Notes: generated by a model not told the origin, from the sequence alone. 63,872 nucleotides of DNA, filler included, from Reticulomyxa filosa (GCA_000512085.1; 20 parts of 20 records of this genome joined end to end with filler, not necessarily neighbours in it); one strand, 5' to 3'. Positions 1 through 63,872 are shown, numbered from the whole stretch's first letter. Translations and numbers: made by a program.

Positions 1-34
<34 letters not shown>
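1..34. repeat. (ATA)n microsatellite
   Basis: Perfect trinucleotide run at the window start. Confidence 0.9.
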
Positions 35-36
<2 letters not shown>

Positions 37-89
37 CATATGATGTCATCTTATTATCTTTTGGTGGATACCCAAGACATACATTACTA

Positions 90-2078
90 ATGAAATACAT
101 AAGTGTTTGGAGTGATATAGAAAATATTCAGAACGAACATAAAGAAAATCATGTCAATGAATGGATACCTTTTCTCAATGACAACAATGAACCAATTTCT
201 ATTGGCAGAGATAAAGATAATTATTTAGGATTGCGTGCAGTAATTAGTGGTAGCAATAATCATTTGTTGTTTATTTCACATTTTCCAAATAACATTAGTG
301 TATTCAATTTAAATACATTTCAATATGTGAAACATAGTATTTTACCTACAAATGATAATGACAGAATAAGATATCATTGTTTTGTATTGAGGGAATCATC
401 AAAAAAAAATACAAATCAAAAAATACATGAAATGATGTTATTTCACAAAAATACTGGATTATCCATTGAATACGATGAAAATTACAATATTTTTCAATTT
501 TATGGTGTACGAGTTTGTACAACTATGAGATCATTTTGTTGTTATGGATTTGTTTATATCGATGATTCTATTTTATTTTTTGGTGGATATGACGGAATAA
601 AAAATGCTTCAAGAGAAGTTTATCGATATTCAATTGTAGAAGATCAATGGGTAAAGTTTGAATCAATTCTACCCATGCCATTGAATTGTTGTATTGCAAC
701 ATTGAGTGGGGATAATAAATTTGTGCATGTTATTGGTGGTTATAATGAGCATGAGACTCTTTCTACACATATGAAAACAATATTGCAAAAATGGACAAGT
801 GAAATAGAAATAGAAAAGGAATGGATGAAGAAAGAAGAGGAAGATAGACATAACGAAGAAATAGAAAAAGGAGAAAAAGAAAAAAAGAAATTAAAATGAT
901 GAACGAAGAATTAAGCATGATGGGACAACAACAGCTCAATATACAGAAATTAAAAGTTAAAAATATGTGTATTATTCAATTATTTTCTTTGTCCACTATA
1001 ATAACATAAATAAATGAAAAGAGAACAAAAGAAATATCAATAATAATGAATTATTGGATTCGTTCATATTCAGTTAAAATAAAATGGATTGACGAATGTA
1101 ATGCTGTCATTGCAAGATATATTCTGGTATGTTAGAATTTTTTTGTTTAGCAATAATATTGAGAAAAAAAAAAAAAAAAGTTAATACATTTGTAATAGAG
1201 AAAATACTATCGACCTTTAACGATTCTTCAAAGACATCCTTCTTATGTACGCAATGTAAAATTTTCTCCAGATGGCTCTAAGATTGTTTTATGCTCAAAC
1301 AAGACAGTCAAAATATTGGATACTGCATCCGAAAAAAAAACTGGGATACTTAAAGGGCATTCAGATATTGTAAATGATGCACAATTTTCACCAGATGGAA
1401 ATATGGTTGTTTCATGTTCAGATGACAAAACCATTATATTATGGAATGAATCCTCACGTAAAAAGACAACCGAATTAAGAGGACATGAAGAGGCTGTAAC
1501 AACTGTCCAATTCTCATCAGATGGAAAAACAATTTTATCTTCTTCACATGATCAAACAATTCGAATATGGGATGTACATTCCGGACAAAAAGTAGTAATT
1601 TTAGAACAATTCAATAATATAACATATGCACAATTTTCACCTAATAATCAACAAATTATATCAGTATCCGATAATCGACCAATTGAAATTTGGGATGTAA
1701 CAAAACGTGAAATAATACTCACATTGGGTAAGAATACTCGACATGAACGTAAAGCAAAATTTTCATCAAATAGTCGTTTGGTTGTATCTTCAAAAACAAA
1801 AAAATATTATTATGGGATGCGATATCAGGAAAAAAAGTAAAACATTAGAAGGTCATTCTGATGCAGTAAATGATATGCAATTCTTTTCAGATAATCAAAC
1901 TCTTGTCTCATGTTCAATGGATAATACAATTCGATTGTGGGATGTGGAATTAGAAGTAGAAATACAAAAGTTGCAAGGCGATTCTGAAAACATAACTATG
2001 ATAGATGTTTCATCAAATGATAGTACAATTGTATCGATTTCTGAAAATGGAACAATTCAATTATGGGAGTCATTATGA
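90..2078 (+). CDS. Kelch-repeat plus WD40-repeat protein (5'-partial, multi-exon, homopolymer frameshifts; possibly a pseudogene)
   Basis: Kelch GG motifs (ILFFGGYDG, VHVIGGYN) in 90-899. A linker exon at ~1022-1126 reads EISIIMNYWIRSYSVKIKWIDECNAVIARYIL. WD40 repeats follow (GHSDIVNDAQFSPDG...DKTIILWN; DQTIRIWD; DNTIRLWD). GT..AG introns lie at ~956-1021 and ~1127-1198; frame breaks fall in A-runs at ~880 and ~1800. Confidence 0.8.
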
Positions 2079-3223
2079 AATTTTTTTATTTTAGACTTGT
2101 TCTCACTCTTCATTATTTGATGAAAAGATAACCAATAAACACATTTTTAAAACATTATTTCAAATACAAAATATATACTTACATAAAAACACTTTTTTGT
2201 GCACTAACGAACGTCATTTTCTGAATCTACAACTTCTAACTCTGCACAACATCGAAATTCTGTGCAAAGAGGAAATTCAATTTTGCCATATTATTACGCA
2301 ATATAGATTTATCAAACTTAATCAACATCAAGATCAACTCTCAAAAAAAATCTAAAATCAAACAAAAAATAAAGAACAAAATTTTTGTTCGAAAGTAATA
2401 ACAATAGAAAAAAATGAAAAAGTGAATTTTTGTGTCAGACAGCACACAAGCACGTCTTAACAAAAATTTAATTTTTTTTTAAATATAAACTCAAACTTTT
2501 CCAAAAAACAAAAAAACATGAAAGGATATTGCATATGTCGTTATAAACAAAATAAATGCTTTCTTATTGTTTGAATGCTCGAAAGCGGCAAGTAATAACA
2601 CAAAAGTCAATGTGGAACTATACTTGCAACATCAAGTCATGTTTTGATAGGAAAATGCATACAATGTACTTGGTAGCTTAGATATCGCTTGTTTTGTCTG
2701 ATGTATTGCCTTTTTTTTTGTAATATAAACAATATAGCTATTTTGATGTTATGTAAAAACAATAACAAAACAATCAAAGCGAAAAAAAATCAAATTTGCA
2801 AAGAAAAAAAAATTTTAAAAAATCAATAAGCAAAATAATAATGTTGTAGAAAATAATAAAATGTTTGTAATTGACAAAAAATTGTAGAAAAGATAAAATA
2901 CATTTTGAAACAGTTGAACCTTCTTATATATTTTAAAAAATGTTTATTTTGACTTAGAAAATTGATCATCCTCACATATGTCATTTAGTTTGTCATGACT
3001 TTTGTGCCTAAGATTGTATCGTTTTTCGGAACACCTTCCGATCTAAAGGAAAATATATATAATGATAGAATATCTACAATTGTGTATTTTTATTATGCAC
3101 GCGTCTGCTTGAATGTCCCAGTGACATTTTTTTTGCCAAGAAACCACACTTTTTTTTTTGAAGTTTGTGCCTGTTTGGAAAGGGAGGCAGAGAAATTGCA
3201 AATAAAACAAAAGGACATTGATC

Positions 3224-3470
3224 ATGACAGCAGGTCCTCGCTCAGCAAAAGCGGAATTGAAGCGCCTTGAGCAAGACAAAGCGCAATTAGAGGTGCGAGA
3301 GAAGAAGTTGAATGAGCTGGAACAAAAGCTGGGAGCGAAAAAGTTGCAACTAGAGAAGATGGAGAAAGAGTTGGTCGCGAAAGAGAAGATAGTAAAAAAT
3401 GCGGAAAAGAGGATAAACGAAAACCAACTCAAAACTGAAAAAGAAACAGTCAAATTATCACCACAAAACG
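3224..3470 (+). CDS. Coiled-coil protein, first exon (3'-truncated by contig end)
   Basis: MTAGPRSAKAELKRLEQDKAQLEVREKKLNELEQ has heptad character and is followed by AT-rich intron-like sequence. Confidence 0.5.
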
Positions 3471-4885
3471 TTTGTATAAAAAAAAAAGAAAAATATAAAT
3501 ATTTATGTATATGTTTATAAGTATTTAATACACAAATATTTCTTATTTGAATATGTACACATATATATATATATATATTTTTTTTTTTTAACTCTCAAAA
3601 AAAAAAAAANNNNNNNNNNNNNNNNNNNNNNNNNNNNNNNNNNNNNNNNNNNNTTAATTAATTAANNNNNNNNNNNNNNNNNNNNNNNNNNNNNNNNNNN
3701 NNNNNNNNNAGGTCTAACTCATAATAATAACTTTCAAATTCATCCCATGACCATTGAAGCTTTTTCTGAGTAGCTGTAATATCCTTTATTTATGTTAGTG
3801 TTCTCAAATGTCCTCTTTGTCATTATCGATATTTTAATATCTTTGCTTGTTGTTTCACTTAACTCGGATAATTTTGCGCGCTTTGAAGGGACAATATCCT
3901 AAACGATCTTGAATGAAGAATGTCAGTGTGTCTTGCTACAGTCATATACAACTACATTTGTTCTTGTTAATTCAATATAATTTTAAAAACAAAAAAAAGC
4001 GAAACTCGTAGTTTCTGTCTTTGTCCAGTTGCGTCTAATCTCACAAAATATTTGCGATCTCTTTCTTCACGGTTAGGGAGATCGTAACCTTTGCTGAATT
4101 TACGGATATTTTCAATTAAGACAGAAGGTTGGATAGATACTCAAAAAAAAATGTGTATAAAAACATAAGCACTGTTATGACGTCACTTGCAAGTACAGTA
4201 TATTAATTGAATAAAATATTGCTTATTAAATTTAATTTCCATTATACAGTCTTCTAAATAATTCGTAAAGAAAAATTGAGCTAATTCAAAAGAATAACAT
4301 TTATTGCCCAAATGGAATGGCTATTGATTTTGTTTAGTCGTATGTCTAGATTAACATAACATTTCGCATGAGTACATTTCGAAATATATTTTTTCCCGTA
4401 ATATATCACATAGTGTTGTGATTAAATATTTTAATTGATTTGTAAAGTATTTAATTGAATTGTATTAGATTTTATTTAAATAAAATATATTGAATTATTA
4501 TCTAAAATATTTTAAAATAAAGTTTAAATACTTGAAATAAGTATAAAATTTCTTGTAGAGCAATTTTAAAGATTCGAAGCATTCATTGCAATAACAAAAT
4601 TTTTGTTTTTAGAAGAGAAATTATTATGACAATCGTTTCGATATTGCTTGTATGATTGACGATTAGGAAGGCAGTAAAATTTGCATTTGAATTTCTGCAA
4701 ATTTACTACATGAAAATTTTGGTGTTATCTTTTAAGTTATATTTATACCATTTTGCATTGCTTAAGATATTACTTAAAAAGTTTATAAAGACCAGAAGCA
4801 CTTAGCAGTCCCTTAAGAAAAAAGAGGGAGCAGCCCAATACATATTTTCAAGTAATAATATTCTCTTTTGAGTTTAGGTGAAGCC

Positions 4886-6007
4886 ATGAATGGCCTAAAC
4901 TGTGTAAAAGGTGAAATACATAATGTATTAGCAGTATTGCGGATAAGTGGACGATCTCGATCGGGACTGTTTAACTTTTCGATAAATGGAGGAACTGACG
5001 ACAATTTGGAAACCCTGAGAAATAAATTGGTAGTATCTTTTAAAGAATTGCATGCGTGTTTGGGACTTCAGAGTTCATTGAAAGATATTGACACGTGTGT
5101 GTGGCTGCAGCCATTTATCGATTTGATATTGTCTGACATCAAAGGTGTAGATGTGATGAACATGACATTGTCTGCCATTCACAAATTTCTGTTGTATTCT
5201 CTGCTCGACGAAGAGTCTCCCAACGTCTGTCAAGCGTTGCATGAAATCCTGAATGCCGTGATCCATGCCAAATTTGACCGTATGTAACTTTGCAATGGCA
5301 TATCAATTCCACGCTGTTTAATCAGTGGCCATATGGGGGTATTGAATGTGTGTATGTATATGTGTGTAATGTAGGACACTCGAGAAGCGAAGAAGAGTTA
5401 GTATCGATTCGAAGCATGGAAGTGTTATTGGAAATACTGCGATGTCCCGCAGGGTATATGTTATCTGACGACGACGTGTGTGGGATTATCCAACACGTGT
5501 TTGAAATGCGGTTGTATCACGCCTCGAATCACAGCGTGTTAATGGTGCGCTACATCGAAAATGCATTAATCCAAATGATCATATTGATCTTCAGCGAACT
5601 AGTCGACGAAGATATTTGGAGTGCCAATTATCACTCCTTGCTCGAAGCCAAAAAGCAAAGCCAAACAAAGGCCACGGACACGAACAAAAGATTTCCGTAT
5701 TATCACGCGAGTGGCATGATCCAACCCTTTGGACATCGACGACGAATACAAAAGATGTGTTTGCAAGACGCCGATCCCACGAATCCCACGACAATGGAAA
5801 AGAGAGTGGAGAGGAAAGTGGATGAGTTTCGGCATGACCGCCACGCATATCCAAAGATGGCAATGGAAGAGATAGCCGAAGAAAAAGTGAAGGAAAAGCA
5901 GTCTTCGTCCGACCGTAATTCCTTTGAGACAAAAGAATTGCAAACACAAATACAAACTCAAACTCAAGCTCAAGTTCAAACTCAAACACAAACTCAAACA
6001 CAAACAC
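4886..6007 (+). CDS. GBF1: GBF1/GNOM-like large ARF guanine-nucleotide exchange factor, N-terminal DCB region (3'-truncated)
   Basis: VKGEIHNVLAVLR, WLQPFIDLILSD...TLSAIHKFLLY and EILRCPAGYMLSDDDVCGIIQ match GBF1-family N-terminal motifs. An in-frame GT..AG intron lies at 5280-5374. Confidence 0.75.
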
Positions 6008-6210
6008 NNNNNNNNNNNNNNNNNNNNNNNNNNNNNNNNNNNNNNNNNNNNTTAATTAATTAANNNNNNNNNNNNNNNNNNNNNNNNNNNNNNNNNNNNN
6101 NNNNNNNTATCCAATCAACAATATTTGCAAGCTGAGATTGAGAATCAGAATAAAAAAAAACAAAAAGCATAACAAATGAATCTCCTTTGAATTTAGTAAT
6201 ATTCACTTTC

Positions 6211-6771
6211 TTATAAGATCAGCATAGCAAATAAAGCTGCTGTCACACCAGTTCCGATGGAAATAATTGCCAATCGATTGACTGCTGCAACGGTTAAATC
6301 TTTAGTTGTGGTAATCATTGTATTTTTTGTTGCATGATAAGCAAACGAGAATGCTAAACCTCCTTTCACTGTAGCATGAATTATAGGAACAGTTTTAATA
6401 GCTTCAATAACTACTGGCAGTACTGTTACTGGAAATGGTGGAAATGAAAGAATAGCAGCACCAGAGAAGGCGACAACTAAGATAGTTCCTGTAGCACGCT
6501 GGGTACCTGATGCAAGTCCAGCAAAAGGCCATTTATAAATTGTAAAATGTGGAGAAATTGGTCGATGTGATGCCACCTCTTTTTGATTTTCTTGACTTTC
6601 TTTGGTTGATACCACGTTAATACGCAATCCAGAAGATGTACTGGTAGTACTTGCGAACACACGAGCGGGACAATACAAACTGCCATTGATCATAGGTTTT
6701 AAACTTGATTCTGCTCTCTTAAGAGAAGAGGCAAAAAAATACATACGATGACAAGCTCGAAAAGTGCTCAT
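6211..6771 (-). CDS. SDHC: Succinate dehydrogenase cytochrome b560 subunit (SDH3/SDHC)
   Basis: HRPISPHFTIYKWP signature, an Arg/Ser-rich presequence, three hydrophobic helices and FAYH carrying the heme-ligand His. Confidence 0.9.
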   Translation of the reverse strand: MSTFRACHRMYFFASSLKRAESSLKPMINGSLYCPARVFASTTSTSSGLRINVVSTKESQENQKEVASHRPISPHFTIYKWPFAGLASGTQRATGTILVVAFSGAAILSFPPFPVTVLPVVIEAIKTVPIIHATVKGGLAFSFAYHATKNTMITTTKDLTVAAVNRLAIISIGTGVTAALFAMLIL

Positions 6772-7388
6772 AAGTTCTTTGAACAAACAAAGATATGATG
6801 TAAGAGTTTTTTAAAAAAAAAAATTTTAGAGGACAGCACCTGTTTTGCGCTCAGTGTGGAAATAAGATTCTTTGAAGAACAACACATCAAAAGTGATTAA
6901 TTTGTGTCATTTTTTTTGGCTGGGTATGGTGCAAAATCGTAGAATTTTTTTTTTTGACAATTGGATTAATTGTTCAATAAACATCACACTTCCACACTTT
7001 TTAAAATTTCCATCAAAGGAAAGAAGAGGGTAAAAAACAAAACAAAACAAAACAAACGGCTAAACACTCGTCGTCGTACAAACTTTACAACACAACCAAA
7101 AGCATTGTGCAGATGGAAAAAAAAAAAAATATATAACAAGACCCAGAAACAATTATTTCCATAATTGGAAAGAATATAAAAAAAAAAAGCGATGCACATC
7201 GAATAACAGAATAAAAAAAAAAAATCGAGTTGAATATAAGAATTCTTGTTTAAGGATCTTTTGGTTGGACTTTTACCCATTTCGCAAANNNNNNNNNNNN
7301 NNNNNNNNNNNNNNNNNNNNNNNNNNNNNNNNTTAATTAATTAANNNNNNNNNNNNNNNNNNNNNNNNNNNNNNNNNNNNNNNNNNNN

Positions 7389-7428
<40 letters not shown>

Positions 7429-7464
7429 ATGTGAATTGAGTTTTAAGAGAAAATAACACTTATT

Positions 7465-8313
7465 TTATTCACACTTTAAAAATAATAATGTATAAATGCT
7501 TCTCAACATTTCTGGTGAGATAATGACTTTCTCTTTGGGCTCACCAATTGGTACACTTGCAAGACTGTTGAAGATATCTTTTCCATTACCCTTCATACCA
7601 CGACCTTGCTGCGTTTTATTTGTTGCATTCTTTGTAGCTGCGTCAAATGCATTTTCATTGCCAAAGCCACGAACTTTGTTTATTCTGTTCATTTTAGGAA
7701 CAGACATGGAATATATATATATAATTTATTTTGTTGTTGTTGTGGTTGTGTATACGTAGATACACCTTTTTTATTTAAAAAAAAAAATAAAAAATAAAAA
7801 TAAAAATTAGTGCAGCTGAACACAATGCTCATATTGTTGTGAGTTTGCGTTTGTTGTGTGCGATGGTATTCTGAACATGTCATCATAAAATGGATAGGTT
7901 GTGCGAGTGTTTGACGTATTTATTTTCTGATCTTCGCTTTCCTTCTGAGACTTGGTTCCATTTTTTGCAAATGCGTCGCTACTCGTCTCGTTCATACGCG
8001 GAGATTTTAAAGAATTGTGTAAGGAAGATGTTGTCACAATATTGCTATTGCCAGCAAGTGCAGTGTCTTCTTGCCCTCGGTTTACTGATTGAAATTGCTT
8101 GGATTCTAGCTCATCCATGCATTCTTGCCATATTGGATTATGTCTCAAGTTCTCACAAAGCGTTTCCAATCTCTCACTTTTTACACACAAGTCGCTTTGA
8201 AATATACGCAATACTGCTGCTAACAACTGAATTTTTTGGTTGGCTTGATACAATTTTTCTTTCAGCCGTGCATTTTCCTGTTCTAAGTTTTCTGGTTTGA
8301 ATTTAAAGGACAT
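7465..8313 (-). CDS. Hypothetical protein with N-terminal coiled coil (2+ exons, truncated)
   Basis: ORF 7807-8313 (LEQENARLKEKLYQANQKIQLL) plus downstream exon 7465-7707, separated by an AT-rich intron-like segment. Confidence 0.5.
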
Positions 8314-8774
8314 ATTGTCCGATCTGACTACTCCTTACAAATTATTCAAATATTATTACAGTAAAAATACAGCAGGTGTCTCCCTATGCCAGTTTTTTTT
8401 AAGTACGAAAGTATAACCAATGTGATTACGTGGCTGATTTCTACCATTATTTGCTGTTAATTACAGCAAAAACATTACATAATTGCCAAAATTTATGTTT
8501 GCTTAAAATTTCACTTAAGCAAACTCAAAACAAAGGAAACTTTGTTAGACCTTGTAAAAATCTTCACTCAAGTTGTAGTGATATATTTTCAGGGTATAAC
8601 TAAACAAACAAGCATTTTTATTTGGAATTTTTACCACCTAACTTGTCAGTAAAAAGGGTTTCAAGGGGCCTGGAGACTTTTTCTAAGCTCACTTTTTTTG
8701 TGTTACTTGCTTTTTGTTGTTTGGTTTTGTTTTAAGTTGTAATTGTTGTTGTCTTTGACTAAAAGAAAAGCAAA

Positions 8775-9167
8775 ATGGTGCGCGAAATTGTTCACGTCCA
8801 AGTAGGACAATGTGGTAACCAAATTGGCAACGTCTTTTGGGAGACGATGTGTAAAGAACATCATTTGGCAGAAGATGGAAAATTTGTACCAAGCCAAAAC
8901 AAACACCATGACCAAATCCGTTTGGACAAAATCGGTGTGTATTTCCGTGAAGCAGGAGAAAAAAGATACGTACCAAGAGCAATTTTGGTAGATTTGGAAC
9001 CAGGCATTTTGGAAGTAATTAAAGCAGCACCAACAGGAAAAATGTTTAAACCAGATAATTTTATATTTGGAGCAAGTGGTGCAGGTAATAACTGGGGTAA
9101 AGGACATTACACGGAAGGTGCTCAATTGATTGAGGAATGTGTGGAAGTAGTAAGAAGAGAAGCAGAA
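8775..9167 (+). CDS. TUBB: Beta-tubulin, divergent foraminiferal type-2-like; first exon (truncated)
   Basis: MVREIVHVQVGQCGNQIG, RYVPRAILVDLEPG, FKPDNFIFGASGAGNNWGKGHYTEGA; donor GTTAGT at ~9168. Confidence 0.95.
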
Positions 9168-9283
9168 GTTAGTATAGAATATTNNNNNNNNNNNNNNNNN
9201 NNNNNNNNNNNNNNNNNNNNNNNNNNNTTAATTAATTAANNNNNNNNNNNNNNNNNNNNNNNNNNNNNNNNNNNNNNNNNNNN

Positions 9284-9923
9284 CCTCTCCAATTGTGATA
9301 AAAAAAAAAAAAAAGGCTGAAGAACGAGATGAAGTGGACAACATGAAGAACAGGGAAGAAATGAAAGACGAAGGAATGACAACGATTTATATTTGGAATG
9401 TGGCTCCTCAGGTCGAAAAACGTGAGCTCCGAAGCTTGTTTGGGGCAAAGGACGGAGAGCAGATGTTCTATAACAAGCGCTCCAAAGTATACGCAATTAC
9501 ATTTCAATCGACGCAGCGTGCTCAATACGCATTACGTAGGAACGGACTAGACTTGTATGGGCAGGAGATTGCTGTTCGATTGGTCGATACTGCCGCACAT
9601 CGCTCCAAGATGTTGGCGTCCAATAAAGCCGTCGTCGTCGCCGCCGCCGTTGCCGCAACGACACAGAATGTACCTGCGTCAACGGAAGAACAACAAAAAT
9701 CAACGTTTGAGTCTGCAAATGACAATACTAATTCCAATTCCAATTCCAATTCCAATTCCAAGTCATCACCGACGACACAACACAACGAACTGTTGTCGCT
9801 GTTGAATGAAAATGGGTTGATTGAAGGAGAAGACCCACTCAAGTGGCTTGAAGCTCAGAAAACAATGTTCAAAGATTACGCTGATAGTAAATATGATCAA
9901 GTCACTTACCAAATATTTGATTC

Positions 9924-9962
<39 letters not shown>

Positions 9963-10336
9963 ATGTATGCTATGTGTAATGTCAAATGTAAGTGTAGAAC
10001 AACATCGAACAGCGTGAAGACATGGACGAAAGTAACACATCAAAGGCCAAAGTGACATGGCAGCGCAATAGCCAACTCCCAATGGTCAAGGGATATCAGA
10101 CTATGGGAGCAAAGGATGTATCATTTGAGGAGTCGCGATGGCATACTTATTGCTGTGCGAAGAAACCAATGCCATCAAATGTACGCGATGTGCACACAAC
10201 TGAAAGTCTATTCTTTTCACAGCCCACTTTGGCGCAGGCACAAGTCCTATCCCTTCCATGCGATGTCACTGCATCCAAGTCACTTGACAGTCCCGATCCC
10301 CCCACGCTCTCCTCTTCTCCAATCAGGCACAAGTAG
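9284..10336 (+). CDS. RRM-domain RNA-binding protein (partial, 2 exons)
   Basis: RNP2-like TIYIWNV, RNP1-like KVYAITF and LRRNGLDLYGQEIAVRL. Confidence 0.65.
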
Positions 10337-10488
10337 GTGCAAATAAACATTTCAATTGCTTTGTTTTTTTTTTTTTTTTTTTTTTTTTNNNNNNNNNNNN
10401 NNNNNNNNNNNNNNNNNNNNNNNNNNNNNNNNTTAATTAATTAANNNNNNNNNNNNNNNNNNNNNNNNNNNNNNNNNNNNNNNNNNNN

Positions 10489-11515
10489 AAAAAACCGAAA
10501 CTGTAATACGAAAAAAAAAAACAAATTTTTTTTGCACCGTCAGCAAAAAGCATCTCAACTTCGCTCATTTTAATATCAACTTCCTTTCGCATTTGATTTT
10601 CCATATCCTGTGATTTTTTCCAACATTCTTTCAGTTTTTCTTTTAACTTTTCAATTTCCTCTGATTTGTCGCTTAATGAGTGTTGATAGGCTTCCACTTG
10701 AGTTTTGTGTCGGGCCTTGATCTTTATTACATTGAATAAAAGATTATATATGTATATATACATACATATATAATATATATAGCAAAAGGATAGAAAATAA
10801 AAAGAAATGAAAAGGAGGACCAAAAAAACAAAACAATCCAAAACTTTTGCTAAGTCTTCACAATTCGATTCGAATTTGGCCTTCCATTGGTCGCACTGTT
10901 CTTGCAACTGTCCAGTCAGCTGTTCGTCGTTTTTCAAAGACGCCTTTGCCGAAGCTTTCACCGCAATTAAGTCGTTCGTCAACGAGTCCAAATGCTTTTG
11001 CAACGCTTGAAGCTTTTGGTCTTTCACCTCCAGTTCTGTCGATTTTCTTGCCACTGTTTGGTCAAGATTCGCACATCTGCTTTCTGCGTTTTGGCGAGCT
11101 CTGTTCGGAACAACAACAAAAATTATAATATAATATCTTTTCAACGGACCCTATAAACCTTTGCAAAAAAAAAAAAAAATAAAAAATAAAAAATCAACTT
11201 TTCGGCATTTTCGAATTGCTCTCGCAATGAATTGTTTTGGACTGTAAGCTGTTCGTTTTCTGCTTGCATTTTGTCTTGCAATAGCTGAAAGCGTTTTTCC
11301 GAATCTTTGATTCGTTGTCGAAAGTTGAACTCCGTTTCTTCTAGTAATTGTTTTAGCCGGGCCACCTCGGACCGACCCTCTTGTTGGTGTCGGACAAACA
11401 TTTTCAGGCGGGTGTTTAAGTCGCGTATTTTATGTTTGTCGTCCATTTGCTGTTGTATTGACGGATCTATTTCATCGTCTCTGTTGAAAGGACATTCAAC
11501 GTTATTTCTTTTCAT
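10489..11515 (-). CDS. Lamin/intermediate-filament-like coiled-coil protein (3 exons visible, truncated)
   Basis: DDKHKIRDLNTRLKMFVRHQQEGRSEVARLKQLLEE resembles the IF coil-1A consensus (ELNDRL..YI.KV..LE.EN..L) and is followed by long heptad runs. Confidence 0.55.
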
Positions 11516-12070
11516 TCATTTAGAGGAAGAGAACAAGAACAACAGACAAGTAAGTCATAGTTGTTGTACCCGGAGTTTTTTTCTTTTTCCGCAAGTTTCG
11601 TTGAAGTGGTGGATTCAGTATTTGAAGGCTGAGACATTGACCGAAACGTGATTATATTTGATGGTGGCAACACTTCAGAATTTTTTTTTTTTTTAAGACC
11701 AATAAACTAAGTTTTTTTACAGTAAGACCGAGTTGAAACGAAGCAATAAGCAAAATAAAATTATCAAACGCAGAATACTCTTATTGTCACAAATGGTTGG
11801 ACTGATCACTCAAAAAAAAAAAAGAACATAATAAAGTTTATCAATGTCATTGAGAAAAATGACTCGTCCTTTTTTTTTTTGTCTTTTCAAAATATTGTAT
11901 TTGTCACATTTAAGAAATGATAATCCTATAATTTTTTATAGAACGGCTTAATTGGTTAACTTTGTCAGTTGCCCAAGGAAAAAAAGATGATTTTTTTCGC
12001 AACGTTCAGCTCGTTTCCCCTTTTTTTCTTTTTGTTAAGATAATTGAACATATTGAGTAAGAAGAAAGAA

Positions 12071-12222
12071 ATGTCCAAAGACACTTCTGAAAAAGCGTCG
12101 ACCCAAGAGAAGATCATTCCAGTGAACTACTCACAATTAACACGAGCTTTCTATCGTTCCGCCCAAGACCGCTACGCCGGATGGGAGGAAAGCTTACACC
12201 ATTCGGACAGATTTTGGGGCAA
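12071..12222 (+). CDS. First exon of a truncated gene, possibly an acyl-CoA synthetase N-terminus
   Basis: YAGWEESLHHSDRFWGN resembles the ACS N-terminal Y..S..DP..FW motif; the fragment is very short. Confidence 0.3.
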
Positions 12223-12366
12223 TGTAAGAGCTTGTGCAAAAAAAAAAAAAAAAAAAAAACGTGTTTNNNNNNNNNNNNNNNNNNNNNNNNNNNNNNNNNN
12301 NNNNNNNNNNTTAATTAATTAANNNNNNNNNNNNNNNNNNNNNNNNNNNNNNNNNNNNNNNNNNNN

Positions 12367-14476
12367 TGGGACGCTTTGAACCTCGTGATATGTTCCACAT
12401 TGTATTTAATGCCTTTTTTTTGGTATTCCATTGACTTATCATACAATTTTTGTTTTGATACAAATATCCAAGATTATGATATGTACGTCCAACACAAAAG
12501 TGCACATTACTAAGCACTTTCAAGTATACCTCCAAAGATTTCTCACAACATTCCCGTGCTTTGTTGAGTTGATTTATGCAAAAATGGCAAAAGACTTAAC
12601 TCGGTATATAATTCCCCAACTAATTTGTGATTGATATTAAACTTGGCAAGCCAAATGGACAATGACCGTTCCAAAGAATGGATGGATTTGTCAAATTGAT
12701 TCAATTCATACAAGGTGATACCCAAATTATAAAAGCAATTTCGCAGACGAATATCCATCACATCCGACTGTGTTGAGTACATTTCCAACTCCTTTTCGAA
12801 ATAGCAAAGTGCTTTTTTATATTCTTTAATTTTCAAGTAAGAACGACCCAAAGTCTGATACAAAGAAGCAAGTGCATGATTATCTGGTTTGGGGTTAATA
12901 TGTGGATTTTGCTCCATCCAAACGAGTGCATACCGCAAATATCCAATTGTTGAACGGTAGTGTTTGTTAGAAAATGTAGTAGATGCCAATTGATTCATCT
13001 GATTGAAGTCAGCAGACAAAAGGATGGCAGCAACGGGCTCATTGCAAGTGCAATTAGATGTAGAGCCTGTATGGAACACGTGATTGGTGATATAAGCATC
13101 TTCGCATATCAAATGACAATGCACCACATATACACATCCATAGATGATTATTTCTTGAAATCGAACACTTTTGCAATGAAATAAGGCAATGGTAAAAGCG
13201 CCAACAAAATGCTTTTGTTTCATTGGGCTTTGTTCTTCTTTTGTTTTCATTGATACATCTTCCTCCAGTTCCCAAGTCCAACCTTTGGAGTGTGTCAATG
13301 CATCATCCAAGTTACTTGCCACCACAATGATCCCCTTTTGATTCTGCTCCATCATTTTTGTCATCAATGCTTCGGCTTTCTTTATGGCCTTTATCCAATT
13401 CGCATCTGTATCTTCAATGTAACCATATGAAAAATGCCGACGGGCTCCAAAGTAAATGTCCCTGTCGCAAGAAGAACAAGTCTTGATCAGTCTTTGTCCA
13501 CTTTCATTCTCAAATTTGTCTTTCATCATGTAATTCATATCTTCAATCATCGAATTCATGGAAATCTGGAGACTGTTCTCTTCATTCAGTTGTTCGCAAA
13601 ATAATTTTGTAAATATAGAGCCAGTATTCCCTGTGGGATCGTCTTTGATTGAATTCGTGGTAAGGAACAATACATTTGATCCTGAAAGTCTATTCCATGA
13701 TATAATTTCATCAGCTTTCATTTCACAGGATTTTTCCTTGGCTCAATACAATTTTGAATGATTACTTTGGGTTTTTTTGTAAATCTTGCTCTGGTATCTT
13801 CATACACATTTGCAATTTCATTCCAATGCTTGCATTTGCTATCACTGGTTATTATTGTACCTGTTTCGTCATTTCCATAACCACACCAAACAAATATCAA
13901 TCCATCATATGCTGCAGTGGCTGAAATTTCATTTTTTATTTTTTCTAAAGTATCACTAAGAGTTTTGTTCAATCGATTAAATGTCAATATTTCACTTGCA
14001 CAATCATCCTCATCATATGTTGACATCACTGTATATCCATATTTCATTTCAAATAATCGTTTCAATTGCATCAGGTCACGTTTCACACTGTTTAGCTTTT
14101 CGTCACTTGCTTCATTTCTTATCGTCCCTGCCAACACCACCAATGGATTCACCATTATATGATTTGGCTGAATGTTCATTTGGCCCTTTCTTTTTATGTA
14201 CTTTTTGGGTTTTATTCGAACGTTGAAATGCGCCGGTCCGTCTTTATATGCTCTTTCAACGTCTTCGTCTTTTTTTATTCTTACATTGTTTTTATCTGTG
14301 ATTTCAAATCCTTTTTGTTGATCGCCTTCACTATCGCTTTCACTTTCACTTTCGCTTTCTCTGGCTGAATAGACAAGTTTTTGTACGCTTGCTGTCAAAC
14401 TTTCTGTTGTCAATGTCGACAATAATACCTCATAGCTTTTCTTTTTTGTTTCGATATAGAGTATTGCTTTCAGTGA
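12367..14476 (-). CDS. PB1-like + caspase-like (peptidase C14) + TPR protein, frameshifted; catalytic His appears replaced
   Basis: FEITDKNNVRIKKDEDVERAY (PB1/OPCA-like), NPLVVLAG...KRDLMQLKRLF, YDGLIFVWCGYG, KKPKVIIQNC and GSIFTKLFCEQL (p10-like). TPRs follow: ASLYQTLGRSY, FYNLGITLYELNQFDKSI, TYHNLGYLY. Confidence 0.7.
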
Positions 14477-14874
14477 CATCAACTGTAATTGCAATATGTT
14501 CCTAAAATATTCTTTGTTCTACTTAGAAACACTGGTTTTTCAAAATTTTTCACTAAAAAAGGTTCAAGATTGTTGGATATCCACCCAAAATTTCGAAAAA
14601 TAGAAAGCACTTTACTCAAACTTATAAAAATGTTTCAGATAATATCTTTCTCTAAACAATTCTTTTTCTTTAGTATACTAAATTAATGAAATTGAGCAGT
14701 ATTGTAATTGATCGACACAAAGCGACTTTTGATGCTTTAAAAAGTTACATGCTGTCCATACCTTTGGATAAACTTTATTAGTTCTAGTTTAGATAAGACC
14801 CTTGTTTGTTTTCGCTTAAATTAGCTCAAATAACTGCGTATTCATTTTTCACACTGTTTGTGACGAACCGGCCA

Positions 14875-14973
14875 GAAGACGAAACCCAAAAAATTATTCA
14901 ACATTGAATTCGAATATCAACATCAAATTAGGATGGATACAAGATTTGGACAGACTTGTTATCAAATACGTTA
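14875..14973 (+). pseudogene. Orphan decayed exon of the Kelch/WD40-family linker module
   Basis: Translates as EDETQKIIQH*IRI/IKLGWIQDLDRLVIKY with an in-frame TGA and a frameshift; it resembles the linker at ~1022-1126. Confidence 0.6.
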
Positions 14974-15318
14974 AGTTTATCTATTTTTTATTTTATTTAA
15001 GATAAATATTTATCTGCTGTTTTTATTCATGTTCACAATTTAATACATGCGATTAATGTCTTCCTATTTGAAATGTTTTGTTCATTAACAATTTTAAAAT
15101 AATTCATAGATATCACTAAACTACAAGTAAATCATATCTTTAAAATAAAAAAGCATCAATTCAGCTTTTAAATTTGTTGTTTTCATGTATTACAAAAGTT
15201 TTTGTTTGAATACTTTTTTTGCAATGTAAAATACCTCTTTTTTGTTTTTTCAAAAGGGTCTGTCACGTCCCTTTTATTAAAAAAGTTAAAAAAAACTAAA
15301 CAAAATTCAACATATCAC

Positions 15319-16375
15319 ATGAGCGAACAAATTCAAGACGTTGCTGCAACTAACTTTGAATTTTTGGAAGAGTTTCCCACTTCACTTGAGCAAGCTCAAT
15401 GTGTGCTACACAAACACGAATTCCTCATTTGTGGAAGCCTTGAGAGAAGAGCCTGTTATTCTTTTCATACGCTTAAAAACGAATTCAAGTTTGTCTGTGA
15501 GTATCCAAGTAATGTTGAATTACGTGGACACTGTGTAGTGAAATTGGTAGATAACAACAAAGACAGCAATGAAATCACTTTGCTGTCTTTTGGTGGATCT
15601 AAATATGTAACAAGACACACGTTGACGATGAAATATGTAAGTGTTTGGAGTAATGACAGTAATAATGCCAATGACAACGAAAGTAACAAATTAAACAATT
15701 ACAATCAATGGACTCTTTTAACAGACAGTCATAATAATCCAGTTCACATTGGAAGTGGTGATGATGATTATCAGGGAGTACGTGTAGTGATTGGTGGAAG
15801 CAACAAAAATTTGTTATTTATCACTTATTCTTTTGATAATATTAGTGTGTTTGATTTAAATACACTTCAATTTATTAAACATGATAGATTGCCAACTAAA
15901 AATGAAATATGTTATCATTGCTTTGTATCAAAGACAGAAAATGTACAAGAAATGACGAAAACAAATGAAGAAAAAAAAAAAAATAAAAATCAAATGTGGT
16001 TGTTTTGCAAAAGCAGGGTTATCAATTGAATATGATGAAGATAGCAGCACTTTTCAATTTCACCAAATATCTGTTTGTGATGATATTGCGCCATTCAGAA
16101 ATTATGCATGTGTATGCATCAATGATATCATCTTGTTCTTTGGTGGATATTGTTATAGAGATGGCAGTTTTTCAAACTTGGTGTACAAGTATTCTATTCA
16201 AGAAAATACATGGATGACATTTCAAAGCACTTTACCCAATCCAATGGAAGGTTGTACTGCAACACTAAGCGAAGAAAATACTGATATATACATCATTGGA
16301 GGACAAAATAATACAATTATGGAATTGCCAATTTACTTGAAGACAAAAGTGCGTTTATGGGATGTTTCGCAGTTG
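15319..16375 (+). CDS. Kelch-repeat protein (frameshift in an A-run at ~16010; truncated)
   Basis: Clear paralog of 90-899: MKYVSVWS, VVIGGSNKNLLFIT, YHCFV, GLSIEYDE, ILFFGGY, IYIIGG. Confidence 0.85.
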
Positions 16376-17349
16376 GTAATTATTTGTTATTTTAACACAA
16401 TATATTTTATTACAAATTGACNNNNNNNNNNNNNNNNNNNNNNNNNNNNNNNNNNNNNNNNNNNNTTAATTAATTAANNNNNNNNNNNNNNNNNNNNNNN
16501 NNNNNNNNNNNNNNNNNNNNNCTTGATAAATAAATAAAAATATTTTGGATGCTTTGCATCACTATACAAATGAACCAGTCCCCGAAAGGGGTTTAAATGG
16601 TTTGTAATTTATTTATTTATTTTTTTTAATATATTAAATTGTGATTTTTTTTATAATAGCGCCGCCACAAGTACCCAAAGAAAAAAAAAGTGTTAACACA
16701 CTTCATCTATGAAAAAAAATAAGTGGTTGAAGTCCACCCCGTATGGAGAAAAAAAAAAAAGGGTTTGTACATTTATATATACGTTTTTGTTTATATAAAA
16801 ATATGCTTTTGTTTGTTTGTCTTCATCAATAGGCATGCCCACATCAATGAAAAAATATATATGTTTGTTCATATAAATAAAAAATGTATTTGTTTGCCAC
16901 ACACTTTTACATAAAGTTGTTTTTTTTGAAGAAAAATAGGAATTGGATTGTGAATAGAACCAGGTTCCGTTCTGCAAAGGTATTGTCTATGTTTGTTTTT
17001 TTCTTTAAAAATAAAAAAACTCTTTGTTGTTTTACAGATTTCAAGACTCAAGGCAAATATGAAAAAATGATTGTGTGTGAAGGGAGGGGGGGGAGGAGGG
17101 GAATACTAAAGTTGGGAAAAAGAATGGGAAAAAATAATTAAAAAAATTGGGGAATATTATGAAAAAAAGGAAAAAATTGTAGGGAAAAAGAAATAAAAAA
17201 AAATGAATGAAGAAAAAAAAAAATAAAAAGGAAGAAAATGAATAAAAATGAGAAAAAAAGAAAAAAAAAAAGAGGTAAGTTAATATATTTTTGTTGTCTT
17301 TATTTAAAATATATAAAACGTTTGAATGTATATGAATGATTTGAACACA

Positions 17350-18307
17350 GACAGCAAAAAACGACGGAGCCAATGTGGGCAAGTTTGTGAAAAAAAGTTT
17401 GGAAGAGGCACCAGCGAACGAGCAAGCAAAAGAGAATGAGTTGAAGAACAAGTTGTCGTTGGTGGAATTGGATGGATTCAAGCGCAAATTAACTCTCATC
17501 ATCACCGTGCGTGGCAAGTGCATGGTGACATTGGACCTGTTTTTGCAAAGGCCACCTGTTATCAGGTCGAGATGGAGGAGTGATGGACGGCGATGTGAAA
17601 ATATCACAAATGTTGGAGGCAATATCATGGGATAGTGAAGATACGTTATACGTAGCCCCACGTAACGTATACAGTTTGAGCACACAAGTGCGAAGTGGTA
17701 CAACAGTATCACAAGGTCCCAGTAGCAGTAACAGCAGCAGCAGCGGCAGTGGAAATGAAGATACATTTGGCTTAGAACCAGCATGGATGCCATATATGCA
17801 TCAAAGTCAATCAGGAATGTCGTCTCTGCTGAGCTTGTCTATACACTGTATCGCAATATATGAACAAGAACAGTGATCAAGCAAAACAAATATTGGGGGA
17901 CACTTTCGACAAATGCTTCACGACTTCCCTCCTGCCGTGTTATCGTTGTATTTGCTCGGAAAGAAGAAGCTGAAACAAATGATCGCGCCTCACAAGTCGG
18001 CCCTCGCCAATGGCATTTTTCGAACTGATGCGCTCGCTGGTCCCCAAAAACATGGTGGACGGCGAAAATCTTTGAACACACACACAAACAGCGCTGGCAC
18101 GTCTGCACGACTCGAGCAACAACACAGAGTTTGCACGGCATCAACGACTATTAGAAGCCTATCCCAAGGCCACCAACACATTGACTTGGGATTGGCGCAA
18201 CATCAATTGGATGGAGGGATAGAACTCGACACAGAGTAATCTCGTCGTGTTTTTTTGCAGCGTGGCAAAGATATCAACTCGTCGGCCACGTTATTCTGTC
18301 ACTTGCT
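17350..18307 (+). CDS. Hypothetical protein fragment (frameshifted)
   Basis: GC-richer segment after an intron-like tract, with overlapping ORFs 17375, 17580 and 17913. No recognisable motif. Confidence 0.3.
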
Positions 18308-18407
18308 NNNNNNNNNNNNNNNNNNNNNNNNNNNNNNNNNNNNNNNNNNNNTTAATTAATTAANNNNNNNNNNNNNNNNNNNNNNNNNNNNNNNNNNNNN
18401 NNNNNNN

Positions 18408-18448
<41 letters not shown>

Positions 18449-18449
18449 C

Positions 18450-19654
18450 TTGAACAAAAAAAAAATGGGATTGGGAAACGCTCATCGTTAATCTCGGCTC
18501 GCCACGACATGCTGTATAAAAAGGCACTTGAAAAACAAAAGACGAAAAAAAAAGTTGTGCTGCCAACGATAGCAGAAGCAAACAGCCAAGTGGCCACGCG
18601 AACGGATAGCACTAGAGTGGGCACTATCACTACCGCTACAACAACAACAACAACAGCAGCAGCAGCAGCAGCAGCAGCAGTGGAAAATGGCAAAAAAATG
18701 CATCGGAAAAAGACATTTGGGAGAATCGACACGTCGATCGGACTGAAGGAACTAGTGGCAGTGCTGTTCACAAACGATCGAGCGACGCCGCAAGGCAGCG
18801 TGGTCGGTCGCAGTGTTCGCTCCTCGCATAAAAACAGCCACTCGGCGTCGTCCAAACAACAGCTGTCCCTACGTGACGTCCTGCGCGTTATGTATGGGTT
18901 GGAAGTTTTTTAGGATTTTTTGGTCGCGAATTCTCACATGAAAACTTGCTTGGTTATTTATATACAAATATACACATATATCCATATACATGTATATGTG
19001 TATATGTGTATATGTATTCATTTTTTTTTTAATATAAAAAGGTCTATTAATACCCCCCCCCCTTTTTTTAAAAAAAAAAAAAAAATTTCTAAAGGGATAA
19101 TAAATGGTTGAAATTTATTTAATTGTATCTTGTTTAACAAATTGGTGTTTAGCTGTAATCGAATTTACGCAGTTCGAAGAGTTCTACTTGAAAACGACGG
19201 GACAAAAAAACCGACCGAACGAGGACAAACGACGACGCAAGAGTCTGTCCGACAATGAAAAGAAGGAGAGAGATCGGGATGGAAATCACGGCGATGATCA
19301 CAACGACAACGACAATGACAATGACGAAGAGGAGATAGACATCGTGGCGGAGCAACTCAAACGTCCGGCTCTAGAGGACTCGATGCAAAGAGTCGTGACG
19401 TGTTTGAACGCACGGAAGATGATGCCATGGTCATTGGTGGCGCTGCTCACAAACCCGCAGCCGTCGAACATTTTACCTCTGTCTTCTCCATTACCATCAC
19501 CGAAGACAAGCCCGAAACTATCGATGGCAAGCCTAACATCGAACTCGAAAAAGACATTCATCGAGAATCTGACAATCTGGACGAAAAAAAAAATGATCCA
19601 AATGATAATAATGATAATAATAATGATAATAATAATAATAATGACAATAATAAC

Positions 19655-19687
<33 letters not shown>

Positions 19688-19740
19688 TCCGACATCAAGC
19701 ATTTACGTTTGGCATTATCCTCATTTACACCTAGCGAAAG
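18450..19740 (+). CDS. Hypothetical low-complexity protein fragment (poly-T/A, D/N-rich, poly-N)
   Basis: Coding-like GC content, introns, and a (AAT)n tract at ~19600-19687 read as poly-Asn in frame 19400-19744. Confidence 0.4.
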
Positions 19741-21534
19741 GTAAGCTAAAATTGTTTGCGTGCGCAACGTATACTGCATTAACTTGTGTCAATGCAGTGG
19801 GATGTTTTTCTCCAAAAAGAAGAAGAAGAAGNNNNNNNNNNNNNNNNNNNNNNNNNNNNNNNNNNNNNNNNNNNNTTAATTAATTAANNNNNNNNNNNNN
19901 NNNNNNNNNNNNNNNNNNNNNNNNNNNNNNNAGGTCTACGACGGAAAACTTTTCAAAGTTTGAACATTAAATATATCCGTCACTGTCTCACAAATCATTG
20001 TCTTGAAACAACTAGTCAAAGATAAAGATGAATTATTTCTTATACTTGTCAACACTGCACAAGAACGAAGGTTCGAATTTACATTATTATGCATGGATAT
20101 ATAATAGTTCGGTCAGTTTGCTGATTTTTTAATGAACAGTATGACAATAGTAAACAATTGACAAAATGAAAAATTTTCGAAAAGTGAGAAAAAAGTTCAC
20201 GAGCACATTTAAAAAATTCACAAATGGGCATAACAACAGCTTGCCAAACGAAATTTGCAATCAAACAATATACAAAAACAGGGTATCAAACCAAAAAGTT
20301 TAAAAATTCAATAACAAACGGCCTTTGATCTACAAACATTGATTTATTTTCATTTTAAAATAGTTTTTAAATTGTTGAAAACTTTTAAAAATGTGAAATT
20401 GACTCGTAATGTGTGTCTTGCTCAGTTTCATTGGTCTTGAGAAAAAAAGTTCAATCATTTTTCATCCTGCATTATATCTAAAAAGAAAAAAAAAGAACAG
20501 CCACTCGTAGTAATGAAAAACAAACTTCAATGATACCAACACTGGTAAACTTCTTTGCTTTTTGAAAAAATAATTTCTAAACGTGCGTGTGTGAACGAAG
20601 TAATTAAAATTGACGAAAACTTGACTACAGTCGTAGGACAATTGTGATTTTTGCAATCGTGTGCTGTTTTGGTATTGTGTTTTGTTGCAATATTTCTTTG
20701 TCATTTTTTACTGCTTGCGGTTGTTTTTCTAAATAATCTTTTCTGTAATCTCCAATTCCTGCAGGAAAAGAATGTCGTTTATTCTGCAACATGTTTTAGA
20801 AAACGTTCACCTCTTTACCCTTGAGCTTACCGTTTGACGAATCATAATATCAAAGAGGATCTTGGAAAAATATTTGGTATAACTGTTTCTGTGATAAAAT
20901 CATTTACAATTTTGTAATAAGGTACCAATAGTGACCACATTTTTCACCAAAGGGTTACAGCATTGATGAAATTTGACAGCCTGATTTTTAAATATGAGTA
21001 CGCCTTTTTTTTTTTTTACGAAACACGAACATTTTCTAGATTTCATTGTTATTTTAATTTAAAATTTGGTCCAGCCGTACCCATATTTTTTGTTAAAAAA
21101 ATTTTGTCTCGCCATTGATCAGACCAGTATAATCAAAAGGAAAGCCAATCATAGACAAAACAAAATAGAAAGAGAAACACAAAACGAATTGAAAAACATC
21201 TAAAAAAAAACAAAAGAAAAACAACAATCAAAACCAAACAAAAAAAAGTAGGAAAAAAGAAAAAAAAGAAAAAAAGAAAAACAACAAAACATAAGCATAT
21301 GATATTTGTCACTTTTGCTGCTATTTTTTTTTTTAATCATTCCAAAACATTAAAAAAAAAAGATCAGAACACCAAAGATTACATATTGAAAAAAAGACCA
21401 AACAACACAACAATAACAAAAAAAAAAAAAAAAANNNNNNNNNNNNNNNNNNNNNNNNNNNNNNNNNNNNNNNNNNNNTTAATTAATTAANNNNNNNNNN
21501 NNNNNNNNNNNNNNNNNNNNNNNNNNNNNNNNNN

Positions 21535-22752
21535 GGGGGGGGGAAAAAAAAAGCAAAACTTTTGTAAAAGCGATGAGTGAATCCCGCGTACAAGTGGATC
21601 CAATCGCAGCGAAGGGGATCCCACCCCCTTTTTTTTTTGAAAATGGACATGTAATCAAACAGCTGAAAACTGGTATGAAGCGAGCGAACTTGATTCGCTT
21701 GAATTAACGCCGGGAAGCTCTCGACATATTCCAAAAGCAAATGTTCCGTGACATTGTGAAACAATTGATCTAACAGGAACAGGAACAAAAAAAAAAAAAA
21801 AAACCAAATAAACAAATCAATACATATATAAATATATTTATATATTTATATATGTATTGATTTGTTTATTTGCTTTGCGCATGAAACGAGCACATATACA
21901 CATATGTATATGTGTATATGTATATATGATAATGTATATATATATATATATATACAAACTCCATTGGGTCGGAGAGACTTGCGTTTCGAGCCAGGGCAAG
22001 AACTGGTGTAGGAAGGAGTGAATAGTGAAATAAGTGAAGAATTGGGTCTGACACAACTGATCATAATAGACTTTGCGATCGATCAAACGCTGCTTCAGTT
22101 CATTGCCATGCGTGGCGTTGGGAAAGAACTGAGAAGAATTGGATACCAACAGCAGACATCTTTTATGGAACTCGTTCACGTCGTTAAGCATTTGTATACT
22201 TCGAAACTCTTTTTTCAACGCCTCATTGTTGCCACTGCTCGTCGTGTTGTCTTTGCCGAGGATCGCCTCTTTCACTTCATTTTTATACGTCGCGATGGTC
22301 GCATTGACTTCTTTTTGCTGCACGATTCGAAGCAATGGCATTGTCTTATGCTTTTTATACTCGTCGCTCACTTGCGACTTTTCCATTTCCAAATATGTCG
22401 CACTCGTCGTCGGCGCCACTTCGATACAAAAGTAAGGGATGCCGTAGTAGTCTAACAGCACGCGGAACTCCCACGACTGTGGGTTCCGCGCTTGCTGGAA
22501 CAACTCGATCGATGTGTCCTCTTTTTTCACTTTACTCTTTGACACGCCTCCGACAATACTCTCCTTTTCTTCTCCTTCTGCTTCCTTCTTCTTCGCTGGG
22601 AAATGCAACTCCACTTGCTTGCCTTGCGTTAGCTTCTTCCCACTTTGCAACAGCGGGTGTTTTGGATCTGTCGAATACCGTCGCAACCAACTTAACACCA
22701 CAAAACGAGGGTGGGGTCGTAGAGAATGCACTATCGGAAAAATACGTGCCAT
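21535..22752 (-). CDS. PTGES2: Prostaglandin E synthase 2-like glutaredoxin/GST protein with mitochondrial-type presequence (truncated)
   Basis: FRVLLDYYGIPYFCIEVAP resembles mPGES-2 KVRAFLD...PY.VVEVNP. The second exon ALIQANQVRSLHTSFQLFDY resembles HLISPNVYRTP.EAL.SFDY. Confidence 0.7.
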
Positions 22753-23310
22753 TTTTTTTTTTCAGCGATTTATTATTTATAGTCACTAGTTTTTTTTTAT
22801 ATACTGTCCCTTTTTCTCCTCCTTCTCTTTTGGTCCTGGTTTAACAATAACAACATTTTTCTTCTCAAAAACACTGGTGTATAGAAAGTGTCACCAATTT
22901 CAAACATTTTTCCTTTTGTTCACAATTTCTTTCGTTCGCTTCGCTCTAATAGTACTTATTTCGATTGAACACTTGGAAGAAAAAATATCGCGCTTATGTA
23001 ATTCAACTTGTTTATGCAGTTTCTGTCTTTGTTACTTTTCTTTCGATTGTCAAGACCGAAAGACCCCCCACAGGAAATTTTCAACGTTCTGAAAAGTTAC
23101 TTTCAAGCTTTCAATTTAGTTTTTTAGTTTTTTATCCTTAACTAATTCATTCTTTTTACTTTTTTTTTATCCTTTTCAAGTATTTTATTAACAAATCGTC
23201 ACTTTTAGCAATGGTTTGTCAACCGATCAAAAATTTGTCCAATCCCAAATATAATGTGGTGTTGTTTGTTTGAAAAAAAAAAGAATAGCAACACTGTTAA
23301 CCAAATAACC

Positions 23311-24190
23311 ATGTTAACAATTCAACAAAGACAAGACTTGGTCGACGAAAAAATTAAGCAGAGATCACCACCTCCTGAAAACAGGGTAAGAATAAACTGT
23401 AAAAAGAAAAAATTTCTTTTTACAGTTGTCCTTTCGTTTTACACATAACCAAAAAAAAAAAAAAAAAGAACGACGAATTAATAAGTTCCGAAAGCAAAAC
23501 CTCAAGCAATTCGGCATTTGAGATGGACTTGCATGCGAGCGAGTGTTATCAAAGCCCGTGTGTGAATGGTAGTGGTAAGAAAATGTGTCAACGAATGTGG
23601 ACCCATTGGCAGTACAATGAAGAACTGAACCAATGGGAATTCAACCACCGCATTGCTCGCATTCCATCGCTGCAAAGAGAAATACTGGACACGTTACCAC
23701 CATCTCCATCGCCGCAATTGTTGGCAGCGCGTGTGGAAACAGTTCGGGATTGCAACAGCAGCGATGACGACATGAGTGAAAATGGCGTGAGATTTGGAGA
23801 CGTTCCTGTCGAGCGAATGCTTCGAACTCCATCTCCTGTTCCAGGACCCGTTCATTTGGACAATGACATCACCAAAAGAAAGCGAATGCAACAAAACCAC
23901 AGACGCGTTACAATCAATTTGAACGTGCCTCTGAGTTGCGCGAATAAGAAACGAGATTGGTCGCAGATGAGAGAAACTGATTCTGATGCGAGTGATGCAG
24001 CTGACCCAATCCCTCCGAACCAAAGCAAAAAAGCCAAACTTGTTCAATTGCCTTATCAATATCGTCTGGACGTGGAAGAAAAGGGCGCCATCAAACACTT
24101 TTCTACTGATGCTTCAGATATGAACGACGCTTGGTTAAAGTTTTTGAGCGCACGCGGATTGTCTCTGTTGGACGCCAAAGACAAAACAAA
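23311..24190 (+). CDS. Hypothetical protein (multi-exon, truncated)
   Basis: A short first exon (MLTIQQRQDL) with a GT donor at ~23385, then ORF 23523-24236 with coding-like composition. Confidence 0.5.
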
Positions 24191-24421
24191 AGTTCGATTG
24201 ATTAAAATTTCTATTATTCGAAATTATTTATGTTAATCGCTATTGCTTTGTATAACACACTAACGGCTCGCATATTTCCTTTTTGTTTCTTGTTTTTTTT
24301 TTTTTTTTTTTTTTTTTCTTTNNNNNNNNNNNNNNNNNNNNNNNNNNNNNNNNNNNNNNNNNNNNTTAATTAATTAANNNNNNNNNNNNNNNNNNNNNNN
24401 NNNNNNNNNNNNNNNNNNNNN

Positions 24422-24705
24422 TGATGATTGATAACTCTGCTGCTGCCGATATGGCTGATCTCGCTCATACGAATTTGTGAAATGATTTTCTCCTCTTCCT
24501 CCTCCTCCTCCTCCTCCTCTCCTTCCAAACGGACCTGAACCGAATTTACCTTCATTGTGAAAATTTCGTCTTGGTGCCTCTTCATTGTACTCGTCGCCGC
24601 CGCCACGTCCGTTGCTGTCTCGATTCCTCATTCCATTTGACATCTCTTGTGGTCTTCTGTACTGGCCACGATCTCCCATTGATCGTCCTCCTGGCCTGTC
24701 ACCAC
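24422..24705 (-). CDS. RGG/Gly-rich exon of a probable RNA-binding protein (fragment)
   Basis: NGRGGGDE...FGRRGGGGGGGRGE. Confidence 0.45.
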
Positions 24706-25449
24706 TAGTCCCACAACAATCTCTTCTCTTTTCCTTTTTCCCATTTTCTACTTTTCAACAGCAACACAAAACTAAACTTGTCTTCATGTGCTTTGTATCC
24801 TTGCTCTTCATCGCTTTCGTTCTGTATTTGTCAAAGCCACTCTTTTGTCTCTTTTTTTTTTTGTATACCTCTCCTACTCTTCTTTCCTTTCCTTATTCAA
24901 CGGTTTTTACCTGTCTTTTTTTTTGCATCTCCAACGCTTTATGAAATAATAATTTATTTTCAACTTTTTATTGTATGTCCATCTCCTTTTTTCCCCTCCG
25001 TTTTTGTGACTTTCGACTAGAAATTAGTCCAAAAAAAAAAATACGCAAATTCGGATAAAAGCCTTTTATTTGATCAGAATACAATCAATCGCCAAAAGAG
25101 GTTCCCAAAATGAGCAACAATAAATATTTCAATGTTTTTACAGAAAGTCCATTTTTATATTTTCCAGGATGTATAAATATCATTTTTAAAAATGTATCTT
25201 TAATAAAAGTGTAAAATCACGAAAATCTGTATTATTTTTTTGTTTTGAACATTTTCAATAATATTGATTTTTTATAAATAAACTGCAAATATTATATTGG
25301 TTCATTTTAGGGACTTTTTTTTTGTGCAAAATAATGTGATTTCATTTACTAGATGGAGAAATTATATAGCACATTATAATTGGAATATAATCGTCCTCAA
25401 AGAATAAATATTTTAACTCATATGTGATTGAGAAGAGATGGAAAAACAG

Positions 25450-26513
25450 TCAAAACTTTTGAAAGAGAAAAAATATTACCTTTGACAAGTGCAGGCTTCA
25501 ACCATTTAAAAAAAAAGCTGTTACAATTTTTGTGATTTTTTTTTTTGGATTTGGTGCGATGAGAAGAGACGACATTGATGGTTTTGATAAAAAAGTAATA
25601 TCTGGTCGGAAAAGAAGATCCAAACAAATGCAAATCTTCCCACTTTCCACAAACTTTAAAATTATTATTCGTCATGGGCGTGTGTTGCCAAGTCAACATA
25701 TCATCACAAACACAAACCACATAATTGATGTTTGACACTTCAACACTGTCACGTGTGATCTGTTGTAAAGTGTCTTTTTGACAGACATATTGCAACATCG
25801 CCTCATAAATTGCACAACAGTGATCATTGCCATGAACAATACGTTCATTGATCACTAGCCATTCGATCACCATTGCGCTTTGGGGACACTCATTTAGTTC
25901 TTTCAAACACAATGGATTGAAATCAACGCTGGCACAATAATTAGGATAAGTTGTCATTATCAGCACACCCAAACACATTTTCTCTTCCTTTCCTAAATGT
26001 AGTTTATATCTTATAAATGCATACATATTTATATGAATATGTACATATGTGTGAGTTTTTTTTGTTACTTGTGTTGTCCCCTTTTTTTTCTCGTTCATAT
26101 GCCATGTACATGCAATGGCTTTCAACATAGAAATCCAGTTCTTCGCTCGATAGTGAAATGTTCAGCTTTGTCAAATTCAAAATTTTTTTGTAGCGCGTCT
26201 TAAATAAAATGTATGCTTTTATTAACACAATAAAATACATCACCAAAATAGGCGTTATGATAATGCTTACGTAGGTTACCATGGGCAATGGCTGTTTTCG
26301 AATGAAAGTCACTACTGTCAACAGTCCCATGCATACTATTCCTATTACTAACACACTTCCTGATATTGTTACGTCAAAAAATGAAACACGCGCCAGATGT
26401 TGTATTCGGTGTCTCGGTTCGTTTAGTATTATTCTAAATATCTCGCTCAAGTCAGCTTTTGTCGCTTTTCGAATGTCATAGTCACAAGTTTTCTCGCTTA
26501 ATTTCAAGGTCAT
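25450..26513 (-). CDS. Membrane-anchored GNAT-like (NAT8/camello-like) protein
   Basis: YDIRKATKADLSEIFRII (GNAT beta1/alpha1-like), two hydrophobic helices, then a second exon with a beta-strand pattern. The motif match is weak. Confidence 0.4.
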
Positions 26514-27039
26514 CAATTGATTAAAAAAAAAGAAATCTCCAGTTTACTTTACTGGAAATACATTGACTTGGATTTTTTAAATAAAATTTTTCCCCTTTAA
26601 AAGGTTCTTGGAATCGTTTTATGATCCACCTTTACTTAATTGACCTGGAAGGGCATTCCGTTTTCTTAACTAGAAATTGCTATTAAATTTAATAATAAAT
26701 TCTTTGTTTTATATCGTATTAATTTATATTTCGCGTTTTTTTGCTCACTTTTAGAAGGTCCTTGTATAGAGTGCAAAAGTATCTTCTAAGTTTCTAACCA
26801 AAAAAGGAATTTTTAGATTCACTTTTTCGGTTCAGTTCTAAACACTGCAGTCAACACGAAACAAACAACAAAAAAAAGAGTGATATTTGTTATTGTTGCA
26901 ATTGGATGAATGGTATCAGTGAAACGACCTTTTTTTTTAACGAAGATAATAAATCTTAGAATAAATCGTCCACAACTCTGTGGTTAACACAACAAAAATA
27001 AATCAAAGAACACCTTTCCCTTCCCTTTGCAAATACATA

Positions 27040-27780
27040 TGGACCAGCCACATTTGTGTTGGATATTCAATGCACTCGTGAACAGCTGTTCGATTCATGA
27101 AAGGTTTTGTGTTTAAGTTGCCAAGTCTTGATAAATAAGTTTTAATTTCATTATTTCTTTTTTTTTTTTCTTCCCTCCAAATATCATTTCTCTGGAGGAT
27201 TGATAGACACAGTTTATATATTTTTCTGTTTTTTCTTATTTTTTTCGTTTCTAGTGGAATTTTCCATAGTCGTGTTAACGTTTGTGTTGTCAAAGGATTG
27301 AAAGTTTTGGGTAGATGCAAGATGTTGATTGGAAGGATTTCTTTGTTTGGCTAAAAGTGTTGGAATTTTAAGTTTGTTGAAATCTCCCAGCATTTGATTC
27401 CAGCGAGATAAATGGCGTCTTGCATCGACTATGGAAGTAGTAGGTGTAGTGAATTCATTCCACTGATTGGATTGGTTCGATTCACTACCAGTTAATAGGT
27501 TCTGCATTTCAAATGTCTGCGCTAATTGTGTCGTAAGACTTACAGCCTGAATCATTTCCAAATACATTGTCTTCAGCGCTTGCAGCAAATTTTTGTCGTC
27601 TTCATTGTCAGATTTGTTGTCGTTTTGATACATAGAATTGTAGCTGTAGTTATTATAGACATTACTATTGTTATTGTTGTCATTGTTATTGCTACTGTTA
27701 TTGACTTGACTATTGACACTATACACTCCATTATGTGCAAGTGTGCTCGGGCCCATAGAATAATATTTCGACGGCTCCAT
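27040..27780 (-). CDS. Hypothetical Asn-rich protein
   Basis: ATG-initiated ORF 27214-27780 with a probable small downstream exon. Confidence 0.5.
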
Positions 27781-28810
27781 GTGTTCGTATTTGCTCTTTT
27801 TTGTTACGCTTGAAGAAGCATCGGTTTTTCTTTTTTTTTTTAAAAAAAAGTTTTTTAAAAAAATAAAAAAATTAAAAAAAAATAAAAAAGAAGGAAAAAA
27901 AAAAACAACTTTGGAACGGGGCTCTTGTCATCCNNNNNNNNNNNNNNNNNNNNNNNNNNNNNNNNNNNNNNNNNNNNTTAATTAATTAANNNNNNNNNNN
28001 NNNNNNNNNNNNNNNNNNNNNNNNNNNNNNNNNTTTTTTTCAATAGTCAACAAAAAAGTCTTGATAAATTTAATCATCCTTATTTCCTTAATTGGTGTAA
28101 GGTATTTGGTCGTTTTATCTATTAAATTCAAATAAAAAGATCAAAAGTCGTTGTTATTGAAATATGATTATTTTTATCGAATGAATAATCAAAATATTTA
28201 CTCTTTGTCATTTTTCATTTTTTAATGATAGAGAATATTCAATTGTATTTTGACGTCATATGTGAAATATTTTTGCTTTATAATTTACTGAAGCAGCAAA
28301 CGTATGTTGTATGAATCCATCACCATTACAATTTTTCTATTCGACGAAATTGAATTTAATACTAAACTTGAAATATATCTACTTGTATGAATGAAAAGAA
28401 GATAATTTTCTTATAACTTTTCAATGAATATGCAGTGTGAAGAAATTAATTTTTATAATATTTGTTTTTTTATTTTTAATCCATTATCATTATTTTATAA
28501 AAATTTATAACATATGACAAATAACTAATTATTATTGTTTTTCAGTAATAATTCATGATCAAACATGCAATGAAATTATTTAAGAATTTTTAAAGAAGAA
28601 AACATGAAAAATTTCAAAATAAAGATGATATAATGACATTATTTATTGATACTATTAAATGGCTTTGGATTGATTTTTTTGATATCATCTTGTTGCAATT
28701 TTTGTCCATATAAAAGAACATTGCTGCAATTTAATTAATATTAAGCCTCTATCAGTCATGCATCTATCTCTTTCATTGTATTGAATCGATTCACAATTAA
28801 GAAATTGATG

Positions 28811-29200
28811 CTAAATTATTAATTCAATTATTCCATCACCACTTCCTCCGTAATCATCTCCACTTTCACTTCCACTTCCAAAACAAATTTCTTTTTGCAA
28901 AGTCTCTTCTCCACCTTTTCTAATACCCAGTAATGCCTTAATTTCTCCTCCTTTTGTTCCATATCCACCACCACCACACCATTCTCCAGCTTCACCTTTT
29001 CCAGGACCTTGATCCAAAGGATATCCCAATTCTGAATAATAAATATTAGAGGAAGGATGTTTAATCCATAAATAATTAGCTTTGATTTTTAGATATCCAA
29101 ATTCTTTTTTATCAATAGTTTCATTCACAATTTACAGTTAATGTGATATTTTTTCCAACTAAACATACTCCAAATTGTAATTACACCATTTATTATTTTT
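28811..29200 (-). pseudogene. Gly-rich repeat-family gene fragment (GGGGYGTKG)
   Basis: GGGGYGTKGGE...CFGSG..GG.G.GIIELII, surrounded by stops in very AT-rich DNA. Confidence 0.5.
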
Positions 29201-29399
29201 TAATTTAATTTTTTTTATTATTTTCACTCACCAATAAAACATCCACTCTNNNNNNNNNNNNNNNNNNNNNNNNNNNNNNNNNNNNNNNNNNNNTTAATTA
29301 ATTAANNNNNNNNNNNNNNNNNNNNNNNNNNNNNNNNNNNNNNNNNNNNGTTGAAGAAGAAAGGGGACGAGCACCAAAAAAAAAAAAAAAAAAGACACG

Positions 29400-29871
29400 C
29401 ACCGAAATATGACAGTTTGTTTGTCATCACCTCCGAGGGTAACACCAACACCGATGAACCGTTTTCACTGATACTTTCTGTTTCTTCTTTTGCTTGATTC
29501 AATAAGGCTAGTGACTTATTTTGACGGTACACTTTCACTGCGTGTTTCAATGAGTCTCGGATATCCAACACTCCGATAAATCCTTTTTTTGTCTCGTCCC
29601 AAACTGGAGCACAGCGAATGTGCTTTTCTGTCAATACTTTCATGCCTTCTTCAACGCTCAAGTTACTGTCTAATGTCACTGGGTCTTTCATCACATTCAA
29701 CGCGCTTATTGTCATCCCTTCCAAAGGCTTGCGCAAGTCACTTCGAATGATCGATACTAAGACATTCACTTCACTCAACTTTACATTATTTGGCACTGTT
29801 ATTTTCAGATTTATTGCTTGTTTTTCATCAGATGAGTCCACTTTTGAAGGAATATTTACATGCTGTGACAT
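29400..29871 (-). CDS. CBS-domain protein (AMPK-gamma-like), truncated
   Basis: PVTLDSNLSVEEGMKVLTEKHIRCAPVWD...FIGVLDIRD is a typical CBS repeat. Confidence 0.8.
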
Positions 29872-30817
29872 TTTTTGTTATTTGCACGATCCAGCTTTAA
29901 AAAAAAAAACTTCAACAAAAAAACCACGGTTGCTTCGTTTTTGGTCATAGTAACATATACACCATGTCGTGTTGCTAATTTTTTAAAATGTAACAATGTT
30001 TTGTTGACAGAAGAAATGTCCCAGTACGACTTTGCAAACTTGTGAGAATGAAAGATTGATGGGTCAGGACTTTGACAAAATTTCGAAGCACGATAGCAAA
30101 AGTTGTGTTGATGTGTTTTTTTATACAAATGAGAACAAACACCAACAAACAAGGAAAAACGATTTTTGAATTCACCCAATCAAAACCTGTCACAAATTTG
30201 GGCCAGCTTGAATTCCGAAAGATGGGTGATTGTTTTGAGGGTAAGGCAAATACTCGGGGATTGAAAAAAAACAACAAACAAAAAAGGGGGAAAGGCAAAA
30301 CTTACGGACACAATATACAACCTCACAAACAAGCAAAGGGAAAAAAACAAACAAACAAGCACAAAAAAAAAAACAAACTAAACGGAAAAAAACAACGTTC
30401 CTAATTGACTTGATTGCATTGGTCTGATAACAGTAATTGTCAAAGCCCATTGTTTCAAACAATTTGGTATTATGGCAATTGACATTTTGAACACAAAAAA
30501 AGAGAGATAGGGAAAAAAAAAAAAAAANNNNNNNNNNNNNNNNNNNNNNNNNNNNNNNNNNNNNNNNNNNNTTAATTAATTAANNNNNNNNNNNNNNNNN
30601 NNNNNNNNNNNNNNNNNNNNNNNNNNNACTCATTCTTGGCCTAGTGAGCTATGTGACACAAAAACAGTGCTTTTTTAAACCAATGCTCCAAATTCTGTCA
30701 AGTATGGGTATTTCTTTGGCTTAACTCAGACGCAGCAACTTCAGCCTGTCTTTTTTTCTTGTCAGGTTTCAGCCACGTGTTAAAACTTTTTCATCTTTAT
30801 CTGTACTACCCATAGAA

Positions 30818-32412
30818 ATGGCCACCAACGAAAGGCGTCTTTCAGATGCTGTCAATGCAGAAGATGTTCCTTTGGTCCGTAAATATAAAGATAACGTGGA
30901 TGACAAGCCAGTGTACGAAAGGTCGAGTACTTGGTTTCGTTGGGTAGTATTATTCTTCAGTTGTTGGGCGATGTTTGGAAGCTGTTACGACTGCTTTTAT
31001 ATTGTTATGACGGAGGAAAAACTAGCTAAACCAAAATGTATACACAAAACATAGATTACTGCTACGGTATGAAAACGTGAACGAAATGGGGAGAGAGGGA
31101 GGGGAAGGAATGAAAGTTAGAGAGATACCAAGTAGCACATAGAGATACAAAAAAAAAAACAATAATTGAAACAAAACAGATAATCCAACGGCATTGCAAA
31201 ACAAACTAATGCCAAAATATCATTTGAGCAATATTGAATATAACTTATTGTACAGTGTGTATTCATTTCCGAATATGGTATTGCCATTGTTTGGTGGTGT
31301 TTTTGTCGATCGCTTTGGCGCAGGGAAATGTCTGATTGTATTTTTAGGTTTTTGTGTGCTTGGACAAATGCTCTTTGCTTTGGCTTCTTCATTGGGTTGG
31401 TATTGGCTGATGTTGGTCGGTACGTTTTATTATTATTTATTTATTTATCAATTTTTTTTTTTCATAGCTTTTAATGCAATGACTATCTTAAATTTTGTAA
31501 TGATCCATAAAACCTCGAACAACCAACACTTAAAAAAAAAAAAAAAAATGTCAATACTTTTGAACATTTGGATCATTCATTATAACATTTTGATTTTGTG
31601 ACTGTGATGATAGGTCGAACTGTATTTGGATTTGGGGGCGAAAGTATAACAGTCGCGGAAACGGCGTTGCTGGCCGTATATTTCACTGGCAAAGAAATGG
31701 CCTTTGCGATGGGGTTGAACTTGTCTGTGGCGAGGTCAGGAAGCTCACTAAACGATGTCATTTCTTTGCTTTTGGCCAATGAGTTTAATGTCCCCACCGC
31801 GTTGTGGTTTGGGTTTGTCTTGCTGCTACTATGCCTGGTCATGAGCGTCATTCTGGTTTATTTGGACAATCGCAAATGCGCTCAAAAAACTGCCGAAGGA
31901 TTTTTTGTTCCACAACCACAATCCGGTAATATTTTTTTTTTAGAACAAAAAGTTGTTCTTTTTTTTTTTACTACTCTCACTCTTTTTTTTTTTAAGGAAA
32001 AGGGGGGCTTCCTATTTTTTTTTTTTAGGAATGCAAAACACATATATAAAAATACAAAAGGTGAAAGAGTGAACTTTGATGATATCAAAGAGTTTGATCG
32101 ACGCTATTGGCTATTGACAATTTCTTGTTTAGTCGTGTATGGATGTGTGTTACCTTGGAACAATATTGGCAGCAATTTCATTTCCAAAAAATATGGCTAC
32201 AGCGATTCCAAAGCGAACAGTCGTCTTTTAGTGCCTTACTTGATCAGCGCAGCCCTCACTCCTTTCATTGGCTATTCGGTTGATCGCATTGGTCGACGTG
32301 CGGAATTGCTCTTGGTGTCGGCCATATCATTGGGGTTAGCCCATATCCTTTTTGCTTTTACTGAAGTCAACCCATTTGTTCCATTGGTCATTCTTGGCAT
32401 TGCATGTATGAT

Positions 32413-32444
<32 letters not shown>

Positions 32445-32849
32445 GATCTTATCTCTTCTTCTCATTTCACTTCATTTCGTTTGCTCGAAAATGGAATATT
32501 TGGAACAGATTCGATATATGCCTCCGCAATTTGGCCTTCAATTTCTCTCGTCGTCAATGAAAACAAACTTGGCACTGCTTACGGCCTTGTCACTGCTGTT
32601 CAAAACTCGGGATTGGGCCTCATTCCAATCATCGTTGGGGGCTTGGTTGGTGCTTACGATGGCGACAATCAAAAAGACAAATATATTTATGCTGAGATGC
32701 TGTTCATTGGCCTTGCTCTACTCGGAGCTGTCACTGGTATTGTATTAATCTTTGTGGATTACAATGGAGAGAAAAAATTGGCTACACCGTCCATGAAAAA
32801 AGCTGTTAAACAAGACACTATCAAAGATAGACTTCTCGACGAAAATTGA
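30818..32849 (+). CDS. MFSD1: MFS transporter, MFSD1-like (about 5 exons)
   Basis: RWVVLFFSC, YNLLYSVYSFPNMVLPLFGGVFVDRFG, GRTVFGFGGES, GYSVDRIGRR and GTAYGLVTAVQNSGL. Confidence 0.9.
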
Positions 32850-33300
32850 GTATATAATTTTCAATTACCTTCAAGTAAATCTATTTCCTCTTGCTTTTTT
32901 TCAGATTTTTTTTTTCTCCTCTAAGAAGTTAGTTGTTGCCAGCCCCAACATTGAATTAACTGCAAACAATCATCCTAACCTTTTTTCCTTTTTTTGTCAT
33001 TTGTTTATTATTTGATATAAGTGAAGAGCAATGATAATTAAAATGTCGATAATCAAGCATAAGTTCATATTTTCACTCAAAATTTAACTCAATTAGCACA
33101 TTTAAAATAAAAATTTAATTTGATTTTTGATTTTTAAAAATAATTTGTGGGTTGTTGTAATTTGATTTGTCTTTTTTGCTCGAATTTTGTAAGCTATCTT
33201 TTTTTGTTCTGAAAAGGAATACATAAAAGCAAAATCTTAAGCATGACAAACGAATAAATATTTCAAATGATTTTATTGAATTTTAAATCTCGATTAAATC

Positions 33301-35953
33301 TTATAAGAGATTATTCGTCCTGCACTTCAAGAAACTTGTTTTCAAACAATTTTTCGATTGGAGCTTGGACATTTCTTGTTCTGCTTGGATCATTGCACGC
33401 ATTCCTTGCGCATCATCTTTTTGTGGCTCATCCTCCACAATAATGTGTTGCTTGTTTGTAATTCCTAGTTTTTTCGAAGTCGTTTCTAACAAGATTTGAT
33501 CTGCGAAATTTTTAGCTTTTGGTTTGCAATTATTTTTTTTAAATTCATCATGCCCTGTTTCTTGCATCAATCTTTGCAAACCAGAAATCTATAAAATAAA
33601 TACAAATTCCATTTAGTAGCAACTTTTGTAAAAATAATAACCTCTTCATCCCTATTATAAAAAGTGCAATTTTACCTCTGACATTGGATTATTTGAGTCA
33701 ACCAAAGTTAGCATTGCCTTTTTCATAGCATGTGGACCTTCTTGTTGCAATCGTTTGCAATCACGTCCTGATTGATGCTGATTATAATTAGCATTTGCAT
33801 AACGAGATTGATTTTTTTTGTAACATGCCATGAATTCTGGTAATATCCATTGTTCGTTTTCGTCATTCCCTAAATAAACACAAAAAACATTATTTTTGTA
33901 TTAATCTTTGATCGAAGTAACTTTCGCTTACATTTTGCTTGATAAATAATTTCTTGAAGGGCTTGTTCGGATAAAAATACTTGGGTCAGCTGCTTGTACA
34001 GATTCAGTTCTTGATATTGACATCGTATATTGTCGAGTAAGTCTTGTCGTGCTCTTTCAAATTCTCCGTGCAAATCGTCAATTTCTTGATGAGCTGAAGC
34101 CAAATTCTTTTCAAGCTCTGCGACCATTCGATCTTTGTGATTGTGTTTGTTGTTTTCTTTGAGCTTATTTTTTGTGTCTTCGTTGGCGTTTGAAGTTGCA
34201 CTGTGTTGATGAGACTGTTTTGCTTGTCTGCGAACTTCTCGATGCTTTTTCATTTCATTCAGCTTTGACTCTCCACGAGACACGTCATGTCCTCCTTCTA
34301 GTAATTGTGACTCAAGGAGATACAATTGTTCCATCATCTCTTCTTCCATTTTTTTTTTTTCGTTCCAGCTTTGACTTTTCTTGCTATAGTTTTTAATTGT
34401 TTACACATACTTTATCTTTTTTTTTGTTTACTTTTGAAAAGTTATTGGTTCTCCCTCTTTCCCCTTTTTCTTTTGAAAGAACTTGTAAATTGCACTTTTC
34501 TTGTTCTAATTGCGATCTTATCTCTTCTGATTGCAATTGTTCTTGCTTCATCCGTTGCAATTTCGAAGTTAATTCGTTGTGTTCATGTTGAACACGTGCT
34601 GTTTCTTTGTTCTGGTCGTTTGACGGAAGAGTAGAGTTGTTTGGGCCGTGTGGATAATGACTGTTATTTTGCAGCATTTCTTTAAGTTTGTGAATTTCTT
34701 CTTGATATTGTTTTAACAACGCATCTTTTGGATCTTCGTTGATACGTGGTTTGTTTTTGATATTTTTTGCCCTGTTGGCATACCGTAACGTTGACAATGT
34801 TTCGTCATAGCTTTCTGCTGAAGGAGACACACAAGCGATCATTATTGTTTTGGTATTTCCTCCCAAAGAATCTTGCAACAATCTGGTGAGCTTGCTGTCT
34901 CTATAAGGTATATGTTTTCCTTTTCCTTCAACCAATGCTGATATTACATTTCCTAATGCGGATAACGACAGATTGATTTTTGTGGCTTCTTTCAGGCGTA
35001 AGCCAGTTGTTTGTGTTTTCACTTGTCTCTCACTTCCAGCCAAATCAACTAAGTTTAATTTTCCAGCTTTGATTTTTTCCTCTTTGCTGTTTTCATCAAT
35101 CTTTAAATCAAATGTCAAAAAAAAATAATTTTCGTTTTACAAAAAAAAAAATAAAAAATTGGGTGCGTTGTGTAGGTCACACAATCTCAACGTGTGATGT
35201 CTCCACATAAACAAAAAATATTGTGTGACTACGACTGGACTCGGCATTCATATCAGTGTATGCCACCACGCGGGTACTTCGCCCTTTGTTCATTAGCCTT
35301 TGTGCCTCTGCACTTGTGGTCACTGTGGCCATGCACAAATTTTCTACGTATACTCCTGTTTCCGGGTTTTCTCGCAGCTTTTAGAGTTCACTGGACTGTC
35401 TGCAAATAGGTCGCGAATTTCTTCATTGTAAATTTCTATATAGCCCACTCGTATCAAAAACTTTGTTTGCTTTTCTGTATCAATACGATCAAAAATATGA
35501 TCAAAGGCATTGGGAATTATTCCACGATCTTCTTTGTTGGGACTTGAGCCCTATCGTTTGTTCATACATATTTGCATGAGTGTTGTGTTGTTGCTGCTGT
35601 TTGCTCTTTCTTGAAGTTTGATTTATTACCTCCATTGTATATGTTTTCCCACAACCCGTCTGTCCATAAGCAAAGACGGTGCCGTTATAACCTTCTAGCA
35701 CTGCTTCCACCAATGGAAATGCAATGTCTTCATAAAGCAATTGTTGTGGAGCCGTATCGTCATAGACATAATCGTAAGTGAAAGATTTGGATTTGGAAGG
35801 GTCAAGATCACTTCGGTTAATGGTTATCATATTGCCATCATTGTTAACAGTTAGGATGTTTTGGCACCCTAATGCTTTTTCTCGACGATTCACAGGACGA
35901 ACTCGAATCGCAACTCTCACGTTGTCACTACTTGCTGGAATTGGAGCTGTCAT
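33301..35953 (-). CDS. Kinesin-2 family motor (KIF3/KIF17-like), multi-exon
   Basis: [82 protein letters not shown] and the kinesin-2 neck [15 protein letters not shown], followed by a coiled-coil stalk. Confidence 0.93.
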
Positions 35954-36457
35954 TTTACTCTTTTTTTTTGCGTTTTAAAAGCAATGATAAGTCAGCAATC
36001 AACTTTATTCATGAAAGTAGTGTCGAATATTTATTGCAGGGTGTTTGATATTATGAGCCGCTGTGATCTATGTGTAATAACTTTATGTAATTCTAGACCT
36101 TGGAAATGTTTTTTTCTGATTAATTTCACTTTTATTGTTAACCAATATACAAGCAAAGATCACCTTTTAGTCGACTTTTTAAGCTTCTAGTTCTCTTCTG
36201 ATAAACAGAGGAAAAATTCGAAAGGCCCCCTTAAAAAAAAGTTTGGAACAATACAAATTGTGTTGGGAATTTCCGGGAACAAACATATTGTCATCAATCG
36301 AGAGCAAAAAAAATGGAAGTAGATAAAGCTCCAGACAGTGAAACGGAACAGCCGGTTTGTCGTATCTAGGAGAGCTGTAGTTAGAGACCTCTGCACCACC
36401 CAACTGGGATACGAAAAATAAAACAATCAGGAAAGGGAATCAAGTGATGATGAGCAA

Positions 36458-37738
36458 ATGGGCACATTTTCGTGCAAAATGTCTGACTTGAAATTGATGG
36501 TTACAATGTTGCAAGATGTATTATGGACAAAGAAAAGAGGACAGGTGATGACTGGGATAACTTTCTTTTTTTTTTTTTTGAATTGTTATCAAAAATTTAT
36601 AAAGAGAACACAACCCCACAATTATTATTTGTTAATATATTTTTTGATTTGTTTGTCCAGGAAGCACAAGTGATAATCGATAAAAATGGTATGACATTTA
36701 TCTGTGAAATGGACAAATCAATGCAAGCACGAGTGTTCATTCGTTTCAAAATGTTCGACGAGTTTGTGTTGAAAGACACTGAGATGATGAAAACATCGCT
36801 TGACTTGTGGAACTTTCTGGAATGCATTCGAGTTTTTGCAGGCTCTTCGATTTTGGAAATGGAAATCAATAATCGAGACACCATTAAATTAATGTTCGAT
36901 CTCTACTGACCGTAGATGAAAGAAAACAATTAAAAAATGAAAGGCCAAAAAAAAAAAAAGGGGGTACACTACATTTTTTGAAATGTTTGTGCAAATTAGA
37001 TTGCAAGACATTCCGAATCAAGTGGTAACAAGATGTTTTGTGAGATTGTTTCCTTTTGCACACGCCACACAATTCTTCTTCCCACGTGGAAATATCGTCA
37101 ATTCGTGCACGATGATAGTTAATTCTTTGTGTCCACTTTTCATCCTTTTTAATTGGTTACATCTTTTTGTGTGTGGTGATGGGGCGGGAAGACAGTCGCA
37201 ACACCTTCGTGACGCTTTCAGTGAGTTGGATGCCTTAGGAAAAGATGACAATATTGTATCGTTTCGAGTTGTTGCTGGCAAAACAGATGAGTTTATCAAT
37301 ATTGATAATGATTTGGAATTAATGGAGTTTCCACCAAATGACCAAAATGATGTGCTCTTCCATCATGACAGTACTGATAATAAAGTTGCAAATCCCATCG
37401 ATTCTGAGAGACATGCTGATGCCCTACTCCAAAGGACAGATGCTCAAAATGTCTCCAAAAAACCCAAATTTACCATTTCTATTGAGTGTGATAGTCATAC
37501 TATGGAAGCTGAATTTCCTATCATTAGTGACATTTTCCAACTGCATGATTTTCATGAAACAAAAGTTTATCAATACCGAATGCGGTTATTGAGGACTGTG
37601 TTGCGTTCCATAAAAGGAGCTGAAAAAACACGCTTCTTCTTTGGCTCGAACAACATGTTGAGAGTTGAACAAACCTATGCTCATAAAAATATGACGGCTT
37701 TGGTTGCTTTTTTAGTAAATGCGGTTGAAATTCCGTAA
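36458..37738 (+). CDS. RAD1: Rad1 checkpoint clamp subunit (9-1-1, PCNA fold)
   Basis: FSCKMSDLKLMVTML, GMTFICEMDKSMQARVFI...MFDEF, FLECIRVF, HLRDAFSELD and YQYRMRLL..VLRSI..AEKT follow the Rad1 pattern. Confidence 0.8.
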
Positions 37739-38016
37739 ATTTTTTTAATTCTTTCTTCGTCTGTTTTTGTTACAATGTTCTGAACTTTTCATTTCGGACA
37801 ATATTACTTCCAGAACGTTTCTATACTTTATCTTTTTTAAAAAACAGAACCCTTTTCATAACATTTTGTTACGACTGCAATATTCAAAATTTTTTTACAA
37901 CTTGTTTGAGTGATGTGCCAAATATTCGCTCAGTCAAAAAAAACCAACAAGAAATGTAACCATTGTTTGTTCCCAACAGTTAATTGGACAGTTATAATTT
38001 AAAAGCAAAACAAGAC

Positions 38017-39197
38017 TTACAAATCGTTTTTGTTTTCAGTTTCCACATTTTTGGACTCCTTAATGGGCAATGGACACATCACGCCGAGGCCTTTCAATCC
38101 ACAATATCCATCAGGATCTTTGCTTAAATATTGTTGATGATAATTTTCTATGCAATCAAAAACGAGCATAATAAATCTGTTATCAAAGGGGGGAAGGAAA
38201 AAAAAGATCAACAAAAACAACGAGTGTAACCAGCGTAGTAAAATTCTAAATCGTTCATATTTTTAATTTCGGTGGTAATAGGCACATAGTGATTTTCTTT
38301 TTTCTTAATTTCCTTTTCATATTCGTCTTTGCTTTGAAAGGCCAGTGCCATTTGCTCTTCATTGCTATAGTAAATACAGCTGCGGTATTGCGTTCCCACA
38401 TCATTCCCTTGTCGCATGCCTTCATTTATTGTTCGGTTCGGAGAAAGAAAAAAAAAGGGGGAGAAAAGGAAGCAAATTGTTAACGAACGAAGCAAATCAA
38501 AGAGATCACATTATTAAAATAGATAATTAAGATGACCTTGGGTGGGGTCATGAGACTCCCAAAAGATTTTCAACAGCTCTGCATAAGTGACTTGAGAAGG
38601 ATCAAAGATGACCCGTACTACTTCAGCGTGTCCAGTTTTTCCGGTACATACTTCGTCATAAGTTGGGTTTGGGGTATATCCTACCAAAGGGGGTCCATAA
38701 AAAAAACAAAACAAAAAACATACATGCACACATATAATCAAAGAAAGGGATATATCTCATATACACCAATATTTTAATTTTATCATTTACTGTTGTCCTT
38801 GTTTTTGTTGCATTACAAAAACTGTGTTGAGTAAGTTGCTGATAGTAATTATACCGCCAGCGTAGCCAACGTTCGTTGAATACACGCCCTTCATTTTCCA
38901 GAACAATCGTTCTGCTCCCCAAAAACACCCCATCCCAAATACTGCGAATTGCATAGTTTCGGGGAATGGTGGCAGTGCTCGGTGACCCTCTAATGCATGA
39001 TGGATTTCTTGGACTTCAAAATCCCTTGCCTTTCTTCCCTTCAACGCGTCCCCTTTGGCCACCAATTTGGCTTTGTAGTTAAATGCTGCAAAATGTTCAC
39101 TTGTAAAGCCTTCTGCAGACATGACGCTCTGAACAAATAAACTTGCCCAACTCAGAATAATCGTGAAATACAAAATAATACTAATCGTAAAGCGCAT
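38017..39197 (-). CDS. msrA: Peptide methionine sulfoxide reductase MsrA (4 exons)
   Basis: [10 protein letters not shown] active site, [41 protein letters not shown] and YHQQYL.K...GYC. Confidence 0.95.
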
Positions 39198-40198
39198 GCA
39201 ACAGTGCACAAATACTTACAATTCACCTTTATGGGATAGGATAAGTTTTTTTCTGAGAAAAAGGCAACCCTTCACTAGACTACTAACATAGCCGAGGTTA
39301 ACAATGAATACTAGAATGAGTATCAAAAACTAACACCAAATTCGAGACTGATGATCGTAAATATAAAAAAAAATCAGTAAAACTTGAAAATATACAAAGT
39401 TTAACGAATAATTAGCTAATATCGCAAACCAACGTGAAAATATTTCAACTATGTCATTCAATGGCAAAATATTGATTGGAAGACAGTGATTAATATTGAA
39501 AAGCAAACAACAGCCAATAAAATAAAATTTTTTGCAAGAATTGAAAAAATATGATATATACCAGGCAATATCAACATGAAATCAAAATTTAGCAAACACA
39601 TTTTATACTTCTGTGTATTTCTGAAGAATTGTTTGTGATTGTATTATTGCGAAAATATGAAGATAGAAAATTTATTGAAAGTAAGATAATATCAAATATA
39701 ACATACATAGAACTGAAACTGACTTTCTTTTGTAAGATTAGTCAGAAAAGTCAATTATGTTCGAAGGATACGCAAATATTAAAATTTTTAAAATTTAGGA
39801 GTTTGGTATATTTGACATTATTATACTTGTGAATAGCTATGATAAATATCTGCGATATTGCGCACCAACTTAAAGATATCAATTTATAACTAATAACACT
39901 AGCAACAATGTAACGACAAAAACAGCGTAAAAAATTCAAATGAAGTTTAAGTAAAACACGAATATTTGTTGTGACAAGAACAGAAACAACATCTACAAGA
40001 ATGTGAAATCATTGAATCGAAAATATTGATAACATAGTGCTAAAAAAAATTTTGAAGTGATTTATGGCACTTTTGATGTTTCAAGAAAATAAAAACAAAC
40101 ATTTCATGTATTTATTCTTTATACTCAGCAAAGAGTTAACATATAACTATATACAAAAAGAAAAATTAACTATATACAATTTTTAGGCTGTGGAAGGC

Positions 40199-40392
40199 TC
40201 TTCTTGTAAATAATTTTGTAAAAAGCAAATACATTTTGCGGTGATGTGGAGATTGTGCCTCAATTCCAATCATTTTTCAACAAATTTTATAAATTTTTGT
40301 TCATTGTTTTTATAAACTACTTATAAAAGTATATCCAGTAAACCAGAAAAAATCATCACAATTTGCTACTAAAATTTTTGTTCATATTTTAG
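40199..40392 (+). repeat. Interspersed AT-rich repeat, copy A
   Basis: Collinear with 43462-43705, e.g. TCTTCTTGTAAATAATTTTGTAAAAAGCAAATACATT, GTGGAGATTGTGC, AAACTACTTATAAAAGT, TATATCCAGTAAACC. Confidence 0.9.
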
Positions 40393-41137
40393 TATTGGTA
40401 ATGTTTTTAGTATTTTGTTGATTTTCATTGTGGCATTGGCTCAACTAGAGATTAACATAGTTTAGGTCAGTTTTTTCACATGTTTTTTCAAATTTTTCAC
40501 AAAGTTATTGTTTGTTGTTAATTTTTTCGACTTTATATAATTTTACTTTAATTATCCAACAAATGCTCTAAATTTGATTTAGGTCTGGTGAATTAGGAGG
40601 AAAATTTATTAGTTCTATTATTTTCTTTAAACCAATCCATTATTTTTTTAGTTTTGTGGCATGACGAATCTTCTATGACCTGTGTAGGCAAGCCTTTATC
40701 ACAAATTGCTGAACTCTTATTGAACTGATTAGCTCACTTTGGGTTAAACTTCATCAACCAACTACTTCTTACTTCCTTGCTTTTATTACTTTCCTTTTTG
40801 TCATTTTGATTTATTATTTAATTTACTTTGTTTTACTGAAAGTCAATCTCATTCGAGTAAAACCTTTTCGTATTACAGCAACTCTTTTCTTAAAAGCAGT
40901 CAAATGTCTCAATATTAAGTTTTTTATGAAAATCTATTTCTGAAATTTTATTTGTTATTCAATTAGATGCTCTCTTTTGATTAAAAAACGTGTTAACGAA
41001 GTAAATATATTAATATTCTTGCAACATTATACAGCCATGCGAGGAAAGAAATCCAAGCGAGGACAAAAAGTGCTTTTTGACAGTCTTTTTGTTTTGGTTT
41101 GTTTTTTTTCAGGTTACTTAATTTGCGATTATTTCCA

Positions 41138-42168
41138 ATGTCTTTACTTAACACCATTCACGAGTATGAGAACATAATACTTACGTTTTTTAATGAAGGA
41201 CAGCATCAAAACGACAAGTATCGACCTTATCCAAAAGGGTTACCTGGATTTGGTCCGACGTATTCGTTTCCGTTTGTGCCTTTGGAGCAAGCATTGTTTC
41301 CAATTGGATTTTATATAGCTCTCATTTTGTTTGGTCTTTTGTTTATGCGCGAGGGTCGTCAAATGCTCAGCAAGGAGACAGTGTATCCTCTGAAGTTTGT
41401 GTACAATTTTATTCAAGTTTTTTTATGTGGGTACATGACCGTGGAAGCGTTATTTTTAAAGTATCGTTACGGGATTCCACTTTATCCCTTTTCCCACAAA
41501 GAGTGTGCTATGTTTGACGGCGTGAATCCTCGTGTGGCAAATTTATTGTGGTTATTTTATGTAAGCAAAATATTGGACTTTGCAGATACGTTTTTTATTG
41601 TTGTCGGCGGAAAAGTGAACCAATTTTCGTTTTTGCATGTTTATCATCATTTGTCCGTGTTCATGTAAGAGTTTTTTTTTTTGCTATCGGGTAAAGAAAA
41701 ATACTTTTTTTTTCCTTCTTCTTATTGTTTACAGAGTATTTTGGATAAACGCCAACGTAGCATATGATTCAGAGATTGTTTCCACGGTGGTATTAAATGC
41801 ATTTGTGCATACTATCATGTACGGTTTTTGTACAAGATTTTTTGTTTTTTTGGGGGTGGTCTCATACGCGCCTTTTTTTTTTTTGCCACAGGTACAGCTA
41901 TTATTTAATTACGATGCACACAGATAATGTGTGGTGGAAAAAATACGTGACACAAATTCAGCTGCTCCAATTTACAGCGATGTTGATGAACGGTGCATTT
42001 TTGTTAATATTTGACTGCGCAATCCCGACACGAACGGTCATCCTGTATGTGGTTTATGTAACAAGCCTGTTCTTGTTGTTTGTCAACTTTTATTCCAGAA
42101 GTTACAACGCAAAAAAACACGATTCAAAAAAAACTGAGCTAACGAATACTGACAACAAAAAACAGTAA
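41138..42168 (+). CDS. Fatty acid elongase (ELO/ELOVL family), 3 exons
   Basis: SKILDFADTFFIV, the histidine box FLHVYHH, NAFVHTIMY and KKYVTQIQLLQF. Confidence 0.95.
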
Positions 42169-43461
42169 ATAATTAAAAAATTATTTTTTTATAAACCAGT
42201 ATGAGTTATAATAATCTGATTGAAAGTGAAAACGGTTGTGTTGTAAAGTTTTATTAGAAATCTTCGAAAAAAAAAATTTATCATTATTGATCGATGTCTA
42301 TTAATAACAATAGCGAAATTATAAACCATTTTTTTAAAAAACTTATAACGATACGAATTTTATTCGACCATAAATCAATCCTTTATTTGTTTTTCTAACA
42401 ATTATAGAAATCTTGTATGTACCTATGCATTGCATCTTCAAGTGCAAGGCTTTTGTTTGAGTACTTGATTGAACGACGTTTCGGATTGAATTTGATTATT
42501 TTTATACTATTTTCAATTTTAAAGCAAATTCCAAAAAGGTGTGGAATAAAGAAAAAAAACATGCTAATCTCCGATAATCGTTTTATCGTGCTTAATCATT
42601 TAACAGCGAGTAATCGAACAAAACACAAATACGCAATGAAATTCAAAACAAGACGTACTTCACAATTTTTCTTTCTGTTTTCAAAATACAGAAGTTAGCA
42701 AAAAAAAAATAGCCGACTGATTATACACTTTATGAAGATTGTAGGGAAAAGCTACTGTTTAATGTCAAGGTTCAAGTAAACCTTGAAACTCCTTTTCCAA
42801 AACTTCTCTTTTTTTCTGTTGTTTTCACAAATAAAATATTGTTTAATTGATTTAAAACAAAAGTGAATGTTGCATTATCAATATTATATCAATTTGTGGA
42901 ATTTGCTTCTTGACACAAAGTGTAATACGAAAATCTCACTATATGTGATACTTTTCAATAAGAACAAATAAATTTAAATCAAATAGAAATAACAGCCAAC
43001 AAAACAGAAAAAAAAATAAAATATAATGAAGTATTTTAGTAGAAAAGTTTTTGAGAAAAACGGATTTAAGATTCGATTGATCAAATAGTATGGCATTACA
43101 TTAACATTCATCACTATTTGCATCATCATGGCAACATCTGATTGTGCGACTATTGTATCTCGTGTGAATTTGTTCATTTTGTATGCTTCTTTTTAATATA
43201 TTGTATCAGTTTTGTTCAACAACTACAGTGATTGCAACGACCTACAATTTAGATTGTTCTCAATCCAATCGAGAATCTTTGGCGAATTATAAAGATGAGG
43301 TTAAATCTTTGGAGCAACTTTGGGAGGTGTCTGAGAAAGAATAGAAATGGATTGACAAAGATATTTGTAGAACGTTGTGATCAAAGCAAGGTGTGGGCAT
43401 ACGAAATATTAAGTTTTTTGTTAGTTGTAACGGTAGTTATTATATATATAATGTAGAATCA

Positions 43462-43705
43462 TCTTCTTGTAAATAATTTTGTAAAAAGCAAATACATTCT
43501 TCTACCTACCTCAATGTGGTGTGGAGATTGTGCTTCAATTAAAATCATTTTTGAAAATTTTTTTCTTACAACAACTTTTATAAATTTTTGTTTATTGTTT
43601 TTACAAACTACTTATAAAAGTGTAACGTATATCCAGTAAACCGAAAAAATCATCAAAATTTTATACTAAAATTTTTGCTAGAAACACAAAAAGTTCATAT
43701 TTTAG
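43462..43705 (+). repeat. Interspersed AT-rich repeat, copy B
   Basis: Direct-orientation copy of 40199-40392 with several small insertions. Confidence 0.9.
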
Positions 43706-44665
43706 GGTCTAATTTTTTTTTGTCGAAACTGTACATGTAAATATACATATATTAAGTCTAATTTTGAAAATATATTTTTATTGCCAATTTTTTGATAAAT
43801 CATTCATTTAGCAGTTGACATTAGTCAAAGATTGTAGCTTAGTTCAATTTTCGATAATTTATGAAAATGCTTAATGTACTTCATTTCTTTTTTAATAATA
43901 AAACTGGTGCAGAAAATTGAGATGACTTTTACTTATTACTATGCTTTACAGTTTTGTGACTTGCATTTTTACTTCTTGATACATATTATTGATAACATAG
44001 TGTTTGTGCTCGACATGTTTTTTGAGAATTTAGCTCCAATTTCATTTCGACATCTGTTATTTGTCCAATATAGAATGGATTTGAACAATATGATTTCTAC
44101 GTATTGTGGCTAGGTCTCACTTACAATGTTCAATGATGCAACATTTGTACTTTGAATAATTGTTCAAAGATTGATATTATTACAATCTATTTTCGATAAT
44201 GTATAAGGTATCATAATGTTTGCAATTTTTTCTGCAAGCTACTGTAGTTTGTAAAAATCTTGAAAATATATCATTTTCCTTTTAAATATTTTTAATTTTT
44301 CTGTTAAAAATGTATGCTGTGTAAGAAAGAAGTAAATTGGAATTTTTTAATTTAGTGAACGTATAAATGTGAGTTTTGCATTAATTACTCAATTATTTAT
44401 AAACATTACAAACTTGTAGAATTAATCAAGATAATTTTACTTATCCAATTCTAAACTAACATATTAAATTAAATTATGATTTACATAGAATCCCATTTTG
44501 TTTTCAGAGTTTTACATAAATTTTATTTTCTGAACAGCTAACATGCTCAACAGTATTTGCAAAATGTTAAAAAATTTAGTCTTGACGAGCTAATATTTTC
44601 CAGCGTGCTCTTGTTTCGAAAGGAGAGTAAAGGGAAAGCCAGTTCAAAAAACGAACTAAACAAAA

Positions 44666-45637
44666 TGAAAAGCATGAGATGGAATCCCAAAGGCACGAAG
44701 GTATCCATGTTTACTCTTCAAATTTTTCCAAGGCGGTTATTTGGAACCCAAGCTTTAGAGAATAAAGAGCTTGGAGAAATCCGACAGAAACTTATCAACT
44801 TGTACAAGATGTTAGGGCACTTGAAATTACAAGACCAATCAACAATCACTGCAGCCACTCAATTTCCAAACATCCACAGACCGGTAAACCAGCATTTATT
44901 CAAGCAATTGGGGTTGACTGGGGATCATTGAAATGAGTGATTTGATATCCGTAGACCTCGCTAGTGGGAAATTGATTGATGACAACAAAGACATTGATAT
45001 TGCAACTGTTGACTATGAAACGGCCGCGTTAGCAACACACCGAGGAGTATATTTGAAAAGACCAGATATTCGATGTGCAGCGCACACTCACAGTGTTCAT
45101 ATTTCTGCACTGAGCACATTGGAACCTCCGCATAATCGTATACTTCCCATCCATCAGGGTTGTATACGTTTTACTGGTATGATCATAAAGTGTTTGTGCA
45201 TCCTACATTTTCAAAAAAAAAAACACATGGTTTAAACATATGAAAGAACTGCCTTCCATTAATCAATAAAAAAAGGTGGAGTTAATCGAGTATATTATGA
45301 CGATCACGGATTTGATGGATTTGTAAACACTAGTGAACACACAAAACAGATGTGCGAATATTTGGGAAATGAAGAAAAAATGGACATTGTAGTTATGAGT
45401 AATCATGGAATAGTCGTTACTGGTGCAAGTCCAGAATTGGTGTTTGATCGTATTGTGGCGTTAGAAAACTCTGCTAAACTTCAATTGCTGGCAGTCAGTA
45501 CACAACAGCCTTTACGCCTCATTGATGAAAAGGTCGTTCAGAAAACTGGCAAAGAATGGAGGCAGGTTGAACCCAGATATGCTCAAGCACATTTTAATGC
45601 TTTTCTTAAATACATGGAACGAAATAAATTTTTGTAA
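44666..45637 (+). CDS. Class II aldolase/adducin-head family protein (frameshifts near 44900-44932)
   Basis: HRGVYLKRPDIRCAAHTHS and VMSNHGIVVTG provide the Zn-binding histidines; SDLISVD also fits the family. Confidence 0.85.
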
Positions 45638-46979
45638 CAATTGAAAATAAAATTTTTATTTTCAGTTTGTTGCTATTCTTTTTCTTTTAACTAACTTCTA
45701 GAACACTAATTCTTAATTTTTTCAAACAGTGCTATAACTATTATAAAACATAACATAAAACTTGAAATATAGAAATGTAAATTTTTACAAAAACAAATAG
45801 TGTGTTTGGTCATGTTATATCAAAAAAGAAAATATATGCAAAACACAAGTAATAGTCATACTTTAATGTAATATAAGACTCAACATATAATATTTGAAAA
45901 TAAACATATACTTAAACATTATTTCAACGTTAGTTATAACATATTGTTGTATGTTAGTGGTCAACGTGCACAGCAATAAATCGAATAATGAACATAGGTT
46001 TGTATGTACATATAAAATTAGTCTAAGACACAAATATCGACCTGTTTACAATAAAAACTTTGAAAGATATTCAAATAACCTAAGTCACAAATTAAAGATT
46101 ACAACGTTATGTTCATAAGACTAACAATAAGAAATAATATATACTTGTACTGTAAAATGTATAGATCACATGATAAAAAGTAATTGTAGTGTCTAAAAGT
46201 GTTTCACCCTTGAAACTTTTGTCATGTAAGACAGCGATATTTTATAGTTAGAAAAAATTACTACTGTGCAGAAACACTGTCATTTTTGTTTAAAAAAATT
46301 TTTGATCGGAAAGCATATTGCCTCAAAGGAGCGTGTAACGTACTTCGTGATATATAGTGATAGTTGATTTCATCATTTCAATGTTTTATTTTTTAATTTA
46401 TTTTTAAATTGCTTTGCTGCATTCTAGATCCGTTTCCGTACAAGAAAACGAAGATATTTTAGAAAGATACCTTGGAAGTTGTTTCAACTAATAGAGTATT
46501 GCTTGTATTTTATATTATATTCAAAAAAATAAAAAGATTTACAATATTATCAATATTTATACATGAATTCATCGTCAATTCTACAATGTACACAAGCAAT
46601 TGCTTGCTGTTTTTATGTTGTTTGAATATTCTATTTTCGATTGAGATAAAGCGTTTCATTCATTTTTGCCAATTGTTTATCACAAAATGCTTAATTATTT
46701 ATATTTCAATTTTTTTTTCTCATTGCTTTTACTCATAATTAATTTCTTTTTAATTGAAATAGTCACAATTGTTAAACTTTTTTAAATCACTTGTTGTATG
46801 CACATAAGTCAAAAAATAACATTGAACAAGTCAAAGAATTTTTTTAAAAATAAAAATTATTGTGATCATATTTGCTTTTTTTTCGTTGATTTTTACGTAA
46901 ATCTTTTACATTATCAACGCTAACTTGAATACATTTACATTTGATGTCTTCGCCTTTCAATTGGTTTTTTGCAACAAAT

Positions 46980-48650
46980 TATCGATTTTTCAATAAATAA
47001 CCTTCTACGATAGTTTCTTTATATACTTTATATGTTTCAGTGTCAGCAAAAGGATAGTCTAGTTTTTTGTTGTTCCAGTCTTATCAACATAAAATGTTTT
47101 GAACAAGTCAAACTTATTCCAAAGTTGGTGCAATAAATACTTTCTTCCTCCGATGTACGAAAACCAACGACTTTTGACTTGGTCAAAGCTTTTTCCTTCC
47201 AAACTTAACACACGCCAATGGCAATAATATAAGCCTTCAACTCGCACAAGTAATCAGTCCAATTCGCACACCATGCGCAAAGATGATTATATGTTTCCAA
47301 GTACTGCACAACTAAATTTGAATCGTTGATCATACATGATCCACTGATACCCATTCGCATTGGTGTCGTGGCTGTACTTTGGCCTTGGAGGACGTCTGTG
47401 TTCATCAAAGTACGTTCTGCAATTTTTTTTGATATTGTTTGAGTTCGCAAAAGGTACAGATGGATATAAACGTTGATAATAAAGTTGTTGATGTTGCGGT
47501 CGACGATCACATCATCTCCAACCGTACGGTGTTCAAAAGGGTTTTGCTCCATAAAACTGTTGTTTGCTTCTGCTAGTAACAACACAATAAAAAAAAATGA
47601 TAGTGAAAAAGAAAAGAAAGCCAATGACACGAAACTTGTATCATTTGACTTTTTTTTTTGCACTGTATTGTACCTTCATAAAAAGAATGATATGATCTCA
47701 GTTGCATTTGCAAATGTTCGTTTTCGACAACAACGTGCTTTTTAACTTGCGAATGCTCAAATTGTCAAAATCAGTCAGCAAATGTCCGGTTCTATGATGA
47801 CAATCCATCGTTGCGACATTGTCATATTTGCGTGCAAGGACGTACCATTATCAAATAACTCAATTTTATATTGTCGCTCTTCATGTTCATACATCTTTTT
47901 ACTTACATTCACGTCGACATGTTTTCTTTCATGCATTCTCTTTATCTTCATTTTTTTTTTCTCATTCATTGCCGAATATGTTGTTTTGTCTTCGTATTCA
48001 ACACTTTTTTTCTGACGTTTTTTTTTAGTTTGGCTTTTTTATCATCGTCAGCATTTTCGTCTTTGCTTTGAGTGTTGCTATATTTCTTACTTTTTTTTCC
48101 TCCAATTCTACTTTCACCTTCTCATATTTCTATCTATCTTTATCTTTTTCATCATTATTGTTGTTGTTATCACTATCACTAGTCTCATTGGCACTGTTAT
48201 CATTGTCATCATTGTTGTCTTTGTTATCATTGTCGTCATCATTGTTACTGGATTCCTTTTCATCTTCCACATCCACCTTGATCGTCTGCACTTTGGATTC
48301 CCCATTGGCATCTGCGCTTCGAATGGCTACCCTTGTTCGATCGTACAAATGTTCGTCAAGTTCTTACATAGTCTTTTACTCCAGATGTTCGCTAAACAAT
48401 GCAAACTGTATGTCTTTCTTCTTTTTCGGGACAACTTTTGCATCTGGAATAGATTTGTGTATGTTTATGTTTATAATTCATTTTACAAATAGTTTTGTTG
48501 CTGCAACAACAAATCGCCACATAACAGGCCCCGGAAGGAATCGACGATCTTGTACATACACTTGTCTTCGAACACATACAAGACGACGAAAGCGATGAAC
48601 ACAATGACATGCTCCAAGATGATAGTCCTGACGACCAATGGGCACTTCAT
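46980..48650 (-). CDS. Hypothetical multi-fragment gene with acidic D/N tract
   Basis: Several overlapping minus-strand ORFs of coding-like composition; no family recognised. Confidence 0.3.
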
Positions 48651-49123
48651 TGACTTGTTTCTTGTTTGTGTGTTGTTTCTATTTTTTTTTTATGTTTTTT
48701 TTCTAAACTTTTTGCTTTCGTTTGGTGGTTTTATTGTTCTTTTTTCAACTTTTTTTTTTTGCACATTAAAAAATGTGATAAAAAAATTGGCAAAAAAGCT
48801 CAGTATAAAATGTTCTGGAATCACTTCTGAGCCAAATGAGCATCCTCATTACCAGTTTGTAACTCAACGAAATACGATTGTCAATAGTTCAAAAATGAGA
48901 TCATGTCCGAGAAAAAAACTCCTCTTTCGCATGTTGCAATAGTAACCGTTTTGAAAAAGTAAATTGACCAAACAAACGCCCAAAAAAAAGCGTTATTTTG
49001 AAAAACTCTTTTCATAAAATTAANNNNNNNNNNNNNNNNNNNNNNNNNNNNNNNNNNNNNNNNNNNNTTAATTAATTAANNNNNNNNNNNNNNNNNNNNN
49101 NNNNNNNNNNNNNNNNNNNNNNN

Positions 49124-50170
49124 TTTGTTTAATTTGTAAACAAATTGCCAATGATCAAGACCTAAATGAGTCATTGATTATTGGAGAAAGCTGTTTAACA
49201 ATTTCATAATGCGAACCATCAATATTCTAAAAGTAAATCTTTGCAATTACTTATTGGCTAATTAATGGTAATATGTCCACGACAATTTGAAAGAGATTTA
49301 CAAACATCTGATCAATATCAATAACAAGAAGGAGAAACATCGGGAATGATTTTGTATGATTTCAAAGGTACTATTCTTTTTTTTATTTCTGCTTTATGGA
49401 GAGAAAACCACTAAAAGGATATGGAGTTATCAATTTGCCATTATTGAGCAAAAGCGTAAAAAATATCACGTCAAAATATAAGAGATGTTTTCACTGATAA
49501 ATGTTACAAAAGTAATTTTACATTCTTAGAAAAGTCTAAAATATGTTTGTGAAGTGAATTAATCCACTCCCTGATCCATACTCCATATACGATTTACATA
49601 TCCAGCAAAAGTCTTGATTAATTTGGCAGAACGAAATAAATCAAATTTACAATTATTATCATTGATATATTTCTTTTGTCCATTGGATGAATTATTTTTC
49701 TTTTTCAATGAACTATTTTTTCATTAATTCAAAGTCAGCACGATGTTTAAGCAATTCTTGTTCATATTTCTTTATTTCATTATCTTTTCTTTGCACTTTC
49801 AATTTCAATTTTTCATTTTTAACTTTAGTTGACGTATTTCTTCTAATTATTTGTTTGGAGGTTTTCAGGTAACAGAAGGATAGAGTATTTAAACTAAAAA
49901 CATCTCTGCGAATTTGACTCAAGTATTTTTTTTTCTTAATTCAATTTTGACAAATAATTTGACTTTCTTGCTCTTCCAAAGAATATAAGAAAATAACTTG
50001 AGACCATTACCGGAACCATCTTTTTTCATTATTTTTTAGATCTTGATTAAATGGTACAAACTCAAAAGAATATATCACATCATTATCATCAAACCCTTTG
50101 ATCTCGTGTAATTGTTTGTTAGTTCGAATGTACCAAAATCGAATCGTATTGTCAATTGGTCCAGAACATT
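49124..50170 (-). pseudogene. Decayed WD40/coiled-coil family gene fragments
   Basis: The minus strand reads FDLFRSAKLIKTFAGYVNRIWSMD (~49575-49650), carries a coiled coil at 49713-49922, and a TIR.FW.IRTNKQLHEIKG WD-like remnant at ~50100-50150, all broken by stops. Confidence 0.55.
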
Positions 50171-50271
50171 ATCAAAGAATATCAGTTTCCACAAGGAAAA
50201 AAGGAGAATAATCGACAAATGCAATTGGAAAAGGACTGTTTTGTAGTTGACTGTGCTTTTTTACGTCAAAC

Positions 50272-50299
50272 CGTATGGCACAAAAACTTAGATTTAAAA
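50272..50299 (+). repeat. 28-bp inverted repeat, left arm (pairs with 52777-52804)
   Basis: CGTATGGCACAAAAACTTAGATTTAAAA versus the reverse complement of 52777-52804, CGTATGGCACAGAAACCTAAATTTAAAA: 25/28 identical. Confidence 0.85.
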
Positions 50300-50417
50300 G
50301 TCCACTGTTTGACAAAAAACTGACAAATATTTTTTCAATTTAAAGTAAAGATCTGCAGTCGAGTTTAACAGTCGGTATTTTGTATCAGTTAGTCAAGTGA
50401 AATCGTCATTAGAAAAG

Positions 50418-51490
50418 ATGAGTGCCAGCAGCTTCAACCTCGTTGCGCTTGAAAAATTCGCAACAAGGATATTTGTTGCACGAGTATCTTTTTCATTGCG
50501 GAAACCATAAAGATAGCTACAATTTGTGCGTGAGGTACGAAAAGGCGGCCAGGCTCAAATGTAAAAAAATTGTCTATCATAAAGTACTCTTATCACAAAG
50601 TCATGAAGATGAGATTAACAATTCATCCTCCACAATTCATCAATTAAATTTGTTCACAGACCAAGACAACGCTACATTGACCAACAAACAAAAAACAAGC
50701 ACTAGTAACACACAAGACATTGGCAGCAACGCAACGGGAAACGAATGTAAAGTATTGTTCATGTACACAAACTACTGCTCGGCCACCGGCAAGTACTTTT
50801 ATTCAGTAGCTGCAGATAGTTGCACAACCACGCAATTTCGGCAACAGTGCGGTCCCCAACACTCATATATACTTCTAAATTTCAACCAAGTCGCATATAA
50901 ATGCAACTGAAAAAGCTTCTTAACCATCGACACTCTTCGACGACTCGTCAGTATCACCCATTCAGATTTACTGTGCATTAGACCACTGTACATTTTCGAT
51001 ACAAAACAAAATTATATAAAAATAGATCAAAATCAAGTCACAGCATCAATTGGGTACACACAGTGGATGCAGTGCATAAATGTCCAATAACGTTTTTCAC
51101 CCATTCTCGTCCAACTTGCAAGTGACTAGCAAGATGATTGCGCCGTTGTGCGAAAAGACAATTAGGGGATACAATGCATTATTTTTCACCTATGGGCAAA
51201 CGGGGACAGGTAAATCTTTCTCCATTTATGGCGATCCAGAGAGTCTCGGAAGCCAACATAATGCCATTCTTACATTCGCCATCAAATATTTATTGTCCAA
51301 CAAAGCTGCAACAGAGACCATATTATCATTATCGGCGGTGGAAATATATGACACCAATCCGGCCAGAGCACAATGCTTTGATCTCATCCTTCCAGCGAAT
51401 CTTGAGGCATCCACATGTGATAACAAAATTGCGTTGCAAGATATTAACCAATGCAAGCCACATTTTGTATTGACAATAACACAAAATGAC
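50418..51490 (+). pseudogene. Decayed paralog of the retrotransposon zinc-finger/kinesin ORF
   Basis: Shares the ATGAGTGCC start, EYLFHCGNH...YNLCV, PLYIFDTKQNYIKID...TASIGYT and CEKTIRGYNALFFTYGQTGTGKSFSIYGD with 56112-58178. It has frameshifts and stops and lacks switch II onward. Confidence 0.85.
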
Positions 51491-52776
51491 GAAGAATATT
51501 TAATATATTTTTGATATTTGTATTATCTATTGAATAATTACAAAAAAAAAACTGGTTGTATATGTTTACAAAATTTTCTGAATCGAATTTGCGACAAAGT
51601 CAAAAATATTTGAAAGAAAATAATTTTCAGTGTGAATCCACTCAAATTGACATAAGAACAGTCAATATAAACATATTAGATAATGCAAGAATTGCATTGA
51701 CTTGCTTAATGTTTCGTTTCAAGAACAAACATTATTGATACAAATGATAAATTTGATCCAAAAATCAAAAATGAAGATAAGTTAAAAAGCGAATACGAGT
51801 TGTTGATCGAAAATCTTGCGGATAACGTAGAAAATTGCGACGAAATCAAAGACTATGTGTCACTGATTTTTGTTTCTAACTTGTACAAAGAAATTTGTAT
51901 ATATTATTAATTTACTTCATTATTTGATTTTAATACTTTATAATTATTTATTATAACGAAGTAATATTAATTTTGTTGACTAGATTGTACAAATTAGAAG
52001 CTATTCATTATGGACAGTTACAAAAGTATTTATACTAATGGCATATCAAATATTGTATCTGTACTTTGTAAAATAATTAAGTACAAACTAAATTAAAAAA
52101 AGAAAAAGTTTAAATAAAACAAAAGAAATAAAAATTAAAACAAAAATATATATGAAACAATTCAAATTTAGTATTGACAAGTGAAAATTTATATGCAGAA
52201 ATTATATAGTAAATGTGAATATTTGATTATGCTATAGCATTTGTAATAAATGAAATTATATTCAGCGCTAGTGATGACCTAAATCAGATAACAATCATGA
52301 CAATGATAACAGCAATGCATGTGATTGCAATTATTATAATAATATAATTAAATAAAAATTTTCTTTTGTATTAGTCGTTATATTCTTTTGGCATTTTAGG
52401 TATTCTAGTTGTTCTAAGATCGACATTTTTTTTTTTGGAATAGAACTGCAATAGCGCACTTGAAATTTCATATACTTTAACATAGTATTTTTCAAATCTC
52501 TTTCTTTTTATTAAATAGTTTTTCAAATAGATGAAGTTTTTTAGTATGATCCTAAGTTTATGTTCTTTGAATTAAATAACATAGTAATTATATACAGGAC
52601 ATAACAATTTGTACACGTATCCTTGAAAGCACTTTTTTTTAAAATAGATTTATTGCAAAAAAAAAAACTCAGGACCCAGGTAAAACAAATTTGTCGAATC
52701 CTTAAAACCAATTTTTTATGATGTAGAAAATTAAAATTGAAGATACATAAAGTTTATTAAAAAAATGACGTTATAT

Positions 52777-52804
52777 TTTTAAATTTAGGTTTCTGTGCCA
52801 TACG
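52777..52804 (-). repeat. 28-bp inverted repeat, right arm
   Basis: See 50272-50299. AAAC lies immediately outside both arms (50268-50271 and 52805-52808). Confidence 0.85.
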
Positions 52805-52824
52805 AAACCTTATTCTTGTGTGAA

Positions 52825-52882
52825 ACAAATTCCAAAAGGGCGCTGTCAAATTTTTTTTTATGAAATCAAACGAGAATGCGAA
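52825..52882 (+). repeat. 58-bp direct repeat, copy 1 (3' flank of the retroelement)
   Basis: ACAAATTCCAAAAGGGCGCTGTCAAATTTTTTTTTATGAAATCAAACGAGAATGCGAA; 55/58 identical to 58242-58299. Confidence 0.95.
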
Positions 52883-53103
52883 CGGTTTTTTTAAATTTCC
52901 TATGGATTTTTCTGCAGAAAAAAAATTTGTCGATGTTTTTAAAAACGCAAAATTTAATTTATTAAATAAATTGAAAGAGTTGATGGGTGTGAAAGCACAC
53001 TTTAACAAAATATTTTAGCACTTTTTATTTTGGGAAATTTTAATTGAAAGTTTTATTTTTGAATTGTTGTTGTTTGTAGAATATGTGTGCCAGGTGTTGA
53101 TAG

Positions 53104-56100
53104 TTATCTGCAATGAGACCAAATGGATATCGCGTTGGCCTTTTGGAGAGCTACGCTTACTTTTTGGAAAATTGTCTTGCGCGCATTTTGCTCTGTTCTG
53201 TTTTCTTTGTCAGCTAGTGTCTTGGCTACCTTGTTGAAGAATTCTATGGCTACTTTATGCCAGCCACCTGTAGTTTCGGCAATTAGCGGGACGTATGATA
53301 TACCTTGGTCTATGCACTTTTGCAATGATTTGTTGTTTTTTCGGTCATAGTATTGCTCTTCTGCATGGAGTTCATTGGTGTAGTTGTTTGCGATGTGTGC
53401 ATGAGTTATTCCAACGTCGAATAACGTGAGGTCATTGGGATCGTCGAACCATTTTAAACCGAAATCTCCGGGGCGTTCATTGTTGTTGGCATCGATTTTG
53501 AGCTCTCGCCTGTGATGTAGTTCCGCACGCTTGAGAATGTTTGTGATGCATGCGACGACTTTATCGTGGCGGGCTATTCTGCCTTTACCATGAATGCATG
53601 TCAATGCGTGGTCTCCGTGTTGATCCATCTTGTGCTCACATGATCCTCCGCCGTGGCATTTTTCGTCGACCGATACAACTAATGATAATCTTAGTCGAGT
53701 GATGGTTTGGAACTCTATGTTATCAAGCATTGTGCGCGAATATTTGTTTGGGGGGGCTTGTAAGAATGCAGACGAGTGTTTGGTGGATAATGCGGTGAGC
53801 ATAGCTCGCGTACGATGGTTGGCGTTGGATGTGAATGTGTGAGTTGCATTGATTGATATGCTTTTGGATAATGATGCTTGTGTTGGGATGGTGGTGATTG
53901 ATCTGATGTTGTGAGCTTCCTTGGTGAGTGAATTGTAATGGGCTATTGCGTTGTCGAGTTCTTGTGTGTCTGTCCACTGGGAAATGTTTGTGTTTCTGTG
54001 GATAGTTGATATGATTGGAGTGGCTGCCGTGACGGAGGCGATGAAGGAGGCGCTAGCATAGTTGCCGATGGTGCGCAAACCGAAACCCCCATACTTGAGT
54101 GGAAGTTGGCATTGTTGCCAGTTTGAATCGGTGAGTGGGCGGCCGATGATTGTTTCCATACAGCTGCGAATCTTGTTGTCGAACTTGAATGCCCATCGAT
54201 GTCTTGGGTCTGCAAAGCTGGCTCGCAGGAAATAATTTGCTTTGGATATATTCAATGAATGGCGGAGGAGGAGCAAGGACGATTGATAGTGTTGGAGTTT
54301 GTTTAGGTTGTTAAGTTGTGTGTCCAACTCCTTTGACTTCTTTTCCATTTGTTCTTGTTTGAAATTATCGTCGCCAATGGGAACGCTGACGATTGACGTG
54401 TTGAAAGTGGTATTATGTGGGATTAAATTGAAGGCTGTCGGCGGTGGTGTGTCTCTTGACGAGATCCATTCACATTTTCGCAAATTCATGTGGAGGCCAT
54501 GCGAATGTTCCATAGCCGATAGCATGGTGAGTGCGCGCGTCAAGGTTTGTGCTGAGTCGGCTGCCAATGTCAAATCGTCATGGTAGGCTGCGAAATAAAG
54601 ATTTGGCAGGTCAACGAAGGAAATATCCATAGCGTCGGCAAGGACGATGGCAAATAGAGCACTACCAAGAGGGTCCCCTTGATGGACACCGGTGCGAGAT
54701 TGGATTACTTGGCCATTTGGAAGAAAAAGCGGGGAATGCTTTGCATAGCATCCGTGTACGTAACCAATGAGTTCCGGTAAGTGCGATTCTACTAATTGTA
54801 TTAGCTTTGATCTCTTCACTCTGTTGAATGCATTTTGAAAGTCGATTTTTATCGCTGCGGCACCAGGTGTGCGTTTCGTATGAGCTAGCACCGCTTTGAA
54901 CCCATGCGAAAAATGTTCGATGCCTGCGTTGACGTTTATGCCCGACTGGTGTAGACCGACAATTGACTTGATTTTTTCACCGTATCTTGACATTAAGGTG
55001 GCAGCTGCGGAGCGACGCAGCAGTGAACCGATTGCGATGGGCCTGGGGGATCCGTCCGGCTTTGGGATAGCGATAAGCCTTGCACCGTAAGCGATTGGTG
55101 TTGCTGCTTCGCAGGTGTCCCCGTGGCAAATCAAATTGGCAACTTTTGCCCATAACGTGATTACATCCGATTCCGCTTGGTACGGTACAAGATCAATCAG
55201 CAGCTGTGCGGAAAAAAGGTCCGTGCCTCCAGAGGATGATCTCCCCAGTTTTTTGATGTACTTTTGGATGTCTTCTTCTGTGATGGGCTTGCACAATCGC
55301 TTACGTTGAGCAGAAGGTGGGGGGATTTCTATGGGGGTTTCGTCAGGATGTTTAGATCTCAATGTGTCAATAACCTCCTGACTGTATAGCATGGGCGATG
55401 AGGGCGATAGCGATTGAAATGCCTTGGAGTACTCTCCAAGTGAAACGAGGTTGAGGCAACGATTTTGGCAATTGGCTTCGCTTTTGTTCTTTGGTGGTAG
55501 GTCTTCTGATGCTTCCAGTTTTTCGGAATGCACAATGAACTCACGCCAAAGTTCGGTAAATGAACCGTCTCTCCATTTTTGAAATCTCTTCTTTAAGACT
55601 GAAGAAAGTGCATTGATGTGCGCCTTCCCCCCTCTGTCGGGTGACCATAGGAGCAAGCGGGTGAGTAGCATCCATTTGGACCAAGCAGTGTCGTTGTTAT
55701 TGTAGGCAACCTCTCGCAGGCATGATGCTGCAACTGACGCGAAAGTGGACCGAACGGCGCGCGGGATTCTGGTGATGATTTTGGCAGGCAGCGTTGCTAC
55801 GTCGAAGGTTGTTGGCCAACACCATGTGGAAGCGGTGATGGGAGCGTGCAGATTGGCGTTATGCGTGTATACAGCGGTACGGTGCTGAATGTCTTCGCTG
55901 TATTTTTGCTCGTCCGAAAGTAATGTGGGGACTTGAGGGGCATTCGCTTGGTACGTGGATCTTTGTTGGAGCCACAGGCGGCAATGCTTGTGCAAGCCAT
56001 CACGGATCCACTTGGCGGCGGATATATTTCTGCAGTGCGTACACACCTTTCTGTCGTACTGCTGGAAGTACGATTGCGGAATTTCGGAGTGCGGGTCATC

Positions 56101-56430
56101 CACATGCGAGTTCACGTGTTTGTGCAGCGAGGATTCGGCTGAATACACCGAATGGCAATTTGGAACTGGACAGGCAAAATGGGTGGCAGTTTTCCGACTG
56201 GCTTGGTGGTTGCAGGGGACTGCGTCAGGGTCAATGTCGAAGTCTGCTGCGTCGGCGACCGAGGTGGTGTCGTGTACGTGAGGATTGATTGGAATCTGTT
56301 TGGTGTCGGACTGAGACACGAGTGGACCAACGAGGTGTGGCGCGATTGCGTGCGTGTTGGCAGTGGCTGCAGCACTGTTGGTAACGCGTGTTTCTGGTGG
56401 CTGTTTTGTTGAAGGTGTATCTTTTGTCTG
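53104..56430 (-). CDS. Non-LTR retrotransposon protein: C2H2 zinc finger, reverse transcriptase, CCHC knuckle, restriction-like endonuclease (CRE-like)
   Basis: CPVPNC...LHKHVNSH; RLIAIPKPDGSPRPIAIG; KIDFQNAFNRV; GVHQGDPLG; AAYHDDLTL; LPLKYGGFGLR; CEHKMDQHGDHALTC; RHDKV; RPGD...FDV; K...K; PLIAETTGGW; ALQKANA. The frame is open from 56430, and the listed start at 56319 is GTG. Confidence 0.95.
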   Translation of the reverse strand, partial: QTKDTPSTKQPPETRVTNSAAATANTHAIAPHLVGPLVSQSDTKQIPINPHVHDTTSVADAADFDIDPDAVPCNHQASRKTATHFACPVPNCHSVYSAESSLHKHVNSHVDDPHSEIPQSYFQQYDRKVCTHCRNISAAKWIRDGLHKHCRLWLQQRSTYQANAPQVPTLLSDEQKYSEDIQHRTAVYTHNANLHAPITASTWCWPTTFDVATLPAKIITRIPRAVRSTFASVAASCLREVAYNNNDTAWSKWMLLTRLLLWSPDRGGKAHINALSSVLKKRFQKWRDGSFTELWREFIVHSEKLEASEDLPPKNKSEANCQNRCLNLVSLGEYSKAFQSLSPSSPMLYSQEVIDTLRSKHPDETPIEIPPPSAQRKRLCKPITEEDIQKYIKKLGRSSSGGTDLFSAQLLIDLVPYQAESDVITLWAKVANLICHGDTCEAATPIAYGARLIAIPKPDGSPRPIAIGSLLRRSAAATLMSRYGEKIKSIVGLHQSGINVNAGIEHFSHGFKAVLAHTKRTPGAAAIKIDFQNAFNRVKRSKLIQLVESHLPELIGYVHGCYAKHSPLFLPNGQVIQSRTGVHQGDPLGSALFAIVLADAMDISFVDLPNLYFAAYHDDLTLAADSAQTLTRALTMLSAMEHSHGLHMNLRKCEWISSRDTPPPTAFNLIPHNTTFNTSIVSVPIGDDNFKQEQMEKKSKELDTQLNNLNKLQHYQSSLLLLRHSLNISKANYFLRASFADPRHRWAFKFDNKIRSCMETIIGRPLTDSNWQQCQLPLKYGGFGLRTIGNYASASFIASVTAATPIISTIHRNTNISQWTDTQELDNAIAHYNSLTKEAHNIRSITTIPTQASLSKSISINATHTFTSNANHRTRAMLTALSTKHSSAFLQAPPNKYSRTMLDNIEFQTITRLRLSLVVSVDEKCHGGGSCEHKMDQHGDHALTCIHGKGRIARHDKVVACITNILKRAELHHRRELKIDANNNERPGDFGLKWFDDPNDLTLFDVGITHAHIANNYTNELHAEEQYYDRKNNKSLQKCIDQGISYVPLIAETTGGWHKVAIEFFNKVAKTLADKENRTEQNARKTIFQKVSVALQKANAISIWSHCR

Positions 56431-58178
56431 TTAGTTTGCGCGGGGGCCTCATCAGGGGTGACAGCAGTTGGGCTGTTTTTTGTGTTTGAGCTTCTCGCGT
56501 TAGTAGGATGTTGATTTGACTGGATGGTTGACCTGTCCGGGGTAAGTTGGATGCCCCCTGCAGTCGCGGCAAATTTCAAAGTACTATCAGTGGAGGAGGC
56601 GTCCTGCGTACTCAATGAGATTGTGCATAACACGGAGATAAGCGATGAGGTGTTGAAGAGTGGGTAGATGAGCTTTCTTAACCCGGTGCCTCTATCGGGG
56701 CCCAACTTACCTTTGGCGCGAATTTCTTGGAATGACAAATACAATTGGTGGACAGTGTTACTTGTGTATGGTGTCTCCGGCTTGCTTTTGTAGGATGTTG
56801 GCCTTTGAGTATGTGTCGGTGGGGGAGGCAATTTGGGTGGGGTTTCGCCGCTGAAGCTGGCCAAATCGATGATGATGAACTTGCTAACCAGTTGGTTCGA
56901 CTTGCCGGTGTCTTTATCGAATGATTGGGTCAGCGTTATTGTGAAGATGACATGTCCCCGCGAAGGTAGCGAATCTGTGGCAGTAAGCGTCGCGCGCGAT
57001 GTATCCCTTAACTGCTGGACCAGTTCCACTAAATTCGTTTGTTTGGTGATTACAAGGGGTGATGTGTCGGTAGGGCGGGTGGGTGCTACCGAGCGATTGT
57101 TTTCGCTAGGGCTTGTATCAAACGAGCAATGTTTCAATAAATCCGTTGTTCGCGCTTTGAGTGGATCAGGATCGAATAGCTGGAGTGCCTCTAGTGTTAA
57201 TTGTGTGGTGACCGCTACCGTGTTGTGTAATAGGAAATCGAGGACGTATACCAAAAAGGCGCTTTGCTGACTGTCGGGGTGAGAGTGGTCTCCGTATAAC
57301 GAGAACGATTTCCCGGTGCCAGTTCTTCCATATGCGAAAAGTAAGGCGTTATACCCTCGCAACACTTTCTCACACGATTGTTTTAGGATGTGGTCGCTTG
57401 CTTCCCGGTTGGTGACTTCGGGTTGGAAAACTCGATTGAAAGTATACGTATCGCCACCACTTAAGGTGTATCCGATTGATGTCGTGACGTTCTCGTTGTC
57501 GAATTTAATATATCTCTGGTTCGAATCGAAGATGGATGGAGGCTTGACCTGGATTGGTGATGAAACTACTGGTGCCATGCTATCTGGTGGGGGACTGGTC
57601 CATGGTTTTGATGGTGGGATCCGGTTTCCGATGTCTGCAAAAGGTGTTCTAATTGGCATTGTCTCGGATAGTGCCTGCGCGCCTTGGATTTTTCCTGTAT
57701 TGTCTTCATGCATTTGTTTAGACAATGTTGTTTCTTTGCATGGACTGAGGTTCCTTTTTTGAACCGACGTACACTTATTGCTGTCGGGGGGCATTTTTTC
57801 AGCTTTTTCAAAGGTTGTGAGCAAGTTTTCGGGCTCGATTGCGACACTCGATGAGTTGTTGTCGTTTCTTTGTACTTGTTGACTGACTTCCTCAAGCGCT
57901 AACCACGGTTGAGGAACTTGTTTCCGCGACGCGCTTTCGCAAACAACACAAATGTCGTAACCACCATTATGCCCTCCGCAATGAAATAAATAGTCTTGCG
58001 CGTTAATATCTTTGTTGCAACTGTCACAAATGGCCACTTCTTCGAGCCGATAGTTGTAAACATGGTTCGCACGAACAAATATCATAACGTTCTTACAGCC
58101 ATTGAATCCGCAAGTTCTGTACCCACTCTCATTTTTGGTTGTCCACAAATGACCGCTTTTGCCGTTTGCGGCACTCAT
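56112..58178 (-). CDS. Zinc-finger + divergent kinesin motor domain protein (ORF1 or N-terminal half of the retroelement protein)
   Basis: YTFNRVF, VLRGYNALLFAYGRTGTGKSFS (P-loop), SRGHVIFTI (switch I-like), KFIIIDLAS (switch II-like) and STLKFA (alpha6). The N-terminus has CGFNGC / CDSC / HC..H..YDICVVC. The first ATG is at 58178. Confidence 0.9.
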   Translation of the reverse strand: MSAANGKSGHLWTTKNESGYRTCGFNGCKNVMIFVRANHVYNYRLEEVAICDSCNKDINAQDYLFHCGGHNGGYDICVVCESASRKQVPQPWLALEEVSQQVQRNDNNSSSVAIEPENLLTTFEKAEKMPPDSNKCTSVQKRNLSPCKETTLSKQMHEDNTGKIQGAQALSETMPIRTPFADIGNRIPPSKPWTSPPPDSMAPVVSSPIQVKPPSIFDSNQRYIKFDNENVTTSIGYTLSGGDTYTFNRVFQPEVTNREASDHILKQSCEKVLRGYNALLFAYGRTGTGKSFSLYGDHSHPDSQQSAFLVYVLDFLLHNTVAVTTQLTLEALQLFDPDPLKARTTDLLKHCSFDTSPSENNRSVAPTRPTDTSPLVITKQTNLVELVQQLRDTSRATLTATDSLPSRGHVIFTITLTQSFDKDTGKSNQLVSKFIIIDLASFSGETPPKLPPPPTHTQRPTSYKSKPETPYTSNTVHQLYLSFQEIRAKGKLGPDRGTGLRKLIYPLFNTSSLISVLCTISLSTQDASSTDSTLKFAATAGGIQLTPDRSTIQSNQHPTNARSSNTKNSPTAVTPDEAPAQTNRQKIHLQQNSHQKHALPTVLQPLPTRTQSRHTSLVHSCLSPTPNRFQSILTYTTPPRSPTQQTSTLTLTQSPATTKPVGKLPPILPVQFQIAIRCIQPNPRCTNT

Positions 58179-58241
58179 ATCGTACAATGCTGTACTCCTG
58201 GATCGGGCTGCAGTTGTTTTTCACAATAACTTTATATTTAT

Positions 58242-58299
58242 ACAAATCCCAAAAAGGCGCTGTCAAATTTTTTTGTATGAAATCAAACGAGAATGCGAA
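58242..58299 (+). repeat. 58-bp direct repeat, copy 2 (5' flank; contig ends here)
   Basis: ACAAATCCCAAAAAGGCGCTGTCAAATTTTTTTGTATGAAATCAAACGAGAATGCGAA. Confidence 0.95.
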
Positions 58300-58399
58300 N
58301 NNNNNNNNNNNNNNNNNNNNNNNNNNNNNNNNNNNNNNNNNNNTTAATTAATTAANNNNNNNNNNNNNNNNNNNNNNNNNNNNNNNNNNNNNNNNNNNN

Positions 58400-60170
58400 G
58401 TTGGACTTTCAGTTGGTGAATACGTCGGACTATATGTTGGACTTTCAGTCGGGGAATATGTCGGACTGTATGTTGGACTGTATGTTGGACTTTCAGTTGG
58501 TGAATACGTTGGACTATATGTTGGACTATACGTTGGACTTTCAGTTGGGGAATATGTCGGACTGTATGTTGGACTTTGAGTCGGCGAATAGGTAGGAGAA
58601 TAAGTTGGACTTTGAGTTGGTGAATAAGTAGGAGAATAGGTCGGCGAGTGTGTAGGACTGTTTGTCGGTGAGTAAGTCGGACTATAAGTTGGACTTTGAG
58701 TAGGACTTTGGGTTGGACTTTCAGTTGGTGAATACGTTGGACTTTGGGTTGGACTTTGAGTTGGGGAGTACGTCGGCGAGAATGTTGGAGAGCGCGTAGG
58801 AGAAGGTGTAGGAGAACGTGTTGGAGAGCGTGAAGGACTACGTGTTGGACTTTTTGTTGTGACGATTTCCTGCTGTGATGGTTTTCCAGTTGTGGTCCAC
58901 CACATTGTCGGTTTTTTCGTTGGGGCACTCCACATCGTCGGTTTTTTTGTTGGAGCACTCCACATTGTTGGTTTTTTTGTTGGTGCACTCCACATCGTCG
59001 GTTTCTTCGTCGGGGCATTCCACCACATTGTCGGTTTTTTAGTTGGTTTTTTGGTTGGAATGTTCCACCACATCGTCGGTTTTTTCGTTGGGATGCTCCA
59101 TGAGGCAAGACGTCTTCCTAATTGCGTTTCTTCAGTCAAAGTTTCTGCACTTTCGGAAGTTGATATTTCATTGACATTTTCTTCTTCTCCTGCTTCTTTT
59201 TCCCATTCAATCGTGTCGTCGTTACTTACCCACGACTCCTTGAAAGAACACAGCAACACGTCCGGACAAACGACTCCGGCTTTGTCTACAGTGTGTATTG
59301 CGTCAAAGGCTCCAAAGTTGCCAGTAACGCCATCTTTGGAGGCGACCCACGTGAAGCAAGCGCGATTGGCCAGAGCAGGGTAGGCGAATCGTGTTTCTAT
59401 TTGCGTGTCATTGTGGAACGGGGAGAGCCACTCGTTTGCACTTGGATTCGCGTATCGTCGAAACCAAGTCCCGTGCACAAATGCAACTTCGTTATCCCCG
59501 AGGTCAATCAACTCGCCTGTCAAATGGCTGTACGCAGTCACTCGAGACACCATCACCACTTCCAAGTTGCGATCAAACGTATGTGTCAACTCCAAGTCCA
59601 CGTTGCTCGAGTCAGCAAATTGCGCCTCGAAAAATATTCCCTTCATTGACTTGGCATATTCATTCGTGTCCATATCGCCCGTGCCCAAAAACGTGTTCTT
59701 ACTGCCTATGCAGGCATCCCAACAGCTCTTGTCAAACGTTTTCATGTCTTCCTCGGTAAAGTCGTACAGCTCTGGGTTTTCGTATCCTGCTGTTGCTATG
59801 CATTCCAAACATCGGTTCGACTCTCCATTCGATACCAGTTGCGCTGTGCATTTCAACAAACACATTCAAACCATTTCGATGCATGGCGATGCAAAAGCAA
59901 AAAAAATGTATATTTATATATTTACATATATAAATATACATTTTTTTTGGTTTTCATTGTTATAGTTATCGTTGTTATAGTTGTTACAGTTGTTATAGTG
60001 TTTCTACCTGTTGTTGCAAAGCCAGACCAAAATTGATAGGGATACCAAAATTCAGTGAATATCCAATCTGGGGTCATTCGAACGTATACTTGTCCAGCGT
60101 TATTGTAGTAACGAAATCGTGTTTCGTAAGCTATTACATTTATCCCCAATCACCAAAACAAACATTCAAT
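58400..60170 (-). CDS. Mucin/extensin-like surface glycoprotein with PTKKPTMW and SPT(Y/Q/E/R) tandem repeats (partial)
   Basis: A Cys/Trp-containing globular region, then about 7 PTKKPTMW(S/W) units and dozens of 12-nt SPTx units running into the contig end. Confidence 0.8.
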
Positions 60171-60173
60171 TGC

Positions 60174-60209
<36 letters not shown>

Positions 60210-60416
60210 NNNNNNNNNNNNNNNNNNNNNNNNNNNNNNNNNNNNNNNNNNNNTTAATTAATTAANNNNNNNNNNNNNNNNNNNNNNNNNNNNNNNNNNN
60301 NNNNNNNNNAAAAAAAAAAAATGCTAAGAGGTGTGCAATGCTTCGGGATTAAGAAAGAGAACATCGTTGATTGTGGGGGGGGGGAAAAAAAAAACACATG
60401 TTTTCATACATTAAGA

Positions 60417-61322
60417 TTGGATGGGTTTTAACCTCTTTTCAGTTTGAAGAAAAAACGTTATACCCAAAGTTGCGAGTTGTAGCGAAAACCCACCAAGAAA
60501 TGGGTGTCCAACCAGAGTATTATGGACTCTTTGTGGTACGTTCGAACTCTAAAAAAAAAAACGTCACGAGTACATACATGGTGTACACACGAACGCATGA
60601 ACAAACTCAATATTGCACAAATCTAAAAATTCTTATAGGAAGTACTGCATGAGACATTAAGTGAAATCTTTGAGTGTTCGTACACAGTAACTGTTCGCTA
60701 TTGTGTGGACAGGATTTTCACACTGGTAATGTGCATCATGATGGGCTATGATTTGCAAGAATTACCAAAGTTTTATCTGCAAATTTCCGCATCGACTGTC
60801 ACAAACTGTAATATGAAATGGCTGGACAGTTTGGAAAATACAATCCATGACCCGATTGGATTCCAATACTTGTGTCGATTTCTAGAAGCACATTCGTGCA
60901 GCGAATACGTATGGTTTTTGAAATTGTATTTGGAATTTGATTATGCCATGAGTGACAAGCAGAGACTGGTCATTGTCCGAAAATTGATTGACTGTTGTAT
61001 GACACCCGGAGAATTGTTCGAAATTAATATCTCTCATGAAATGCGAGAGCAAGTTTTGTTTTATATTGTACGTTGTAATTGTTAAGTTTTGTAATGTTCT
61101 TTATTTTTTGAGTATACGTACGCAATGTACTCTTGGTAAAATGCTTATGTACCACTACAGTGCGTTAAAGCGGTGAAGGAGTTAAATTCTTTACTTCATA
61201 AAGGAGAAGATGTCATTGTGTCCCCGGATATGTTCCTTTTCGTCTATAACGAAGTCACTCGATTAATTCGTGAAAACCATTGGACTGATTTTGAGTACTT
61301 GTGTTCGACGATGCAAAAATAG
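60417..61322 (+). CDS. Globin-like domain fused to an RGS domain (5'-truncated, 3 exons visible)
   Basis: PKLRVVAKTHQEMGVQPEYYGLFV|EVLHETL fits globin F-G helices with the proximal His. It is spliced (60536-60638) in frame to LENTIHDPIGFQYLCRFLEAHSCSEYVWF...EINISHEMREQ|...MFLFVYNEVTRLIRENHWTDF, an RGS domain. Confidence 0.75.
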
Positions 61323-63872
61323 GCTAATTCATGTGCACGCATTGGAACACTGTCTTTTTTTTCTTTGTGTTGTGTTTTGTGGCATGGTGCTATTTCGTTT
61401 TTGTTATCTTTGCAAGCATGTGTATTAAAGGACTATCCTTTCTTAACGATATTGCTAAGATTCATCATTTATAATTTTTTTTTATGCACNNNNNNNNNNN
61501 NNNNNNNNNNNNNNNNNNNNNNNNNNNNNNNNNTTAATTAATTAANNNNNNNNNNNNNNNNNNNNNNNNNNNNNNNNNNNNNNNNNNNNAAGTGTTCTTA
61601 CAAAATAATGCGTCCCTCCCAAAAAAAATAATGTGTTTTTTTGACAAGCTATTGTATACGTTGTTTCCCCCCTTAGCAACTACTTTTTCATCATCTACGC
61701 AAAAAAAATAAAATTATTTGTCAATTCGATCCCTCCTCCTGGAATGTTCAAGAAATCATAATTTTGTTTAAATATTTTTGCTGCAATGATGACAAGCAGC
61801 TTTTTTTAAGTACTGATGAAGATTTGCATACCAAATATCATCTGATTGATAGTATGTACATTTGCCTGTGCTTTTCCTCTGTTTTCTTGTATTCAATATC
61901 AGATCTTTTTCCTGTTGATGATAATTCCAAAAAAGCGGAACTTTTCAACTTCAATCCAAATTGAATAATTGCTACTTTTGTTATGCTTTGCTTTTTAGAA
62001 TCCTTTTTTATAAGAGAGCCAGTGTTCTGATAGTCAAGGAATTGAAGTGTTAGATTTGAAATGAGATTGATCACAATAAGGTGATAAAGAACACATAAAA
62101 ACATGACCCTGCTAAACGAATTGAATCAAACAACGAAAAAATTGATATCCTCTCTTGACTGTGAAGATAGATGTACATGCCGACCTGAATGTTGCCAATG
62201 TCAGGAGAGGCCACAATAAGCAAGCGTACTTGTTTTGGCCGTGATGACGGCATCTCTTTTTCAATGATGTTGTTTTGGTTGTATTGGATTTACACTGATT
62301 GTTTTCTTTCTTTTTTGGCAGCTGTTGCATTTTGCAGAGGAACGTTGGCGAAGAAACGCTCCATATTGTCTACGTTTGGCTTGTTAGGCTGTTTGAAGAG
62401 AGAAGAGCTTAGCCACATTCGTAAAGCACAAGAGAACTTTTTCTAAAAAGGGAAATCTTTTTTCTTCAGTAGAAAAATCATTACCAAGGAAAAATAATTA
62501 ATCATTACAAAAAACAATTTTGATTTTCAATTATCTGTAATTAATCCTTTTTTTTGAAGCACAATTGTAGAAGTACTATACAAAAATTTAATAATTATTT
62601 TTTCAAATTTTTTTGTAAAAAATGTCAAAATACTCCAAAAAATTGCAAATTTGCATCTTTTTTGTAAACATTTATGAGTTGTGAATTATGTCTTANNNNN
62701 NNNNNNNNNNNNNNNNNNNNNNNNNNNNNNNNNNNNNNNTTAATTAATTAANNNNNNNNNNNNNNNNNNNNNNNNNNNNNNNNNNNNNNNNNNNNAAAAA
62801 AAAGTTTTCGTTTGATTTGTTTTCATAAACAGGAATTTGTTCGTCTTTGCTAATACTACAAAGTTAGTACATTTCTTTTTTGTGTAGAAGCAAATATGTT
62901 TGGAACGGTTTAAAGCTGGGTATTAACAGCTTGACTAACACTCAGAAAAAAAACGTACCTTTATTTTCGGAACGTCTTCTTAATATCATAAGACTGTTAA
63001 ATGACCTACATCAAGCTATTTTAAAATGGTGATTGTATTTTCTTGTTATTAAAAAAAATGATGTGTTTTTTTAGAGTTGCGAAGCGGTTAAAGAGTGAAA
63101 AACTGAAACCATAATTAATTGATAATTTTTTCTTTGATTTATGCAGGTGAAAAATTGTTTTTTCAAATTTTTGATACTTTTATCAAATAGTGATATTATT
63201 TTGTTTTGCTTTTTTAATAAAAGTTTAATCAAACTAATACACTTAGTAAAACTCATAAACAACAATAAAAAGCACAGCGCTTGAATATTACACGGTTCGA
63301 CTTGAATAACTAAACTATATTTTAATTGAACGAGTGGTATTATGGATATCATCAACGACTAAATGAGGAGACATTAAAGCGGCATACATGTTGGAGGCGG
63401 AAGACGATAAAGCATCGTCAGATTTTTTATGTTTGATTTGGGTTGAACATTTTCCAATCGATTTTGTGGTGGGAATAATTTGCTGAATGTTTCATGTCCC
63501 AACAAAGAGTGCAATGAGTGCATGTCGGTGCCAACAATGACACTAATTCCTTCGCTTTGCAACTTGGACAGGACATTGTCGTCAGCGAAACACTGAGTGA
63601 GGAGGACATCAAAGACTTGCGGATAAATCGAGCGTGTTTGTGATCAATGACATGATGTTGATTTTCAACGTGATTAACTAAAAGAGGCAGTGCTACACTC
63701 CAATGGACAATCTCCAAAGCCAGCAATGGTGGATCTAGTGTCGACCAAAGCGACTCTTGCACGTTCGCTAATGATCCGAGTCAGTTCCCTCGTAATGTCC
63801 GCCTTTTTCGGCCGTGTTCGGATCCAACTGCTGTCTGCGTTTTGTCCGACAATGTGCGAAAGTCTTGCATGA

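Follow-up and report, generated by a model that had tools for sequence, protein, structure and literature searches.

A Foraminiferal Family of RLE-Type Retrotransposons with a Once-Captured Kinesin-Like Domain, Likely a Microtubule Tether

Introduction

Non-LTR retrotransposons with a restriction-like endonuclease (RLE), such as R2, R4, NeSL, CRE/SLACS/CZAR, Hero and Utopia, encode one polyprotein that combines a C2H2 zinc finger, a reverse transcriptase (RT) with a YxDD motif, and a CCHC motif with a PD-(D/E)xK endonuclease. Among these, CRE1, SLACS and CZAR of trypanosomatids have the same domain order as the element described here, and the target duplication of SLACS is long (49 bp). Transposable elements are known to take up host fragments, and retroelements and retroviruses travel to the nucleus on host motors that they recruit. 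An earlier note on a locus of the foraminifer Reticulomyxa filosa described such an element joined to a kinesin motor-like domain, a component that it did not know from elements of this kind; our search of the literature likewise returned no description of a kinesin domain in a retrotransposon. A published study (PMC4758236) reports that kinesin-domain genes are amplified in R. filosa.

Here we analyze the window, i.e., the whole stretch of DNA under study (63,872 nucleotides of joined R. filosa contigs, filler included). Its element differs from the R2-group elements in about 750 extra N-terminal residues with the kinesin motor-like domain. We consider it probable that it represents a foraminiferal family of RLE retrotransposons with a once-captured kinesin domain, which likely serves as a microtubule tether.

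Results

Organization of the window copy

The minus strand at 58178-53104 encodes a full kinesin motor fold; a C2H2 finger, an RT, a CCHC motif and an RLE come after it, in this order. These minus-strand ORFs, together with a GC content of 44-54% in the block vs. 21-30% in its flanks, bear out the intronless, GC-richer block with retrotransposon ORFs that had been reported. The features are as follows:

58242..58299, unstranded: direct repeat of 58 nt, upstream copy (95% identity to 52825-52882; cut by the contig end)
58179..58241, minus: leader from the repeat to the ATG (5′ UTR and/or flank), its first ~25 nt AT-rich, then GC-rich
56112..58178, minus: first reading frame, 688 aa from the ATG (ORF 58187/58178..56112), with N-terminal region, kinesin-like domain and a linker running out of frame to a stop
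57909..58031, minus: weak ZZ-type zinc-finger-like Cys/His cluster, aa 50-90 (ZZ E 0.021, under the cutoff)
56469..57530, minus: kinesin motor-like domain, aa 217-570 (Pfam, PDB profile, AF2, Foldseek)
57306..57329, minus: P-loop GRTGTGKS, aa 284-291 (fits GxxxxGK[ST]; alignments)
56844..56867, minus: switch II position, DLASFSGE vs. DLAGSEGE of the family (Gly to Ser, Glu to Ser; alignment)
56295..56430, minus: linker stretch bearing the -1 frame offset (A4 runs at 56425 and 56407)
53104..56430, minus: second reading frame, 1108 open codons (DIDxDAVP motif, C2H2, RT, CCHC, RLE)
56089..56172, minus: C2H2 zinc finger, aa 50-77 of the second frame (Cys/His columns invariant in 6 sequences)
54460..55068, minus: reverse transcriptase core, aa 418-620 (RVT_1 E 6e-19; DFQNAF and YHDD)
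53329..53658, minus: CCHC motif and restriction-like endonuclease (RHD, PGD, D, K; motifs, invariant columns)
52883..53103, minus: 3′ untranslated region, AT-rich
52825..52882, unstranded: direct repeat of 58 nt, downstream copy (repeat comparison)
50479..51514, plus: decayed 5′ fragment of a related kinesin-type element (tblastn: 40.6% identical to aa 238-360; Kinesin by Pfam at E 1.2e-15)

The second ORF proper (56319..53104, 1071 aa) lies within the longer open frame and displays, besides the RVT_1 domain with its DFQNAF and YHDD motifs, the C2H2 finger, the CCHC motif (C..C..H..C) and the RHD and PGD..D motifs of the endonuclease. Nine RLE columns (R917, H918, D919, P950, G951, D952, D968, K994 and K997) are invariant across 6 diverged sequences, and a single C2H2 finger upstream of the RT is kept in all relatives. 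Sequence comparison of the RT with the PDB recovered R2 proteins as the sole matches (8gh6, 9nl3, 8ibw); the local match of the RLE to that of R2Bm is not significant alone, and the domain is recognized at the motif level. The 3′ ORF hence unites the YxDD RT, the CCHC plus PD-(D/E)xK RLE and the N-terminal C2H2 finger of the R2 group, as the earlier note had read it, with the CRE clade that it named as a candidate placement. Judged by these features, the block is an RLE-type (R2/CRE-type) non-LTR retrotransposon, the named relatives of which are R. filosa hypothetical proteins; a feature search of the Atlas returned generic RT clusters and nothing else.

Recurrence of the kinesin-RT unit

Using tblastn against R. 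filosa contigs, we found the same kinesin-then-RT order, in one frame, on five further contigs (L001, L002, L006, L008 and L009). With the window copy, the linkage is seen at six loci of at least four diverged lineages, in a sample of about six loci that all lie on short contigs. Two of the outcomes that the earlier note had set against its proposal, linkage unique to this locus and a chimeric assembly, are contradicted by the five further contigs. In the annotated fusion proteins, PF00225 and PF00078 occur together. The unit is multicopy and decays like a mobile element, as is apparent from L008, a decayed copy of the L002 subfamily, and from the contig of L001, which ends in A12. Multiple frameshifts are present in L001 and L008, and one in-frame stop in L009; L003 and L004 end at the same base.

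The fragment at 50479..51514 comprises the Cys/His region, in which the ZZ-like cluster of the window copy (aa 50-90) is partly kept, and the first ~40% of the motor; it is frameshifted, truncated and devoid of an RT, and has 72% nucleotide identity to L009. Some related elements of a sister group, termed X-type, have a different N-terminal module that contains a coiled coil; the possibility that this is a degenerate kinesin was rejected (hhalign probability 0.1%). A kinesin-like domain is absent from all of the 70 distant metagenomic RT relatives.

A probable single polyprotein, interrupted in the window copy

The two overlapping same-strand ORFs noted earlier are both real; however, they are most likely one polyprotein, split by a 1-nt offset in the linker that places the second frame at -1 relative to the first. 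This follows from the single intact ORF of L002 (1828 aa) and from L009, the closest relative, which reads across the kinesin/RT junction in one frame, its continuous ORF matching the first frame upstream of 56295..56430 and the second frame downstream. The second frame of the window copy has no ATG ahead of its conserved N-terminal motifs. A programmed -1 frameshift was rejected, since the ORF overlap of the window copy holds no canonical slippery heptamer and the relatives have one ORF. The offset arose by mutation or reflects an assembly error. Because it is specific to this copy, the copy is not evidently intact; it is frame-broken and may be dead. The RT/RLE frame of more than 1100 codons, earlier taken to suggest a young copy, holds in length (1108 open codons).

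A kinesin motor fold with altered nucleotide-binding motifs

Four lines of evidence agree on the kinesin motor fold ascribed to the 5′ ORF. Pfam recovered Kinesin (PF00225, E 1.3e-25; 90.5 bits, cutoff 29.3) and Microtub_bd (E 1.6e-10); a profile of the domain matched KIF4, kinesin-1 and Eg5 in the PDB at E 2e-24; and the AF2 model (pLDDT 84.9, pTM 0.85) retrieved kinesin motor domains throughout as best Foldseek matches (TM 0.64-0.74). A protein search with the kinesin ORF found distant cellular kinesins only, among the matches listed, and one with the motor region alone found no match. An intact P-loop is present in the window copy, in the second fragment (as canonical GQTGTGKS), in L009 and in L001; it is wholly lost in L002 and L006, which form one lineage. 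Switch I (SRGH) is the same as in the parent kinesin family. By contrast with the DxxGxE consensus (DLAGSE), switch II is non-canonical in every element copy: DLASFSGE in the window copy, DLASSEGE in L009, DCAWAGN in L001, DLVCEL in L002 and NLVGET in L006. The Gly is thus replaced in the first four of these; L006 keeps it and has lost the Asp and Glu, the latter being absent from the window copy too. No nucleic-acid-binding signature was found in the kinesin-like domain, and the N-terminal regions upstream of the motor have no detectable similarity between lineages.

Termini and target

The 58-nt direct repeat reported to enclose both ORFs is real (52825-52882 vs. 58242-58299, 55/58 identical). 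Its reading as a target-site duplication is not justified, since the contig end truncates one copy and the two differ at 3/58 positions. A duplication of the SLACS kind would fit a 58-bp or longer one in size; the window repeat departs from it in these same two respects. The 58-mer had no match elsewhere, and terminal repeats like it were not found in R. filosa contigs. Rfam returned no match for the window piece at E up to 1, and so no rRNA, spliced-leader (SL) or snRNA target is recognized beside the element, unlike the situation in R2-group elements and, with regard to the spliced-leader gene, in CRE1/SLACS/CZAR.

Origin and selection

The 6 element domains group as one clade in the kinesin tree (SH-aLRT 98), nested in a 100-supported clade with Bolivina argentea and Nonionella stella proteins; this tree and a second RT tree are quick searches without bootstrap, with some backbone nodes at 83-84 support. 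The fragment at 50479..51514 groups with the window copy and L009. For tree building only, X was placed across the stop of L009 and across the frame breaks in L001, in L008 and in outgroup sequences. Elements and family have in common the motifs SSRGH, DxAGSEGE with an insertion after it, G.GLRR.L.P and TESTLKFA. When rooted on metagenome outgroups, the RT tree matches the kinesin tree, with the kinesin-type elements as a basal grade, and the kinesin domain has been kept across an RT divergence reaching about 45% amino acid identity. The dN/dS on the kinesin part, which the earlier note had suggested examining among copies, is 0.147 vs. 0.43-0.45 for linker and N-terminus and 0.05 for RT, from one pair (L002/L008; 263 codons) of the P-loop-less lineage. 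The single origin within a foraminifer-containing family, the six loci and the purifying selection support the capture of a host-type kinesin: the domain was taken up a single time, out of a divergent kinesin family with foraminiferal members, and inherited with the RT.

Discussion

Functional interpretation

Given a highly fragmented assembly and the different frames of the two parts in the window, one might suppose an RT element beside or inside a host kinesin gene, or a chimeric contig. This is refuted, and we accord it practically no weight: the arrangement recurs on five further contigs of diverged lineages, L002 has it in one ORF, the element kinesins are monophyletic, and the RT frame lacks a separate start codon for its conserved N-terminus. 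It is also very improbable that the fusions are domesticated host genes, as their NCBI annotation as genes (for at least one copy, 'kinesin family member 4, partial') might imply, given that the RT and RLE catalytic motifs are intact, that L001 and L008 are frameshifted and the window holds a truncated fragment, that the L001 contig ends in A12, and that flanks differ among copies while contigs break at unit ends. The decayed catalytic motifs of the kinesin domain could instead mark it as a neutral passenger, a captured piece of a gene that does nothing for the element. We disfavor this as improbable, for the full fold is preserved, the domain has been kept and co-diverged with the RT across the above distance, and its dN/dS (0.15) lies well below that of the adjoining linker and N-terminal regions.

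What, then, might be selected? An active motor, hydrolyzing ATP and walking along microtubules with the ribonucleoprotein (RNP), would be compatible with the full motor fold, predicted with high confidence, with the intact P-loops of the window copy, the second fragment, L009 and L001, and with the switch I of the parent family. Nevertheless, it is unlikely: the switch II Gly is replaced in four copies, L006 is without the Asp and Glu, and the P-loop is gone from L002 and L006, on which selection still acts. In kinesin-1, changes at such switch II residues abolish motility and spare microtubule binding. Somewhat less doubtful is a role away from microtubules, e.g., in oligomerization, in RNA/RNP chaperoning as a stand-in for ORF1, or in spindle or chromatin targeting. 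Purifying selection that persists without a P-loop would accord with it, and the unrelated coiled-coil module swapped in by the sister X-type elements suggests a generic accessory role. Against it, the helix/loop motifs after switch II (alpha4/L12), which we take to form the microtubule-facing surface of kinesin, are recognizably kept from the parent family, and a nucleic-acid-binding signature was not found. Of the earlier proposal that the kinesin tethers or moves the RNP along microtubules, the moving part is thus unlikely, and a tether fits the sequences better. With a non-canonical switch II in every copy and the P-loop lost from a lineage on which selection still acts, the domain is more likely to be a microtubule-binding tether than an active motor.

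We accordingly picture a polyprotein of ~1800 aa, comprising a kinesin motor-like domain, linker, C2H2 finger, RT, CCHC motif and RLE, in a family of Foraminifera. The conserved job of its kinesin-like domain would most likely be ATP-independent or rigor-like binding to microtubules, not walking, and through this binding the protein/RNA complex of the element would be tethered to, or positioned on, the microtubule network of the cell. More tentatively, though as a quite conceivable extension, the retrotransposon may encode its own microtubule-binding head, mostly rigor-like and possibly nucleotide-regulated in the window/L009 type, that places or carries the RNP to nuclei. In a giant multinucleate foraminifer, microtubule highways would, if this is true, serve the RNP to reach nuclei. 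It would then stand as the first transposable element to carry its own transport domain derived from a motor, and part of the reported kinesin expansion of Reticulomyxa would be transposon-borne, i.e., some of the kinesin-gene count may be transposon copies. Here, the element appears to encode a kinesin-derived head fused to its own RT and kept by selection, a natural and testable case of a transposon gaining a cytoskeletal interface in an organism of fast microtubule transport. Its lineages also represent a natural experiment in which a kinesin head becomes a likely ATPase-dead binding module.

Comparison with known systems

The nearest cellular relatives are the divergent kinesin family (Bolivina argentea P0084 and P0099; Nonionella stella P0125; many transcript-sized contigs), which has the motor fold and the motifs common to the elements. 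Its members are stand-alone proteins of 500-1016 aa (six examined by Pfam or name), without an RT by Pfam in 4/4 scanned (P0081, P0082, P0084, P0089). The six aligned have the canonical GQTGSGK[TS] P-loop and, in all except Bolivina P0084, a D[LC]AGSEG switch II, whereas in the element copies switch II and, in one lineage, the P-loop have degenerated. L1 ORF1p and similar proteins also provide a non-enzymatic accessory module upstream of the RT, the position held by the coiled-coil module of the X-type elements; the module of the window element differs in being of cytoskeletal-motor origin and without an RRM- or CCHC-type nucleic-acid-binding signature. A selfish element that exploits microtubules via its own kinesin-derived protein has a counterpart in the meiotic-drive kinesins KINDR and TRKIN of maize Ab10 (PMC7462060). 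Those are separate kinesin-14 genes on a drive haplotype, moving knob DNA on the spindle, rather than a fusion to an RT as in the R. filosa element.

A family of kinesin-RT elements in Reticulomyxa filosa

Used as a protein query, the RT frame of the window copy recovered Reticulomyxa filosa proteins at 41-45% identity, and the fetched contigs were then compared by tblastn. The order kinesin-like domain, C2H2 finger, RT and restriction-like endonuclease (RLE), in a single frame, was found in five contigs besides the window copy, ruling out that the linkage is unique, chimeric or accidental. PF00225 and PF00078 occur together in two of the R. filosa proteins recovered, namely RFI_29435 and one labeled "kinesin family member 4, partial". 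The kinesin-RT element is a genuine feature and no artefact; the core idea of the earlier note, which had proposed a retrotransposon carrying a kinesin-like domain from one locus, is supported, with its scope widened from that locus to an element family.

Kinesin-type copies in R. filosa contigs and in the window

ASPP01002760 (L001): kinesin-type, with frameshifts; A12 at the contig end
ASPP01025516 (L002): kinesin-type, with a single intact 1828-aa ORF at nt 11-5497
ASPP01029371 (L006): kinesin-type order
ASPP01034136 (L008): kinesin-type, decayed (several frame breaks, one deletion); 84-95% aa identity to L002
ASPP01026273 (L009): nearest relative of the window copy; motor at 43.6% identity, with the C2H2 region following in frame
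Window, ~50479-51514, plus strand: decayed related 5′ fragment, comprising the Cys/His region and the first ~40% (P-loop part) of the motor; a seventh, partial instance

The fragment at 50479-51514 shows 40.6% identity to the main copy and 72% nucleotide identity to L009; it has one frameshift, stops prematurely and is followed by no RT. It lies ~1.3 kb past the 3′ side of the main copy in the opposite orientation. Its truncation at the 3′ end is unusual for a non-LTR element, and it may be a remnant left by deletion. The L006 contig starts with a telomere-like heptamer repeat, (AGCCCTA)n (L006:1-63), and its element may be subtelomeric. It also displays a 1109-codon open frame (L006:315-3641) that has no match in Pfam and shares ~115 nt with the beginning of the kinesin-RT ORF, read in a different frame.

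In another three contigs (L003, L004 and L005), the C2H2-RT-RLE body is preceded by an N-terminal module of another kind, ~720 aa long and containing a coiled coil; we term these elements X-type. BLAST, Pfam and hhalign show no relation of this module to kinesin, and it occupies the place of the kinesin-like domain. Tandem repeats of 21 nt encoding heptad-like NIQQM(E/Q)S units (L003:1926-2089 and L004:1210-1334) fall in its Pfam coiled-coil-like region.

Reading frames of the window copy

The GC content is 44-54% at ~53100-58200 versus 21-30% in the rest of the piece studied (49124-58299). Two frames span this block.

Frames of the window copy

58178 (ATG) to 56112, minus strand: first frame, 688 aa
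56319 to 53104, minus strand: second frame, 1071 aa; open from 56430 (1108 codons)

In Pfam, the first frame matches Kinesin (E 1.3e-25, 90.5 bits vs a cutoff of 29.3) and Microtub_bd, and the second RVT_1 (E 6e-19). The latter frame contains one C2H2 finger, the DFQNAF and YHDD motifs, a CCHC motif and the RHD, PGD, D and K endonuclease motifs; among solved structures it matches only R2 retrotransposon proteins (8gh6, 9nl3, 8ibw). The Kinesin and RVT_1 matches and RLE-type motifs, together with the GC-richer block and a flanking 58-nt repeat, bear out what had been observed from the sequence alone.

The second frame is offset by -1 relative to the first, and the conserved DIDxDAVP motif and the C2H2 finger sit 5′ of every ATG in it. 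L009 is continuous across this junction, corresponding to the first frame of the window copy to just past the motor and then to the second from DIDxDAVP; L002, L003 and L005 have single ORFs of ~1826-1828 aa. No X XXY YYZ slippery heptamer was found in the frame overlap of the window copy, and two A4 runs lie within 56295-56430, the stretch relevant to the offset. On the simplest reading of these sequences, the window copy would be an ancestral single polyprotein broken either by the loss of one nucleotide in this copy or by a misassembly. Accordingly, the overlapping frames described previously are present on one strand, but the two-ORF design is better read as a broken single ORF, as the relatives L002 and L009 are continuous across the junction. 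The view of this copy as young and intact is likewise not established, as the single-ORF relatives point to a 1-nt break between its frames.

Element class and boundaries

The domain order and motifs fit an RLE-bearing (R2-group) non-LTR retrotransposon, a level that covers CRE, NeSL, R2, R4, Hero and Utopia. The block is flanked by a 58-nt direct repeat (52825-52882 and 58242-58299), 55/58 identical, whose upstream copy meets the contig end. The repeat may represent a target duplication at least 58 bp long, although three mismatches in 58 are odd for a duplication made by insertion beside otherwise stop-free frames; alternatively, it may belong to a host repeat or to the 3′ end of a tandem copy lying upstream. 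An Rfam search found no RNA gene near the window copy.

L003 and L004 stop at the same base, both ending AAATTCTAYTT, and the ends of L002 correspond to L008:460 and L008:5503. Given that contigs of the same subfamily end alike, the assembly was probably broken at or near repeat boundaries, and such coincident ends might help define element termini given more copies. Downstream of the element, the AT-rich, non-coding stretch 52689-52752 is 88-92% identical to L008:1-153, with a 93-nt gap; in L008 the matching stretch precedes a copy of a different subfamily. This likeness is due either to a host repeat that is dispersed in the genome or to an insertion neighborhood common to both.

Fold and provenance of the kinesin-like domain

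A profile of the element-borne domains matches the KIF4, kinesin-1 and Eg5 motor domains with E ~2e-24. With a 48-sequence alignment as input, AlphaFold2 models residues 217-570 at a mean pLDDT of 84.9 and a pTM of 0.85; the best 50 PDB matches that Foldseek lists for this model are kinesin motor domains without exception (TM 0.59-0.75).

When 1.84 billion representatives were searched with the profile, R. filosa element proteins ranked first, followed by a distinct set of divergent kinesins, mostly of a few hundred residues, which outscore ordinary kinesins with the element profile. Named members come from the foraminifera Bolivina argentea and Nonionella stella, and the four members scanned with Pfam have the kinesin domain only. 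A tree of 59 motor domains groups all six element-borne ones in a single clade (SH-aLRT 98), nested in a 100-supported clade of this divergent family, apart from kinesin-5 and other canonical motors. Elements and parent family have in common the derived motifs SSRGH (switch I) and TESTLKFA, DxAGSEGE with an insertion after switch II, and G.GLRR.L.P replacing YRDSKLT.

Two RT trees, the second rooted on metagenomic outgroups, recover a foraminiferal clade (support 99-100), in which the window copy and L009 come first, then L001 (support 83), and a 98-supported group unites L002, L008 and L006 with the nested X-type clade (100). RT and kinesin topologies agree, which means that the domain was captured once and has since been inherited together with the RT, its place in the X-type lineage having later been taken by another N-terminal module. 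This single, congruent clade within a divergent kinesin family upholds the proposal that the domain is an integral, captured part of the element. Among 70 more distant metagenomic RT relatives (28% identity or less), none displays a kinesin-like domain.

The open-access literature searched contains no account of a retrotransposon with a kinesin domain; a mention in the R. filosa genome paper or Repbase is possible. According to PMC4758236, that genome paper described an expanded set of kinesin-domain genes. Copies of the kinesin-RT element account for at least five of the annotated R. filosa "genes" that have kinesin-type domains. The NCBI gene models over L001, L002, L005, L006 and L009 are spliced, with locus translations that differ from the product, and one model over element copies is the 'kinesin family member 4, partial' entry. 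Such models probably arose as artefacts of annotating transposon ORFs, and they inflate kinesin gene counts.

Constraint, catalytic motifs and predicted function

Selection on the kinesin part was assessed by the Nei-Gojobori method on the single pair L002 vs L008 (dS about 0.26-0.43), giving a dN/dS of 0.147 for the kinesin-like domain (263 codons), 0.15 for the C2H2 to pre-RT region, 0.05 for the RT, 0.09 for the RLE part, 0.43 for the linker and 0.45 for the N-terminus. As this pair comes from a P-loop-less lineage, the constraint on the kinesin-like domain is independent of ATP binding.

The P-loop is intact in the window copy (GRTGTGKS), the neighboring fragment, L009 and L001, and lost in L002 and L006. 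Switch I has the parent-family form in the window copy, L009 and L001. Switch II is non-canonical in all element copies, and the helix and loop motifs after it are still recognizable.

Switch II sequences

Window copy: DLASFSGE
L009: DLASSEGE
L001: DCAWAGN
L002: DLVCEL
L006: NLVGET
Parent family: D[LC]AGSEG in 5/6 aligned members; DSGGCDGE in P0084, a stand-alone Bolivina argentea kinesin

We posit that the kinesin-like domain would serve as a microtubule-binding module that tethers or positions the protein/RNA complex of the element, and not as a walking motor. The "motor" of the earlier claim is hence better weakened, on the strength of these motifs, to a probable microtubule tether. Kinesin-1 mutants in which the switch II Gly or Glu is replaced keep microtubule binding and lose ATP hydrolysis and movement.
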